From the NCBI GenBank assembly GCA_013416795.1, contig RQSC01000032.1, forward strand, positions 398,823-462,822: 64,000 bases of DNA, written 5' to 3'. A program made the position numbers and the translations under genes. Under the pieces are notes generated by a model. It saw nothing but the letters and a program-made list of their open reading frames with translations, searched no databases and had not been told where the DNA came from. This document shows, piece by piece, positions 1 through 64,000 of this stretch; the stretch's first letter is position 1, and the number at the start of each line of letters is the position of its first letter. The DNA is from Prasinococcaceae sp. CCMP 1430. Its lineage: Eukaryota; Plantae; Prasinodermophyta.

Positions 1-664
1 CTCGCGCGCGCGCGCGGCCGGCGCGCCGCGCGCGCCGCCGCCGAAACCTAAACCTTCCGCTCCCAAAGGAAAACAAACTCACATCAACTCACCTTCTTCA
101 CACGCTTTTATCAAACCCTGGTTATGTAAACCCAATGTCCGCATCGGGCGCGCGCGCGCGCGCGCGCCCGCGCGCCGGCACCAACCGCACGTGGGAAAGT
201 GACGTCGCGCGGTGCTCTCCCGTTTCTGTATGTGACACCATTTGTAATCTCACACTCTGCGGTGCTCGCCGGCGCGCGCACTCGCGCGCACCCCGCGCGC
301 GCGACGCCGGAGCGGCGCGAAAAAAAATAAAATAAAAATAAATAAATAAATAAATAAAAAAAACACCGGAAAAGGCCCAACGAGGCGCGCCGAGCGCACT
401 CAATGTGACGTGCGACCCCCCGAGGCAGCAGGCCAAAGAAAAAAAAAAGGACGGAAAACAGCCCCGGCGGCGCCGGCGCCGGCGCCGGCGGCCGAAAACC
501 CGCGCGCGCGCGCGCGCGGCGAACGCCGCCGAAACCTCAACCTCTCTCCACGACGAAAATTGATCAAAATGCACGTGGAAGCGCGCTCTATGTAGACCCT
601 GTTGGTTCCGTACCTCAACGTCGCGCGCGCGCGCGCGCGCGCGTTGTTATGCGCATGCGAAGTG

Positions 665-2313
665 ATGGGCGAGCCGCCGAGCCGGCGGCTGGCGCCGGGC
701 GCGCTGCCTGCGGGGGGGGGGGAGGCGCCAGAGNNNNNNNNNNNNNNNNNNNNNNNNNNNNNNNNNNNNNNNNNNNNNNNNNNNNNNNNNNNNNNNNNNN
801 NNNNNNNNNNNNNNNNNNNNNNNNNNNNNNNNNNNNNNNNNNNNNNNNNNNNNNNNNNNNNNNNNNNGCCGCGTGCTCGCGGCCCGCGTCGCCGACGCGG
901 TCGCGGCTGCTCGACCTGGACGCGCTCCCCTTCGCCAACAGGCGGCTCAGCAAGCCCTCGGGGGCGGCGCGCCGCGGCGTGCCTGTCGTGACGGACAGCC
1001 CGTGCGCGGCGCTGAGCGCGCGGGCGCTGGCGGAGCGCATCGTCGACACGCTCCTGCGCCCGGCGGAGTGGACGCCGCCCGCCAACCGCGACTTCTTCCT
1101 CAGCCCGGCGGAGGTGTGCACCCTCTGCGACGCGGCCATGAAGGAGTTCGCGGCCGACCCGAGCTGCGTGCGCGCGCGCGCGCCGACCAAGATTTTCGGC
1201 GACGTCCACGGCCAGTTCGCCGACCTGCTGCGCCTGTTCGGCGCGTACGGCGCCCCCACCAGGGGCGCCGGCGGCGACGCCGCGCTGGTGGACTACCTGT
1301 TCCTCGGCGACTACGTGGACCGCGGCGACCACTCGCTGGAGGTCGTGTGCCTGCTGTTTGCGCTCAAGGTGCTCAACCCGCGCTCAATCAACCTCGTGCG
1401 CGGCAACCACGAGAGCAGGGACATCAACGCCTACATGGGCCTGCTGGACGAGTGCGAGGAGCGACTCTGCAAGGGCGCGGTGGGCGCGCAGGCGACAGCA
1501 GGGGGCGCGGGCAAGGAGTGGTGGGCGGGCATGGCGCCGGGCGAGAGCGCGGCCGCCGAGGCGTGGGAGCGCATCAACGACGTCTTCGATCACATGCCCC
1601 TCGCCGCGCTCATCGAGGGCAAGATCCTGTGCGTGCACGGCGGCATCGGCTCGACCATCCACACCGTGGAGGACATCGACGCCATCCGGCGCCCGATCTC
1701 AGTCGAGGCCGGCGGCCAGATCCTCACCGACCTCCTCTGGTCGGATCCGACAGACAACGACGGCGTGAAGGGCGTCGTCCCGAACCCGCGCCGCGGCGCC
1801 GACGTCGTGGCCTACGGCCCTGATGTCGTCGAGACCTTCTGCGCCCGCAACGGCATCGAGATGATCGTGCGCGCGCACGAGTGCGTCATGGACGGCATAG
1901 AGCGCTTTGCCGGCGGGCGCCTGGTGACGGTGTTCTCCGCGACTGACTATTGCGGGGTCGCCGGAAACGCGGGCGCCGCCCTGCTCGTCGACCGTGAGCT
2001 CGACGTGCAGCCGCTCATCATCCAGCCGAACCGGGCCGCGCAGCCAGACACGCCCGAGCCGATCGCGGCGCCCCTGGCCGCTGACGTCGCCCACGAGGGC
2101 GCGGGTGCCGAGGGCGACGCGAGCAGCTCGGACTCGGACTTGTCGTCGGACTCGGAGAGCGACGACGAGGCCGAGGCGAAGGCGGAGGCGTCTGGCCCCG
2201 TCGCGGGCGCGACCGCCGAGCCCTGCACGTCGCCGTCCACCGCGGCGCTCCTGGCCGACGAGGACGCCACGCGCTGGTATTTCGACGCTGGCACTGACGG
2301 CAAAGGAGAGTGA
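665..2313 (+). CDS. Ser/Thr protein phosphatase, PPP family, BSU1/BSL (PPKL)-type catalytic domain; 5' end interrupted by the N-gap at 734-867
   Basis: GDVHG, GDYVDRG, RGNHE, HGG and RAHECVMDG..F..G.L.T.FSATDYCG motifs; BSL-like segments LLRPAEWTPP..R.FFL and DLDALPFANRRLS. Start at ATG 665 is tentative. Confidence 0.88.
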
Positions 2314-2957
2314 CGCCGTACCTCCGACGGAGCGCGTGCGTAGACGCACGTGCCCCCCAACCCCCCCACCCCGCCCCGAGAGAAGAGGGCAGCAGCAACG
2401 CAAGAGCAGCATGTAGCACGCATTTTATTGCCGCAGGGGCGCTCGGGAGGCATGTCATCCCGGGCGTCCTTGTGCGCGTGTTTGCCGAGGCGGTCGCAGG
2501 ATTCCGCGCCACCGCCACCGAGCACGACAACAGACACAGAAACCAAACAAAAATGACCCAGCCGACAGACAGGACCGCCACGCCACACCGCTAATATGAA
2601 CCACCACCGTGTGCCCACCTCCGCCTCCCTTCGCCTCCCTCCGCCCCACACAGTATACGACGATCCGCCCTCCGGCGTGCGGCCTCGAGCCCGCGCGCGA
2701 CACATAGAGAAAGAAACAGCCGGCGCCTCAGTGAGGGTGACCTGGCACAGACATCGGGATTGAGATAATTTCAGCGTTTCCTACGCACACTGCGGCTCAC
2801 GCGCGTCTGCCTCGACTTGTGCGCCGCTCGAGCGCGGGCGGGCGGCCCTCGCTCGCCCTCGAACGCTTGCCTGCGCGGCTGTGCTGCGGTGCGTTAAGAT
2901 TCTGTGTGATTATTGGTACAACGGTGTGGCCCGCGTCCGGCGGGCGCCACCACTCGC

Positions 2958-3958
2958 TCACGCCGCGGCCTCGGCCTCCACCACGTCCTCCTGGATCACG
3001 ATGAGTGTGAACTCGGGGTCGGGTGCAACGAGTATCTCGTGCTGCTTCGACCTCAGCCTGAGGAATTGCAGGTCATTTTGCGGATCGAGGTCGCGCACGG
3101 CGCTGCGCGCCATCGAGGCGAGCTGAGGCACCAGGCGCGCGTACTGCGCGGTCACGTCGGCCTCGCAGCTGCTGCGGATGGCGACGCCCTCCTTGTCCAC
3201 TATGATTGTACCGATGACGCCGCGGTGGCCGTTGATGCGCTGCAGCGTCGCCTCGACCTCGGACTGCGCAGTCGTGGGCGGCGCGCGGGCGCAGCGCGGG
3301 CAGGCACACACCGACCAACGAGAGCGCACGGAGCAGCGCAGGCAGGAGCGGGCATGGGCGTCAGCGGTTGGCACAGGGTAAAGGAGCGCGCGGTTGAGCC
3401 TGCTCCACGGCGGCCACACAGCACAGGGCCATGCACACGGAGGCGCGGCACCGGCTCGCGCTGCCTCCGCGCCAACAATCAGCGCGAGCACACGCCAAGC
3501 CACGTCGAGCGGCCGGGCGTTCGCTCTTTGACCCTGGCGCGCTCTGCTGCACGGCGCAGGCCCCTTCGAGCCTGCCGCTGCTGATGAGCGCTCCCATTCC
3601 CTCCCTCCTCCCCCCCCGAAAAAAAAGTGTCGCGCGCGTGCGCGCTCCCGTCGGGTCCTCCCTGAGCGCGCGCACGCGCGCGTCCGAGCGACTGCTCAAG
3701 AGCGCAAGCCAGCCAAACTCGCACACATAGTTCCTCGAAGCGGCCGCGGGGGGTGCGCGCGCCGCGCGCCTGCCGAGCCGCGCGGGCGCGCGCGCGCGCG
3801 CGCGCTCCCTTGCCCACTCCCCACGCGTCGCCAAACGCCGCGGGAGCACGCGAGCGCAATCGCGCGCCCGCCGCGCTCTCCTCCTCCCGTAAGCCGCGCC
3901 CGCGCGTCCCGCCCTCGCCTTTCCTCCCCATATCCACGCCCTCCCCCCAACGCACCAT
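2958..3958 (-). CDS. DYNLRB: Dynein light chain roadblock/LC7; exon 1 is ATG only (3958-3956), intron 3955-3264, exon 2 3263-2958
   Basis: [26 protein letters not shown]...[27 protein letters not shown]; ATG|GTGCGT donor and GCAG|TCC acceptor. Exon 1 position is inferred. Confidence 0.9.
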
Positions 3959-4581
3959 GGCGCACCGCCGCTTCCCCCACGCACGCAGCCCGCGCGCGCA
4001 GTGTGGCTCGCCGCGTCCGCCGCCGGTCAGCGCCCGTCGCCGCGCGCGCCGCAGCACCAAAAAAAAAAAAAACGACGCTTCCGGAAAACTTTGCGCACAG
4101 CATTTTGATGCTGTTTCCGTCGATTTCTTCCATTTATCGCCTTCTTCAATCGACGCCATTTTCGTACATAAGTGCGAACTCCGTAGAAATGCGGCGCCGT
4201 ACGCGCGTCGTAATTGTGAACCCTACATGTTATTGACCCTAAATATAACCTGAACTTCGCATGCGTGCGCAGCAGCTATCCGCGCGCTGCGCTCGTGGAC
4301 CGTCAGTTACTCAGGGGATGGGCGGCACACAGGGGGCGCGCCGCTCGCCCCCCTCAACCACCCCCTCCCCACCCCCATCCTTCCGCCGCGCGCGCGCCCC
4401 GTGCGTCCCGACGGGACGGGCGTTCCCCTCCTACTCCCAATTCAATCCCATCCGCACGGGGCGGCGAGCGGCGCCGCGGCTGCGGGAGCGAGAGCGTGCG
4501 GCGGGGCGGCGGGCGGGGCTTGGGGGTGGGTGGGGGTCGATCGAGGGGCGTGGCGCCGGGGCGCAGGGCTGCGAGGCGGCC

Positions 4582-5583
4582 ATGGGCGGCTGGCGGCGTG
4601 ATGACGCTGGCTTCAGCTTTGCCCCGGTGTGCGTGCCGACGGGGCGGGCGGGCAGCGTGGACGGTGCGCCGAATGGCTCGGCTGCGGCCCGGAGCGCGAC
4701 CGTCGCCTCCGAGCGCCTGCTCGCGCTCGTGCGCGGTGCCAGCGCGCAGGGCCGTCCGCCCATCTCGCGCTTCAACGTGGGCGCGGTGGGCGTCGCGTCG
4801 TCCGGCCGGCTCTACTGCGGCTGCAACCTCGAGTTCTGTGGGTCCACGATGAACGCGACCATCCACGCCGAGCAGTTCCTGTGCGTGGTTCTGGCCATCC
4901 ACGGCGAGCGCGGCATGGACGAGCTCGCTGTCACCGCGCCGCCATGCGGCCACTGCAGGCAGTTCATGCAGGAGCTCCCGGCGGCGGGCGACGTCGCCGT
5001 GCACATCCACCGGCTGAGCAAGGTGGACAAGACCGACGACGCGGCGGCGCTCGTCAGGCACGACCGCGAGGAGGAGCGACTCGCAACGAGCCTGCACGAG
5101 CTGCTGCCGCACGCCTTCGGGCCGAGCGACTTGGTGCCAGACCCGACCTACCTGCTGCAGCACTCGGACGAGTGCACGCGGCAGGCGCTCATTGATGCGC
5201 GCGACGGTATCCTCGCGGCGTACGTGTCCGGCGGCGCGGGTGATGCTCACGGCAAGCTGAGCGAGGGGCTAGCGAAGGCCGCGCGGCTAGCGCGCTCCAA
5301 CGCGTACACGCCCTATTCGAACTGCAAGGCTGGCGTGGCGCTCGTGGGCGCCGATGGGCGCTACGCGTGGGGTTACAACGTTGAGTGTGCGGCGTTCAAT
5401 CCGACCATCGCACCGCTGCAATTTGCGCTCGTTCACTGGGTGCAGGGCGGGGGGGGTGACTGGATGGATATCCAGCGGGTTACGCTCTGCGAGGAAGTCG
5501 GAAACACCTCATACGAGGCTGCTACTAGGGCGTTGCTCTGCGCCATCGCCCCCGAAGCTCACCTCGAGGTCGTGCGGCCATAG
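4582..5583 (+). CDS. CDA: Cytidine deaminase, two-domain homodimeric (plant/E. coli) type
   Basis: PISRFNVGA, NLEF, HAEQ and PCGHCRQF zinc motifs, LLPHAFGP.DL, second domain AYTPYS...NVECAAFNPTIAPLQ. Confidence 0.92.
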   Translation: MGGWRRDDAGFSFAPVCVPTGRAGSVDGAPNGSAAARSATVASERLLALVRGASAQGRPPISRFNVGAVGVASSGRLYCGCNLEFCGSTMNATIHAEQFLCVVLAIHGERGMDELAVTAPPCGHCRQFMQELPAAGDVAVHIHRLSKVDKTDDAAALVRHDREEERLATSLHELLPHAFGPSDLVPDPTYLLQHSDECTRQALIDARDGILAAYVSGGAGDAHGKLSEGLAKAARLARSNAYTPYSNCKAGVALVGADGRYAWGYNVECAAFNPTIAPLQFALVHWVQGGGGDWMDIQRVTLCEEVGNTSYEAATRALLCAIAPEAHLEVVRP

Positions 5584-5648
5584 GACGACGTGGTGCGCGC
5601 GCGTTTTGCTCGTATAACAATGCCATCGTATTAACTCCAAGTCGGGAA

Positions 5649-5699
<51 letters not shown>
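5649..5699. repeat. Poly-G tract (others at 7970-8004, about 10926-10942, 25038-25065 poly-C, about 44028-44048, about 61716-61743)
   Basis: Directly visible homopolymers in intergenic/UTR regions. Confidence 0.9.
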
Positions 5700-5752
5700 C
5701 GCAGCGCCGAGGCAACGCCAGGCATGTAGCGGCTGGTGCCCGATCAAACGTC

Positions 5753-7378
5753 CTAGACGACGGAGGCGCCCTCTGCTTGGACCGGGCCAGTGGCGGTCGC
5801 GCTGTCGGTCCGGTCATCGTCCCGCACAAAAAGGGCGTCGACTGGGGCCGCGCTGTCGGCGGCGCGCACTTCGACGGCGCGCGCGTCGGTGGTGTCGGCG
5901 GCACTCAGCTGCGAAATCTGCACGTAGCGGCCCGGCGTGTCCTCTCGCCCAATGAGCACGACAGCCACCGATGCCGCGCATATGTACAGACATGCGGCGA
6001 GGAAGAGTGCCGCCGTGCCGAGGGCTGCGTACAGCTGCTCCGTGTACAGCATCGGCAACCACCACAGCAGCATCTCGAGCGTGGCGATGGCGCCCATCAC
6101 CTCGCCCTGTTCGCGGTGCGACTCCTCGCACAGTCTGCTGATCATGCTGCGACCGACGGGCTGGTACACAGACCCCAAGTGCTGCACGCCGAGGCCGACA
6201 ACCAGGGCAGCGTCCGAAGCCTTGCCCGAGCCGAACGCGCGCGTCGCCGCCAGCCCCTGCAGTGCGAGTCCGGCGGCGGCCGTCGCGAAGCCGAGGATCA
6301 TCAGGGCGCGCTCCGACACGCCTCCACTGCGTGCGGCGCGAGTGAGGCCGACCATGGCCAGCGCGGCGGTGAAGTTGCCGAGCGTGAATGTGTCGCCAAT
6401 AGCGGACTTGCTCCAGCCGCGGGCGCTCATTGTGAGCACTTGCACATTGACGGTGCCACCACGCGCCAGCCAACCAATTGCTAGAGCAAGCGCCAGGCGC
6501 GCACGCGTGCGACCGCGCCTCGCGAGAGCATCCCACGCGCCCAAGGGCGAGCTGCGAGCGAAGAGCCATCCCGGTAGTTCGACGCCACCACATCGACACC
6601 CCGTGCGGCGCGTGCAGGAGGGAGCGGCGGAGGCCGTCTCGCCTGCGGCCAGCCCTTGCGCCTTCGGAAGCGTCTCCTCCACCGTCAGCGCGCCGACTGC
6701 GGCCGCGCCAATGCCCGCGAGCGCGCTCAGCCAGAAAGGGGCCGTATACGCCACCGAGTCCGCGAGCCAGCCCCCAAGTGCCGGCCCAGTCACGAGCGCT
6801 GCGAATGTCACCGTCTCGAAGAGCGCGAACAGATACGAGCGCCCGGCATTCCGCGGCGCGTGGTCCGCCACGACCGTCGATACCGTTGCGATGATGGTCG
6901 GCCAGTTGGTGACGAACCCCGTGAGTGAGAGCGCCACGACGGTCACCCACAACGGCTGGCCGAGCAGGCTCACGCACACCAGCACAACGAGGGGAGGCAG
7001 TGCCATCCCTCCTGTCGTGACGAGCAGCGGCAACTTCCGCCCGTGACCATCCATGCGCGCCACCACGGCCTGGATGACCAGCGTCGCTGCAACGCCCATG
7101 CCTACCCCGAAGGAGGTGATGGCCCTGTTGGCCTGCGCATCACTGCCGGCAATGTCTGCGACGAGCGCCGGCAGCGACGCCGATTGGCACAGCGCGTACG
7201 AGAACCACGAGAGGAAGGCCACGCACGCCAACCAGCGTAGCTGCACCTCTTGTGCGTGACGGCGCCACTCGCGAGAGCGCGTCGCCGGAGCACTCGAGAC
7301 GCCGAAAGCGTCACTGCGCGGGAGGCCTTCGCCCACCCCCACCACCTCAGGAAACTCACCGTCCGCGTCTGCAGCCAT
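5753..7378 (-). CDS. Major facilitator superfamily transporter (TetA/SLC46-like)
   Basis: 541-aa ORF with about 12 hydrophobic segments, motif-A-like MDGHGRKLPL, GPALGGWLA and a central loop. Confidence 0.8.
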   Translation of the reverse strand: MAADADGEFPEVVGVGEGLPRSDAFGVSSAPATRSREWRRHAQEVQLRWLACVAFLSWFSYALCQSASLPALVADIAGSDAQANRAITSFGVGMGVAATLVIQAVVARMDGHGRKLPLLVTTGGMALPPLVVLVCVSLLGQPLWVTVVALSLTGFVTNWPTIIATVSTVVADHAPRNAGRSYLFALFETVTFAALVTGPALGGWLADSVAYTAPFWLSALAGIGAAAVGALTVEETLPKAQGLAAGETASAAPSCTRRTGCRCGGVELPGWLFARSSPLGAWDALARRGRTRARLALALAIGWLARGGTVNVQVLTMSARGWSKSAIGDTFTLGNFTAALAMVGLTRAARSGGVSERALMILGFATAAAGLALQGLAATRAFGSGKASDAALVVGLGVQHLGSVYQPVGRSMISRLCEESHREQGEVMGAIATLEMLLWWLPMLYTEQLYAALGTAALFLAACLYICAASVAVVLIGREDTPGRYVQISQLSAADTTDARAVEVRAADSAAPVDALFVRDDDRTDSATATGPVQAEGASVV

Positions 7379-7473
7379 ATAGGAAGCTGCACGTGCTCGC
7401 CGCGGCCCGCCCCACGATCACCCTAACAGATCCGCTCCCGTGGCCTACAAACTAGTTGAGCGACCGCGCGCGC

Positions 7474-7761
7474 TCACCACCAACCCTTCTTCGCCGGCAC
7501 CGCCTCGCCCGCCACCTCGCCCATCCTCTTGGCGCGCTTGGCCTCCTTGACCTCAGCGATCATCTTCGACGTCGCGGCGTCCATCTCCTCGCGCGTCACA
7601 GCCTGGCCGGCCGGATACTTGATGTACTGGAAGTAGTCGATCACGCCGAAGAGGTTCTTGTCATTCTGCGCAACGGCGACAGTCATGATCGCCGGGATCG
7701 CCAGGTAGAGCGAGAACTTGAAGGCCTCCACGGCGTGCGCGCCCTTGCCCCACGCGACCAT
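7474..7761 (-). CDS. PET100: PET100-like small mitochondrial cytochrome c oxidase assembly protein
   Basis: 95 aa; EAFKFSLYLAIPAIMTVAVAQN..N...YIKYP resembles the plant PET100 pattern E..KF..Y..vP......N.....Y.vYP. Confidence 0.7.
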   Translation of the reverse strand: MVAWGKGAHAVEAFKFSLYLAIPAIMTVAVAQNDKNLFGVIDYFQYIKYPAGQAVTREEMDAATSKMIAEVKEAKRAKRMGEVAGEAVPAKKGWW

Positions 7762-7967
7762 CGCGGGGCCGCTCCCAAGTCCTGGCCCACCCGCCCCGGC
7801 GCCGCCCCGCGCTGCGCAGGCGCCACCAAACCGCCCGAGGAAACTTGAGCGAAGCCGAGACCGCACGAAGAGGGGAGAGGGGGGGATGGGGGCGGGTAGC
7901 CAGGCGCGGGCGCGGGGGTGAGGTGTGTGTGTGTGCGTGTGTGGTGGTGTGGTGTGTGTGTGGTGGT

Positions 7968-8005
<38 letters not shown>

Positions 8006-8382
8006 GTCGAGCACGCGGGGTGTGGCTCGCCCCGCGCTGCGCCTGCGCAAGGCACTCAACGCGGGCTGCATTTTTTTGGTGACGTGGTCGGCACATACTG
8101 TACAAGCTTGGCACATATAGCAAAAAAAAAAAAAAAAGACGTGCGTGTTCCCCACGGACACTCACCTGCTCCCACACGCGCGCATGGCTCGACCCGACCC
8201 ACCCACCCCCGGTAGCGCTCGCGCGCCTCCCTTCGGACGTGCGCGCGCGCTCGCTCGCACACACACGCACGGGCAAACGTTGATAATGTTACAGTGCGCG
8301 GGCCGGTCGGGGCTCTACCCGCTCCCCGCACGCGTGCTCGCTCGCTCTCGCCGGCTCGCTGGCGCGCTCGAGCGACGCCGGG

Positions 8383-10257
8383 CTATTGCGCGGCGTCCGG
8401 TGCAGCGACCGGGTTGGCTGCCGCGAGGTGGCCGGCGTGCAGCCTCCTTCTGGCCAGCCCATTGCCACGGCGCGGGTCGCGCGAGTACTGGACCGCGAGC
8501 CAGCAGCCCGACAGCACGGCGAACGCGCAGAAGGCGATGAGGAAAACGTTGTAGACGTAGAGGTACTTGATGCCGCGCAAGTGCTCCACCTGGTTGCCGA
8601 AGATGTCCTCGATTTCTGTGTCGTTGGCGTACGCGTCGAAGACCTGAGCACAGAACTGGATGACGGCTAGGCAGCTCAGCATGATGATGCCCACGTTAAA
8701 TAGGAACGAGCTCATCAGAGTGCCGTTGACGCGCATGGGATGCACGGTGACGAAGCCCACGCCGACGCCCAGGCGGAAGTTGCCTGCGATGACGGTGCAC
8801 ACGAGGTAGAAGCAGAAGATGGCGAAGGCCAGGACGCCGAAGAGCGGGAAGGCGTTGTCGAGCTCGATGAAGAAGTCGTTGAGGAAGGGCGTCACGGCGG
8901 GCTGCACGAAGACGTACAGGACGATGTGGAGAACCCACGCCAGTGACACCATCACCGACACGATGCCCAACGTGAACTTGAGGATGTAGCCCATCACTGT
9001 GAAGGCCCACTTGGAGTCAGCGTTATCCCCTTGTGGGAACATCGCGGTCAGCTCCATCTCGTCTTCCTCCAGCAAGATGAGCTCCTTGTTGAGCGCTGCG
9101 ACCTGCTTCTTCCACCGGCGCGTCTTGCCTCCCGCGCGTTCCTCGGCGCGGAGCGCCCCGGCAATCTCCTTGAGCTCCTTTGAGCGGTGCGCGATCACGC
9201 GAGCCTCCTTCTGGTACTGCGAGCGCGTGATCGTCGACTTCGGCCTGTATACAAAGGCCATGATGCTGTCGACCGGCAGCGAGGTCACACCAACGCCGGC
9301 GTAGATCATGAAGAGCAGCCAACCCACGATGCTCACCAGCGCGATCACGTACACGAGGAACGACGGGCGCAGAGTCCACGTCTCCTCGCCGACCGGGGTG
9401 ACGAGGGCGTCGCATCCGAGTGCGGGCAGCGCGCCAGGCTTGCCGGGCGCGGGCGTCGCGTGCGGTGAGCACGCGGCGGGCACCACGCCCGGGAGCTCCC
9501 TCAGCGCGCCGGTGTCGGGGTCGAGCTGCAGGCTGGTCAGTGAGGAGAGGTCGTCAAGACCGGAGTACAGCGGTTGCACGGGATAGTCAACGTAGCCGGC
9601 CAGGCCGTATCCCAGTCCGAGCACGAGCGCCGAGACGATTAGAATCATCACCGTCCACTGCGCGCCGCTTGCGAGCCTCCCCACGACGGACATTTCACTG
9701 TCGGCCTCGTAGTAGAAGAGGCAGAAGGGGATGACCACGCCGATCCACAGCGCCATCATGATGTACACGGCGAACCAGATCGATCGCATGGGTAGGGTGA
9801 GCTCGCACGCCGACGCGACCACATTGTCGTCGCACGCGCCACGATTCGCCACGTCTAGTGGCAAGAGCAAGACCCCCCACGCGCACTGGGGATGCGCACG
9901 CGGGCGAGAGGGACAGGGTGGGAGGACGAACGGGTGAGTGTGTCGGCCGGCCGGCACGTTGAGGTCAGCCCGTGCGCGCGTTGCGGCGTGCCGCGCGCGG
10001 CGGAGATCGCTGCAAGCGCGCGAGCGAGCGAACGCAGGGTCCCTTTTTCAACGCGCGCCAGTGCTTGCGCGCGTGCCCGCGCCCGGCGCGTGGCAGCGAC
10101 GCACCACCGACAGCCCCAGCAGCACGACAGCTTTGGGCAACCACGCTTGGTTGCGGTCCTGCGGGTGCTGGTAGTGCACGATGAGGTACGCGTTCACCGC
10201 CAGGACCAGCGGCACGACCACGCACACGATGATGACCAGGAACAGATTGTACGCCAT
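8383..10257 (-). CDS. LMBR1/LIMR-family membrane protein; exons 10257-10105 and 9885-8383
   Basis: YLIVHYQHPQDRNQAWLPK, LLPLDVANR, IPFCLFYYEAD, HPMRVNGTLMSSFLFN; phase-0 GTGCGT...CCCAG intron. Confidence 0.92.
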
Positions 10258-10469
10258 CGCTTGCCGCCAACCGCCATCTCCTGCACGAAGGCAAGGCGCT
10301 CGATTCGCTCCTTGCTGTTGAGCACGAAACGGCCCATGGTGGTGGGCTTGTATCCGTCCAAGTCCGGGCAAAGCTCGAGCAACCGCTGCATCTTGCTCGC
10401 GAGCAGCTCCGGCTGCATGGTGAGCAGGCTCGGCGTAGACTCGAGCAGCTCCTCGAGCTCCTCTCGGCT
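10194..10469 (-). CDS. 3' fragment of an unknown protein with mTERF-like helical repeats; 5' part broken by the single-N join at 10470
   Basis: High-GC3 codons encoding ELEELLESTPSLLTMQPELLASKMQRLLELCPDL; the frame continues over the LMBR1 ATG to a TGA at 10196-10194. Confidence 0.45.
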   Translation of the reverse strand, partial: SREELEELLESTPSLLTMQPELLASKMQRLLELCPDLDGYKPTTMGRFVLNSKERIERLAFVQEMAVGGKRWRTICSWSSSCAWSCRWSWR

Positions 10470-11002
10470 NGCCCTGCCGGGGCGCCGGGGCGCCCCGGCC
10501 GGGGCGTGGCCCCCGTCGGCGGCGGAGGCGCGCGCTGCGCGCAGTGGAGGCTCGATCGATCGATCGAACGATCGAGCGAGCGTCGGATCGTCATCAGCTG
10601 GGGGCGTGCGGAGGGCGCGCCCGCGTGGCGGCGCGGCGCGGCACATCGCGGCAAGGCATGGCGCCCGCTTGCGGCCCTGCGCGTCCACAGCAAGAGGACA
10701 TCAACTTGGCAACAAGCCGGACAGAAGGGGAAATCGACCGACCGAGCCCCGCCCGCCTCAACAATCGAACAGCGCCGGCCTGTGGGCGCACGCGTGCAAG
10801 CTAGAACAGCGTCCCTTCGTTCGGTCCAGGCCTTCTTGTTCTCGATCGATCGAGCAGGTGCCAGCCAAGCTGCGGGCACGGCACGGCCGCGCCACTCGGC
10901 CGCGCCCGCGCGCTGGCGCCCGGTCGGGGGGGGGGGGGGGGGCAGCGCATGCCCTGCTGCAGCCCCGAGGACGCCGGCGTCGGGGTGCCGGGCGGGGACT
11001 CG

Positions 11003-12697
11003 ATGTTCAAGAAGATCTTCAAGGATGGCAGCGGGCCGGCGGGGCGGCGCGCCTCGGTCATGGCCTCCATGCCCACGCCGCCCAAGGCCCCGAAGAAGGT
11101 GCGCGCGAGCGCGCGCCGCATCCCCCACCGTGCTGCGTTCGCATGTTCGCGGCGTGTCCGTTCGCGTACCCGTTCGCGCCTCACGGCGGGGGGCGGGGGC
11201 AGCGCGGTCGGCGCGGCCGCCACGGCGACCTCGGCGGCGGCCGCGACTGCGCGTGGGGTGGGGCAGCGCGACGTGGCCTCGGGCGGACTCGCGGGAGCGG
11301 CGTGAGGCGAGCCCCCCTCCCCGCTCGCGGCCGCCGCGCCCACCCGCCGCCGCACGCGCTGCGCGCAACGGCGCGGCTTGGCCCGCGTCGCGCCAGTGTT
11401 CCCCATTCGTGACTGACCCCCCGTTGGCCATGGCCCCGCGCGCAAACACGTTCGCGCGTGCACGCGAACGCCCGCCTCCCTCGCCCGCTCGCCCGCCCGC
11501 TGGCTCGCCTCTTTGCAGCTGGACCTGAACCCGTGCTGCCTGGCCGACTTCGAGCTGGGACCCATCCTGGGCACGGGCTCGTTCGGGCGCGTGCACCTGG
11601 CGACGCACAAGGCCACAGGCACGGTGACGGCCATCAAGATGCTATCAAAGTCACAGATCCTCAAGACCAAGCAGGTGAGCCACATCAAGGCCGAGAAGCA
11701 CATCCTGGACACTGTGGGCTATCCGTTCTTGGTAAACATGTTCGCCTCGTTCCAGGACGATGAGCGGCTGTACTTCGTGCTGGAGTACGTGGTCGGCGGC
11801 GAGTTCTTCACGCATCTGCGGAGCAAAGGGCGCTTCACCGAGGACACCGCGCGCTACTACGCCGCGCAGGTATTGCTGAGCTTCGAATACATTCATTCGA
11901 TGGACATCGTCTATCGCGATCTGAGTGCGTCGACGCGCGAGCTCGACGAACTCGCAGAGTCCACGCGCGCGCATGCGCGTACGCCCATTGCGCCCGTTGA
12001 CTGCGCGTGCCCTCGTGCGCGCATGCTGCTGCTGCGCACGCTGGACCCGCATGCATTGAGTTCGCCCAGCACTGACCCCACCCTGCCCCCGTCCTCCTCC
12101 GGTGCACACGCAACCGCACCCCTGCGCTCGCGCGCAGAGCCTGAGAACTTACTGCTTGACAAAAATGGCAACGTGAAGGTGACCGACTTCGGATTCGCAA
12201 AGAAGATCGACCATCGCACGTACACGCTTTGTGGCACGCCCGACTACCTGGCCCCGGAGATCATTCTCAACAAGGGCCACGGCAAGCCGGTCGACTGGTG
12301 GGCGCTCGGCGTGCTCATTTATGAAATGCTCGCGGGGTATCCGCCTTTCTTTGACGATGACCCGATGGGCACCTACCGGAAGATCCTGCACGGCAAGATC
12401 GAGTTCCCTCCGCACTTCTCGCGCGCCTCGCGCGACATTGTTAAGAAGCTGCTGCAGGCCGACCTCACGAAGCGGTACGGCAACCTCAAGGGCGGCGCGC
12501 GCGATATCAAGGTGCACCCGTGGTTTTCCTCGATTGACTTCAACGCGCTGCTCAACCGAAAGTTGACCCCACCCATCGTTCCGCACGTGAAAGGAGAGAG
12601 CGATACCTCGAACTTCGACGACTACTCCGACCTGGGCGAGATGGAGCACGCATTCGCGCTCTGCCCCGCGGAGCAGAAGTTGTTCGAGGAGTGGTGA
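11003..12697 (+). CDS. cAMP-dependent protein kinase (PKA/PRKX-like) catalytic subunit; exons 11003-11098, 11519-11924, 12138-12697
   Basis: GTGSFGRV, AIK, YRDLKPEN (restored by splicing), DFGFAK, TYTLCGTPDYLAPE, DWWALG, DLTKRYGNL, DTSNFDDY. Confidence 0.92.
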
Positions 12698-12903
12698 GCG
12701 GGTCGGCGCGGCGGGGAGAGGGCGAGGCGAGAGGTTGCCGGGCGGTCGGTGCTCAAGCTGAGCACAGCGACAGTCGAGCGCCGCTGCCAGCAGCAATTCG
12801 ACGGACCCGCACGCAGCAGCACTGGGGCAACACAGCACGTGATGCGATGTCGGGTGGGCCGCGCCGCGCGCAGAGCGCGCGTGCGCACGTGCCCAGGCAT
12901 TGA

Positions 12904-12908
12904 TGTAA
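12904..12908 (+). promoter_or_regulatory. TGTAA green-algal poly(A)-type signal (also 18619, 34598, 38694, 41472 on +; 54880-54876 on -)
   Basis: Each lies shortly downstream of a stop codon on the sense strand; UGUAA is the established chlorophyte poly(A) signal. Confidence 0.6.
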
Positions 12909-13058
12909 CAATCTGAAGGCGGAGACGGCCGATCGGCCATATTGCAACATTCACAAACGGCGGCGACCACGACGGCCTTGCGGCCTGCAGAGCGCCACGG
13001 CGGGCGTCTGGCTGTGAGGCCGAGCCCTCGCTGCCTCGATGTGCCCTCGCGAGCCCAA

Positions 13059-14234
13059 TCACTTGGGCCGCCCGAGGAGTGGCATGTTGCGGGGCTTGCG
13101 AGGTGAGATGCGGTCCTGCGAGCCGGGCTGCGAGTCGAGCGCCAGCTGCAGACAGAGTTCGTCGGGCGTCTCGCTGTTGGGGACCTGCAGCGAGTCGTGC
13201 GGGCTGAGCTCGAGCTCGTTCGGCGTCTGTGCATCCACGTTCGCGCCCGCGCCCGGGGCCGCGCCGGCACTGGGCGCGACAGGTGTGCCGGCGTCGGGTG
13301 GCGTGGCGGCAGCGGTCGCCGCCGCAGCGCGCTGCGTGCCCACGCGCCCCGCTCGTTCGCCATCGGCACCGACGTCGCTGGCCGCTCGTCTCCGCTTCGC
13401 GGCAGGCCGCTCCCGTCGCTCCTCCCGCTCCTCTTCATCCGTCGAGCTAATCGTCTGGTGTTCGCTGCCGTCTGCGCCGATGCCATCATTCACGCCGGCA
13501 CCCGCGCTCTCGAGCCTTCGCTTGAGTTTACTCACCTCTTCGAGAAGCTCGGCGATGCGGTGTTTCTTCGAGTTGAGGAGCTTCGCCACGCGCTCGAAGA
13601 GATCCTCTTGCTCCTGCTCGCGCATGGTCGCCACGCCCTCGAGCTTGGATATGAGCGCGTCGCGCTCCTCCACGAGCTTTTGCACGTGCTTCTCACGGCT
13701 CGCCGCGAGCTCGTCCAGCGCATCGCGGTCGCGCAGCAGCGCATCCGTGACGTCGCGCACCATGGCTTTGCTCTCCGTCACGGTCTGGAGCTCCAGGGTC
13801 TGCCACACTGCCTGGCCACTGGGTATGCGCCACTCCAGCTTCAGCGGCGTACCTGAGCTCACGCCTGAGAGCTTCACCCACGGCTGCTCATCGTCGTCCA
13901 GAATGCCTCCGTGCATGCGAGAGCGCTCGTGGGCCGCAAGCGCCGAGCACATCCTCCGCGAGCGCTCGGACGCGCTCAGGCCTAGCCCGCTCGCGGCGCT
14001 CGCCGCCGCCTGCGCGCTCTCGCGCCCGCTCCACGCCGCGCCCCCGCTGCAGAACGCATCGGCCTGTGCGCCGCACTCCATGGGCGTCTGCTGGCGACAC
14101 TGGCGTATGCGCTCATGGCTGCGGCGAAGAACGAGCTCGCCGGCGCGCACGAAGAGCGTCGTCTCAGCGTCGTCGTTCGCGTCTGGCGCCCCGGCGGCGC
14201 TCGCCGCCGCGACGCCGCCCGCAGTCGGCTCCAT
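13059..14234 (-). CDS. XRCC4: XRCC4-like NHEJ factor
   Basis: Head domain (..AWSG.., LKLEW), coiled coil and EDLFERVAKLLNSKKHRIAEL, matching the XRCC4 ligase-IV-binding pattern (DLY.RF..VLNEKK.KIR.L); disordered tail. Confidence 0.75.
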   Translation of the reverse strand: MEPTAGGVAAASAAGAPDANDDAETTLFVRAGELVLRRSHERIRQCRQQTPMECGAQADAFCSGGAAWSGRESAQAAASAASGLGLSASERSRRMCSALAAHERSRMHGGILDDDEQPWVKLSGVSSGTPLKLEWRIPSGQAVWQTLELQTVTESKAMVRDVTDALLRDRDALDELAASREKHVQKLVEERDALISKLEGVATMREQEQEDLFERVAKLLNSKKHRIAELLEEVSKLKRRLESAGAGVNDGIGADGSEHQTISSTDEEEREERRERPAAKRRRAASDVGADGERAGRVGTQRAAAATAAATPPDAGTPVAPSAGAAPGAGANVDAQTPNELELSPHDSLQVPNSETPDELCLQLALDSQPGSQDRISPRKPRNMPLLGRPK

Positions 14235-14649
14235 GGGCGGCGCCCCCCGCCCCCCACACGGGGGGCGCGGCGGGCGCGCGGTGTGGCTCACCGGCCTCGC
14301 AACGCGTTTCTTTCCTCCGTGGGTGGGGGCGATGCGAGCGCAGAAAACGCGGAAGCGCGCGAGCGCGTGGAGCGCGGGCTGGGGCGCGCAAGCGCCAGTC
14401 GCTCCCCGAGAGGCGCCTCGCCACCACCACCACACACACCCGCCAACGCCCCGAGCCAACGCATTTTTTTACACACACACAAGTGCGCGCGCGCGCGCAC
14501 ACACACACCACCCCCGTCCCCGCGGCCCCTCTCCGTCGAGGCGGAGACCGGACGAGGCGGATTTGGGCGACGAGAGCGCCTGCGCGCGAACGTGCAGTGC
14601 TCGTCCGGCGCGGCGCGGTCGCCGGCGGTGAGTCCGTGGCGCGCGGGAG

Positions 14650-15538
14650 GCCCGAGGAGCGCCTGGTGGACGTCGGGCGCATCGTGGGCGTCCTTGGAGG
14701 GGGCGTGTGCTACGAGGAGCGATACGTGCCGCTCCCCGGTGGAGATGACGACGAGTGGCTCGCGCTGCGCGTATTCGCGTGCGCGCACGGCGCGGACGGT
14801 CGTGCGGCTCCTGCTCCGCGGTCTGCAGGCGGCGAAGGGGAGCGAGCGGACGGCGGGGAAGGTGGCCCTGGCAGCGGCAACGACACCAAACTGGAAGGCA
14901 CTCTGCCCGTGCTCGTGTATGTGCACCCGTGGGCGGTCATGGGGGGCCGCCAAGACATGCTCCTGCGACGCTCGGCGCTCATATCTCGCCAACACGGCAT
15001 GCACGTGGTCACATTGGACCTTCGAGGGGCGGGAAATTCCGACGGGAGGTGAGGCGGCCGCAGACGAGCGTCGTGCGACGCGTGCGTGCATGGCCCGCTG
15101 CGACTTACAATGCGCGACCGATGTGCTGAAACTGCCTCGCTTTCGCTCGGCACCTCGCCGCCTGCAGCTCGACGCTGCGCGGTGGCCCAGAGGTTGATGA
15201 CATTCTCGCCGCACTGAGCTACGCATCAGCGCGCTTCGCGGGCAGCGAGCTCCTCCTCGCCGGCGAGTCCGCAGGTGGGCCATTCGCCGGATCGGCGCTC
15301 GCCAGGGACCCGCGCGTGGCTGGATTCGTTGCAATCGGATATACCTGGGGGTTCTGGACGTCAGTGCTCTTCGGCCGCCACTTCAAGGCGCTCATGCGAG
15401 CGCGAGCGCCGCGCCTGTTCGTGATGGGCTCAGACGACTGCTTCACGTCCATCCGCACGCTGCGCAAGCGGGTTGCGAGGTGCATCAAGGAGTCCGGAAA
15501 TGAGTACGCCGACTTCGAGGTCGTGCAAAGCGTCGGTC
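14650..15538 (+). CDS. Alpha/beta hydrolase; intron 15049-15167; start unresolved and 3' end lost at the N join 15539
   Basis: VYVHPWAVMGG, TLDLRGAGNS, nucleophile elbow GESAG, GFVAIGY, LFVMGSDDCFT, ends at VG just before the expected catalytic His. Confidence 0.75.
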
Positions 15539-15542
15539 NGCG

Positions 15543-18500
15543 ATGCCCGCCGACGCGGACGCGGCGGCGGCGGCGGCGGCCGCGGGCGGCGAGCTCTTCA
15601 AGGACAACAAGACCAATGGCGGCTTCATTAGGTACTACCTGGGCCTGCAGCCTTCGCCCGACACGGTGCGCATCTTCGACAGGAAGGAGTTTTACACGGT
15701 GCACGGCGCCGACGCCGAGTTCGTCGCGCGGCGCTTCTTCCGCACGACGGCCGTGCTCAAGACACAGAACGCGAGCGGATGCGCGCCGCTGGCGGGGTGC
15801 GTGGTGAACGCAAAGATGCTGGAGCGCGTGCTCAGGGACCTGCTCGTCGAGAGCGCCGACAAGTCGGTGGAGATGTACGCGCAGGAGGGCAGCGGCTGGG
15901 CGCTCTCGCGCGCCGCATCGCCGGGCAAGCTCGGCGCTTTCGAAGACGTCCTCTTCCGGTCGACGGAGATGGTGGAGAACCCCGTGCTCATGGCGGTCAA
16001 GGCGGTCAGCCGCGGCGGTCAGCGCTTGGTGGGCGTCGGCTTCGTCGACGCGACTGGCCGCCGCCTCGGACTCGGCGAATTCCTCGACGACGACCACTTC
16101 AACTCGCTCGAGACCGTCGCCGTGCAGCTCGGCTGCAAGGAGTGCCTGGTGCCCGCCGAGAGCGCCGGTGGTGCGCAGGGCTCCGCGGAGGGCCGCCGCG
16201 TGCGCGAGGCCCTCGAGCGCTGCGGCGTCTTCGCGCGCGAGGTCGCGCGCAAGGAGTTCTCCAACAAGGACCTGGCGCAGGACATGGGCAGGCTCGGGCG
16301 CGAGGGCGCGATGGCGCACTTCGGCCCCGCCGCGGAGAGCGACGCGGCCGGGGGGGCGCTCGCCGCCGCCATCGCGTACGCCGAGGTCTTGGCAGATGCT
16401 GCGGGCCATGGGCGCTTCACGATTCACTCCATCGAGCTCGGCGCCTGCATGCGCCTGGACGCCGCCGCGCTGCGCGCCCTCAACGTGCTCAAGCAGCCGG
16501 GCGACGGCAACGCGCCCAACTCGCTCGAGGCGCTCATGAACCGCGCGCGGACGCCGATGGGGCGGAGGCTGTGCCAGCGTTGGCTCAAGCAGCCGTTGCT
16601 GGACGCCGAGAAGATCAAGGAGCGCCATGACGTCGTCGAGGCCCTGAGCGGCGACGATGCCGCCCGCCAGTCGCTGCGCATGGAGCACTTGTCGCGCCTC
16701 TCCGACATCGAGCGCCTCCTCGCGCGCGTGGGGGGGCGCAAGGCGAAGCTCCAGGACGTGGTGGGGCTGTACGAGGCGTCCATGCGCCTGCCGCGCATCG
16801 CCGACGTGGCTGCGGGCGTGCAGGGCGCCAGCGAGCGCGCGGCCGCGCTCTTGCAGTCGCGGTTCGTCGCGCCGCTCCGCCAGGCGTCGGGCGCGGACTT
16901 CCTGGGCAAGTTCGAGAGCCTGGTGGAAGCGGCGGTGGACCTCGAGGCGCTCGAGAGCGAGCAGCGCGAGTACCTCATCTCCGCGGAGTACGACGAGGCG
17001 CTCGGCGAGCTCAAGCAGAAGCGCGACCGCGTGAGGGCCAAAATCGAGGGCATCCACCGCGCCGTCGCCAGCGACCTCGGCCTCTCGCACAGCGGCGTGG
17101 GCTCGGGCATCGTGCGCCTCGACCACACGTCGCAGTACGGCTTCCACCTCCGCATCACCAAGAAGGACGAGGGCGCCGTGCGCGGCAGGCTCAAAGCGTA
17201 CCAGTCGATGGGGACCAACAAGGACGGGTGCAAGTTCACGAGCGCCGAGTTGCGCAGGCAGAGCGACTTGCACGCGGAACTGAGCGACGAGTACCAGGAG
17301 AGGCAGTCGGAGCTGGTGAAGAAGGTCGTGGACGTCGCTGCGACCTTCGTGGACGTCTTCGAGGAGGTGGCCTCGACCGTGGCCACGCTGGACGTGCTCG
17401 CGGGCTTCGCCGACCTGGTGGCAGTCGCGCCTGCCGAGTACGTGCGCCCGGAGATGACGCCGATGGGCGTGGGGGACATCGTGCTCGAGGGCTGCAGGCA
17501 CCCGTGCGTCGAGGCGCAGGACGAAGTGTCCTTCATCGCCAATGACTGCAAGCTCAAGCGCGAGGACTCGTGGTTTCAGATCATCACTGGCCCAAACATG
17601 GGAGGCAAGTCGACGTACATCAGGCAGATCGGATGCGCGGTGCTCATGGCGCAGGTCGGTTGCTTCGTGCCGTGCTCGGCCGCGCGCATCTCCTGCCGCG
17701 ACTGCATCTTCGCCCGCGTTGGCGCGGGAGACTGCCAGCTTCGCGGGGTGTCGACATTCATGGCGGAGATGCTCGAGGCCGCGGCCATCCTGCACAAGGC
17801 GACGCCGAGCAGTCTGGTCATCATCGACGAGCTCGGGCGCGGCACGTCGACGTACGACGGCTTCGGCCTCGCGTGGGCGATCTCCGAGCACTTGGCGGAT
17901 GTGACCAAGGCGCCGACGCTCTTCGCGACGCACTTCTACGAGCTGACGGCGCTGGCGGAGGGCAGGCCGCAGGTCGGCAACCTGCACGTGAACGCGCACA
18001 TTGACGCGTCCACGCGGCGCATGACCATGCTGTTCAAGATCGCCGAGGGCGCGTCGGATCAGAGCTTCGGCATCTCGTGCGCAGAGTTTGCGGGGTTCCC
18101 CAAAGAGGTGGTCGAGATGGCCAAGGAGAAGGCGCGCGAGCTGGAGGAGTACGGCGCCCTCATGCCGTGCGACCGGCTCGGCAGCAAGCGCACCTTCGCG
18201 GCCGGCCCTGACGAGCCCGCCACCAAACGATCGCGCGTGGAGGGCGACGGCGTCGCGGCGGCCGCGGCCACCAAGGCGAGGGCATTCTTGTCGGAGTTCG
18301 CGGGGATAGACATGGAGTCGGTGCGTGTTGCTGCTGTTGTTTTGCGGGGTGACAGAGAGAGCTGTGTGTGCGCGCGCGCGTTGGACTGCTCAGTCACTGC
18401 TGGCGCGCGCGAGTGTGTGTCTGACCCGCGCGCGCGCGCGGCGCGCACAGATGGACGACGCGCAGGCGAAGGACGCCGTCGAGAAGCTCAAGGCAGGGCT

Positions 18501-18558
18501 CGAGAACGACCTCAAGGACAGTGCGGAGTTGAGGGCGATGCTGAGCAGTGACGTCTGA
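15543..18558 (+). CDS. MSH2: DNA mismatch repair protein MSH2; exons 15543-18320 and 18451-18558
   Basis: TVRIFDRKEFYTVHG.DA, ASPG.L..FED.LF, RHPCVE, ITGPNMGGKSTYIRQ, IIDELGRGTSTYDGFGLAWAI, FATHF. Confidence 0.97.
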
Positions 18559-18795
18559 GATGGTGGCGTCAGGCAGCGCTTTCCGAGGAGCGCGCGCGTG
18601 CAACCGTCCTTGCTGCGTTGTAAACGAAAACTGAAAATACTTACTTGACGTGGCGCGCACCTAGCAGTTGTACGGGCGCTGACACGCAGCCGGGTGGGGG
18701 GTGCAGGTTGGGGGGGGGGGGGGCGCTACTGATGGTCGGTGTACTTCGAAGGACTTTCGAAGGGCGTGTGTGCTGTGTGTGCTTGTTCGCGCTCC

Positions 18796-20009
18796 TTAGA
18801 CAGGTATCTCTCCCGTGCCAAAGGTCTTTGATGGGCTGCCCTTCGGAACCTTGGGTTCCGACGCATCGAGCAGTGCCTTCGTTGCTGGAGGGTCGGAGCA
18901 TGGGATGTCGCCGTCGAGCTGCCAAATGCATCCTGCATCAGTGCACGGCTCTTCGTCCTCATACGCCGAGCAGGGTGCTGAGGGGACGCATTGATTGTCA
19001 TCCTCGAGCCAGAAACACTCCGCTACATTGCAATCCGCTTCGAGAGACCATGTAGCGCATGGCTCACTCGTCGGGGAGCCTGTGGGCGACGAGGTTGGAG
19101 AGCTCGTGGGCGCCCCAGTCGGGGAAGAGGTTGGTGCGGCCGTGGGAGCAGCCGTGGGTGGCTCGTTGGGAACGGGGTCGATGATCTCGTAGTACGGCTC
19201 GGGCTCGGGCTCGGGCACCACCACCGGAAAGGCTGTCGGCGCCTTGGTCGGCAGGCCGGCCACGCAGCGCGGGCTGTCTGAGAAGCCGCTCTTGGTGCCG
19301 TACCCGCACGCCTGCGCGAGCGAGCCGGCGTCGTGCAGATGAGCGCATTTGCGAGAGCGAGTGGCGCGGCGCAGCGCGAGTACACGTCAACGACCGAATG
19401 CAGCATCGCGCGCGTAACATGCGCCAAAAGGCCCCCAGCCTAAGACCGCACTCACGCCCACAAAAGCGCAGCTCGCACCTCGCAGGCGTCGAGGCAGCAC
19501 TGCTCGCCTCCCGCGGCCGGCGCTACCGTGAACGGCGAGTCGCGCGTCGGCATCGCGATGGGCAGCTCCTCGTCGCCCTCCGACGGGGTGAGCCGCTCGA
19601 CGGGGATGAGGTCGATGGGCGCGGGCGGGTCGGCGGGCACGCAGTTGGCGCGGCACGAGCACCCCGAGGGCGCGAAGTCGTTGCAGAAGCCCACGCACGA
19701 GTCCGAGGGCGCGGTGGGCGAGGCGGAGGGCCGCGGCGTGGCGCGCGTGGGCGACTTGGTGGGCGCAACGCTGGGAGACTTGGTTGGCGCCGCGGGCGCT
19801 TCGGTCGGGCGCAGGGGCTTGACGGGCGCGTCGGTGGGTCGCGCGGGCGGCTCCACGGGCACGTCCTGCGGCCGCTCGCTCAGGATGCGCCGTCCGACGG
19901 CGCTCGCGGGCAGCGCGGTATGCGCGCACATGACCGCCGCTGCCACAGCGACGGCCGCAACGCTCGCCGCCAGCGGCGCGTGGCGGCGCGCTGCCGCGGA
20001 CCGCCTCAT
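18796..20009 (-). CDS. Secreted Pro/Thr-rich (PT-repeat) glycoprotein with a somatomedin-B-like Cys module and C-terminal Cys repeats, copy 1; exons 20009-19479 and 19311-18796
   Basis: Signal-peptide-like leader (MRRSAAA...AAVAVAAAVMCA), PTxAP/PTSSP repeats, SCVGFCNDFAPSGCSCRANC...CCLDACEAC; GTGCGA...CGCAG intron. Confidence 0.75.
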
Positions 20010-20162
20010 TGTCGCGTGCTCGCCTACTTCGAGAGCGTCGCTCGCGTGGGTCTGAGCTTGGCCAGAGGGCGGGCGCTCGAGCTGCGAGGCGCGCGGCGCG
20101 TGAGCTCTGCGCTGTGACGCCCGCCGCGCCCTCGTTGGCGCCCCGCGGGGGAGTGGGCCGCN

Positions 20163-21179
20163 GAAGTTCGGCGCGTGAAACTTGCTACTCGACCCGTGTC
20201 GGGCAATCTTGGAGGCGCCGCTTCCCGTGAAGGCGAAGCCCGCGTCCGAGACGCGCCCTTTCGGGCGGAGCTCGAAGGGTGCCGCATCCTTGCGGTCGCC
20301 CATGATGCCGTGGTGCGACACGGTGAGATGCGCTGGGTCCGTGAGATTTTCCATCATGACCTCGTAGCCATACATGACCTCGCGCGTTGACCAGTGCGCG
20401 CGACGTACTGGGCAGCTTTCGACACTGAGGATGTCGTCTGCACCGGTGGGCGCGTCCCCTCGGCCGCCCATCGCGGCAGCGCGCGCGGCTTCCTCGAGCT
20501 CGACAAGCTCCGGCAGCAGCGGCAGCGGCGTGGCCGCTGCGCGCAATGCGGCATCTGCGCCGTGCGTTGGCCACACGAACAGAACGCCGTGGCGCACCTG
20601 CGAAGGGTAGACCTTGACGCACGAGCGCGGATCCGCTGCTGCGCGTTCGAAATCGTCCTGTTCGAGCTGCGGGATGGATGTGCAGGCGCCGGTACCCGGC
20701 TCGAAGCGCCAGCCGTGATACGAACACATGAGGTGGCCGTCCTCTTCGATGCGTCCCTCCGAGAGCGGCGCGCAGCGATGGGGGCATCGGTCCATGAACA
20801 CGCTCCACGTGGGCTCATCGTCCGAAAGCCTTGTCCCGCCGCGCCACGCCACCATGTCGCGACCGAGCACGGTGATTGGGGTCGGACGCGTTGGGTCAAG
20901 ACTGCCCACGTCGGCGACGGCGTACCACTGCTCGAGCCAGTCCATCTCGCCGCGCAGCGCATCCGTCGAGGGGGAGCTGCTGTCGGCGGCACCTTTCTTG
21001 ACGGTTACAGCCGTGGCAGCGGCGGTTCCTTTGGGCGCGGACGCTGCCACCGTGCGGCTGTCGCAGCGTGCCCTCTTGCCCAGTCCATGACGGCGCGCGC
21101 GCCCTCTACCAGCGGCACACCCGCGCGGTTCCGCAGACGCCTGCGCGACGCCACGCAGCAGCGCGGCGGCGGCGGGCAT
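20163..21179 (-). CDS. Chloroplast Rieske non-heme iron oxygenase (PAO/TIC55/ACD1-like); 3' end lost at the N join 20162
   Basis: Transit-peptide-like N-terminus, WYAV, DRCPHRCAPLSEG...CSYHGWRF Rieske motif, ENLTDPAHLTVSHH iron-binding motif. Confidence 0.88.
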
Positions 21180-21772
21180 GGCTCCCGGGTACTCCCTGCC
21201 CGCCGCGCGCGCGCGCCCTCCACTCGCGGCCGGTGTGGCACGTGTGCGTGCGGTACGCTTTCGGTCGTGACGCGATTCGCCGCGCATGCCCGTTTTCCCG
21301 GCGCGGCGATCGATCACGCGGCAGATTCTCGTCCGTCGTGATGTCGTTTGCTTTCCGAAGAGACATCCAACCCAATCCGGTTCCAATTCCAAACCCCAAT
21401 CCAAAAATCCTGTTCGTCGTTAAGCAGTCCCTTCCCAGCATGCGACACGTGTCTACCACCAGCGGGGATACGCTCCCGATACGGCGCAGAGGCCACGGCG
21501 TTTGCGCGCGTCCGTTCTGGGGCGAAGGGCCATCGCGGAGCGCAGACAGCGCGGAGGTGCTCAGATGGCACGGCAATGGCGTGGCCCGAACTCTTCGCGT
21601 GGTCCGTGCATATGGATGGTGGTCAATTGTACGGTTAATATATACGGTGCAGCGGCACGCGCGCCGTGCGCACACGTGCGCATGGGCGACATGCGATGCT
21701 ATGCCAATGCCAGTGCCCCGCACCAGGACGCATGCGCGCGCACGCCCGTTCTGCGGGCCAGCTGCACACAGC

Positions 21773-22585
21773 TCAGCTGCTGCCGTCCACCTCCGCCTCG
21801 CTCGAGCCGAGGTGCTCGACGAAGCGTTCGCCGTGCTTGTCGTACAGCGCGCGCTTGCGCGCGTCCTTGAGCACCGCGTACGCGCGCGTGAGCTGGTAGA
21901 AGCGCATGGCGTCGCCGCCGACGTCGGGGTGGTGCTCGCGCGCCAACCTCCGGTACGCGACGCTGAGATCGGCGCGCGTGACGTCGCGTTTGACCTCGAG
22001 GGCGGCGTAAAACGCAGTGTTGTCGTCGCTGAGCTCGCTCGCAGCGCCTTCGGGGGCCGTCGTGAGCGTGCTCGTCGTGAGGCCGCCGCTGAAGTACTGC
22101 AGCGCGACGTCGCGCAGCTCGGGCCGCTCGTCGGTCTCCTCGACGCACACGTAGCCGCCCGCGGGGTCGCGCCGCAGCACGCGCCATGGCCCGGGATACG
22201 CGCGCAGCAGCATGCCACCGCCCGCCTGGCTGCGGAACTCGTGCAGGTAGAACGCCGCCTCGACGCGTGGCAGGAACTCCTCGCGCATGCGCTTCGCCTT
22301 GCTCGCCCACGGCGCGCTCCATCGCGAGCGCGCGGTGTCGAGGCCGCCGTTCACGAACAGCATCGGGCGCCGCGCCCATTCCGTCTCCCACAGCTCCATG
22401 GCGGCGATGAGCTCGTCGTCGCTCTCGTATGGGTAGGCTATCACGTAGAGGCGGTCGTCCGTCTGCACCTCGTCCGCGACGCCGGATTTGAGAGAGCCGC
22501 CGGTAGCGTATCCCTGGGAGAGCAGCGAGAGCTTGGTGACCACGTCGCCGCCGAGCAACGCGTCGACCGTCTCCGCGCGCCGCAT
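21773..22585 (-). CDS. LPA3-like (DUF1995) C-terminal half fused to a C-terminal DnaJ domain
   Basis: DDRLYVIAYPY, PMLFVNGGLD, FYLHEFR...GGMLLRAYPGPWRVLRR...PELRDVA resemble LPA3; then FYAALEV...AYRRLAREHHPD...AYAVLKD..KRALYD. Confidence 0.8.
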   Translation of the reverse strand: MRRAETVDALLGGDVVTKLSLLSQGYATGGSLKSGVADEVQTDDRLYVIAYPYESDDELIAAMELWETEWARRPMLFVNGGLDTARSRWSAPWASKAKRMREEFLPRVEAAFYLHEFRSQAGGGMLLRAYPGPWRVLRRDPAGGYVCVEETDERPELRDVALQYFSGGLTTSTLTTAPEGAASELSDDNTAFYAALEVKRDVTRADLSVAYRRLAREHHPDVGGDAMRFYQLTRAYAVLKDARKRALYDKHGERFVEHLGSSEAEVDGSS

Positions 22586-22799
22586 CGGGCGCCGCGCGCA
22601 CGACTCTGCGCGGCCGCGCAATGCATGTGTAATGCGACCAATACATCGCCCCATTGAACTCTGGGAGCTCTAGAGAGGAATTCTCAAGTACTGTACCATC
22701 ATGTTTGTACTTACGTATAGACTAGTCGCGAGGAATCCCAACCATCGACGGGTATCAAATGGCACGACAGGAAATAGTGCACCATCGCGATGTGTGCCT
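22569..22799. repeat. Duplicated non-coding element, copy A (5' region of the LPA3-J gene)
   Basis: Blocks shared with 24241-24490, e.g. gactctgcgcggccgcgcaatgcatgtgt, gaggaatcccaaccatcgacg, tatcaaatggcacgacaggaaatagtgcaccatcgc. Confidence 0.9.
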
Positions 22800-22908
22800 G
22801 AAAGGGAATGCGGGTGCAAAGTTCGCGGAGGTGAAAATGCACCCGTGACTTTTGGGTTTAGATTTAGGGTTCCCGCCTTGCTCAAAGGATTGGAGCGGGA
22901 TTCAGTCC

Positions 22909-22986
22909 GAGGAGCTCACCGCAGGGATCGAGAACGACCGCGAGGACGGTGCGGAGTTGAGGGCGATGCTGAGCAGTGACGTCTGA
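22909..22986 (+). pseudogene. Duplicated fragment of the MSH2 last exon
   Basis: Encodes EELTAGIENDREDGAELRAMLSSDV* versus EKLKAGLENDLKDSAELRAMLSSDV* at 18481-18558; downstream UTR blocks (23044-23088 vs 18626-18667) also match. Confidence 0.9.
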
Positions 22987-23240
22987 GTGGCGTCGCAATC
23001 GGTAGCGGAGCTGGCGGCGCGTACCGCGCACCCTCGCGGACTTGAAAACATAAAATACTTACTCAACGTGGCGCGCACCTCTAGCAGCCAGACGGATAGC
23101 TAGGAGCAACGCGTTCCTGGGCTCAAAGTAATAGCCTATCGGAGCAGGATCCGGCCATTTGGTGGCGACGCGTTGCTCGATGGGGCGGGGTGTGGTGGGG
23201 CGCTACTGATGGTGGTGTGCGCGGCGGCGTGCTCTCTCGC

Positions 23241-24157
23241 CTAGACAGGTATGTCTCCCGTGCCGGAGGTCGGTTGTGATGTGGGGCTTGACGTCGGCGA
23301 TGAGGTGGGAGCGCCCGTCGGGGCTGAGGTGGGAGCGCCCGTCGGGGCTGAGGATGGCGACGCGGTCGGCGCATCGGTTGGCGTCGTCGTTGGCGGGGCA
23401 GTCGGAGCGCTACTGGGAGCGCTTGTAGGTGGGGTAGTTGGTGCGCTCGTGGGAGCAGCCGTGGGTGGCTCGTTGGGAACGGGGTCGATGATCTCGTAGT
23501 ACGGCTCGGGCTCGGGCTCGGGCACATAGGTGTAGCAGTGGGTGGTTCGTTCGGGACGGGGTCGATGATCTCGTAGTACGGCTCGGGCTCGGGCTCGGGC
23601 ACCACCACCGGAAAGGCTGTCGGCGCCTTGGTCGGAAGGCCGGCCACGCAGCGCGGGCTGTCGGCGAAGCCGCTCTTGGTGCCGTACCCGCACGCCTGCG
23701 TGAGCACACGCCGGAACGTTGGGTAGACGGGGAGAGCAGGGAAAGGAGCAGAAGGCGGAGTGCAGGAGAGCGTCAACGCCCGAACGCAGCAGACCTGGCG
23801 CAACAAGCATCAGACGCCGCGAGTCTACCCACATCGCGCACGCTCGGCACGCACCTCTCAGGCGTCGAGGCAGCACTGCTCGCCTCCCGCGGCTGGAGCC
23901 GCCGTGAACGTCGGCATCGCGATGGGCAGCTCCTCGTCGCCCTCCGACGGGGTGAGCCGTTCCGGGATGATTGGGATGAAGCCAGGGATGAGGTCGATGG
24001 GCGCGGGCGGGTCGGCGGGCATGCAGTTGGCGCGGCACGAGCACCCCGAGGGCGCGAAGTCGTTGCAGAAGCCCATGCACGAGTCCGAGGGCGCCGTGGG
24101 CGAGGCGGAGGGCCGCGGCGTGGCGCGCGTGGGCGACTTGGTGGGCGCGACGCTGGG
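23241..24157 (-). pseudogene. Second copy of the PT-repeat glycoprotein gene, probably pseudogenised; 5' end lies in the gap
   Basis: Exons near-identical to copy 1; TGC>TGA at 23860-23858; a 77-nt internal duplication (23481 vs 23558) shifts the frame. Confidence 0.75.
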
Positions 24158-24240
24158 NNNNNNNNNNNNNNNNNNNNNNNNNNNNNNNNNNNNNNNNNNN
24201 NNNNNNNNNNNNNNNNNNNNNNCGCCCGCCCGCGCGCCGC

Positions 24241-24490
24241 GTCTCCTCGCGCCGCATCGGGCGCCGCGCGCCCGACTCTGCGCGGCCGCGCAATGCATGT
24301 GTACTAATGCGACCAATCAATACCATCCGATGGCACGGCATTGAACTCTGGGAGTTCCCGAATACCATCATGACGGTACAGTACCGGTAGACTGCAGTAC
24401 GCACTGCACTGTACGTGAGGAATCCCAACCATCGACGAGTATGTATCAAATGGCACGACAGGAAATAGTGCACCATCGCCATGTGCGCCT
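24241..24490. repeat. Duplicated non-coding element, copy B
   Basis: Same blocks as 22569-22799, in the same orientation. Confidence 0.9.
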
Positions 24491-24747
24491 AGTAATGCAA
24501 ATGACGCACTGACGATGCTTTCGAAATGCCCCATTGAACTCCGGGAGTTCCGCAATGTGGACTAATTCCTTCTGCGATGGGTGCCCGCGCGCGATGATGA
24601 TGGGACAGCCGAATTTGGATTGGATTTTGGCGGGAAGAGGGCAAGGCGCGCAGCACAGCACGCGCATGCGATTTGATGGGGCTGAGGGCCTCGGTCAGCC
24701 GACGTGGCGTTTGGCAATGATACATTGTCTCCTCTCACAACTGGTGT

Positions 24748-24820
24748 AAAAATTCCACATTTGTGGAAAAAGCACACAGGATTGTCACGTGTCAAAATTG
24801 TGGAATTTTTCCACAATTTT
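24748..24820. repeat. AT-rich inverted-repeat cluster (four TGTGGAA copies)
   Basis: TTCCACA-tt-TGTGGAA (24753-24768) and AAAATTGTGGAA-ttt-TTCCACAATTTT (24794-24820, perfect 12-bp arms). Confidence 0.85.
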
Positions 24821-25037
24821 CTGTGAGAGAAGACAGATACCCTCGGAGGGCGGGGGAGCCGGGGCGAGGGATGCGAGGTCTGCAAACTGCGCCGCCGCCG
24901 CGTTGCGTGGCCGAGGGAGGGCGTGCAAACCTCTCGCGAGCCACGGCTGGCACGGCCCGGTCGGGCTCCTCCCTCACGCGCAGCCCACGCGCGCATTCAT
25001 TCTCGCCCGCGCGCGTGCACATCGAGGCGTCTTCCCT

Positions 25038-25068
<31 letters not shown>

Positions 25069-25220
25069 CCGGCAGCGGTCGCGCGGCGCGACACAAAGGC
25101 GACACAAAGGGGGCGAAGGGAGAGCGACGAGTTCTGCCCCGCAAGACTTGAGGCAGCACAGCTCGGCACTCGTCGTACCTCGCAAACACGCCAAGTACAT
25201 CACAATACTGTCACAATAGG

Positions 25221-28200
25221 TTACACTCCGCCAACCCCCAGCCGCGCGGCCTTCGCCACCGCTGCCCCAAGCGCCATGTCCACCCTACCATCATTTGCAT
25301 TCGGTCCCGCGAAGTAGTGCATGGTCGGCGGCCTTTTCCCATCGACTGCCGCGTGAGCCTCGTCGACGAAGATTTTCGACGGGCCCGCCCTATCGACGGC
25401 CCTTGCTTCGAGGATGCCGACCTCCACGGCGGCTGCAAGAAGCTCGTCCAGCGCCGGGCGCGACACGACCGTGGGCATCCGTAGCCGCAGGCTGTCCCGC
25501 TCGATGCCGGGGCAAGAAGTCGCGAGGCCGGCGAGGCGATGCGCGAGCGCAGCCGCTCGGCCCACCATGCACTCACCCGCGACCGAGGTCCACGGCCGCG
25601 CGGCCGCTCCGCCGGTCCCAGCCCGCTGCTCTCCCCCCCCCACTTCCCTTTCGGGCGCACTCGGGCTGCCTCCTTCGCGTTCGGGCGCACTCGGGCTGCC
25701 TCCTGCGCCCCCGCGCGCACTCGGGCTGGTTTCCTCGCATCCAACCATCGCGCTGCTGTTGCGCCGCATGGAAAAGGGATGATCACCCCGTCCAGCCGCC
25801 CCCAACGCAGTGATCTCGTCCGCGAGCGGCGGCGCCACTTCCAGCGTCACGTCGATGCCCATGTCGCCGTCGACCGGACCGGCGTCCTTCTGCGCCGCTT
25901 CGGGGTCGGCGAGGTCCGTTGCGGGGTTGGCGCACGCTGCCTTGGCGCGGCCCTCGCACAGCGCGGTCACGGCGTGCAGCGCCACGCCCTCCGCAACGGC
26001 GGTGGTATCGGTCGAAAGGCCACCGAGCGCCTGGGCGCTCGCATCCAGCAGGCCCCTCGAGAGGGCGGTGGGAGTCGCGCCGGCGTGGAACTTCGGGGTC
26101 AGTTCCACGTCGTCCTCGTACACCTTGATCAGCTTCTCGCGAAGGAGCACGGACAGGGCGGCCCTCGGCGCGTCCTCGTCGAGGGACAGGCCCGCGCCGC
26201 GAAGGACGTCACGCAGCTTCGCCTCCTTCTTGGTGTCACGTCCGGAGATGTGCTCGTCGATGGCGGCCAGCACTCGAGCCACCACGTCCAGCAAGCCCGG
26301 CTCGCACTCGTCGAGACCAAACGAGGACGCCCTCAGGCGCGTGCTCTTCGTGTCCTTCTTCTTAGCACCCGCGCCCTTCGAACCCCCCTTCGAAGAAGAA
26401 GAAGGCGTAGCGGTAGTCTTGGACCGCTTCGCCGCCGCCCCCGGACCCCCCGCTATGTGTCCCGCGCCTCGCTTCTTCGGGGCTCCCGATCCGGACGCGA
26501 CGCCTCTTTTCGCGCCTCTCTTCTGCTGGCGGTCGAGGCTCCTGCCGCGCTTCTCGCGCCACAGATTCAGGCACGCGAGCACGTGGCCGTGCGCCGCCTT
26601 GTCCTTGGGGCCCTGCGTCGCGGCGTCGGCGCGCATGCGCACCACGGGCTCGTGACCCAGCGCCCACACGTTGACGCCGCCGTCCTCCGCACGCGCCTTC
26701 GCGCGCACCTCCTGGATGATCTCGACGGTGGCATCAAGCGCGGCGCGCAGCGCCTTCCCGATGGAAGAATCCATCGCCTTCCACAGGTCCTTCGCACGGC
26801 GCTGGGCTCGGTCGGTGTCCACAGGCAGCCCCTCCAGTCGCTGCCAATTGATGCCGTACCGCGTGCGCCCCTTCGCAAGCTTGAGGTTGTCGTCATCCAA
26901 AAACGTGAGCGGGCCGTACTTGGGGCTCGAGGCGTCGGCGTCGGGCTTTTCGAGGGCGTCGCATCGAAAGCCCGCGATGGCCGCCACCAGCGATGTGAGC
27001 AGGCGCTCGTCGTCACCATAGATCCACACGTGACGATCCTCGCGCGCACCGGCGGGCTTGTCTGCGTTGACGGTCGGCGCCGGCGCCGGCATCTTCAGCT
27101 CGAAGACGCGCGCGGATGGCGGGGGCTTCGGTTTGGGTGCCTTGCTGGGTCGCGGCGCCGTGCTCTTGGCGCTCTTGCCCTTGTCCCGACGAGCGGCCTT
27201 GTCCTTCGCTCCCCCAGGTGATGCGTCGGTCTTCCGACCCTTGGAAGACGCCTCCGCCCCCTTGTCTGCCTTCCTGGCCTTCTTCGCGGCCTTCTTGGCC
27301 TCCCCCCCCACCCCCCCGCCCCCTCCGACAGCTTTGCGCTTGCCGGCGGAGCGCTTGGCCGCGCCGGGCAGCGAGAGTGCGGACTTGCGCTTGAGTGTGC
27401 CCAGGCGCTTTTGCGTCAGCGACTGGTAGTACTTGTGTTCCCTGGTGAGCCCCAGCACCACGTCCCTGCTCACGCCGAGCTGCTCGGCTATGGGCGCGAC
27501 GGTCTCTCCGGCCTTTATGCGGTCCAGGATGCGGTCGCGCAGCTCCATGTCGAGCAGGTCGACACCCCAGCTGCGCTTCTCAGCAGCAAACGAATTGAAG
27601 GGCTCGGGCAGCTCCACGGATTCGCCACGCGCACGCAGCTCGTGCACTCTGTCAATGAGGAGCCTGAGCGCCGACCAGTACTTGAGAGCCCCTTCCTCCG
27701 TCGACACGTCGTAGCACTCCATCTGCGACTGCTGGCCGTCGGCGTTGCCGCTCCCTGCGTCGCGCGCGCTCTGCGGGCCAGCGAGGTCGGCCTTGGCCCG
27801 CAGCTTCGGCAGCTGCGCCGCCGTGGCCAGAGCGCTGCCGCCGATGAGGACGCCGTCCTCGTCCCGCAGGTCCACGTCGTCGAGCACGAGCATGCACTCG
27901 CGAAGCCTGCTGAGCGTGTTGCGCGCGCGACTCTCCAGCGCGACGTCCGCCTTCACGCATATCTGCTCCTGCACCTCTTGCGGCAGCTCGCGCAGCGGCG
28001 TCGAGCGCATCTCCTGGTAGTTGCCGAGGTCGCGCTGAGGGCCAATGGTGAACATGAACAAGTTGAGTGGCATGTCCAAGCTGTCGACCACGAGGTCGAT
28101 GCGAGCGCTCCCTGCCTTGGGGTCCTTCTTCAGCTTGATCAGGTAGAGATGAAGCATTTTGCTGCGCAGGAAGAGCTGCCCGTGGGCGATGCCGTTCGCG

Positions 28201-30329
28201 CGCAGCTTTTCGGCGCCCATGTACACGCGGGCAGGCTGGGGGGTGAAGCCTGCTGGCTGCGCGAGCGGCGACTTCAAGGTCTGCACCTTCGCCATGCGTT
28301 TCTGTCGCATCTCGTGGAGCAGCCGCTTGCGCTGCTCCGAAAGGCGCTTCGTCACCGCAACGTTGTCCGCGATGATGGCTCGCCTCACGGCCTCCTGTTT
28401 GGCGTCGCCCCCCTTCGCGTCGCCGCTGTGAATCACATACTCCACTTGGCGCACCCATCCGGTCGCGGCCACGGCATCAAAGGACCTCACGACGATCTTC
28501 CCTTTCTCCTTGAGGCTCTCCAGCACCCGCATGTACGTCTTATTCTCGAAATGCTTACGCTCCCCCACGAAAAGACCCCCAACATTGGCTTTGATGAGCT
28601 CCTCTCGCCAGGACGACTTGTGCTTGAAGCGCTTGCCAACTGGCAGGGACTCGAGCTCATGCAACATGACAGCCTCGCGCTGGATGGCTTCCGTCGAAGT
28701 GCGCTTGGGCGGGCGGCCCGCTGCCGGCGCTGTGTCGAGGGCGCTTTTCGGCGCCTCTGCCCGCGGCGTCGCGGCCCCGCCTGCATCGGTGGCGCTCAGA
28801 GTGCCCGCAGCGAGAGCAGGAGAACGTGTTGCAGCGGACGGAGCGGCTGCCGCAGGCCCACCGGGTGCGAAAGCGCCGCCGGGCTGGACACCAGCGGCAG
28901 CCATGGCAGGACCGAGCACGGGGCCTGCGCCGCCTGTCCCAGGCGTCACAGCAAAATACCTGCAGTGAACCGATTTGCCCATTCGTTGCGACTCGGTCCG
29001 AACCAGTCCGCACTTCGAGAGCTTCTCCAGCGTGCCCATGTACTTCTTCGCAGAGATGCCCAGGTCGGTAAATATCTCGGTCTGCAGCTTGCCCTCGGCG
29101 CCGGTGCGCTCTATGATGTACATCATCTGCTCGATCATCGAGATCTCGGCGAATGACTTCGGGACTGTGCCGGCCTCACACGCCGACATGTCCTTGACGT
29201 CGTCGGTCTCAACGCCGGCGGCCTCGAGCAGCTTCGCCTCGTCGAAGGGCTCGACGAGCTTCATGCAGCTCACAAGGACAGTCTTTTTGGCGGTATCTGC
29301 TTTGCTCTCGCCGTTGCCCTCGGCATCGCCGTCGCCGCCCGCTCCAGGCTGATCACTGCCACCCACTGCCATGGCCTTGTCCGCCATAAACGCTTCCACA
29401 ACGCCTGCACCCTCGAGCTTCTTCTTTATCTCCCTGAAGCGCTTCATGTAGTGTCTGCGCTGCTTGTGCTCCATCTCGCCCGCGTGGCTCATGCCCATGA
29501 CGTGCGCAATGTGCGACGCCACTCCCATGCCGCCGAGGGCCTGGAGGTGCGCGACAATCTGCCGCATGTTCTGCAAAATCATCGACTCTGCGACCGGGGC
29601 ATCGCGCAGCTCGGGCGGCACGAATCGCATGAGGCGCCAGCGCGAGGTCATCACGGCCCTGTCATTCTCAGACGTCGCCGCTTGGTTGGGTTCGTAGTGA
29701 ACGAGCTGGCGCGCTGCGAGCACGCGCAGGTGGAAGAAGAACGTGGTGGCACCCATGCCGAATGCCTTCGGGAGCTCGCTCTGCAGCTGCCCACTGCCGC
29801 GTGCGCGGCCGATGTACGAGAGCACCCTGCGCTTGAGGCTGTCTATGCGGTCGCCGTAGCCCTCTCCTGTAGCCCCGTTGGGGCCGCGCAGTCCCAGAGT
29901 CGCGTCCTGCCAGCTTCGCGGCGCAATGACGACCACACTGCCCGCAACTGCGTCCGCAAACGCACCGAACGCAGCCCTGTCCTCGACCGGCTGCGGCGGC
30001 TCCTGCTTGGCCAGCGGCGCCGCCGCGCCTTTGCCCTTGCCTTTGGTAGCGTGCTCGCGTTCGTCGCCGCACTGCTGCTGCCCTGCCGTCGCTTCGTCGC
30101 CGGCGCGAGCGCCAGGCACGCGCGCGAGCGCCAGCGCTTCCATCGCGTGTAGACGCCCCCAAGCGCGGCGCTTGATGCTGTCGTCAAGCTCGCCGGGGTA
30201 CCCCTCCCAGAGCTTGCCCACTGGGCACCCGTCGTCAGCCCACAGCCCAGTGCTGTCAAGCGCATATTCGAATGCTTCGTCGTCGCCGGCCTCCGGGACC
30301 GGTGCGCCGGCAGCCACGTCGCGCACCAT
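25221..30329 (-). CDS. GTF3C1: RNA polymerase III transcription factor TFIIIC B-block-binding subunit (tau138/GTF3C1-like), about 1702 aa, no intron evident
   Basis: N-terminal ..DGCPVGKLW.., VLSYIGRARGSGQLQSEL...FFFHLRVLAARQLV winged helix, C-terminal PWTS..G...ATSCPGI. Confidence 0.75.
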   Translation of the reverse strand: MVRDVAAGAPVPEAGDDEAFEYALDSTGLWADDGCPVGKLWEGYPGELDDSIKRRAWGRLHAMEALALARVPGARAGDEATAGQQQCGDEREHATKGKGKGAAAPLAKQEPPQPVEDRAAFGAFADAVAGSVVVIAPRSWQDATLGLRGPNGATGEGYGDRIDSLKRRVLSYIGRARGSGQLQSELPKAFGMGATTFFFHLRVLAARQLVHYEPNQAATSENDRAVMTSRWRLMRFVPPELRDAPVAESMILQNMRQIVAHLQALGGMGVASHIAHVMGMSHAGEMEHKQRRHYMKRFREIKKKLEGAGVVEAFMADKAMAVGGSDQPGAGGDGDAEGNGESKADTAKKTVLVSCMKLVEPFDEAKLLEAAGVETDDVKDMSACEAGTVPKSFAEISMIEQMMYIIERTGAEGKLQTEIFTDLGISAKKYMGTLEKLSKCGLVRTESQRMGKSVHCRYFAVTPGTGGAGPVLGPAMAAAGVQPGGAFAPGGPAAAAPSAATRSPALAAGTLSATDAGGAATPRAEAPKSALDTAPAAGRPPKRTSTEAIQREAVMLHELESLPVGKRFKHKSSWREELIKANVGGLFVGERKHFENKTYMRVLESLKEKGKIVVRSFDAVAATGWVRQVEYVIHSGDAKGGDAKQEAVRRAIIADNVAVTKRLSEQRKRLLHEMRQKRMAKVQTLKSPLAQPAGFTPQPARVYMGAEKLRANGIAHGQLFLRSKMLHLYLIKLKKDPKAGSARIDLVVDSLDMPLNLFMFTIGPQRDLGNYQEMRSTPLRELPQEVQEQICVKADVALESRARNTLSRLRECMLVLDDVDLRDEDGVLIGGSALATAAQLPKLRAKADLAGPQSARDAGSGNADGQQSQMECYDVSTEEGALKYWSALRLLIDRVHELRARGESVELPEPFNSFAAEKRSWGVDLLDMELRDRILDRIKAGETVAPIAEQLGVSRDVVLGLTREHKYYQSLTQKRLGTLKRKSALSLPGAAKRSAGKRKAVGGGGGVGGEAKKAAKKARKADKGAEASSKGRKTDASPGGAKDKAARRDKGKSAKSTAPRPSKAPKPKPPPSARVFELKMPAPAPTVNADKPAGAREDRHVWIYGDDERLLTSLVAAIAGFRCDALEKPDADASSPKYGPLTFLDDDNLKLAKGRTRYGINWQRLEGLPVDTDRAQRRAKDLWKAMDSSIGKALRAALDATVEIIQEVRAKARAEDGGVNVWALGHEPVVRMRADAATQGPKDKAAHGHVLACLNLWREKRGRSLDRQQKRGAKRGVASGSGAPKKRGAGHIAGGPGAAAKRSKTTATPSSSSKGGSKGAGAKKKDTKSTRLRASSFGLDECEPGLLDVVARVLAAIDEHISGRDTKKEAKLRDVLRGAGLSLDEDAPRAALSVLLREKLIKVYEDDVELTPKFHAGATPTALSRGLLDASAQALGGLSTDTTAVAEGVALHAVTALCEGRAKAACANPATDLADPEAAQKDAGPVDGDMGIDVTLEVAPPLADEITALGAAGRGDHPFSMRRNSSAMVGCEETSPSARGGAGGSPSAPEREGGSPSAPEREVGGGEQRAGTGGAAARPWTSVAGECMVGRAAALAHRLAGLATSCPGIERDSLRLRMPTVVSRPALDELLAAAVEVGILEARAVDRAGPSKIFVDEAHAAVDGKRPPTMHYFAGPNANDGRVDMALGAAVAKAARLGVGGV
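25651..25730. repeat. 30-bp coding tandem repeat (about 2.6 copies, GGSPSAPERE)
   Basis: tcgggcgcactcgggctgcctcc repeated at 25651 and 25681, degenerate at 25711. Confidence 0.8.
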
Positions 30330-30836
30330 CGTTACGGCGCTGCGGCGTAGTGGCGAGCGTGCGGACGGACGAGCCAGACAGAGAGAGACAACGAGCAGGC
30401 GTGCGCGCCGCGCGTGCGCTCGCCCTCTCCGTCTCCTGCTCTGTCGCTCTCTCTTGCACTGTGCGCGCGCGCAAAATGCGGGGTGTTTACGCGCTGCGCA
30501 CGCGCCGCGGTCGGCCCGCCGTCCCCTCTCTTCCCCCCCTTCCCCCTCGCATCCACACCACCCTGCCCGCCTGCTGTCGCTGTCGCTGTCGCTGTTGTTG
30601 CCCCTGCCCCCACCGCCACGTCGGTCGCCACCTCGGACGATCGAGGGCCATCGTGTCCCACTGCTGATGATTGATTGCTCGATGGCTCCGGCCCGGCTGG
30701 AAACCATCCCATCGCAAACCAAAGAAAGAAAGAGCGGCGCGCTGCCGCATGTCGCCTCTCGCGCATGCCGCCTCGCTGTGGGGAAACCGCAGTCGAAACC
30801 ACACCGACTGATGAGTGCGTTCGAAGCACACAACCA

Positions 30837-32605
30837 ATGGAGACGAGAGGTGTGCGCGCGCGCCCCGATGCCCAGCCCTCTCGAGCGAGCTACAGCCACC
30901 GCCACAGGCCCAGCCAGAGTCCACAGCCCGGGTTGATTGATTGATTGAAGCGCGCGCGCGCGCACGCCAATCCGCGCTCCCCCCCTTCTCTCGCTGGCCC
31001 TCGCCGCCGTACCGGCCGGCCACAGGCTGCGCCGCAGCCGCCGGACGGCCCGCGCCGCGCGACGACGTCAACGTGACGCTCGTGGCGGTCAAGTGGGCGC
31101 TTGCGCTGGCGCTGGCGCTCGCGGGCGGCGCTGGCGCAGCGACCGGCGCCGGCGCCGCCAGCCCTGGGGACTTTCCCACGGACGCGGACCGAGCGCTGAT
31201 GGACTGGTTCCACGGCGGCGGCGGGAGGTTATCCGGCGTGGTGTACAGCGTGGTGGACGACGATCCGTCCGTGCGGCGACTGTTCACCAAGGACGACCTC
31301 CCGGCTCACGCGCGCGTCCTTGCCGTGCCACGTGGTCTGGCCATATCCGCAGCAGGCGCGCTCGCGGCGGTGCGCGGCGGCGTGGCGACTCCCAGGGAGC
31401 GCTTCGTGGCGGACGCGCACGACGTCGACCCGCGGTGGGGCGTGGCTGCGGCGCTCCTGATCGCCACGGAGAGCGTGGCTGAAGGCGCAGCAGACAGCGA
31501 GTCGCTCGCACCGTACGTGCGCGCCCTGCAGAGCTACTCGCGCGCTGAGCCTCCAGCGCTCATGCGCTTCGCAGATATGCTTCTCCACACGCTCGAGGGC
31601 ACGGCCGCGAGCGAGGAGATCGCAGCGCTCTACGACGACTCGCAACACTTCGCAGCGATGGCCGCGATGCTCGCCAAGGAGGGCGACCTGCCGCGGCTTT
31701 ACCTCGACGACCCGGGCGCTGCGACAGCCGTGTACTTCGCCGCGCGGCGCGGTGCCGTCGACGTGTGCTGCGACAAGAGCGAGCCAGCGTTCGAGGGTGG
31801 CGTCTTTTGGGCGCTCGTGCCTTTCGCCGATCTTGCTGGGCCAGGGACGCCGCCTGGTGGCTCTTCAGCGCGGGGCTCGAGCTACGCGATGCTCGACCAC
31901 GCCACAGGGGAGATACACATTCACGCTGCTGCGCACGCCGCCGGCGAGGAGCTCGAGCTCTCCCGCGCGGGCGCCACCGACGCCGAGGTGCTGGGCATCT
32001 GGGGAACCGCGTGGGAGCGCTCGCTGCCGAGCACGCAAATTCCACTCGCCGTCGGCGAAGACGGCACGGAGGACGACAGCGACCCCGTTGATGTGGCTAG
32101 GCGCGTGCTCCTGCGCAGGTGCGGCACGGCCGGGCAGATGGCGATCGAAGCCGAACGGCCCACCGACGCGCTTGTGTGCGGACTTCGCTCAGCGGTGGCG
32201 CCCGCGGCCATGGCACAATCCGCAGCCGTCGAAGGCGAGACCATGCAGGACGTCGTCTCGAAGATGAGCGACCTTGACAGGCGCCGGATGGACCTGCAGG
32301 TTTTCCAGACAATGGGGATGTACCTTGAGCGCAGGCTGTCCGGCATCCTCGGCGGGAGCGACGAGGACGACGTGAAGCGCATCAGGGCGCTGGAGAGGGC
32401 GGCGGAAAACGCGCTCGAGGAGGAGCGTACGCCCGAAGCCGCTTCTGCCGCGGCCGACGGCGCACGTGTGGCGGCGTTGCGCGTGCGCCTGCACGAGAAG
32501 CAGGCGCTCGTCGGCGCGCTCAACCACGTGCACTTCACGCTGCACGAGCTCAGCGGCGGCGAGTCCAAGCGCCGGGGCGGCACCGACGGCACGTCTGAGC
32601 TGTAG
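30837..32605 (+). CDS. Degenerate SET-domain (Rubisco LSMT/SETD3-like) protein with hydrophobic leader; predicted exons 30837-30849 and 31026-32605
   Basis: LMDWF..GG, RRLFTKDDL....VLAVPRGLAIS, LAPYVRAL, ALVPFADL, AGEEL, LSMT-like C-terminal helices (ALRVRLHEKQAL). Exon 1 inferred from ATGGAGACGAGAG|GTGTGC and a phase-matching CACAG. Confidence 0.65.
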
Positions 32606-32821
32606 GGCTCGGGTCGCGCGAGATGAGAATCAGGCTGCACGCATCGCTCACTCCCCTCAAAATAATAAATAATGGTAATGTGCCCGCACGGGGGCTCGCA
32701 GAGTGCACCCGCCGCGCGCGGGGCGATGTGCAACAGGCGTGCAATTTGTGTGTGTGCGCGCGCGCGCGCGCGCGTGCGCGCGCGCCGTGTCGGTGCGGGT
32801 GTGGCACCCGGCGGCTGTTTC

Positions 32822-34003
32822 CTACTTCTCCGAGTCGGGCTTGATCAGGCCTATCTCAACGAGGCGCTGATGGAGATACTCATGCGACGTGATCGACGGA
32901 TATCTGACCACCCCACCAGAGCGCTCGACCAACGCGGGCAACGGCGTGAGGTCCACCTCTGGTCGCGGGTGCGCGAAGAGCGGCATGCTGTAGCGGCTCA
33001 CGTCGGCGTCGCCCTCGGCAGGATTGATCACGCGGTGGGTCGTCGACCTGAAAATGCCGTTGGTGATGTTCTGCAGCATGTCGCCTGAGTCCACGATGAT
33101 CTGCTTCTTGTTGCCCTTCACGCTAAACCACTCCCCGTTGCGGTCCTTGACCTGCAGTCCGTCCGCGGTGCCGCTCACCAGCAGCGTGATCAGGTTGATA
33201 TCCTCGTGGGCCGCCGCCCGCACCGCACCCGCCGGCGCGTCGGCACACGGCGGGTAGTGCAGCACGCGCAGGATGGTGTTGCCCTGCACCGCCATGTTTG
33301 GAAGCCACTCGCGGGGTTGGCCGAGGTACTCGGACGCGCAGCCCAGCAGCTCGATCGCCAGGCCCTCGAGCGTGCTGTACATCCCGTCAATTGCTGGACG
33401 GAAGCCGGGCTGAATCTCGTCAGGCCACACGTTTTCCGGGTAGAAGTTTGCGAGCGGGTGGTCCTTGGGGACGTTGCTCGGGCCCGTCTGCCAGAACTGT
33501 GGGCGCGCGGACGTGCGGGGCGACACCGAGCCGAACGCGCGCGCGCGCGCAGAGGCGCAGGGCACAGGCCGCGCGGTGGTGAAAGTCAGCGCCCTGCGCC
33601 AGGGGCGCACAAGCGCTCGCGAGAACTTCGGATGCGCGGCGCCCTCTCCAGCCAGCCGGCGCATGACGCCTGCGGGCCGAGCGCGCTCCACCGGCGCGAG
33701 CGCACGCACCTCCTTCAGGTCGGGCTGCGCGCTGTCCTTGGCGTGCTCGTTGCCGAATGGCGTGTAGCCGCGCTGGCCGCCATTTGCGCTGGCTGCGAAC
33801 TTGGCTTTCTCCTCGGCACTCCGGCGGAAGAACTCCTGGCCCTGTGCGTACGCCTCGTCGATGGCCTCCGCCGACACGCCGTGACCCTCGAGCGCAAAGA
33901 AGCCAATCTCCTCGAGCGCCGCGCCGACCTTCTGCACGAACTCTTTGCGTCCCGCCTCGCCGCCCTCGCGCAGCAACCCCATGTCCACCACGGGTATCTC
34001 CCG
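32822..34003 (-). CDS. 2-oxoglutarate/Fe(II) dioxygenase (IPNS/DIOX_N type); intron 33709-33497; start unresolved
   Basis: IPVVD, GFFALEGHGV, RGYTPFG, DLKE|FW, LRVLHYPP, AAHEDINLITLL (HxD), FRSTTHRV, RYSMPLF (RxS). Confidence 0.9.
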   Translation of the reverse strand, partial: REIPVVDMGLLREGGEAGRKEFVQKVGAALEEIGFFALEGHGVSAEAIDEAYAQGQEFFRRSAEEKAKFAASANGGQRGYTPFGNEHAKDSAQPDLKEVRALAPVERARPAGVMRRLAGEGAAHPKFSRALVRPWRRALTFTTARPVPCASARARAFGSVSPRTSARPQFWQTGPSNVPKDHPLANFYPENVWPDEIQPGFRPAIDGMYSTLEGLAIELLGCASEYLGQPREWLPNMAVQGNTILRVLHYPPCADAPAGAVRAAAHEDINLITLLVSGTADGLQVKDRNGEWFSVKGNKKQIIVDSGDMLQNITNGIFRSTTHRVINPAEGDADVSRYSMPLFAHPRPEVDLTPLPALVERSGGVVRYPSITSHEYLHQRLVEIGLIKPDSEK

Positions 34004-34122
34004 GGCGCTGCCGGCCGGCCGTGGCGCGGACGCGGGCGCGGGTGCGGGCGCCGCGAGCAGGCTCGGCGCGCCGCAGGGCGCGCGGCGGCGCGGCGCGGCG
34101 CGGCTCGGCAGGTGGACGAAGC

Positions 34123-34560
34123 ATGTCGGCCGTGCGCTGCTTCAAGTGGGGCCCCCCGCCGTGGGACAAGGCGGCGCGGCTCGCCGAGTACGCCGAGTAC
34201 CGCAAATATCGCCACGAGAAGAAGGCTGCCAAGAAGGAGAAGAAGCGCCGCAAGCTCGAGGCGGCTGCCACGCAGGGCACGTACGCGACCCACGGCGAGA
34301 CGCTGAGCAGCGAGGGCCCGGATGAGACGGCATCTGTGGATCCTGCCTCGGTCGCTACCGCGCAGGCCGCAGCTGCCGAGGCGGAGGAGGCCGCCGCGAC
34401 CGCGCGCGCAGCAGCTGCAGCACCCGGCGTCCCCGCCGAGCTCCAGCTGGAGCGCATCACGAACGAGCGGAAAGCCGGCGAGGGCAGCACGGTGTGGGAC
34501 AGGCAGCTGGCGCTGCCCGGCGCGAACGTCACCGCAGAGCCCTTCATTTGCATCTGGTAA
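34123..34560 (+). CDS. Hypothetical protein with a Lys-rich NLS-like segment (possibly the 3' part of a larger gene)
   Basis: High-GC3 ORF (EKKAAKKEKKRRK); TGTAA at 34598-34602 downstream. Confidence 0.5.
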   Translation: MSAVRCFKWGPPPWDKAARLAEYAEYRKYRHEKKAAKKEKKRRKLEAAATQGTYATHGETLSSEGPDETASVDPASVATAQAAAAEAEEAAATARAAAAAPGVPAELQLERITNERKAGEGSTVWDRQLALPGANVTAEPFICIW

Positions 34561-34925
34561 ACGCACCAGGGCGCGTGCGCGGCCTCACCGATCAATTTGT
34601 AAAGTACTGTGAAACACCAACCCCTTTCTCTACCTCGTGCGGGGTGACGCGCTCAGGCGGGCTGCGGCAAGCGCTAGCCAGGCGCACAGGGGCGGCGACT
34701 CGGCGTGTTTAGATATGTAGGTATTAAGTTTGCAAGCCCAGAGATGCTGCGTCGAGCACGGGCCACTTGTGGCGCACATAAGCGCATGCCGGTCGGAGGA
34801 GCACCCGCGGCGCCCGTGCGACGAGTCGTCGCGCCCGTACGACGAGTCGTCGCTCGCACACGCCTCTGACGTCGCCACGCCACGCCTGCGGGACGATCGC
34901 CCGACCACAGCCCATAGCGAGCTCA

Positions 34926-35480
34926 TCACAAGACGCGTTGGTGCCTGGCGCGATCACTCGAGCCGAACGTTTGCACACGCTTGCGTTTGTTGGAGACGAT
35001 TGGATGCGCGCCGCTCGCAGGTTTGCAGTGCCTCTGTCGCCACGCCCGGAAGCGCGCATACGCCTCGCGCGCCTCAAGCACGAGCGCGCACTCCTCCACC
35101 GTGAGTCGCTCCTTGACCTTGCCCCACGCCTCCTCGCTCCAGCACCCCGCAGGCGTGAGCAGTTTCTGGTACCTCTGCTGGAACGTTTCCTGCAGGGTGT
35201 CATTGAGCCCCAGCTGCAGCGCGAGCTCGTAGAAGTACGGGCTCTGCGCGCTGAGCGAAACGCAGCGCGGGTCCGCCTCGAGCGACTTCTGCAGCTTGTT
35301 GCTGAAGAGGCGTGGCTTGTCGACGCCGACCAGCCCGTTGCGACCCAATCCGTAGTCGCCTACGGCGAGCCACGCTGGCAGGTCGACCTTGTCACCCGCC
35401 TGCACGCTGTCGGAGCCCCCGCGCGGGTTCAGCGCGAACCCCAGCTCATAGCCGCCGACTTTCCAGCTCGTGGGCATATC
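34926..35480 (-). CDS. PSF3: GINS complex subunit PSF3, terminal exon; upstream exon not identified
   Basis: GDKVDLPAWLA, LEADPRCVSL....PYFYELA, LQETFQQRY, LTVEE..L; CCGCAG acceptor at 35482-35481. Confidence 0.82.
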   Translation of the reverse strand, partial: DMPTSWKVGGYELGFALNPRGGSDSVQAGDKVDLPAWLAVGDYGLGRNGLVGVDKPRLFSNKLQKSLEADPRCVSLSAQSPYFYELALQLGLNDTLQETFQQRYQKLLTPAGCWSEEAWGKVKERLTVEECALVLEAREAYARFRAWRQRHCKPASGAHPIVSNKRKRVQTFGSSDRARHQRVL

Positions 35481-35937
35481 CTGCGGGCGGCGCGGGGGCG
35501 CACACGTGAGGGCACGCGCAGGGGCGCCGCGTTTTCGCAGTCGCCGCTCGGAGCGTCAGCGCTTGAGTGTGCGCACACACCAAGGAAGGCGCCGCGCGAG
35601 CTGCCCCGCAGGGGACGGAGAGCCCCAGCCCAGCCCGCTCGACGTGCCCATCGCCCTTCGTATCAGACGGCCCCAGCCCGCCGCCCAAGCCCCCCCGGCG
35701 CCGCCGCCAGCGGCGGCGCCCGCCCAGAGTCCCAACCACTTCTTATACAAAATGTTGTACACATACACCCACGTGTGGAGGCGCCTGGCGGAACGCCAGC
35801 GGCAGCGTGACGGGGCGGCGGCCACACACGAGCGAGAGCGCGAGCGCGACGTGCGGGGCTGACTTTAATCATACGTACTTTAATATTGTGTGTGACTGAG
35901 TGTTTCTGGGAGTGTACAGTATGTACGCGCGCGCCCC

Positions 35938-36651
35938 TCACCACGAGCCGTACGCGTCGTCCTCGGCACCTTGCGTCTGGAAGTACACCATCCCGGACCC
36001 TAGGACGCACGTCGTCTGTAGCACGCCTGCGATGCCCGGCCAGGGGTCCTTGTCGGGCTTGTCCGCGTAGTCTGTGATCAGCACGCCTACGCTGACAGCG
36101 AGCGCGCTGAATGACATCACGTACACCAACAGAAGGTACAGCCGTACGCGTTTCTCTGCGCCGTCGATCGAGTACCCTCCCGCACCCGCGCTGTCGAGGT
36201 CGCCCTGCGGGCGAGATGCGAACAAGTCCGCATCAGTTGGAGGTTCTGCACGGAGAAAGAAAGCGCGCGCTCTCGCAAACGCGCGCCTGCTGCACTCACC
36301 TTGGACACCATGTTCAAGAAGAGGGCGGAGAGCGTCGCGAGAATGCCGCCAAGCCAATGCACGAAGGGCACCTTGCCGTGCATAATGACCGCGTCGCACC
36401 ACATCGACCAGCCTGCGCCGAAGAACATTCCCGCCTGCGCGCGCGCGCGTGCGCGCGTGCGCGCCAGCGTCGCGCGCCCGTACGTTCCGTGTGAGCACAG
36501 GCGCAGACCAGCAGAGCGCGTGCGCCCACGCCACTCGCGCGTGGCGCCGGCGCGCTCGGGCACGCACAATGATGGGCCCCTGCTGCTTGAGCGCGTCGCG
36601 ACCGCTCTCTCGCCACCACTGGATGCCCCACTCGACGCATGCAGCGACCAT
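35938..36651 (-). CDS. TMEM50/UPF0220 (Vps68-like) membrane protein; exons 36651-36568, 36434-36300, 36204-35938
   Basis: AGMFFGAGWSMWCDA, PFVHWLGGILATLSALFLNMVS, R..L...YV.SF.A...SV, WPGIAGVLQ; all introns phase 0 GT-AG. Confidence 0.85.
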   Translation of the reverse strand: MVAACVEWGIQWWRESGRDALKQQGPIIVRARARRRHARVAWAHALCWSAPVLTRNVRARDAGAHARTRARAGGNVLRRRLVDVVRRGHYARQGALRALAWRHSRDALRPLLEHGVQGECSRRAFARARAFFLRAEPPTDADLFASRPQGDLDSAGAGGYSIDGAEKRVRLYLLLVYVMSFSALAVSVGVLITDYADKPDKDPWPGIAGVLQTTCVLGSGMVYFQTQGAEDDAYGSW

Positions 36652-37147
36652 CGCGCGCGGCGGTGCGACCGGGCGGCCGCGCGCGGCGCGGGGCGGCGAG
36701 CGCGACAGGCAGCGTGCCACGACGGGCGCCCGCTGCCTCCCGACACGCCCGTTCCCGCGCTCGCGCCGTGCGCCAGCGCGCCGTGTGGCGCGAGCCGCGG
36801 CGCTCCATTCGGGGAACCGCCCTTTTTTTTTGGTTTGTTGCTGTAGTGACTACACACACGCACTGGCACACACGGGCACACACACACACACCGCCGCGCA
36901 GCCTGCCGAGCTCCCCGCCGCGCGTCCCGCCCCGCCGCGCGGTGGGCGGTGGGTGACACCCTCGAGGGCGTGCCACTGGCCACACCGACGGGCCTGCCCC
37001 CCGCGGCGCCCGTGCGAGTGGCGCGCGCGCTGGCACGGCGGCAAATATGCCGCGACGCGCGCGTTGTGCGGTGCGCACAGCGCGAGCGGCGCGGACGGCC
37101 GCTGTCGGCGAGTGGCCGGACGCGCCTCGGGACTCAACGCCGCAGCG

Positions 37148-38683
37148 ATGGCGGCAGCAGCGCGCCTGGACGACGCCGTGCGGCGAGCCCGATTCGACGA
37201 GCGCGACGCGCGTGCCGACGCGGCCGCAGATGCTGCGCGAGAGCGGCACGAGAGCGCCCGGCGCGGCTCGGCGCTTGCAGCCGCAGCGGGCGTTGACTCG
37301 CGCGCTGGCGCCGCGAGGGCTCGCATGCGCGCCCCGCGGCGTCCGCCACCGGTTACGTTCAGCGGCGTTGCAGCGACGTTCGAGCTCGACGGCGCGGGCG
37401 CGGGCGCGCTGCGCTTCGCGAGCGCAGGCGGCGGCAGAGCCGTGGATGGTGTGCCTGCAGCATCGCGGCTGGCGGTCGGCGGCTCCGACGGAGCCATCTC
37501 CATCTTCGATGCATTTGGCTCGAACAACGCGGGTGTGCCCGTCGCACGACAGATGCTCCTCGGCCACTCGGCGGCCGTCACGGACCTCGACTGGTCGCCT
37601 TCGGGCGACTACCCGCTGCTCGCGTCTGCCGCGGCCGACCGCTCGCTGCGTATCTGGGACGTATCGAGCGGTGCGTGCGTCCGCTGCGTCTACTGCGTGG
37701 ACGGCGGTACATTCGCCGCGGTCCGCTTCGCGCCGCACAACGCCAACCTGCTGCTCGCGGCGTCGGACCGCGGCGCGCTCGCGCTGATCAACGTCTCCAC
37801 GGGCAAGAGGCTGGGCGAGCTCGCGCCGGGCGCCGGTGGCATCGAGGCGCTGGACGCCTCGCCGTCCGCGCCCGGCGTCTTTGTGGCCGGCACCGAGCGC
37901 GGCGCGGTACTAGTGGTGACGATACGCGAGAACGATACGACCTTGCACGTCGCGCAGCACCTCGCGCTGCCGAGGCTCACTGGGGGCACAGCCCCTGTAT
38001 GCTCGGTCGCTTTCATTGACGCTGCACGGGACGCGCCACGTGACAGCGGTCGCGACATTGGCAGCGAAGAGGGCGCTGAGAGGTGCCACGTCGCCACAGG
38101 CGACGGCGGCCTCTTCCTCGTCCGCTTCGGCGCGGCCGCGGCCGCGCGAGCGTCGACGTCCGCGGCGCCGGCGCTGCCGTCGCCAAAAGAGGTCACCGAC
38201 GCGACACTCGGGCTGGCAGGACGGGCGGCCGCGGCGCTCGCGCGTCGCCTGCCTCCGAGCGCGGCGAGGGCCGCGGCGGTGAAGGTGGCGGCCTCCGCGG
38301 ATCGCGCGACTGGCAAGCTCGCGCGCGCGCGCGTGGTTGGAGCCGCGCTTGCGCGCCCGCGCGCCCGGCGAGTGAGGGCCTGTGCGTCTCCTGATGACCA
38401 CAACCATCATCAGCTCTGCGTGGTAACCGGCGGTGAGGATATGGCGGTGTCGACGTACGCATTGGAAGAGGACAGCCTGCGCGACGCCATCTCTGGCTTG
38501 GAGGGCTCTGCGGCTGCGGGAGGTCGCGGCGCGCACGGCGCGCGCGTGCTGAGCGGCGCCGTCGACAGGCTGTGCGGCCATGCCGCGCCGGTGGTGGACG
38601 TGTGCTGGAACAGCGCGCGCACGCTGCTCGCGAGCGCGGACACCGCCGGGCGCGTCATCGTTTGGCGCAGGGCGACCGCTTGA
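37148..38683 (+). CDS. WDR13: WD40-repeat protein WDR13-like
   Basis: LLGHSAAVTDLDWS, RIWDVSSGACVR, FAPHNANLL, INVSTGK, CVVTGGEDM, LCGHAAPVVDVCWN....LLASAD..G.VIVWRR. Confidence 0.8.
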   Translation: MAAAARLDDAVRRARFDERDARADAAADAARERHESARRGSALAAAAGVDSRAGAARARMRAPRRPPPVTFSGVAATFELDGAGAGALRFASAGGGRAVDGVPAASRLAVGGSDGAISIFDAFGSNNAGVPVARQMLLGHSAAVTDLDWSPSGDYPLLASAAADRSLRIWDVSSGACVRCVYCVDGGTFAAVRFAPHNANLLLAASDRGALALINVSTGKRLGELAPGAGGIEALDASPSAPGVFVAGTERGAVLVVTIRENDTTLHVAQHLALPRLTGGTAPVCSVAFIDAARDAPRDSGRDIGSEEGAERCHVATGDGGLFLVRFGAAAAARASTSAAPALPSPKEVTDATLGLAGRAAAALARRLPPSAARAAAVKVAASADRATGKLARARVVGAALARPRARRVRACASPDDHNHHQLCVVTGGEDMAVSTYALEEDSLRDAISGLEGSAAAGGRGAHGARVLSGAVDRLCGHAAPVVDVCWNSARTLLASADTAGRVIVWRRATA

Positions 38684-38723
38684 CAGCTATGCTTGTAAAA
38701 TGTGTATACATGTACTGTGACAG

Positions 38724-39294
38724 CTACTCGCCGCGAGGCGCATTGACGCCCGCATCGTCGTCGCCCTCGAGCGTGCTGGTGAATTGCCGGCTGGCGTGCG
38801 CTCGCATGATCTCTTTGTTGGTAGTCTCAATGCCCTCGCGCGTGAGGCGCTGCAGCTGATCCCACTCGAAGTCCAGACGCGAGTAGGCTTCGCGCACCTC
38901 CAGCACACGCACGGCGACCAGCGCGTCGCGGTCCATGAGCGAGGCGCACCAGGCGTTTGCGTCGCGCATCGGCTCCTCCTGCATGTGCGCCGCCAGTGCG
39001 TCATACTGCGCCTTGTTAAACGCCCCCAGACCGCCCCGACCGTCGCCCTGTGCCGCCGCGCGCGTCAGCAGTGAGCCCCGCAGTTGTGGTGAGTCCAATG
39101 CGGCCGCGCGCAGTGCGGGCTGCGCCGCACCGCGCGCGAGTGCAAGCTGCGAGGCCGCGCAAGGAAGCGCTCACCTCGAGCTGTGCAAGTATTATCTTCG
39201 ACGCCGCAAACGTGAGCAGCTGCGTCATTGCCTGCGCGCCCTTCGCCTCGGGCGATGCCCCGCCGAAGCTGTCGGACGGCACGTGCATTCCCAT
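38724..39294 (-). CDS. RBCX: Rubisco assembly chaperone RbcX (RbcX-II type); exons 39294-39175 and 39047-38724; possible transit-peptide exon near 40048-39955
   Basis: MHVPSDSFGGASPE.K, LLTFAASKIILAQLE|G.GRG.LG..N, RVLEVREAY...FEWDQL. Confidence 0.88.
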
Positions 39295-40430
39295 CGCCCG
39301 TGGCCGCGCGCGCCTCGCCCATGCGCGCCGAACATGCCACCCGCCCAGCCCGACGCGAGCTCTCCTTCCTCACCCATCCTCCCTCTCTAACCCCCGTGAC
39401 CCCCCAGGAAGCCACCCTCCCCTCCTCCTCCGCTCGCGCCGTGCGGCCCGCTCTCGTCCTTCCCACCGTCCGCGATCGCCCCCGCCTCCTCCCTCTTCCC
39501 GCCTCGGCTCTCCCTCTCCCTCGCTCCCGAGCGCACCCCAACTCCCCGCGCGCGTAGGCGCCCGAGCGCACGCGCCGACCCGACGACCGTCGTCGTCGCC
39601 ACCGCCACGCGCGCGCGCGCGGCGCGTCGCGCGGCCGTTTTCGCGGGAGGGGAAAGCGCCTCGCGAGGGGTTCAAGCGTACCAAGAACCGCGGGACGAAA
39701 GCGCGGCGCTTTCGCGAACGCAGCCGCCAGGCCCGGCTGGCGCCCTGACGGCTGCGCGGCGGCTGGCCGTACGGGTTCCAATGGGATTCGCAAAGGTTCC
39801 AAATAGATATGGAAGGAATGAGAGTAATCGTTCATAGAGAGAAAATGGAATCCGCGTGTTTGGGCGCGTCTGAAGGGGGCGCGCGAGCGCGCGCGCGCGG
39901 CACAAGGCGCGCGCGCGGCGGGCGGACCCCCCCCCCCCACGTGCGGAGATGTACCCGCCGTCGGGCTCCCGCGCCACGCCGCCACCGTCGCTTTCGCGCG
40001 CGCCGCCACGCCCGCGGCTGGCCTTGCGAGGGCGGCTACCGCCGCCATGCCTCGCTCCTCGGAGGGAAGGAGTGCTGGGCCGACGAGGCGCGCGCACCGC
40101 CTGCTGTGCCACCTCCCTCACAACGACCTCGACGCCAGAGCCCAAGCTTGCGACAAACCCGACTCCCAAAACCCTCGCAAAATAACCTCAAAGATGGTTT
40201 CCTGCTGGTAGCGTTCACAATGATAATGATTTTCGTGCGAGCAAAAGATGAATTGATTTTGATCAGTGAACCGAAACCTTGGTGCCGTGCGGCGTTGCCA
40301 GCTTTCGGCGGCCGCCGGAGCCGCCGGCTGGCGGCTGCCCCATGCGGCCGGGGGGGCGCGGCGGGGGTGGCGCGCCACACCGCGCTGCTGGCGGCTCTCC
40401 ACGAAACGCCCGGCCCGCCGGGCTCGCCCG

Positions 40431-41399
40431 ATGGTGTGGTTTCAGTGCGAGACGTGCGGCGACACGCTCAAGAAGGTGCGCGGCGGCTATGCCTGCGCAA
40501 TCGCGGACCGCTGAGCACGCGCGGCAGCGCGGCGGCACCGCGCCTGTTGCTGACGTCGCCGGCATGCACGGCCGGATGGCTATTGCGGAACTCCCCTCCG
40601 TGCTCCCTCTCTGTGCATGTGTCTGCCCCCCCACCTGCCCATCCGACGGCATTTCGGCGATGCGCCGCTGCAGCCGAAACTGCCACAGCACTATAGCCGC
40701 TGCCCGTGCGTTGCGGTGAGCTGCGTCGACTGCGGGCAGACCTTCGACCGACGCAGCGCCCAATTTCACACGAGCTGCATCACCGAGGCGGACAAGTACG
40801 GAGGCAACTTCGCGTACGCTGGTGGTGGCGCTGCTGCAGGTGGCGGTGGCAATGGAGGTGCTAACGCCAACGGTGCGGGCGACACCATCGGCCTGTCGAC
40901 GTGCGCACCATGGATGTGCTCGCTCTGCCGCGTGACTTGCACGAGCCAGGAGACGCTGCACGGTCACGCCCAGGGGAAGAAACACAAGTCTAAGGCCCGC
41001 CAAGCGCGCGCGAAGCTCGCAGAGGAGGCGAAGGTGGCCGAAGGCGGCGCCGCTGCGCCAGCCTCCGCGGCGCCTTCCGCCATCGCGCAACCGAAACCCG
41101 CCGACACCGTCGCAGCCGCCGCCGACGGCGGCGATGACGATCGCAAGAGCGAAGACACGGGCCACGACGCGTCTGCCGCCAAGGCCGCGCGCAAAGCTGA
41201 AAAAGCGGCGGAGCGGGCGGCGCGAAAGGACAAGAAGGCCGCACGCGCCGAAAGGAAGGAGCTGAAGGCCGCAGGTGGCAAGGTCGACAAGCGCGCCAAG
41301 AAGGCCAAGAAAGAGAAGAAGGAGAAAAAAGAGAAAAAGTCCAAGAAGGAGAAGAAGGAGAAGAAGGGGAAAAAGGAGAAGAAGGACAGGGAAAAGTAG
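40431..41399 (+). CDS. LYAR: LYAR-type C2HC zinc-finger nucleolar protein; exons 40431-40475 and 40674-41399
   Basis: MVWFQCETCGDTLKK|PKL..H...C....SCVDCG..F.....HTSCITEADKY, U1-type finger WMCSLC.V..TSQETL.GH..GKKH, KKE-rich tail. Confidence 0.9.
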
Positions 41400-41528
41400 G
41401 GAAGGGCATTCGCATCGTCCCCGCGCGAGACACGCGCATAATACCGAAACACAACGCGCACAAGCGCGTGTTGTAAGTGAATTCCATATTACGGCATCTG
41501 CGCGCAGCCGCCGGCCGTACAGCGGCAG

Positions 41529-43727
41529 TCATGCCCGGTCTTCTGCGGGCCTCGGCGGCGCAGGCGCACTTGGGAGCTGGGAGCCGACAGGGAGCCTCGA
41601 CACGGGCATCCCCATCGAGCTACCATGGCTGTACTGCGATGCACCTGCACCCGGGCCGAGCACGGGAGGCATACTTTGGTTCGCAGCGATGCCGTGCACA
41701 GCGAACCCGCTAGGCACCGGCCCGGGCGCGCCATACGAGGGCACGAAACCATCGTTTGCGTGGTAGTAAGGCGCCGTTTGTGCACCACTGTCTGCCGGCC
41801 CGCTGCGCGCTTCCGTGCGGCCCATGCCCGCAGCACCTCCAGTATAGCCAGATGCCGGCGCCTGCAATCCTGTGCCAGCGGCCTCGAAAGCAGACCCCAC
41901 GCCGGTGCAGGCCTGCGTCGTGGGCAGCGCGATGTTGAGCGACGCCAGCCGAGGCCCTGATCCGAAGAGCGAGCCGGCGTTGACCGAGCCGCCCTGCATG
42001 AGCGCCGACGCGTACTCATTGAAGCCGACCCGCCTCTGCGCGAGCCGCGCCATGGCCGCCTCCTTGTTGCGCCGGACACGCTCACGCTGCTCGGGGCTGA
42101 GCGGCCGCTCCCATCCTCGCTGCTCCTCAGGAGGCCGTGTCTGCGCATGCGGCCGCCCCGGCTGAGGCCCCGGCTGCTGGCACAGCGGAGGCTGAGACAC
42201 GGGCAGCTGCGACTGATGTTGCCGTAAGAGCATAGCTTTGGCCTTGCGCCTGAGAGCCTCTTGCCGGTTTCGCTCAATGCGTTCCCTCTGCTCGTCGGTC
42301 AGCTGCGACCCGCTCTCCATGTCCTCGCGTCCTCGCTTATCGCCGACGCTGGCTGCAGCAGTGCTGTTGCCGGTGCCGGTGGCCTGCTGGCCAGACGGCT
42401 GCGGGCCCGACAGCGTGCGCGCCGCAGCGTCATCCCCCTCGTCGCTGCTGAGCTCGACGACCTCCACCGCGCCGGCTGCCCCCTGCAGCTGAGCGCCAGC
42501 GTTTGCACACCCCGGCGCCTGCACGAGCTGCGGGCGCGAGCCGCCGAGCGCCACGAGCAGGTTGGCGGCGTCACTTGACAGCTGGTCAGACCCCCCGGTC
42601 AGCTGCACCACGCCCGTCGCCATCTTCTGCATCTCTGCCGAGCGCAGGTCGGCGCCCACTGCGCCCGACCGCGCGAAGTCTGCTGCGGAGGCGGCGAACG
42701 GGTGGCCGCCGCGAGCCCCCATCGCCGAGCGCTGCCGCTGTGCATCCGCGAGCGCGGCGCCGATAGCCGCGTTGGCAGCCACCGCGGCCACGTGCGGGCC
42801 AGGGAGAGTTGCAGGCGCGCGCGCGGGCACGGGGCGCACCATAGCGACCACGTCTGCTCCGGGCGTAGGCGTGCCGAAGGCGGTGTCGCTTTGCGCCAGC
42901 GACGCCGTGCATAGTTGACGCCGCATAGTCAACCCCGCGCTCGGCTGCGCCGGGGCGCCTGGGTGCAGCTTTGGTAGCTTGATGCTCAGATTGGCGCCGA
43001 TGCGTCGCTTGCCGAATCGCACGCGGTCGGTGGGCACCGCAGGCAGTGCCGAGAGCGCACGCGCCTCAACGCGCGGTGACGGCGGCTTGGCCTGCTGCTC
43101 CTTCCCTTGCTCCTTTCCTTGCTCCTGCTCCTCCTGCTTCTCCTGCTGGTGCCCTTGCTCTTGCTGTTCTCGCTGCTGCCCTTGCTGCCCCTCTTGTTGC
43201 TTTCCACCGTCGTCCTCATCGTCGCTGTCAGACAACAGAATGACCTCCTCCTGTTTGCCACCGCCTCCGCCACCTCTCCCGCCTCCGCCACCACCCTCAT
43301 CGTCCGAATCGTCGAGCTGCGGTGTCCACTTGAGGTCTCTGCTGATGGTGACGGTCTCGCACTCCTCTGGCGCTGCTGCGAGTAGCCGCAGCACGACCTC
43401 GTCAACGCGCAGCGTTTTGACAGGGGCGTTGCAGATGGGGCACACGGGCGTGACCTCGGCAGCGGTGCCGCCCTTGCGCAAGCGCAGCGAGACCTTCTGC
43501 TCGAGCACCGAGAAAAAGGTGTTGCGGTCAAAGCAGTCGACGTGCTTGCAGCGGTCGCCGCGGCACGGCACGCTGAGCCGCACGCCGCCCGCAGGGCACA
43601 TGAGCTTCAGCGGCACCGACTCGACGACGACACCGTCGCGGTCGAGGTCGGCCGCGCGCGCGCCGCCGTGCAACCGCCGGCGCAGCGCGGCGAGCGCGTT
43701 GCGGAACGCCACCAGCTCGGTGCCCAC
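41529..43727 (-). CDS. SP-RING (MIZ) zinc-finger protein, SIZ/PIAS-like SUMO E3 candidate; start unresolved
   Basis: LMCPAGGVRLSVPCRGDRCKHVDCFD...VCPICN...LRVD; SIM-like VILLSDSDDED and VVELSSDEGDD. Confidence 0.8.
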   Translation of the reverse strand: MGTELVAFRNALAALRRRLHGGARAADLDRDGVVVESVPLKLMCPAGGVRLSVPCRGDRCKHVDCFDRNTFFSVLEQKVSLRLRKGGTAAEVTPVCPICNAPVKTLRVDEVVLRLLAAAPEECETVTISRDLKWTPQLDDSDDEGGGGGGRGGGGGGKQEEVILLSDSDDEDDGGKQQEGQQGQQREQQEQGHQQEKQEEQEQGKEQGKEQQAKPPSPRVEARALSALPAVPTDRVRFGKRRIGANLSIKLPKLHPGAPAQPSAGLTMRRQLCTASLAQSDTAFGTPTPGADVVAMVRPVPARAPATLPGPHVAAVAANAAIGAALADAQRQRSAMGARGGHPFAASAADFARSGAVGADLRSAEMQKMATGVVQLTGGSDQLSSDAANLLVALGGSRPQLVQAPGCANAGAQLQGAAGAVEVVELSSDEGDDAAARTLSGPQPSGQQATGTGNSTAAASVGDKRGREDMESGSQLTDEQRERIERNRQEALRRKAKAMLLRQHQSQLPVSQPPLCQQPGPQPGRPHAQTRPPEEQRGWERPLSPEQRERVRRNKEAAMARLAQRRVGFNEYASALMQGGSVNAGSLFGSGPRLASLNIALPTTQACTGVGSAFEAAGTGLQAPASGYTGGAAGMGRTEARSGPADSGAQTAPYYHANDGFVPSYGAPGPVPSGFAVHGIAANQSMPPVLGPGAGASQYSHGSSMGMPVSRLPVGSQLPSAPAPPRPAEDRA

Positions 43728-44048
43728 CTCAGCAGCGAGCGGCGTCCCCCCTCCCGGCCGTCCCTGCCCGGGGCGCGCGTGTGGCGCACCTGCGCGGCGG
43801 CCAGCCGCCGCCGCAAGATCACGCTCCTGCCAGAGCGGGCGCCAAACCCGAACCGAACCCGGGTACTCCCGCGACGACCACGGAATATGTGCGCACGAGG
43901 AGTCGAATAATGAACCGGATTTACCCGGTCAGTCCACAGGCGCATTCTGGGTCAGGGCGAGCACATCCGCACGCTGCCACAGCGCGTGCCGGGTCGGGGT
44001 CGGGGTGGGGTGTGAGAGAGAGGGGGAGGGGGGGGGGGGGGGGGGGGG

Positions 44049-45130
44049 ATGGCGTCGGCGGCGGCGGCGCGCGTGCTGGGCGCGTCCGAGCGCGAGGCGT
44101 CGCTGCGCGCGTACGGCGCGCGGCTGGCGCTCGAGGCGTGCCTGCTGCTGCGGCTGCCGCACGCGGCGGCGGTGACGGCGTGCGTGCTCTTCCAGGCGCT
44201 GGTCGACCGGCGGCCGGCGCCTGCTGATAGGCCGCTGGTGCCAGCTGCCGACGAGCGCGTCGCTGCATGCGTGTGGCTCGCTGCCAAGCTCGAGGAGGCG
44301 CCGCGTCCCGCGCGCTCCGTCGTTTCCGTTTTTGAGCGGCTGCGGCAGCGCCGGGCCTCCGCATGCAAGCCCGTCCCGCTCGACTACTCAACAGTCGAGT
44401 ACGATCGCCTGCGCGCCGCGCTTGTGAGGACCGAGCGCATGCTGCTCGACGAGTTCGGCTTCATGGTGGTGCGTGGCGTACGCGCGCGCGTGCGCGTGCG
44501 AGCGCGCGTGCGAGCGCGCGTGCGAGCGTCCCGCCCGGTCCCGTCCCTTTTTCGCTGACGCGGTAGGTGCGACCGCGCGTGCTTCTTGGCCGTGCAGGAA
44601 GTGGAACATCCCCACAAGCTCGTGCTGTCGATCGCACAGCTGCTGGGCTTCCGCGCGGGCGCGGACTCGGGACTCATGCAGTGTGCCTGGTCGCTGGCCA
44701 ACGATGCGCTGCGCACGCGGCTGTGCGTCGCCGCGCCTGCCACTGTCGTCGCTGTCGCTGCCATCGCGCTCGCTGCGCGCACGGTGGGCGTCTCGCTCCC
44801 AAGCGAGGCGCAGGGGGCACCGTGGTGGGAGGCGTTCCAGTGTAGCCGCGACCAGATGCTTGGCGCTATGCGTACAATCCAGGCCGTGTACGACAGCCCG
44901 CCCGTAGCGTATGACCTGGTCGAGGAGCAGCTGAGAAGACAAGAAGAGGCGGCCAACGCGCGGGAGCACGCGCAGCATCGGCATCACGAGCAGCAGCAGC
45001 AGCAGCAGGCGGCGGAGGAGGCACGCGCGCGTGCGCAGGCGATCGCGCGCCGAGCATCCGCGCCGACAGCTCCCGCGAGCCGGCCTGCGCCCGCCGGCAC
45101 AGGCGCGGCAGCCAAGGCGGCGGCGGCAGC
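44049..45130 (+). CDS. Cyclin L-like; exons 44049-44468 and 44598 to the gap
   Basis: E..LRAYGA.L...AC.LLRLP.AA.VTACVLF, WLAAKLEEAPR, ERMLL.EFGF.V|EVEHPHK, AWSLAND.LRT.LCV, PWWEAF. Confidence 0.85.
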
Positions 45131-46160
45131 NNNNNNNNNNNNNNNNNNNNNNNNNNNNNNNNNNNNNNNNNNNNNNNNNNNNNNNNNNNNNNNNNNNNNN
45201 NNNNNNNNNNNNNNNNNNNNNNNNNNNNNNNNNNNNNNNNNNNNNNNNNNNNNNNNNNNNNNNNNNNNNNNNNNNNNNNNNNNNNNNNNNNNNNNNNNNN
45301 NNNNNNNNNNNNNNNNNNNNNNNNNNNNNNNNNNNNNNNNNNNNNNNNNNNNNNNNNNNNNNNNNNNNNNNNNNNNNNNNNNNNNNNNNNNNNNNNNNNN
45401 NNNNNNNNNNNNNNNNNNNNNNNNNNNNNNNNNNNNNNNNNNNNNNNNNNNNNNNNNNNNNNNNNNNNNNNNNNNNNNNNNNNNNNNNNNNNNNNNNNNN
45501 NNNNNNNNNNNNNNNNNNNNNNNNNNNNNNNNNNNNNNNNNNNNNNNNNNNNNNNNNNNNNNNNNNNNNNNNNNNNNNNNNNNNNNNNNNNNNNNNNNNN
45601 NNNNNNNNNNNNNNNNNNNNNNNNNNNNNNNNNNNNNNNNNNNNNNNNNNNNNNNNNNNNNNNNNNNNNNNNNNNNNNNNNNNNNNNNNNNNNNNNNNNN
45701 NNNNNNNNNNNNNNNNNNNNNNNNNNNNNNNNNNNNNNNNNNNNNNNNNNNNNNNNNNNNNNNNNNNNNNNNNNNNNNNNNNNNNNNNNNNNNNNNNNNN
45801 NNNNNNNNNNNNNNNNNNNNNNNNNNNNNNNNNNNNNNNNNNNNNNNNNNNNNNNNNNNNNNNNNNNNNNNNNNNNNNNNNNNNNNNNNNNNNNNNNNNN
45901 NNNNNNNNNNNNNNNNNNNNNNNNNNNNNNNNNNNNNNNNNNNNNNNNNNNNNNNNNNNNNNNNNNNNNNNNNNNNNNNNNNNNNNNNNNNNNNNNNNNN
46001 NNNNNNNNNNNNNNNNNNNNNNNNNNNNNNNNNNNNNNNNNNNNNNNNNNNNNNNNNNNNNNNGAGCCCAGCTGCCCGCCCGCGCACGCGCCGTCGCCGC
46101 GGCGCGCCTGCGGCTCGCCCGCTCCGCGCGGAAACGCGCCCCACGGGGCGTGCGCTCGCG

Positions 46161-49100
46161 ATGAGTTCGTACAGTGACGACAGCTTTGAGGACGAGGTCG
46201 CGAGCGCGCTGGACGAGAGCGTCGACGGCAGCGCCGAATCTCTCGCGGCGTCGCTCCACTCGCTCGCCGAGTCGCTCGCTGAGTCCTACTACGATGACGA
46301 TGACTTCGAGGAGGTGGAGGAGTACGCGGCAGGCCCCATGGGGGCCAGCAGCGTCGCCGGTGCGCCCTCCGCGTCGATTCAAGCTGTCGCCCCGCGGGTG
46401 GAGGCGCTGCGCGCGTCCACGGGCGATGGCTCGGGCGCGGAGCAAGCGACGGCCGAGGCGGTGTCGGAGGCCTTCGAGTCCGTGATGGGCGACGCGGCGC
46501 TCGTCAGCGACGTTGAGCGCCACACGCGCCTCGAGCAGACGCTTGCGGTGCTTCAGGGGAAGCTCGGGCTCAGCGACGCCGCATTGAGCGCCGCGCTGTG
46601 CCCCGCGCACCTCGGCGTACGCATGCGGCTTGCGCGCGCGCCCAAGGCGGCGAGGGCGGCCGAGGCTGCGCGCAAGGGAGCGGCCTCGGCGGCGAGGAGG
46701 GGCAAAACTGAGGCGACGCGCAAGCACGCGCGCATCAAGCGCGCCTTTGCCGCGGCCGCCGCGGAGGCGCACGACCCAGTGGCTGCGGCAGAGGCGCTCA
46801 AACAAGGGCTGGCCAACGCCCGGCGCGAGCTCGGGGGGCTCAGCGAGCAGCAGCTGGCCGCACAGCTCACGCCGGAGCAGGCGGCGCTGCGCGAGCGAAT
46901 TCGCGCCGCGGCGCTCTCCGCGCGCAAGGCACTGGTGGCGCACAACACGGCGGCGCGCGCCCAGCAAGTCGTGTCAACCAACCGCGCAAAGGCACGCAAG
47001 CCCATCGAGAAGGCCTTCAGGGCTGCGGCCGCGCTGCCGGAGGGCACCCCGGCGTCGGAGCGAAGCGCAGCGCTCGAGCGCGCGCTGCGCGAGGCGCGCG
47101 CCGTCCTCAACCAGGGAGCGGAGGAGTTTGCGCTCGCCCTGCCGCCCCCGCTGCGAGCGCTGCGCGCCGAGCTGCGGGCCACCGCGCGCGCGGAGAGGCT
47201 CGCGGTCGCGCGCGCCGCGCTGGATGCTTGCGAAGGCTTCGGCGCGCGGCCTGGCGGCCCCATGGCAACATCGCGCGCGATCAGTGCGGCGGTGGATAAA
47301 GCGCTCGTGGCGCTGCCGAAGCAGCTCGGCTTGGAACCCTCCAGGCTTGCCGCGTTGCTCGAGGCAGACAAGGGGCTCCTACCAAGCATCGCGGGCGCAC
47401 CACCACCGGAACGATCGCCGCTGGCCCAGGGCGCCGGGGCGCCGCTCGCGACGTACGATCTGGAGATAGTCACCAGCGACGTGGCCGGCGCGGGAACCGA
47501 CGGAGCAGTGTCGGTCGACTTGGTGGGCGAGGGTGGCGCGCGCACTGGGGCGACCGTGCTGCCGGCGGACGCGAGCGGCGCCTTCGCGCGCGGCGCGGTG
47601 GCGAGCTTCATGGTCGAGGCACCCGATGTGGGCGAGCTGGTCGCCGCTGAGGTCGGACTGCAGGGCGCTGGCTCGCGCTGGCGATGCTCAGAGCTCAGCG
47701 TGGCGGCGGCAGCGTCGGGCGATCGCGTGCGCTTTGAATGCGGGCGGTGGCTCAGGGGCAGCGGCGACGATGATCGAAACGCGCGCACAGAAACGGCGGA
47801 TAGCGAGCCGAGTAGCGTGACGCTGCAGGCGGCGCTGCCCGCGCGCACGCACCCGCTGCGCGTGGCTTTACAAACAGCCGATGTTGAGGGCGTGGCGTTG
47901 CAGCGGAGCGAGGGCCACAGTTTGTGGATCGAGATGCTCTACGGCGCCTCCCACGTGCCCGGCAGGCGCTTCAACCTGACATCGATGACGCCGACTTCCA
48001 TGAGCGACGGCACGACGGGCGGAGAGGGTACGACGGATGCCGCCGCACCGCTTGCTCGCGGTACGCGCTGCGCGTACGACCTTCTCGACGCGCCCGCGGG
48101 CGAGCTTGTCGCAGTGCGCATGGGGGTTACGACGGCGCAGGTGACGTCACCGATGCCAGTGCGATACTGCCCGCAGCTGGTGGAGGTGACCGACCCCCAG
48201 ACGCTCGGGCAGGTAGCATTCGTTTGCGACTCGTGGCTCGAGAAGGGCGCAGCAGACGAGACGGGCGCCGGACTGTCCGAAGCCACCTTCGCGCGTGCGG
48301 CAGCGCCCGCGCGAAGGAGACGGCTCGTGAAGGTGGTGGTGCACATCTCTGCGCATGCGAGCTCCGGTGGCGACTCCAACCTCTCGCTCGAGCTCAGCGG
48401 TCCTGCAGCGTCGAGCAAGCCCACGCTCCTGTCGTTCCCAGCTGGCCACGACGGAAAGTACAAGCCGGGGCGCGCACACGTCTTCATTGTGGAGATGGGC
48501 AGCTGGGGCCCGTCGTTTCGAGCGGCGACGCTCAGCAGCGACTGCGCGGGCTTCGATCCCGACCTGCACGTCAAAGCTGTTGAGGTGAGTGACCTATGCC
48601 CCGGCGAAGGCGTGGAAATGGCCGACGCGGTCTTCGTTGTTGACTCGTGGCTGTCGGCCACGCGAGGTGAATGCTTCGCCAGCCGTGAGCTCGTGCCCGT
48701 AGACGATGCGCAGCGTGCAATGGCCGTGCTCCGCAGCGAGGATTCCGCCGTGCAAGTGGCGGCGCACGGCAGCGCGGGTGCAAGCGCTAATGCAGGCGCT
48801 CATGTCGGTGACAGAGTTCACGCGAGTGTGATGCCCATCAAGGCTGGGATGATCAACGTCATGGAGGTGGGTGCGCGCGCGGTGTGTGCATGCACGCGCG
48901 CATCTACTAGCTCGTCCATGCCTGGTTTGGCATGCGTAGGCGCATGCGACGCGTCGCCGCATGCTCGCAGACTGACCCTGAGCCTCGCGTCATGGCGTGC
49001 GGACGGGCCCACTCACACACATGCCCCAGCTGCGCGATGAGCTCCAGCAATCAGTGGATCGCGGCGCGCCACCTGACGGCACCTCGCGACGCCTGGCGGC

Positions 49101-49596
49101 GCTCGAGGTGGCATTTGCACACGTGGCGCGCTCCTACGGACTGACTGCTGCAGAGTGCGAACACGCGGCCGACGGCGCTCAGACTGCCGAGCTCTTCGCA
49201 CTACGCGCGCTCGCACCCATCACCGCGAGGTTGGAGCGCATTGATGCGAGCGCCACTCACGAGGAATCCGTCCTGGTGGCGCGCTGCTTTCGGGCGGGCG
49301 AGGCGGCGATGGAGGCGGCGCTCATGATGTGCAACTCGCGGCCTGCAAAAAAGCGGCACGAAGCATTCAGCGCGGCGCTCAAAGATGCACGCACAGTGCT
49401 CGGCGTGACTGCCGCACAGCTGCGGTCCGCGATGAGCCTGCGACAGCGAAGCATCGCTCAAGCGTGGGCGGGACAGGCCGACACTGAGCAACGCGACTGC
49501 CTGGTGCGCGCACAGCGTGCGCGCGGCGCGCGCGGAGTCCAACCAGCCCTGCGCAAGCCTGGCGCGCCCAGAAAAGAGGTGCTCCTGGAACTCTAG
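46161..49596 (+). CDS. Protein with three PLAT/LH2-like domains flanked by helical repeats; exons 46161-48866 and 49030-49596
   Basis: YDLEIVTSDVAGAGTDGAVSVDLVG...FARG...F.VEAPDVGEL...FECGRWL plus two more degenerate PLATs (FVCDSWL, FVVDSWL). Confidence 0.75.
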
Positions 49597-49692
49597 TGGA
49601 GCACGGCGCATGCAGTAATGAACATCTAATAGCTCGCACGGGATGTCCTTGTACCATAAGATTAAGCTTTCTCGTGTGCGGGTGGAGTTTGA

Positions 49693-51684
49693 TTAGGTCT
49701 CCATCGACATACCCTCGGCCTTGAGGGCCGCGCTAAGCTCCTTCGATTTCTGCTCGTGACGCCTCTTCTTCATCGCCTTGTTGTAGCCCGGGGTGAAGCG
49801 CGCGAGCTTGAGAGCGCGGCGCAGGCGACGACCGACAGGCCTCGCGGTGGGCGTGCGCTCTTGCTTCGTGTCGGTCGACGGGGTCGTGGGCGTGGTCGAA
49901 TCCATGGAGACTGCTCCGCTGGCGGTCTCCGCGAAGAGCTCGGACACTGGCATGTATTCCAGACGCTCGAGCGTCTTCACGATATCGTCGAATGAGGGGC
50001 GGTCAGCAGGAAGCTGCGACCAACACGACTTCATCAGCGCGACTAGCTTCGTAGGCATCGACTGCGGAAGACGCGGGCGCATGCCATATCGGGTCACGCC
50101 TAGAGCGACCTCAGCCGGAGTGAGACCAGCAAAAGGCTTGGCTCCACACCACAGCTCCCACATGACCAGGGAGTATTGATACGTGTCTGCAGCCTCGCCA
50201 CCACCCGTTCGCTCGATCACCTCGGGCGCTGCGGTGGCATAACCCGCGAGCTGCGCCTCTACGGCGCGCATGCCCGCCAGTGCCTCGCGCGCCTCCGCCA
50301 GCCCGGCGAATGCAACCTTGCACATCGTCTCGGGAGCCTGAGTGGCGTCGTTGCCGCAGCAGGCAGCAACCACTGCCGTCGCGTTGAGGTGTTGGTGCAT
50401 GACGCCATGTTGGTGCAGATGCGCCATTCCGCGGGCGATGTCCAGGCACATGCGGACGTACAGCCAGACATCGGAGAAGGAGCCGCTCTTGCATCCGTCC
50501 TCAAAGCCCGAGCTCGCCATGGAATTCACGCGCTGGGTCACCACGCCGCCCATTTCTGCGCGCTCCGGACGTAGCACATTCACGTGACCCGGCACCTCAC
50601 GGAGCGCCACAACGGCCTGTTCGAGCTTGTCTGCGCTGGCAGAGCTGTCCATCACGCCGTCTCCGACGAATGTAACGAGCGTCGCTGGCTTGTCGCCGAC
50701 TGTGGCGTCGTAGGCCTGCAGCAACCCCTCTGTGGACACCAGCTCGCCTCTGGTGAGAATCGCCTCTGGCTCGAAGATTTCCTTGTCCTCGAGCTCGAGC
50801 AGGACCTTCCTCTGGGCGACGAAGGGCGAGCACGCAGACTCATCAATCGCCGCGATGGAGTTCTCGGCCGTGCCCACGGGCGTGGTGTCGACGCTCTTCG
50901 CGGGTGTGTACTCCTTTACCTCCACGAGGTCTTCGGAGAAGGCGATCGAGCGGCACGCGTTACCTCGCACCTCAGTCACGCCGCTGGCGACGGCGTCGGC
51001 CACAGCCACGAATCGAGCGGCCACATTGCTAGGAGCCGTGGATGTCGTGTCAACTTGAGCCTGAACCTCGGCCGGCTCAGCCATTGCCTCCTTCACTGCG
51101 GGCGATGACTCGGGTGTGTGGAAGACAGCGCCTGGCGTAGCGTACACGCTCTTGCAGGTGCTCGGCGGGATCAGGTGGGCCGACGGCGACATGAAGGGCG
51201 TGGCGCACTCTTTCTGCGCCTCGCATTCGATGGCTTTCTCTGGCGTCACCGTTGCGTCATCGGCGACGAGCTCGACGGTCTCAGTCAGGACGGCGGCTGC
51301 GGCCTCGTCCGCAGTCCCCACCTGGTCCTCGGCCTCGTCATCGCTCGCAGCGACAGCGTGGGCTTTCTCCTCGGAGGGCGAGATATTGGCTGCGGGCTGC
51401 ACGGGAGCGGCGCCCTTCTCCTCGATGACGGCGACATCCGGCACCACCTGATCTGCGTCGATCTGATGCCCGATTGCGGTAGCCGCGGCCACCTTCCCGG
51501 TGCCGTCCTCCTCGGCGGCGACAAACGCGAGCGCGCGCGGCTTGTTGGCCGCCTCGGCCGCGCGCCCGCGCTTCGCGCGCGCCTCGCTGGCCGCCGCGTT
51601 CTCGATGGGCGAGAGCACCGCGGGCTTCTTCGCGCCGCAGCCGAAGAGGCAGAGCCCCCGCCTCGGCGCGCGCGCCGACGCCAT
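49693..51684 (-). CDS. TKL/Raf-like kinase-fold protein with degenerate catalytic motifs (pseudokinase)
   Basis: HVNVL, DIARGMAHLH, APEVI, ADTYQY..V.WELW....PF, RPRLP...P..L..LMKSCW..LPADRPSF; HRD reads HQH and DFG reads FAG. Confidence 0.85.
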   Translation of the reverse strand: MASARAPRRGLCLFGCGAKKPAVLSPIENAAASEARAKRGRAAEAANKPRALAFVAAEEDGTGKVAAATAIGHQIDADQVVPDVAVIEEKGAAPVQPAANISPSEEKAHAVAASDDEAEDQVGTADEAAAAVLTETVELVADDATVTPEKAIECEAQKECATPFMSPSAHLIPPSTCKSVYATPGAVFHTPESSPAVKEAMAEPAEVQAQVDTTSTAPSNVAARFVAVADAVASGVTEVRGNACRSIAFSEDLVEVKEYTPAKSVDTTPVGTAENSIAAIDESACSPFVAQRKVLLELEDKEIFEPEAILTRGELVSTEGLLQAYDATVGDKPATLVTFVGDGVMDSSASADKLEQAVVALREVPGHVNVLRPERAEMGGVVTQRVNSMASSGFEDGCKSGSFSDVWLYVRMCLDIARGMAHLHQHGVMHQHLNATAVVAACCGNDATQAPETMCKVAFAGLAEAREALAGMRAVEAQLAGYATAAPEVIERTGGGEAADTYQYSLVMWELWCGAKPFAGLTPAEVALGVTRYGMRPRLPQSMPTKLVALMKSCWSQLPADRPSFDDIVKTLERLEYMPVSELFAETASGAVSMDSTTPTTPSTDTKQERTPTARPVGRRLRRALKLARFTPGYNKAMKKRRHEQKSKELSAALKAEGMSMET

Positions 51685-52209
51685 CGCCGCCTCCGCCGCC
51701 TCCGCCGCCGCTGTCGCTCGGAGGGGGAGGGCGAGCGGCCTGTGGCGCCGCCCCCGCGCGCCCCCGCCACATTGTCGCCGTCGCCCGCCTCCCCCCCCCG
51801 AAGCCCACAACGGTCGTAACGGCCATCGCCAACACCACGAAATACATCATTACAAAGAACGTATATAAAACCCACGGGAAAGATACGTTGTTGATTCGCA
51901 TTTCGCGCGCGCGGCGACGACCCGCGCGCGCGGCCGCCCCCGCCCGAAAAAGGTGACGTTTGGCCATTCGGCGCCGCCTCCCTTCGTTTTGACGAGGCGA
52001 GTCAAAAAGAAGGCGACGCGTCGGTCCGTCGAATGCATTCGGCGATTTCGCGTTCGCCTGCGTTTTGACGGGGGAATTGCGACAGGCAAAGGCAGCGCGC
52101 CCAACGGCTCGAAAAAGCAACGGCAAAAAAAAGACGAAAAGGAACGGGAAAGCGAGGCGTGGTGGGACGGCGGCGCGCGCGTCGCGAAAGGCTCCTCGCG
52201 GGGCTCGTT

Positions 52210-52580
52210 TGCAGGTCATGCGGTCCTGAGCGGCCCGTTGCTCAGCTTGCAACTCCTGCCTTCGCTAGTGCTCCTGCCACAGCTCGTGTTGCTCCTCATG
52301 GAGCTTTTGCAATGCGCGCTCAGCCTCTGAATCGCTCAAAGCCGCGTCCAACAGCGGAACGCCTCGGAGTCGTCCGGGGAGTGGTCGTCAATCGGGGATG
52401 CGGCACGCCGCGCATTCTATTGGCGTCGGCGTGGCGCTCGCGCTCCGCCTCGAGCGCGGCCTGCGCTAACTCGGCCGCGTCGGCGTGGTGCTTGCTCTGC
52501 TTGCGCTCCGCCTCCACGTGTACGGCAACGTCTGCTGTAGCCCTACACAGCGTTGCAAGAGCGACGGCGTGTCCTGGATG
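52210..52580 (-). pseudogene. Decayed coiled-coil coding fragment (gene or TE relic)
   Basis: EAERKQSKHHADAAELAQAALEAERERH, then in another frame SEAERALQKLHEEQHELWQEH*RRQELQAEQRAAQD with an in-frame TAG at 52267-52265. Confidence 0.45.
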
Positions 52581-53088
52581 AAGCACTTGTGGCATTGGTG
52601 GTGGGCGCCCATGGACGCCTTCTCGGCCTAGGTGAGGCGGCGGACTAGATGGTCGCGCTAGGCCTTGGCCAAGTCTGGCAGGAGGCGTGTGGGTACGGGG
52701 TCGGCCGTCCTCCAGCCTAGTGGCGGGGCGCCGACCGGCTCGCACATGTCGAGCCAGTGGCCCCGGAGCTCCCCGGAGCTGCACGGAGGGCTTAGAGACG
52801 AGGCAGACCGGGCAGTGGCATGGGCCCGGGGGGGCATGGGAGACAGGACCCGCCACCTCAGGGGAGCAGGCCGCGGGGCCTCTCAGCAAAGCCCATGCAG
52901 GGCCCGAGCTATTGTACTGCTTGTGCCAAATTAAATAGAGGGTTTGTATCTGTTTCACCGCCAATCGTGCTGCGGTCGTTTTGTTTGGGGTTTGCGGTGG
53001 GGCCCCTCCGCGGCGCCACACCGCGCGCGCCGTCTGGTACCCCATCCCCTCCTCCTCCCCTTTCGTTCCTCCATCGCCGCCCCGACAG

Positions 53089-54833
53089 TCGCGACGCCCG
53101 GCGCGCGGGGCTCGCCTGCCGGTGCGCGGGCGCGGGCTCGCGGCTCGCCCCCGTCGTGGGTCTCCCCGGGTACCTCGACACCCTCCACGGCTTCCCCGGC
53201 TGGAAGGCCCATCTTCGGGGGCGGAGCCGACCCCAAGACGCCTGCGACGGCCACCGCCGGCGAGGTGACCCGCGGCAACTTCGGCGGACGCACGCGCGAG
53301 CAGCTCGTTGCCCATCTCCGGAAGGTGGATGCGATGCTCGAGCAGAACGAGCGCTTTAGGGAGGAGCTTGAGAGGAGCGCAGGTGCTGTCGTTGGTCGCA
53401 ACAGCATCAAGCTCAGCCCTCCTTTGCACGCCTCCGTGCTCGACTCGCCCGCGCTCACGGCCAGCGCGGGCAAGCACGCCTCCGCGTACGCGTCGCGGGC
53501 GAAGATGGTGCCGCTGCGGGCGTACACGCCGCAGCGGGCGTCGCGCCTCAAGGACGAGGCTCGGCGCAGACGCGCCGCCACGCCCGGTCCCGCGAGCACG
53601 GCTCGCCGAGCGAAGGAGTTTCATCTGAATCTGAGAGACTACGACCACCAGAGCGCGCGGGAGGTCGCGCACCCCGCGCGGGAGTACGACGACCCGCGCG
53701 AGCGGCTACAGCGCGAGGCCGACGCTGTGCATGCCGGCCGCGTTTGGATTCCCACCATATGGACGCCTAGCAAGGCCTCAGACAAACCCTACGTGCCGAC
53801 CGCGGACAAAGCTGCAAGCGCGGAGGTCTCTGGCAAGCGCAAGGACGAGTTCAGCGTGACGCGTTGGTACACCGTGCAGATGGGGCGCGCCTGCGGCAGC
53901 GCGCGAGCGCAGCGAGACAACGGCGCGACGGCGGCGTTGGAGCGCCCTCGCTCGTGCCTCGCATCGACTCGAACTGCCTCGCGCGCAGAAACGCAAACCC
54001 CTATGCGCTCGCCTGCGCGCGAGCGCCCGCCGTGGGGCAGCAGCGCAACTGTTGGGCGCAGGCTCGCTCCGGAGCTGCGTGACGCTGCCCTGCGCTCGTC
54101 CCCCGAAGCCATGCGCCCTGTCAGCCTGCCGACGAGCCCCGTGCGGTACCACAGCAAAGCTTCCGGCGCCCTCGAAAGGGACGACGACACCCACGCGGGC
54201 CCGGCGCCGGACGCTCACGCCCAAGCACCCGCCCAGGCCAACGCCCACGCGCGCGCAAGCGCCGGCTCCGATTTCTCTGTGAGCAATCGCGTGGGCTATC
54301 GCGCACTTGCGCCAGGAGCCGAGACGTCTCCGATGCACGCGCTGCCCCCTTCGCAGGCAACAGAGACGCCCTCTTTGCCGGCAATGAAACCTCAGACCAA
54401 CGATGCGGAGGCTTTGGACTGGACCGATGATGACTTGCTCTCGACCCTTGCGCGCGGCGTGCTTGTCACGAAGCTCACGAAGAAGGGCTTGGGGCGTGGG
54501 CACGCCCGCGTGATGCATTTGTATGCGTGCGAGGATGGGCGCGGCATCTCCCTCGCGTGGATGGGGGGCGCCCGACTCGACAAAGAGAGGGTGGCTGCCG
54601 TGAAGAGCTTCGACCTCGTCAGTCGCGCGGACGAACGCGCCACCGTGGTGAGCACAGAGACGGGCCCGATCGTAGTGGTCTCACACAGCGATCAGGAGCA
54701 TGGTTTGTTTGTGCAGGGCGTGCAGGCACTGGTGCGCCGCACGCGTTCCGCGGCCACACATTCTTGGGATGCTGCGTCGCTCGGCGAGCCTCTCGCGCCC
54801 GCCGTGCCCAGCTATGGCGTTGGCACAATATAG
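53089..54833 (+). CDS. Hypothetical protein: short coiled coil, long disordered region, C-terminal PH-like domain; upstream exon unresolved
   Basis: Long ORF preceded by a polypyrimidine tract and GACAG acceptor at 53088; LARGVLVTKLTKKG...LAW...helix LFVQGVQALV. Confidence 0.55.
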
Positions 54834-54894
54834 ACCAGCTATTCTCAGCTGTAGTGTGGGTGTTGGAGCATAATCTTACAGTACAATCTTTAGT

Positions 54895-57800
54895 CTATAC
54901 AACACTTGTGCCATACGGCCGCGTGATGCCGTTCTCCGTCGCCGCAGCGGCTGCGCCGCGGCTCGTGAGGCCCAGCGTCGCCAGCGCTTCGCTCACGGCG
55001 TGGAGTTCGTCGCCATTGCGCGCGCGCGCGGTGTACACGGGGCAATCAATGCTGTCGCACGCCAGCCGACGCATGCCGTCACCACCGCCGCATGACACAC
55101 ACACCGCCGATGCTTTGACCGCCACGCGCTCCAGTCGCGTCATGCGCCCGATCAGTGCCATCGCGGTGGCCTGCGGTGTGCCTCGGCAACGACCGCACAG
55201 CGCCACCGCCGTCTTAGGCCTGCGCACGTTGGCGGTCTCGCCACACATCACACACCGAGCGCTCGCGAAGAACGCATCGATGGTGCACGGAGGCAACCTG
55301 CGTGCCCCAAGGCCGCCACCGCCCTGCCGGCGCGCGGCCGCTGCCGCAGCGGTGGCTGCGGGCAACACTGTTGGCACCTCGCGGGGCATGTCTGCGAGCC
55401 ACGAGCTCACATCGCAGCCGAGCAAACCCAGTGAGCGCTGAAGCGCAGGCACTATCACCTTGTCGACGTAGTACTGCCCACACGGGCGAAGTGCGCCGCG
55501 CGAGAGCGCAACATCGCGTGGGTCAAAGCAACGGTCGACGAGGTTGGAGCCGGGGGCACCCCAGCACACAACGAAGCGCACGCGCTCCCCGCGCGGCGGC
55601 TCCGCGCGGCGATCGATGGCCATCGCTCTATACGCGACCACTGCCGCAGGTGGGGGGGACGCGTATGAACCGAGCTTGACCTCCTTGGCGAAGACGAGCT
55701 GCTCGAGCGCGCATCGACCCCGCAGAATGAGTGATGCCTGCTCGCGCACGTATCGCTTCGCAGCCGACACGTCGTTGGCAGCGAAGAGCGCGCGTATGGC
55801 CCCCTCGACAGCCACGCGGCACGCGCCGCAGCCGTCGCGGCGCACCGTCTCTATGCCCTTCGCGTCGAACTTTGGGCGTTCAGTGGGGAGGGCGGTTTCG
55901 TACATGTACCCCACGTAGCGCTTCTTGGACGCAAGGATGCATGGCTGATATACTTTTTCAAACTTGAGCTCGACCGGCGGCGGATTGGCCCCAGTGACCG
56001 CCTTGCTCATCTCATGGCCGATCGCATGGGCTTCGAGTCTGTCGCGGCCGGGCAGTAGCACGAACATGCTATCTGTGTCGCCATAGACCACCTTTGCGTT
56101 CCACTCGGGGTTGCCCTCGACCATGGCGATGGCACGCTCGAGAGTGCGCCTGCCAAAAGACACGATGGAGTCAGCAATCTCCGCGCAGGGCATGCGCCCG
56201 CTGAAGGATGCGCTTGTGTAACCGTACGTCACATTTGCAATGAGCTTGAGGCCCATCTGGCGTGCGTTGAGCGCGCGGTAGAGCGCACGATCGCGCTGTG
56301 CGGTGTGCGACTTCATCGCGCGCTTCACCATCGCGCGTGTGGCCAGCAGCTCCTGCAGCATTCGTGGAAGCACGCCACGCAACTTGCTTGGCGGCGCGAA
56401 CGCCGTGCCGCTCGGCGAGATTATTGCGTCGCGTGCATGTTCCCGCAACGCGCCCGCTGGCGGTCGCCAATCGCGCAGTGGACCGAGCCCTTGCGCTTCC
56501 CTCCCCGGTGAGGGTACCTTGCCCAAGCACGTCGAGTAGCACAGATTGTACGCGATCACCATCGAGGGATACAGACTGGTGAAGTCCAACACAACGACGG
56601 GGTCCGTGTAGAACTTGCCCTCGGGCTCCATAATGAGCGGGAGAGCCTCGAGTGCAGGCTGCGACGCCACCTCCTCCTTGGAGGGGCTCGCCAGCAGATA
56701 GTTCTGCGTACGGCACAGGCGCGCCAGCAGGCTCTCCACACGGTACTGTGAGCCGCGCAGCATCACATCCAGGAAAGGGATGCCGAAGACACGGGCGAAT
56801 TCTGCGTTGCGGCCCACGATATCGAGGCGCTCAATGAGCTCCAGGTTGATCGTTGCGGAGCGCAGGAGGTGAGACGCGCCAACCAGTGCGGCAGATGCAA
56901 CGCGCTGACCGAGCATTGACGCGATGGCACCCGGCGGCATAGAAGGCACACGCCTCCCAAGCACCGCCTCAGCGGCAACCTGAGCGCTATAAATAGTGAG
57001 TTGGAGCTCCTTGCGCATCACGCGCCACCCGTTGAGAACAACCCGGCCAGGAATGTTGATGCCGCTTCCATGGTCGACGTTCCACGCGTCTGTACTCGCG
57101 CGGCTCGCGCGCTGCTCGGGGAAACGGCTCAGCTGCTGTGACAGCGGCGGGCGCTCAAAGTCACCAGGTGCGCGTGGGCGCTGCTGAGCCGGCGTGGTAT
57201 TGCTCGCGGGCGGTTGAGGGGTCGCCGGAGCCGTGCCTCTGAGGATGGCAGCGCGCTCAAGCAGGTACCCCAGGCTGGCACGCTGGGTGTCGTAGCCCAG
57301 CAATATCTCCGGATCAATGGCGGTGACCGTCTGTGCGAAAGTGTCCATGAGGTCGGCCTCCGTGCCCACATTCATGACGTAGGCCTTGGTGCACGCGTCC
57401 CAGAGGAAGCCAGGAGCGCCGCAGAAACCGGGCATCGTCGCACTTGCGCGACCGTCGTCCGTCGACTCTGGCACTGGGCCTCTGTCGCCGCTGTCCTGCG
57501 GGGCGTACGGGCCCAGACCACGAGGCCCTTTCCTCGCAGCAAAGCTCGGACACCGTGTGATGTCGACGATAAGAGCGCGCTCGTAAGGCGCATCCATGTC
57601 AGCAGCGTTGATGCGCACAGCCATGGCGATTGCGTGCACCGCATCCGAGCGTGGGCAGGCGAGAAGCCCGCCACGGCTAGGGCAAGCGATTTCCACTGAC
57701 ATGACAGTCAGGTGAGAGGCGCCAACGCCGCCACCGGCCGCATACGCCTGGCTGTGCCCCGCGGAGTTGGCAAGCGAACCGCGAGCGACCTCGCGGTGCT

Positions 57801-60800
57801 CCTTTGCTTCGCGCGCGGCTTTGCCGGGTGTCACGTGCGTCTTTACCGCACCCCGTAGCCCCGCAGCCTCGCGTACCACGGCGCCCGCGCCCTTGCCGCT
57901 TGACTGCGGGCCGCTAGCCCTGCGGACGGTAGACGGTTCGGCAGCGTGAGCATTGCCGTTGCGGTCGCTGTCTCTGCCTGCATCGGCGCCCACAACTTGT
58001 GCGTGGCCCATCGACGGTGTCGCATACGTGGCAGGCGATGCAAACTCCAGCGTTTCCGCGCCCTGTCGCCCGGCGTCGGTGTCGAGCGTAACCTGCGTGC
58101 CACCGCTGATAAGATTCTGGTACACATCATCGTATTTCGGTGAATGTGGGCGCGGCAATGGCTCAAGATGTCGTACGGGTGTGCCGTCTGGGTTATCACT
58201 TGCGTCGCCGACAGCTGCGGCTGCAGCGCGCTCGTGCTCAGACGCTGGCACGAGCTTGCCCGTGTTGGCATCCGCTGCTAGCGCTGCACTCGTGCCCCGC
58301 CGCCTGCGTGTGCGCTCTGCCGCAAAGTTGCGCGCCACCGCATCGAGCCACGCGTCTACCTCGGTGCAGCTCGGAGGAGGGAGCAGCATCGTATACGCCC
58401 TCAGCCGCTTGGGCTGCAGCGCCGCTGTGCGCTCCAGCTGAGCGGGTGCACCGGCGTCCTCGCCGTACGCGCGCGCAAGTGCGCGCGCGTATCGCTCGTC
58501 GCGAGCGAGCGCACGGGCAGCGTCTCCACCAAAGAAAGGCGGCAGGCGCGCCGGATCAGCGCTTGCGATGGCAATCTCCCTGCCAATTTCGACGGTCCTG
58601 CCCCCCACGTCAGCGATGTCCCCCCAGTATGGCAGTGGCGTCTCGCGCAGGGGCAAGCCACTGGCATCCAAATCAGCGGCAATCTCAGCATCAGTGGGCG
58701 GTGGCGTGGTGTACCTGTACGCGATGAGACCACGCATAGACACCTGGGACACCAAGTCGGCAGCTGCGGAGTTACCGCTAGGGGCAACGTCCTGCGAGGG
58801 TGACAGGTAGAGAGCGAAAGGTGCCTGGGGTCCGCCGCGTGATTCGACGGCGGTGCGATCATTCTGCTCGTTGCCGTCAGCGGTAAAGGCCTCTGCGATG
58901 TCCATCACAGGAATTTTGGTCGAGGCGCGCCATGCTGGACGCGCGGACGACGCCGCGCTGCTGCGTCGGTATTTGTATCTCTGAGATCGTTGTGCGCCTG
59001 GATCGTGCTGCTCTGCGTCTTGTGAGCCCCCAGTACCGTGTACAGGCGAGGGCAAAGGTGACTGAGTGCCAGGCGCGAGCGTCAACTCCATCGCCTCCTC
59101 TTCACCCGACGCATCGCCGTCATCACCGAGAGCGTTATTGCCATTGCCGCCGCCGTCATCTTGTCCGCAATCCTTGGCACTCCCCCCTAGCGTATCCATC
59201 ATTTCGAGCAGCCTGCGACGCTTGGCACTCTGCTTCGAATCACCCGAGCCGCACATTCCATCGCTACCATTAGGTTTGTCGGATGCCACCGCGGCTACGC
59301 CAGTAGGGCCGCGTCGACTGGCGGGCAGATCTGTACGTGCTTGCGTCAGCGCATGCGCGCGCACATGTGCGTGCGCACCCACGCAAACCGCCTCCCCCCT
59401 GACGTCACTCTCGAGCGCCTCCTCAGCCTCGTCGGGCGCGCTCAGCATCAGTACCAAGGAGTCGGACACTGCTTGAGTCGCAGATGGATCGCTCACTTGT
59501 CCACGCTCGTCCGACCCTTCGATCTCACCCCCGCCGTCGACACCGCGCCCGTCGCTACCCGCACCGCCGTCGTCGTCACCCACCTGCTGGCTCGCACGGC
59601 CTGTTGATGTGTGCATGATCCCCTGTCGCATAATCTCAGGATCCTCTTCGTCGCTGTGATCCTCGCCCATCAGAGGCATGACGCGCTCCTCGCCAATGGC
59701 GCCGGAGTCGAAAAGAGCTCGTCCCTGCGACAGCTCCAGTGGGCCCTCGTCTGCGCGCGCGTCGTCATTGTCCGTCACGGGCGGCGCCATCGCTGGATCC
59801 AGCGCCTGCGTAAGTGCTTCGGGGTCTTGACAGAAAATGGGTGTGCCTACGCGATATTCCATCTGCTGCAGCGTGGGTAACTGCGCCTGGCTGCCGCCGC
59901 GTGCCATCCAGTCCAAGATGTCTGCGAGATCTCCTTGGGAGGTCTGCGAGAGCGGCACCTGGGTCTCCGGAGCTTGCAAGCGCCGCGGCGTTGGCTGCGA
60001 GTGGTGTTGCGCGTGCTGCTGCTGCGACACCAGGGCAGCCGCCGCCTCATCTGAGAGCTGCTGCTGCTCCTCGCGCGTCCATGCGTCGCTCAGCGGGTCA
60101 TGTTCCCCACTGGGTAAGTCGTTTGCGGCGACAACGCTCTGAACAGCCCCGCCCGCGCCCTCAGTCTCGCCTTCGGTCCTGCCCTCCGCCCCACGGTTGC
60201 AATCACCCGCAACCTCCGCTGCGGCAGCAAACGCACGCTGTAGGGCTCGTTCGCGCCCATCTGGGTCTGGGAGATTCCGGTCTTCGGCGCTCGGCAGCTT
60301 TGCCTCGAATACGGGCGCCTCCGTGCCCTCAGCAGCGCAGCGTTCTGCCTCGGCCTCCCACACGAACGCGAGACTTTGCACGAGGTGCACATCGGCGCAA
60401 GCCTGCGAGAGTGGCACGCGCGTCACTTCGCCCACATTAAGGATGTCGGAGGCTGCCACGTCGACCTCAAGCGCGCACGTGGCCGTCCTGCGCGGCGGTG
60501 AGACACACACCGATGCCCAGCGCCACTCGGGCGGCACTGTTGCCTCATTCCACACTGCCTGCAAGCCCGAGCTCTGGCTGTTCGGTCGCGCGACCCCCTG
60601 CGCATAAAGGCGCTGGTTGTATTCGACACTGTCACCAAATTCGCGCACGCCTACGTTGGGCAGGGGCGCTCTGAAGTACGCCCTCGACGCGAGCATGACG
60701 CCCTGGCCAACGAGGTTCAGGTCGATCAGCGCGCGCATGATGAACGGTATGTGCGCTTCAAGCGGCCTCGTACCCAGCGTACGCGCGGCGGCGGCGGCGG

Positions 60801-61466
60801 CGCTGAGCTCATTCGGTGAATAGAGCGTAAGGCGCACGAAGAGCGCGTCGCGGGCAGTGCCCGTCTCGCCCTGCACATGCTGAGGCGAAAAGCCGTAGAG
60901 CTCGCGCGCTCGCACGAGCGCTGCCGCGCGAACATGGCGTGTGCTGCCCACGCCCGCGTAGGCACGCGCCCGTTCGCGCGTGGCGAGCTCGCCCTCGAGA
61001 CGCATCGCAATGTGTCTCGCCCAGCTCACCGCGTCCTCGACAACGCCAGCGCGCCCGGGCGGCACCGGCACATACAGATATGGGTAGCAGCCTCGGATGT
61101 GGCAGACGCACTTCTGCCCGGCGGTCGTCACGCCGAACGCGCGCAGAGCCGGCACGCGCTTCGCACGCGCGTCGCCACCGAGGAGCGGGTCGCGCGGGTC
61201 GTCGAGAGGTGGCAGCGGCGTACATGTCGACGCGTCCAGGTGAAACACGCGCAGCGCGAAGCCGGCGCGCTGGGACGGCTGCACGTGCGTGTCAGTGCGC
61301 GCATTCCCCTTGTTTCGCTCGCGGTGGCAGCGCACTGCACAGCGAGCGGGCCAGCCAGCGGACGCACCGTCATATGCCCATCAGAGCGCGCACCCTCTCT
61401 GCTCGTCAACTCCGCCCCGCGCATCGCGCCCGCAGGCAAGGGGGGGGGTGATGCGGCTGCTGCCAT
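54895..61466 (-). CDS. REV3: DNA polymerase zeta catalytic subunit REV3; predicted exon 1 61466-61368, intron to about 61270
   Basis: VPALRAFGVT.AGQK.V.HI.G.YPY.YV, RGSQYRVES, VLDFTSLYPSMVIAYNLCYSTC, KLIANVTYGYTSASFSGRMPC, YGDTDS, KGIETVRRD, C-terminal CysA/CysB. Confidence 0.95.
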
Positions 61467-61910
61467 CGCAGAAGCACCGCGCCACCGCCCTTGCCCGTTT
61501 GTCACCGCCCCCGAAGCCGTCACCACTGACGCGGCTACGAGCGCGCACGAGCGCGCATTCGCACGCGTCGCACCATCCCCCGCGGCACCCTCGCACGCAC
61601 GCAGCGCACGCGACTACAACACGCCCCAAGCCCGCCTCGCCCGGCGCCGGCGTGACGGAGCGCGGCTGCTACACCCAGCCGCGCGTGCCGGCGCGCGCCG
61701 GGTCAGGGAGGGGGAGGGGGGGGGGGGGGGGGGGGGGGGGGGCTGTGCGCGCGTTGTGGGCCTCGTCAGCCAGTGCTGTCATTGTCATTTGTGCTCGGCT
61801 TGGGGCGGAGCGTGCCTGCCGCAGGGTGCCACACACGGCAGCGGCGGCGCTGGTGGGTGCCGGGGGCGCAGGGGGAGGACAGGCGGCGCAAACAGGACAG
61901 GTTCGCGCAA

Positions 61911-63033
61911 ATGGCGGACATTAAGGCGAAGGCAAGCGAGCTCTACAAGTCTGGCGACTACGGGGCAGCTGAGGGACAGTACTCGGCAGCGGCGGCGGCG
62001 TTCGAGCAAGCTGAAGACGCGCCGGCGGCGGCCGTGTGCCGTGGCAACCGCGCCGCCGCGCTGCTCGCGCTGCGTAGACCCGGCGAAGCGGCGGTCGAAT
62101 GCGCGCGCGCGGCTGCGCTCGATGCCACGTATGCGCGAGCGCGCCAGCGGCTAGGCACGGCCGTCGTCCGCGCAGGGGGCTTCACGGAGGCCATCGGCGC
62201 GGCGGAGGGAAGTCTGAAGGGAGAGCTTGAGGCGCTGGCAGCAGCCCGCGAGAAGGGGAATGCGCTCTTCAAGGAGGGCGATAAGGCCGGCGCGCGTGAC
62301 GCGTATGGCGTGGCGCTTGACGCACACCCCACGGCACCGGGCGCCGCGCTGCTGCGATGCAACCGCGCCGCGTGCCGCGCCGCGCTCGGCGATGCTGCCG
62401 GGGCGCTCAAAGACGCGGAGGACGCGCTCGCTGAGGACGAGAGTTATACGAAAGCCAAGCTACGTCGCGCCGCGGCGCTGGCGGCACTTGGTGATAGCCG
62501 CGCCGCCGATGCCGTGGCCGCGTATCGCGAGCTGCGCGCGCTCATTCCTGGCGACGACGGCGTGTGCGACGCGCTCTTCGCTGCCGAGAAGGCTGCGGGC
62601 AACGCCGGCGCGAAGAAAGAGACCGCAGGCGTGATCGTTGTCACCGACGGGGACGACTACCGCCGGCGTCTACGCGCGGCGCCTGGCCTCATCGCGGTCG
62701 ACTTTACGGCGACTTGGTGCGGGCCATGCAGGCAGGTCGCTCCTGTATTTGCGCAGCTTGCGCTGGCGTACAAGACGACCACGTTCCTGAAGGTCGACGT
62801 AGACGACGTGCAAGAGGTGGCTGGTGCGGAGGCGGTCCGAAGCATGCCAACGTTCAAGTTCTTCAAGGCGGGAAAGACCGTCGCGACGTTTTCTGGGGCA
62901 GATGGCAACAGGTGCGTTGTGCTCTTGTCGGCGCGGAGCGGTGGGCTTAGATTGGGCGCCTGATGCTGACTCGACGCCTGCGCCACGCGTGCGTGGCAGG
63001 TTGGCCGCCATCGTGAAGCAGCACTCCGAGTGA
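61911..63033 (+). CDS. TTL-like protein: TPR repeats plus C-terminal thioredoxin with intact WCGPC; exons 61911-62911 and 63000-63033
   Basis: GNRAAAL, REKGNALFK.G, CNRAAC, SYTKAKLRRAA, AY.ELR..IPGD; DFTATWCGPC, FLKVDVD, SMPTF. Confidence 0.88.
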
Positions 63034-63257
63034 GCGCGGCCTGCCGCACGCATGCGCGGATGGCTGCGTTGCGCGCGCGCGTGCGCTGGTGGTCGTGTGC
63101 TACTGCTCTACCGCCTGCAAGCACTGCGCTACTTAATACATACATACGTAGCTTGTGCGTGCTTCCGCCGACCGGCACATCCGTGCGTGCAGCTGGACTT
63201 GTAGCTAGCGCGACATATATACATGCGCCCACGTGTGCGAAACTGTTGGATGCGGGA

Positions 63258-63698
63258 CTACTCCGGCGAGTTGAGCGATGCCCTGAGGAGACTGAGGAAG
63301 TACATAAGCCCGCAGCCGACCAAGAGCGTCACGGTCACACCGACGCTTAGCAGCGCGGCCTGCTCGAGCGGCCACAGGACATTAAATCCCAGGGCATAGC
63401 GGAAATGATCAAAAGCGCGCGTCGCCCGCTCCGAGAAGGTCAGCTGCTTGCGCGTGTACGTGTACGGATAGGCGCGCAGGTATTCGATGGAAGAGTGGTC
63501 CGTGGGGCGGGCGTTCTCGCAGCAGGTGCGCCGAAATGCTTCCCTGCGCGCCCTTGTGCAGACCCCGACAGGGTCGATGGCGCTGTCAGCGAAGCTCGGC
63601 GGCCCGTGACGCGAGGCCTTGTCAGTGACGGGCGACGACGGCGCCGTCATGTCGTCGACGTCTGGCGGCGACTCGTACTGCAGAGCGATGTCGCCCAT
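63258..63698 (-). CDS. Small membrane protein, possibly serine-palmitoyltransferase small-subunit-like C-terminus
   Basis: C-terminal HFRYALGFNVLWPLEQAALLSV followed by one TM helix; weak resemblance only. Confidence 0.4.
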   Translation of the reverse strand: MGDIALQYESPPDVDDMTAPSSPVTDKASRHGPPSFADSAIDPVGVCTRARREAFRRTCCENARPTDHSSIEYLRAYPYTYTRKQLTFSERATRAFDHFRYALGFNVLWPLEQAALLSVGVTVTLLVGCGLMYFLSLLRASLNSPE

Positions 63699-64000
63699 GG
63701 CACTCGCTCACTCGCCGCGTGCACGTCCTCGGGCCCCTCCACAGGCGCACCGACAGTCGGCCCAGCAGCGGCAGCCGCCTCAATGCCCCAAACGGGATGT
63801 GTTGGATTGTACGTACGGACGCTCAGACGGCCGTCAAATCTCCCGGCGTCTTCTCTCGTCCAGGCGGCGCGCCTCCTTGCTTAGCTTGACTCGAGCGCCC
63901 AGTGCCGCCAGCTGGACGCCTGCGCGACGCCCTCCCGCGCCACCTGCGCCGCCGCCCCACCCCTCCCCCGACAAGGCGGCGCCCGCCCTCACCGAGGCCG

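Follow-up and report, generated by a model that had tools for sequence, protein, structure and literature searches.

A Siz/PIAS-type SP-RING protein with an RPA32C-binding-type helix and no SAP, PINIT or PHD domain in a prasinodermophyte alga

The stretch of 64,000 nucleotides analysed here (the window) encodes on its minus strand an SP-RING protein, referred to below as the P. coloniale protein, that joins a Siz/PIAS-like RING to two SIMs and, far downstream, to a helix of the RPA32C-binding type. This domain layout is real, selectively conserved and apparently undescribed, and it probably reaches a known function, that of a SUMO ligase recruited by RPA2, by means of a different and new docking part. 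The reading that we favour is a lineage-restricted, Siz/PIAS-derived SP-RING protein that acts as a SUMO E3 recruited by RPA and whose activity is probably weak or specialised, and we give it very nearly an even chance. An earlier inspection made from the letters alone (the sequence-only reading) had placed an SP-RING, two SIM-plus-acid tracts and two helices in this region. All of them were recovered, in one stop-free minus-strand frame (41529-43727) that carries the RING, SIM1, SIM2, helix 1 and helix 2 in a window with a GC content of about 68-70%, which agrees with the 69.8% published for P. coloniale. The features of the gene are the following:

43744-43790, minus strand: site at which 145 G-rich bases are missing from the window, comprising the larger part of a candidate 5'UTR intron of 154 bp (putative GT..AG borders) and the start ATG
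41529-43727, minus strand: coding frame of the SP-RING gene, a single exon, about 743 aa with the missing start restored; full-length P. coloniale-type copies are P0003/P0005 and the gene on L006 (Tara contigs)
43665-43727, minus strand: N-terminal helix ahead of the SP-RING (helix 3-23 in the model), also found in the orthologue, where a predicted intron splits it
43320-43649, minus strand: SP-RING and SP-CTD, zinc ligands C60, H62, C96 and C99 intact, with Ala46, Pro94 and a 13-residue insertion
43212-43250, minus strand: SIM1 with acidic tract, directly after the SP-CTD as in Siz/PIAS ligases (PMC8064691), 83% identical in the orthologue
42957-43058, minus strand: conserved basic block of 34 aa that contains KRR, 76% identical in the orthologue
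42429-42467, minus strand: SIM2 with acidic tract, of which the orthologue keeps the pattern (DVITLSDTDEED) at an identity of only 27%
42327-42338, minus strand: KRGR, NLS-like by pattern only, with KRSR nearby in the orthologue
42240-42302, minus strand: RPA32C-binding-type helix 1, conserved
42030-42101, minus strand: RPA32C-binding-type helix 2, a weaker match, restricted to P. coloniale and found in every full-length copy of the P. coloniale type that was compared
41532-42000, minus strand: low-complexity tail rich in Gly, Pro and Ala, with poor conservation

The window copy has no in-frame ATG upstream of the RING. On three independent Tara contigs of 96-99% identity (L002, L004 and L006) the same anchors are spaced 191 bp apart, compared with 46 bp in the window, and the extra 145 bases, located at about 43744-43750, are 57-58% G and include a gccATGg start; the restored protein has about 743 aa (P0003). 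The 145-bp loss is more likely due to an assembly collapse than to a strain allele. GTG 43727 was rejected as a start since the true ATG lies within the 145 bp that the window lacks. ATG 43601 was rejected as well, and so was an 811-aa call (P0001) that runs through the candidate intron from a TTG start. The missing start codon before the RING and a scaffold that is locally mis-ordered could be taken to mean that RING and helices come from different genes, or that the frame is mis-assembled or the gene dead. However, intact collinear frames are present in several independent Tara contigs and the second lineage keeps the frame with synonymous change throughout; an artefact of this kind is thus highly improbable.

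Head-to-head with the SP-RING gene lies a gene for a cyclin (L/T-like; 44049-45130, plus strand), which clusters with a Prasinoderma coloniale protein (EukProt). On the other side a LYAR-type zinc-finger gene with a Lys/Glu-rich tail (40554-41399, plus strand) is convergent and ends 130 bp from the stop of the SP-RING gene. After the cyclin gene the window consists of a 933-base N gap (45131-46063). A 933-bp stretch that the window holds at 35781-36714 sits right after the cyclin gene in the Tara contigs L004 and L006, and L006 joins 39357 to 39979 and runs on to 49626. The scaffold is probably mis-ordered locally, or strains differ.

The distance from the restored ATG to the ATG of the divergent cyclin gene is about 430 bp, and neither the protein nor any upstream frame of the restored region has a Pfam match to SAP, PINIT or PHD. 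We therefore regard these three domains as truly absent, which agrees with the sequence-only reading, in which none had been visible. Only about 50 residues precede the RING, so that there is no room for PINIT, and the orthologue begins equally short. An additional upstream coding exon with SAP or PINIT was rejected for lack of room, for lack of a Pfam match and because the orthologue starts alike.

This orthologue, P0002, is 44% identical, has 9 cluster members from marine metagenomes and lies between different neighbouring genes. On its contigs an ATG lies 270 bp upstream of the start that was called, and after separate translation of the 5' exons a short exon and the exon that follows match the N-terminus of the P. 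coloniale protein; both lineages thus begin just before the SP-RING helix. In this region (L003 2487-2757) the database start is too late, and the N-terminal helix of the orthologue is interrupted by a predicted 168-bp phase-1 intron that has no counterpart in P. coloniale.

The RING proper (43598-43428, minus strand) is recognised by the Pfam model zf-MIZ (E 2.9e-9, 37 bits at a curated cut-off of 33.5), and its zinc ligands form the C, H, C, C set that is invariant in the SP-RING alignment. A PDB sequence search returned Siz2, PIAS3, Siz1 and PIAS2 for the RING. The RING was modelled with a pLDDT of 89, and the ten best Foldseek folds, in which the SP-CTD is included, all belong to Siz1, Siz2, PIAS2 or PIAS3 (Siz1 5JNE, E 1.5e-8). 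The zf-Nse model reached 14 bits against a cut-off of 27 (E 0.05), and NSE2/MMS21 appeared at Foldseek rank 17 (E 0.02). A quick RING tree, with no identified plant sequences among the matches, was unresolved and placed the SP-RING protein with no group.

The residues that face the E2 are degenerate. The structure 5JNE carries the exchange C361D. Using this exchange, the PDB alignments and the published work on GEI-17 (PMC4268692), we equate Ala46 of the P. coloniale protein, two residues after the first Cys, with Siz1-I363. Among 97 other aligned SP-RINGs this site is occupied by Leu (74), Ile (13), Val (5) or Tyr (5) and never by Ala, which a looser pattern count found once in 118. The orthologue has Val at the site and Ala for the nearly invariant Pro that precedes it; the E2 loop C-P-[LI] reads CPA in P. 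coloniale and CAV in the orthologue. An L-to-A change at the equivalent position strongly lowers the activity of worm GEI-17 (PMC4268692). Moreover, the Trp of the WxCPxC motif, present in 115 of 127 scored matches, is replaced by Pro in both lineages, in the P. coloniale protein by Pro94; the W372A variant of PIAS1, in which this Trp is exchanged, is inactive (PMC9009768), and a few other natural SP-RINGs also do without it. An insertion of 13-15 residues ahead of the Trp site lengthens the spacer to 28 and 30 residues, compared with 15 in 100 of about 127 matches, and is predicted by the model simply to extend a helix. The degenerate E2-facing residues suggest, but are no proof, that the ligase is weak, dead or re-specialised. 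Another degenerate E2-face set was seen in metagenomes, where P0023, P0073, P0114 and P0040 form a small supported SP-RING clade with D-R-Y for C-P-L and no Trp. A further metagenome protein (P0018, 1519 aa) has four tandem repeats that contain an SP-RING.

Such an E2 face could belong to a scaffold or pseudo-ligase, somewhat ZMIZ-like, that would be docked on RPA2 by helix 1, would collect sumoylated repair proteins with its SIMs and would use the SP-RING as a binding domain. The E2-loop substitutions that differ between the lineages (CPA vs CAV), the missing Trp and the insertion of 13-15 residues are in line with this, and in ZMIZ1 the evidence that its SP-RING acts as a ligase is weak (PMC13687641). 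However, the RING is 66% identical between the lineages and has lost neither the SP-CTD nor any zinc ligand, SIM1 is placed where active ligases have their SIM, the Trp is also missing from a few other natural SP-RINGs, and the insertion is predicted merely to lengthen a helix. We consider a scaffold without ligase function rather unlikely.

The conserved basic block between the SIMs is about as conserved as the RING. It has no confident structure in the model and no match in other SP-RING proteins, and is possibly an NLS or a partner-binding site.

Helix 1 lies in a region of predicted disorder and is conserved above its flanks, with 72% identity between the lineages as against 15-28% in the linkers, and 10 of its 18 unchanged residues are encoded by changed codons. 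In the model, helices 1 and 2 are the best-predicted parts of the disordered tail. When helix 1 alone was searched against the PDB, SMARCAL1 (4MQV, E 1.2e-4) and TIPIN 194-217 (E 0.0057) were found, and the SMARCAL1 peptide of 4MQV was also returned unprompted for this helix by the PDB search that matched the RING. The alignment to both peptides is gapless, with the L-T-x-E-Q cap and the R-I-E-x-N-R-Q core in register. Helix 1 of the orthologue matched SMARCAL1 and TIPIN with E 0.005 and 0.006. 4MQV is the complex of RPA32C with SMARCAL1, and the RPA32C surface occupied there is also that of TIPIN, UNG2 and XPA (PMC11387677, PMC11109976). In 20000 shuffled versions of the protein neither a strict nor a relaxed motif pattern turned up once, and elsewhere in the window the strict pattern is absent from all six frames; since the pattern was drawn after the sequence had been seen, the PDB search makes for a fairer test.

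Helix 2 matched SMARCAL1 with an E value of only 0.21, close to that of unrelated helices, and falls in a stretch of 35 residues that is missing from the orthologue. Its origin by recent duplication of DNA was rejected, as 42 of 82 bases are alike; it is therefore old or convergent. The sequence-only reading had assigned both helices to the RPA32C-binding motif and had proposed bivalent docking. The assignment holds for helix 1, which the orthologue retains, and is weaker for helix 2, which it lacks; with one helix in the sole orthologue, bivalent docking has to be given up as a conserved design. We consider it likely that the SP-RING protein docks on RPA.

The motif is short and rich in E, R and Q, and helix 2 does not outscore chance helices. 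The helix might accordingly bind another winged-helix or acidic partner, and the protein might be a nuclear SUMO-pathway protein of the PIAL or ZMIZ kind, unrelated to RPA and active in SUMO-chain building or transcription. PIAL1/2 combine an SP-RING with SIMs and build chains (PMC11371177, PMC8064691), and the cyclin and LYAR-type neighbours, which are not shared with the orthologue and its different neighbours, give no repair context. However, in both lineages helix 1 finds its two best PDB matches in the two known RPA32C-binding helices, with cap and core in register, and the PINIT domain of PIALs is missing here. We hold a function apart from RPA to be distinctly unlikely.

A profile built from the two proteins was searched against 1.84 billion representatives and returned P0002, one fragment of the gene from P. 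coloniale and, after these, SP-RING proteins of the generic kind. None of the 147 other matches listed joins an SP-RING to an RPA32C-type helix, and this search should have placed any such protein near the top; the layout thus appears confined to these two lineages, though spliced genes of eukaryotes are often broken up in the searched collections. One unrelated fragment of 216 aa among these matches carries the helix without a RING. This disordered metagenome protein (P0148, L008 49-699) ends in the helix motif, has a SIM-like hydrophobic-acidic tract upstream of it and gave no domain match. No further relatives were obtained by word searches with the helix region or with the first 230 residues of the orthologue, by scans of JGI metagenomes with peptide patterns from P0003/P0002 or by Atlas searches.

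For the RPA-recruited E3 that we favour, the following mode of action can be proposed. On ssDNA coated with RPA, helix 1 would fold against the C-terminal winged helix that RPA2 carries, as the helices of SMARCAL1, TIPIN and UNG2 do, and would keep the SP-RING tethered where forks have stalled or breaks have been resected, replacing the SAP/eSAP contact of yeast Siz2. The SP-RING with its SP-CTD would hold the E2~SUMO, SIM1 would hold SUMO on the backside of the E2, as in Siz1 (PMC8064691, PMC8636563), and SIM2 could bind proteins that are already modified. Without PINIT, substrates would presumably be chosen by proximity along the flexible linker of about 330 residues. In P. coloniale only, helix 2 may add avidity.

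This reading is favoured by the fold match, by the PDB matches and the conservation of helix 1, by the short N-terminus common to both lineages and by the precedent of SUMO ligases recruited through RPA2. It is also favoured by the Val of the orthologue at the I363 site, the residue of 5 of the 97 other SP-RINGs. It is weakened by the Ala at this site, by the missing Pro of the orthologue, by the absence of the WxCPxC Trp and by the restriction to two lineages. The helix alone may not suffice, since Siz2 without SAP gave no detectable sumoylation of RPA in vitro, and the contribution of the Rfa2 winged helix was only 5-fold (PMC8591536). That the protein is either an active E3 which has independently re-invented recruitment by RPA, with a SMARCAL1/TIPIN-type helix (two of them in P. 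coloniale) for the whole SAP/PHD/PINIT front end, in a minimal, DNA-independent form that would sumoylate any protein present on RPA-coated ssDNA, or else an undescribed ligase-dead adaptor between RPA and SUMO, is a possibility that we put slightly below even.

If the favoured reading is true, SUMO ligases have made convergent use of one RPA surface, in this case in the deepest lineage of green plants. In yeast it is debated to what extent Siz2 acts at breaks via RPA2 binding and to what extent via SAP-DNA binding (PMC4536307 vs PMC8591536), and a natural ligase that has the RPA2-docking part alone would be a direct test of whether tethering to RPA suffices for damage-induced group sumoylation. 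The reach of the finding is limited by its two lineages and by an enzyme that may be weak or dead. P. coloniale is among the phytoplankton with the lowest measured mutation rates (PMC11884799), which is a fact on the alga that is not tied to the SP-RING gene.

Judged by its predicted domain content, the P. coloniale protein fits neither SIZ1/PIAS, PIAL nor NSE2. The impression of an unrecognised architecture has been borne out, as the layout was not found elsewhere in the profile-search matches listed or in the papers searched; the searched literature on SUMO ligases and RPA32, with most subscription journals outside its coverage, contained no SP-RING protein with an RPA32C motif. Plant and algal SIZ1 share the SP-RING and a downstream SIM with acidic tract, but have SAP and PHD (also in Chlamydomonas, PMC7522501) as well as PINIT (PMC8064691), and no RPA32C helix has been described for them. 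Chlamydomonas has a SIZ1 of the SAP-PHD-SP-RING type and MMS21 but no PIAL (PMC7522501). Arabidopsis PIAL1/2 resemble our protein in the lack of SAP and PHD and in the order of SP-RING, SIMs and a long tail; however, they have PINIT (PMC8064691), are reported to be absent from unicellular algae (PMC11371177) and have no described RPA32C helix. ZMIZ1/2 and Tonalli likewise have an SP-RING without SAP, long disordered Ala/Pro-rich regions and uncertain ligase activity (PMC13687641), but they function in transcription, have TPR as well as transactivation domains and are without a described RPA motif. NSE2/MMS21 is also a small SP-RING ligase with SIMs, which a protein partner links to DNA repair, whereas the P. 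coloniale protein is nearer to Siz/PIAS in fold and sequence (Foldseek E 1e-8 vs 0.02) and lacks the Smc5-binding helical domain. An RPA32C-type helix in a disordered region is also found in SMARCAL1, TIPIN, UNG2, XPA, CSB and NEIL1, but those proteins are translocases, glycosylases or fork factors.

The closest precedent is yeast Siz2, which comes to breaks because its SAP/eSAP region binds the middle subunit of RPA directly; human PIAS1/4 bind the RPA middle subunit, too (PMC4536307). Siz2 contacts the winged helix of Rfa2, an interaction that has been compared to those of UNG2 and SMARCAL1, although binding of DNA by SAP mattered more in vitro (PMC8591536). Since SUMO ligases recruited by RPA2 are known, the function is not new, and the earlier proposal of a new system does not stand: such recruitment has been published for Siz2 and reported for PIAS1/4 (PMC4536307, PMC8591536). 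With these enzymes the P. coloniale protein shares the fold made up of SP-RING and SP-CTD, the SIM after the SP-CTD and, putatively, the recruitment by RPA2. In contrast to Siz2, which has SAP/eSAP, binding of duplex DNA and PINIT, it has none of these and instead carries a SMARCAL1/TIPIN-type helix about 380 residues after the RING.
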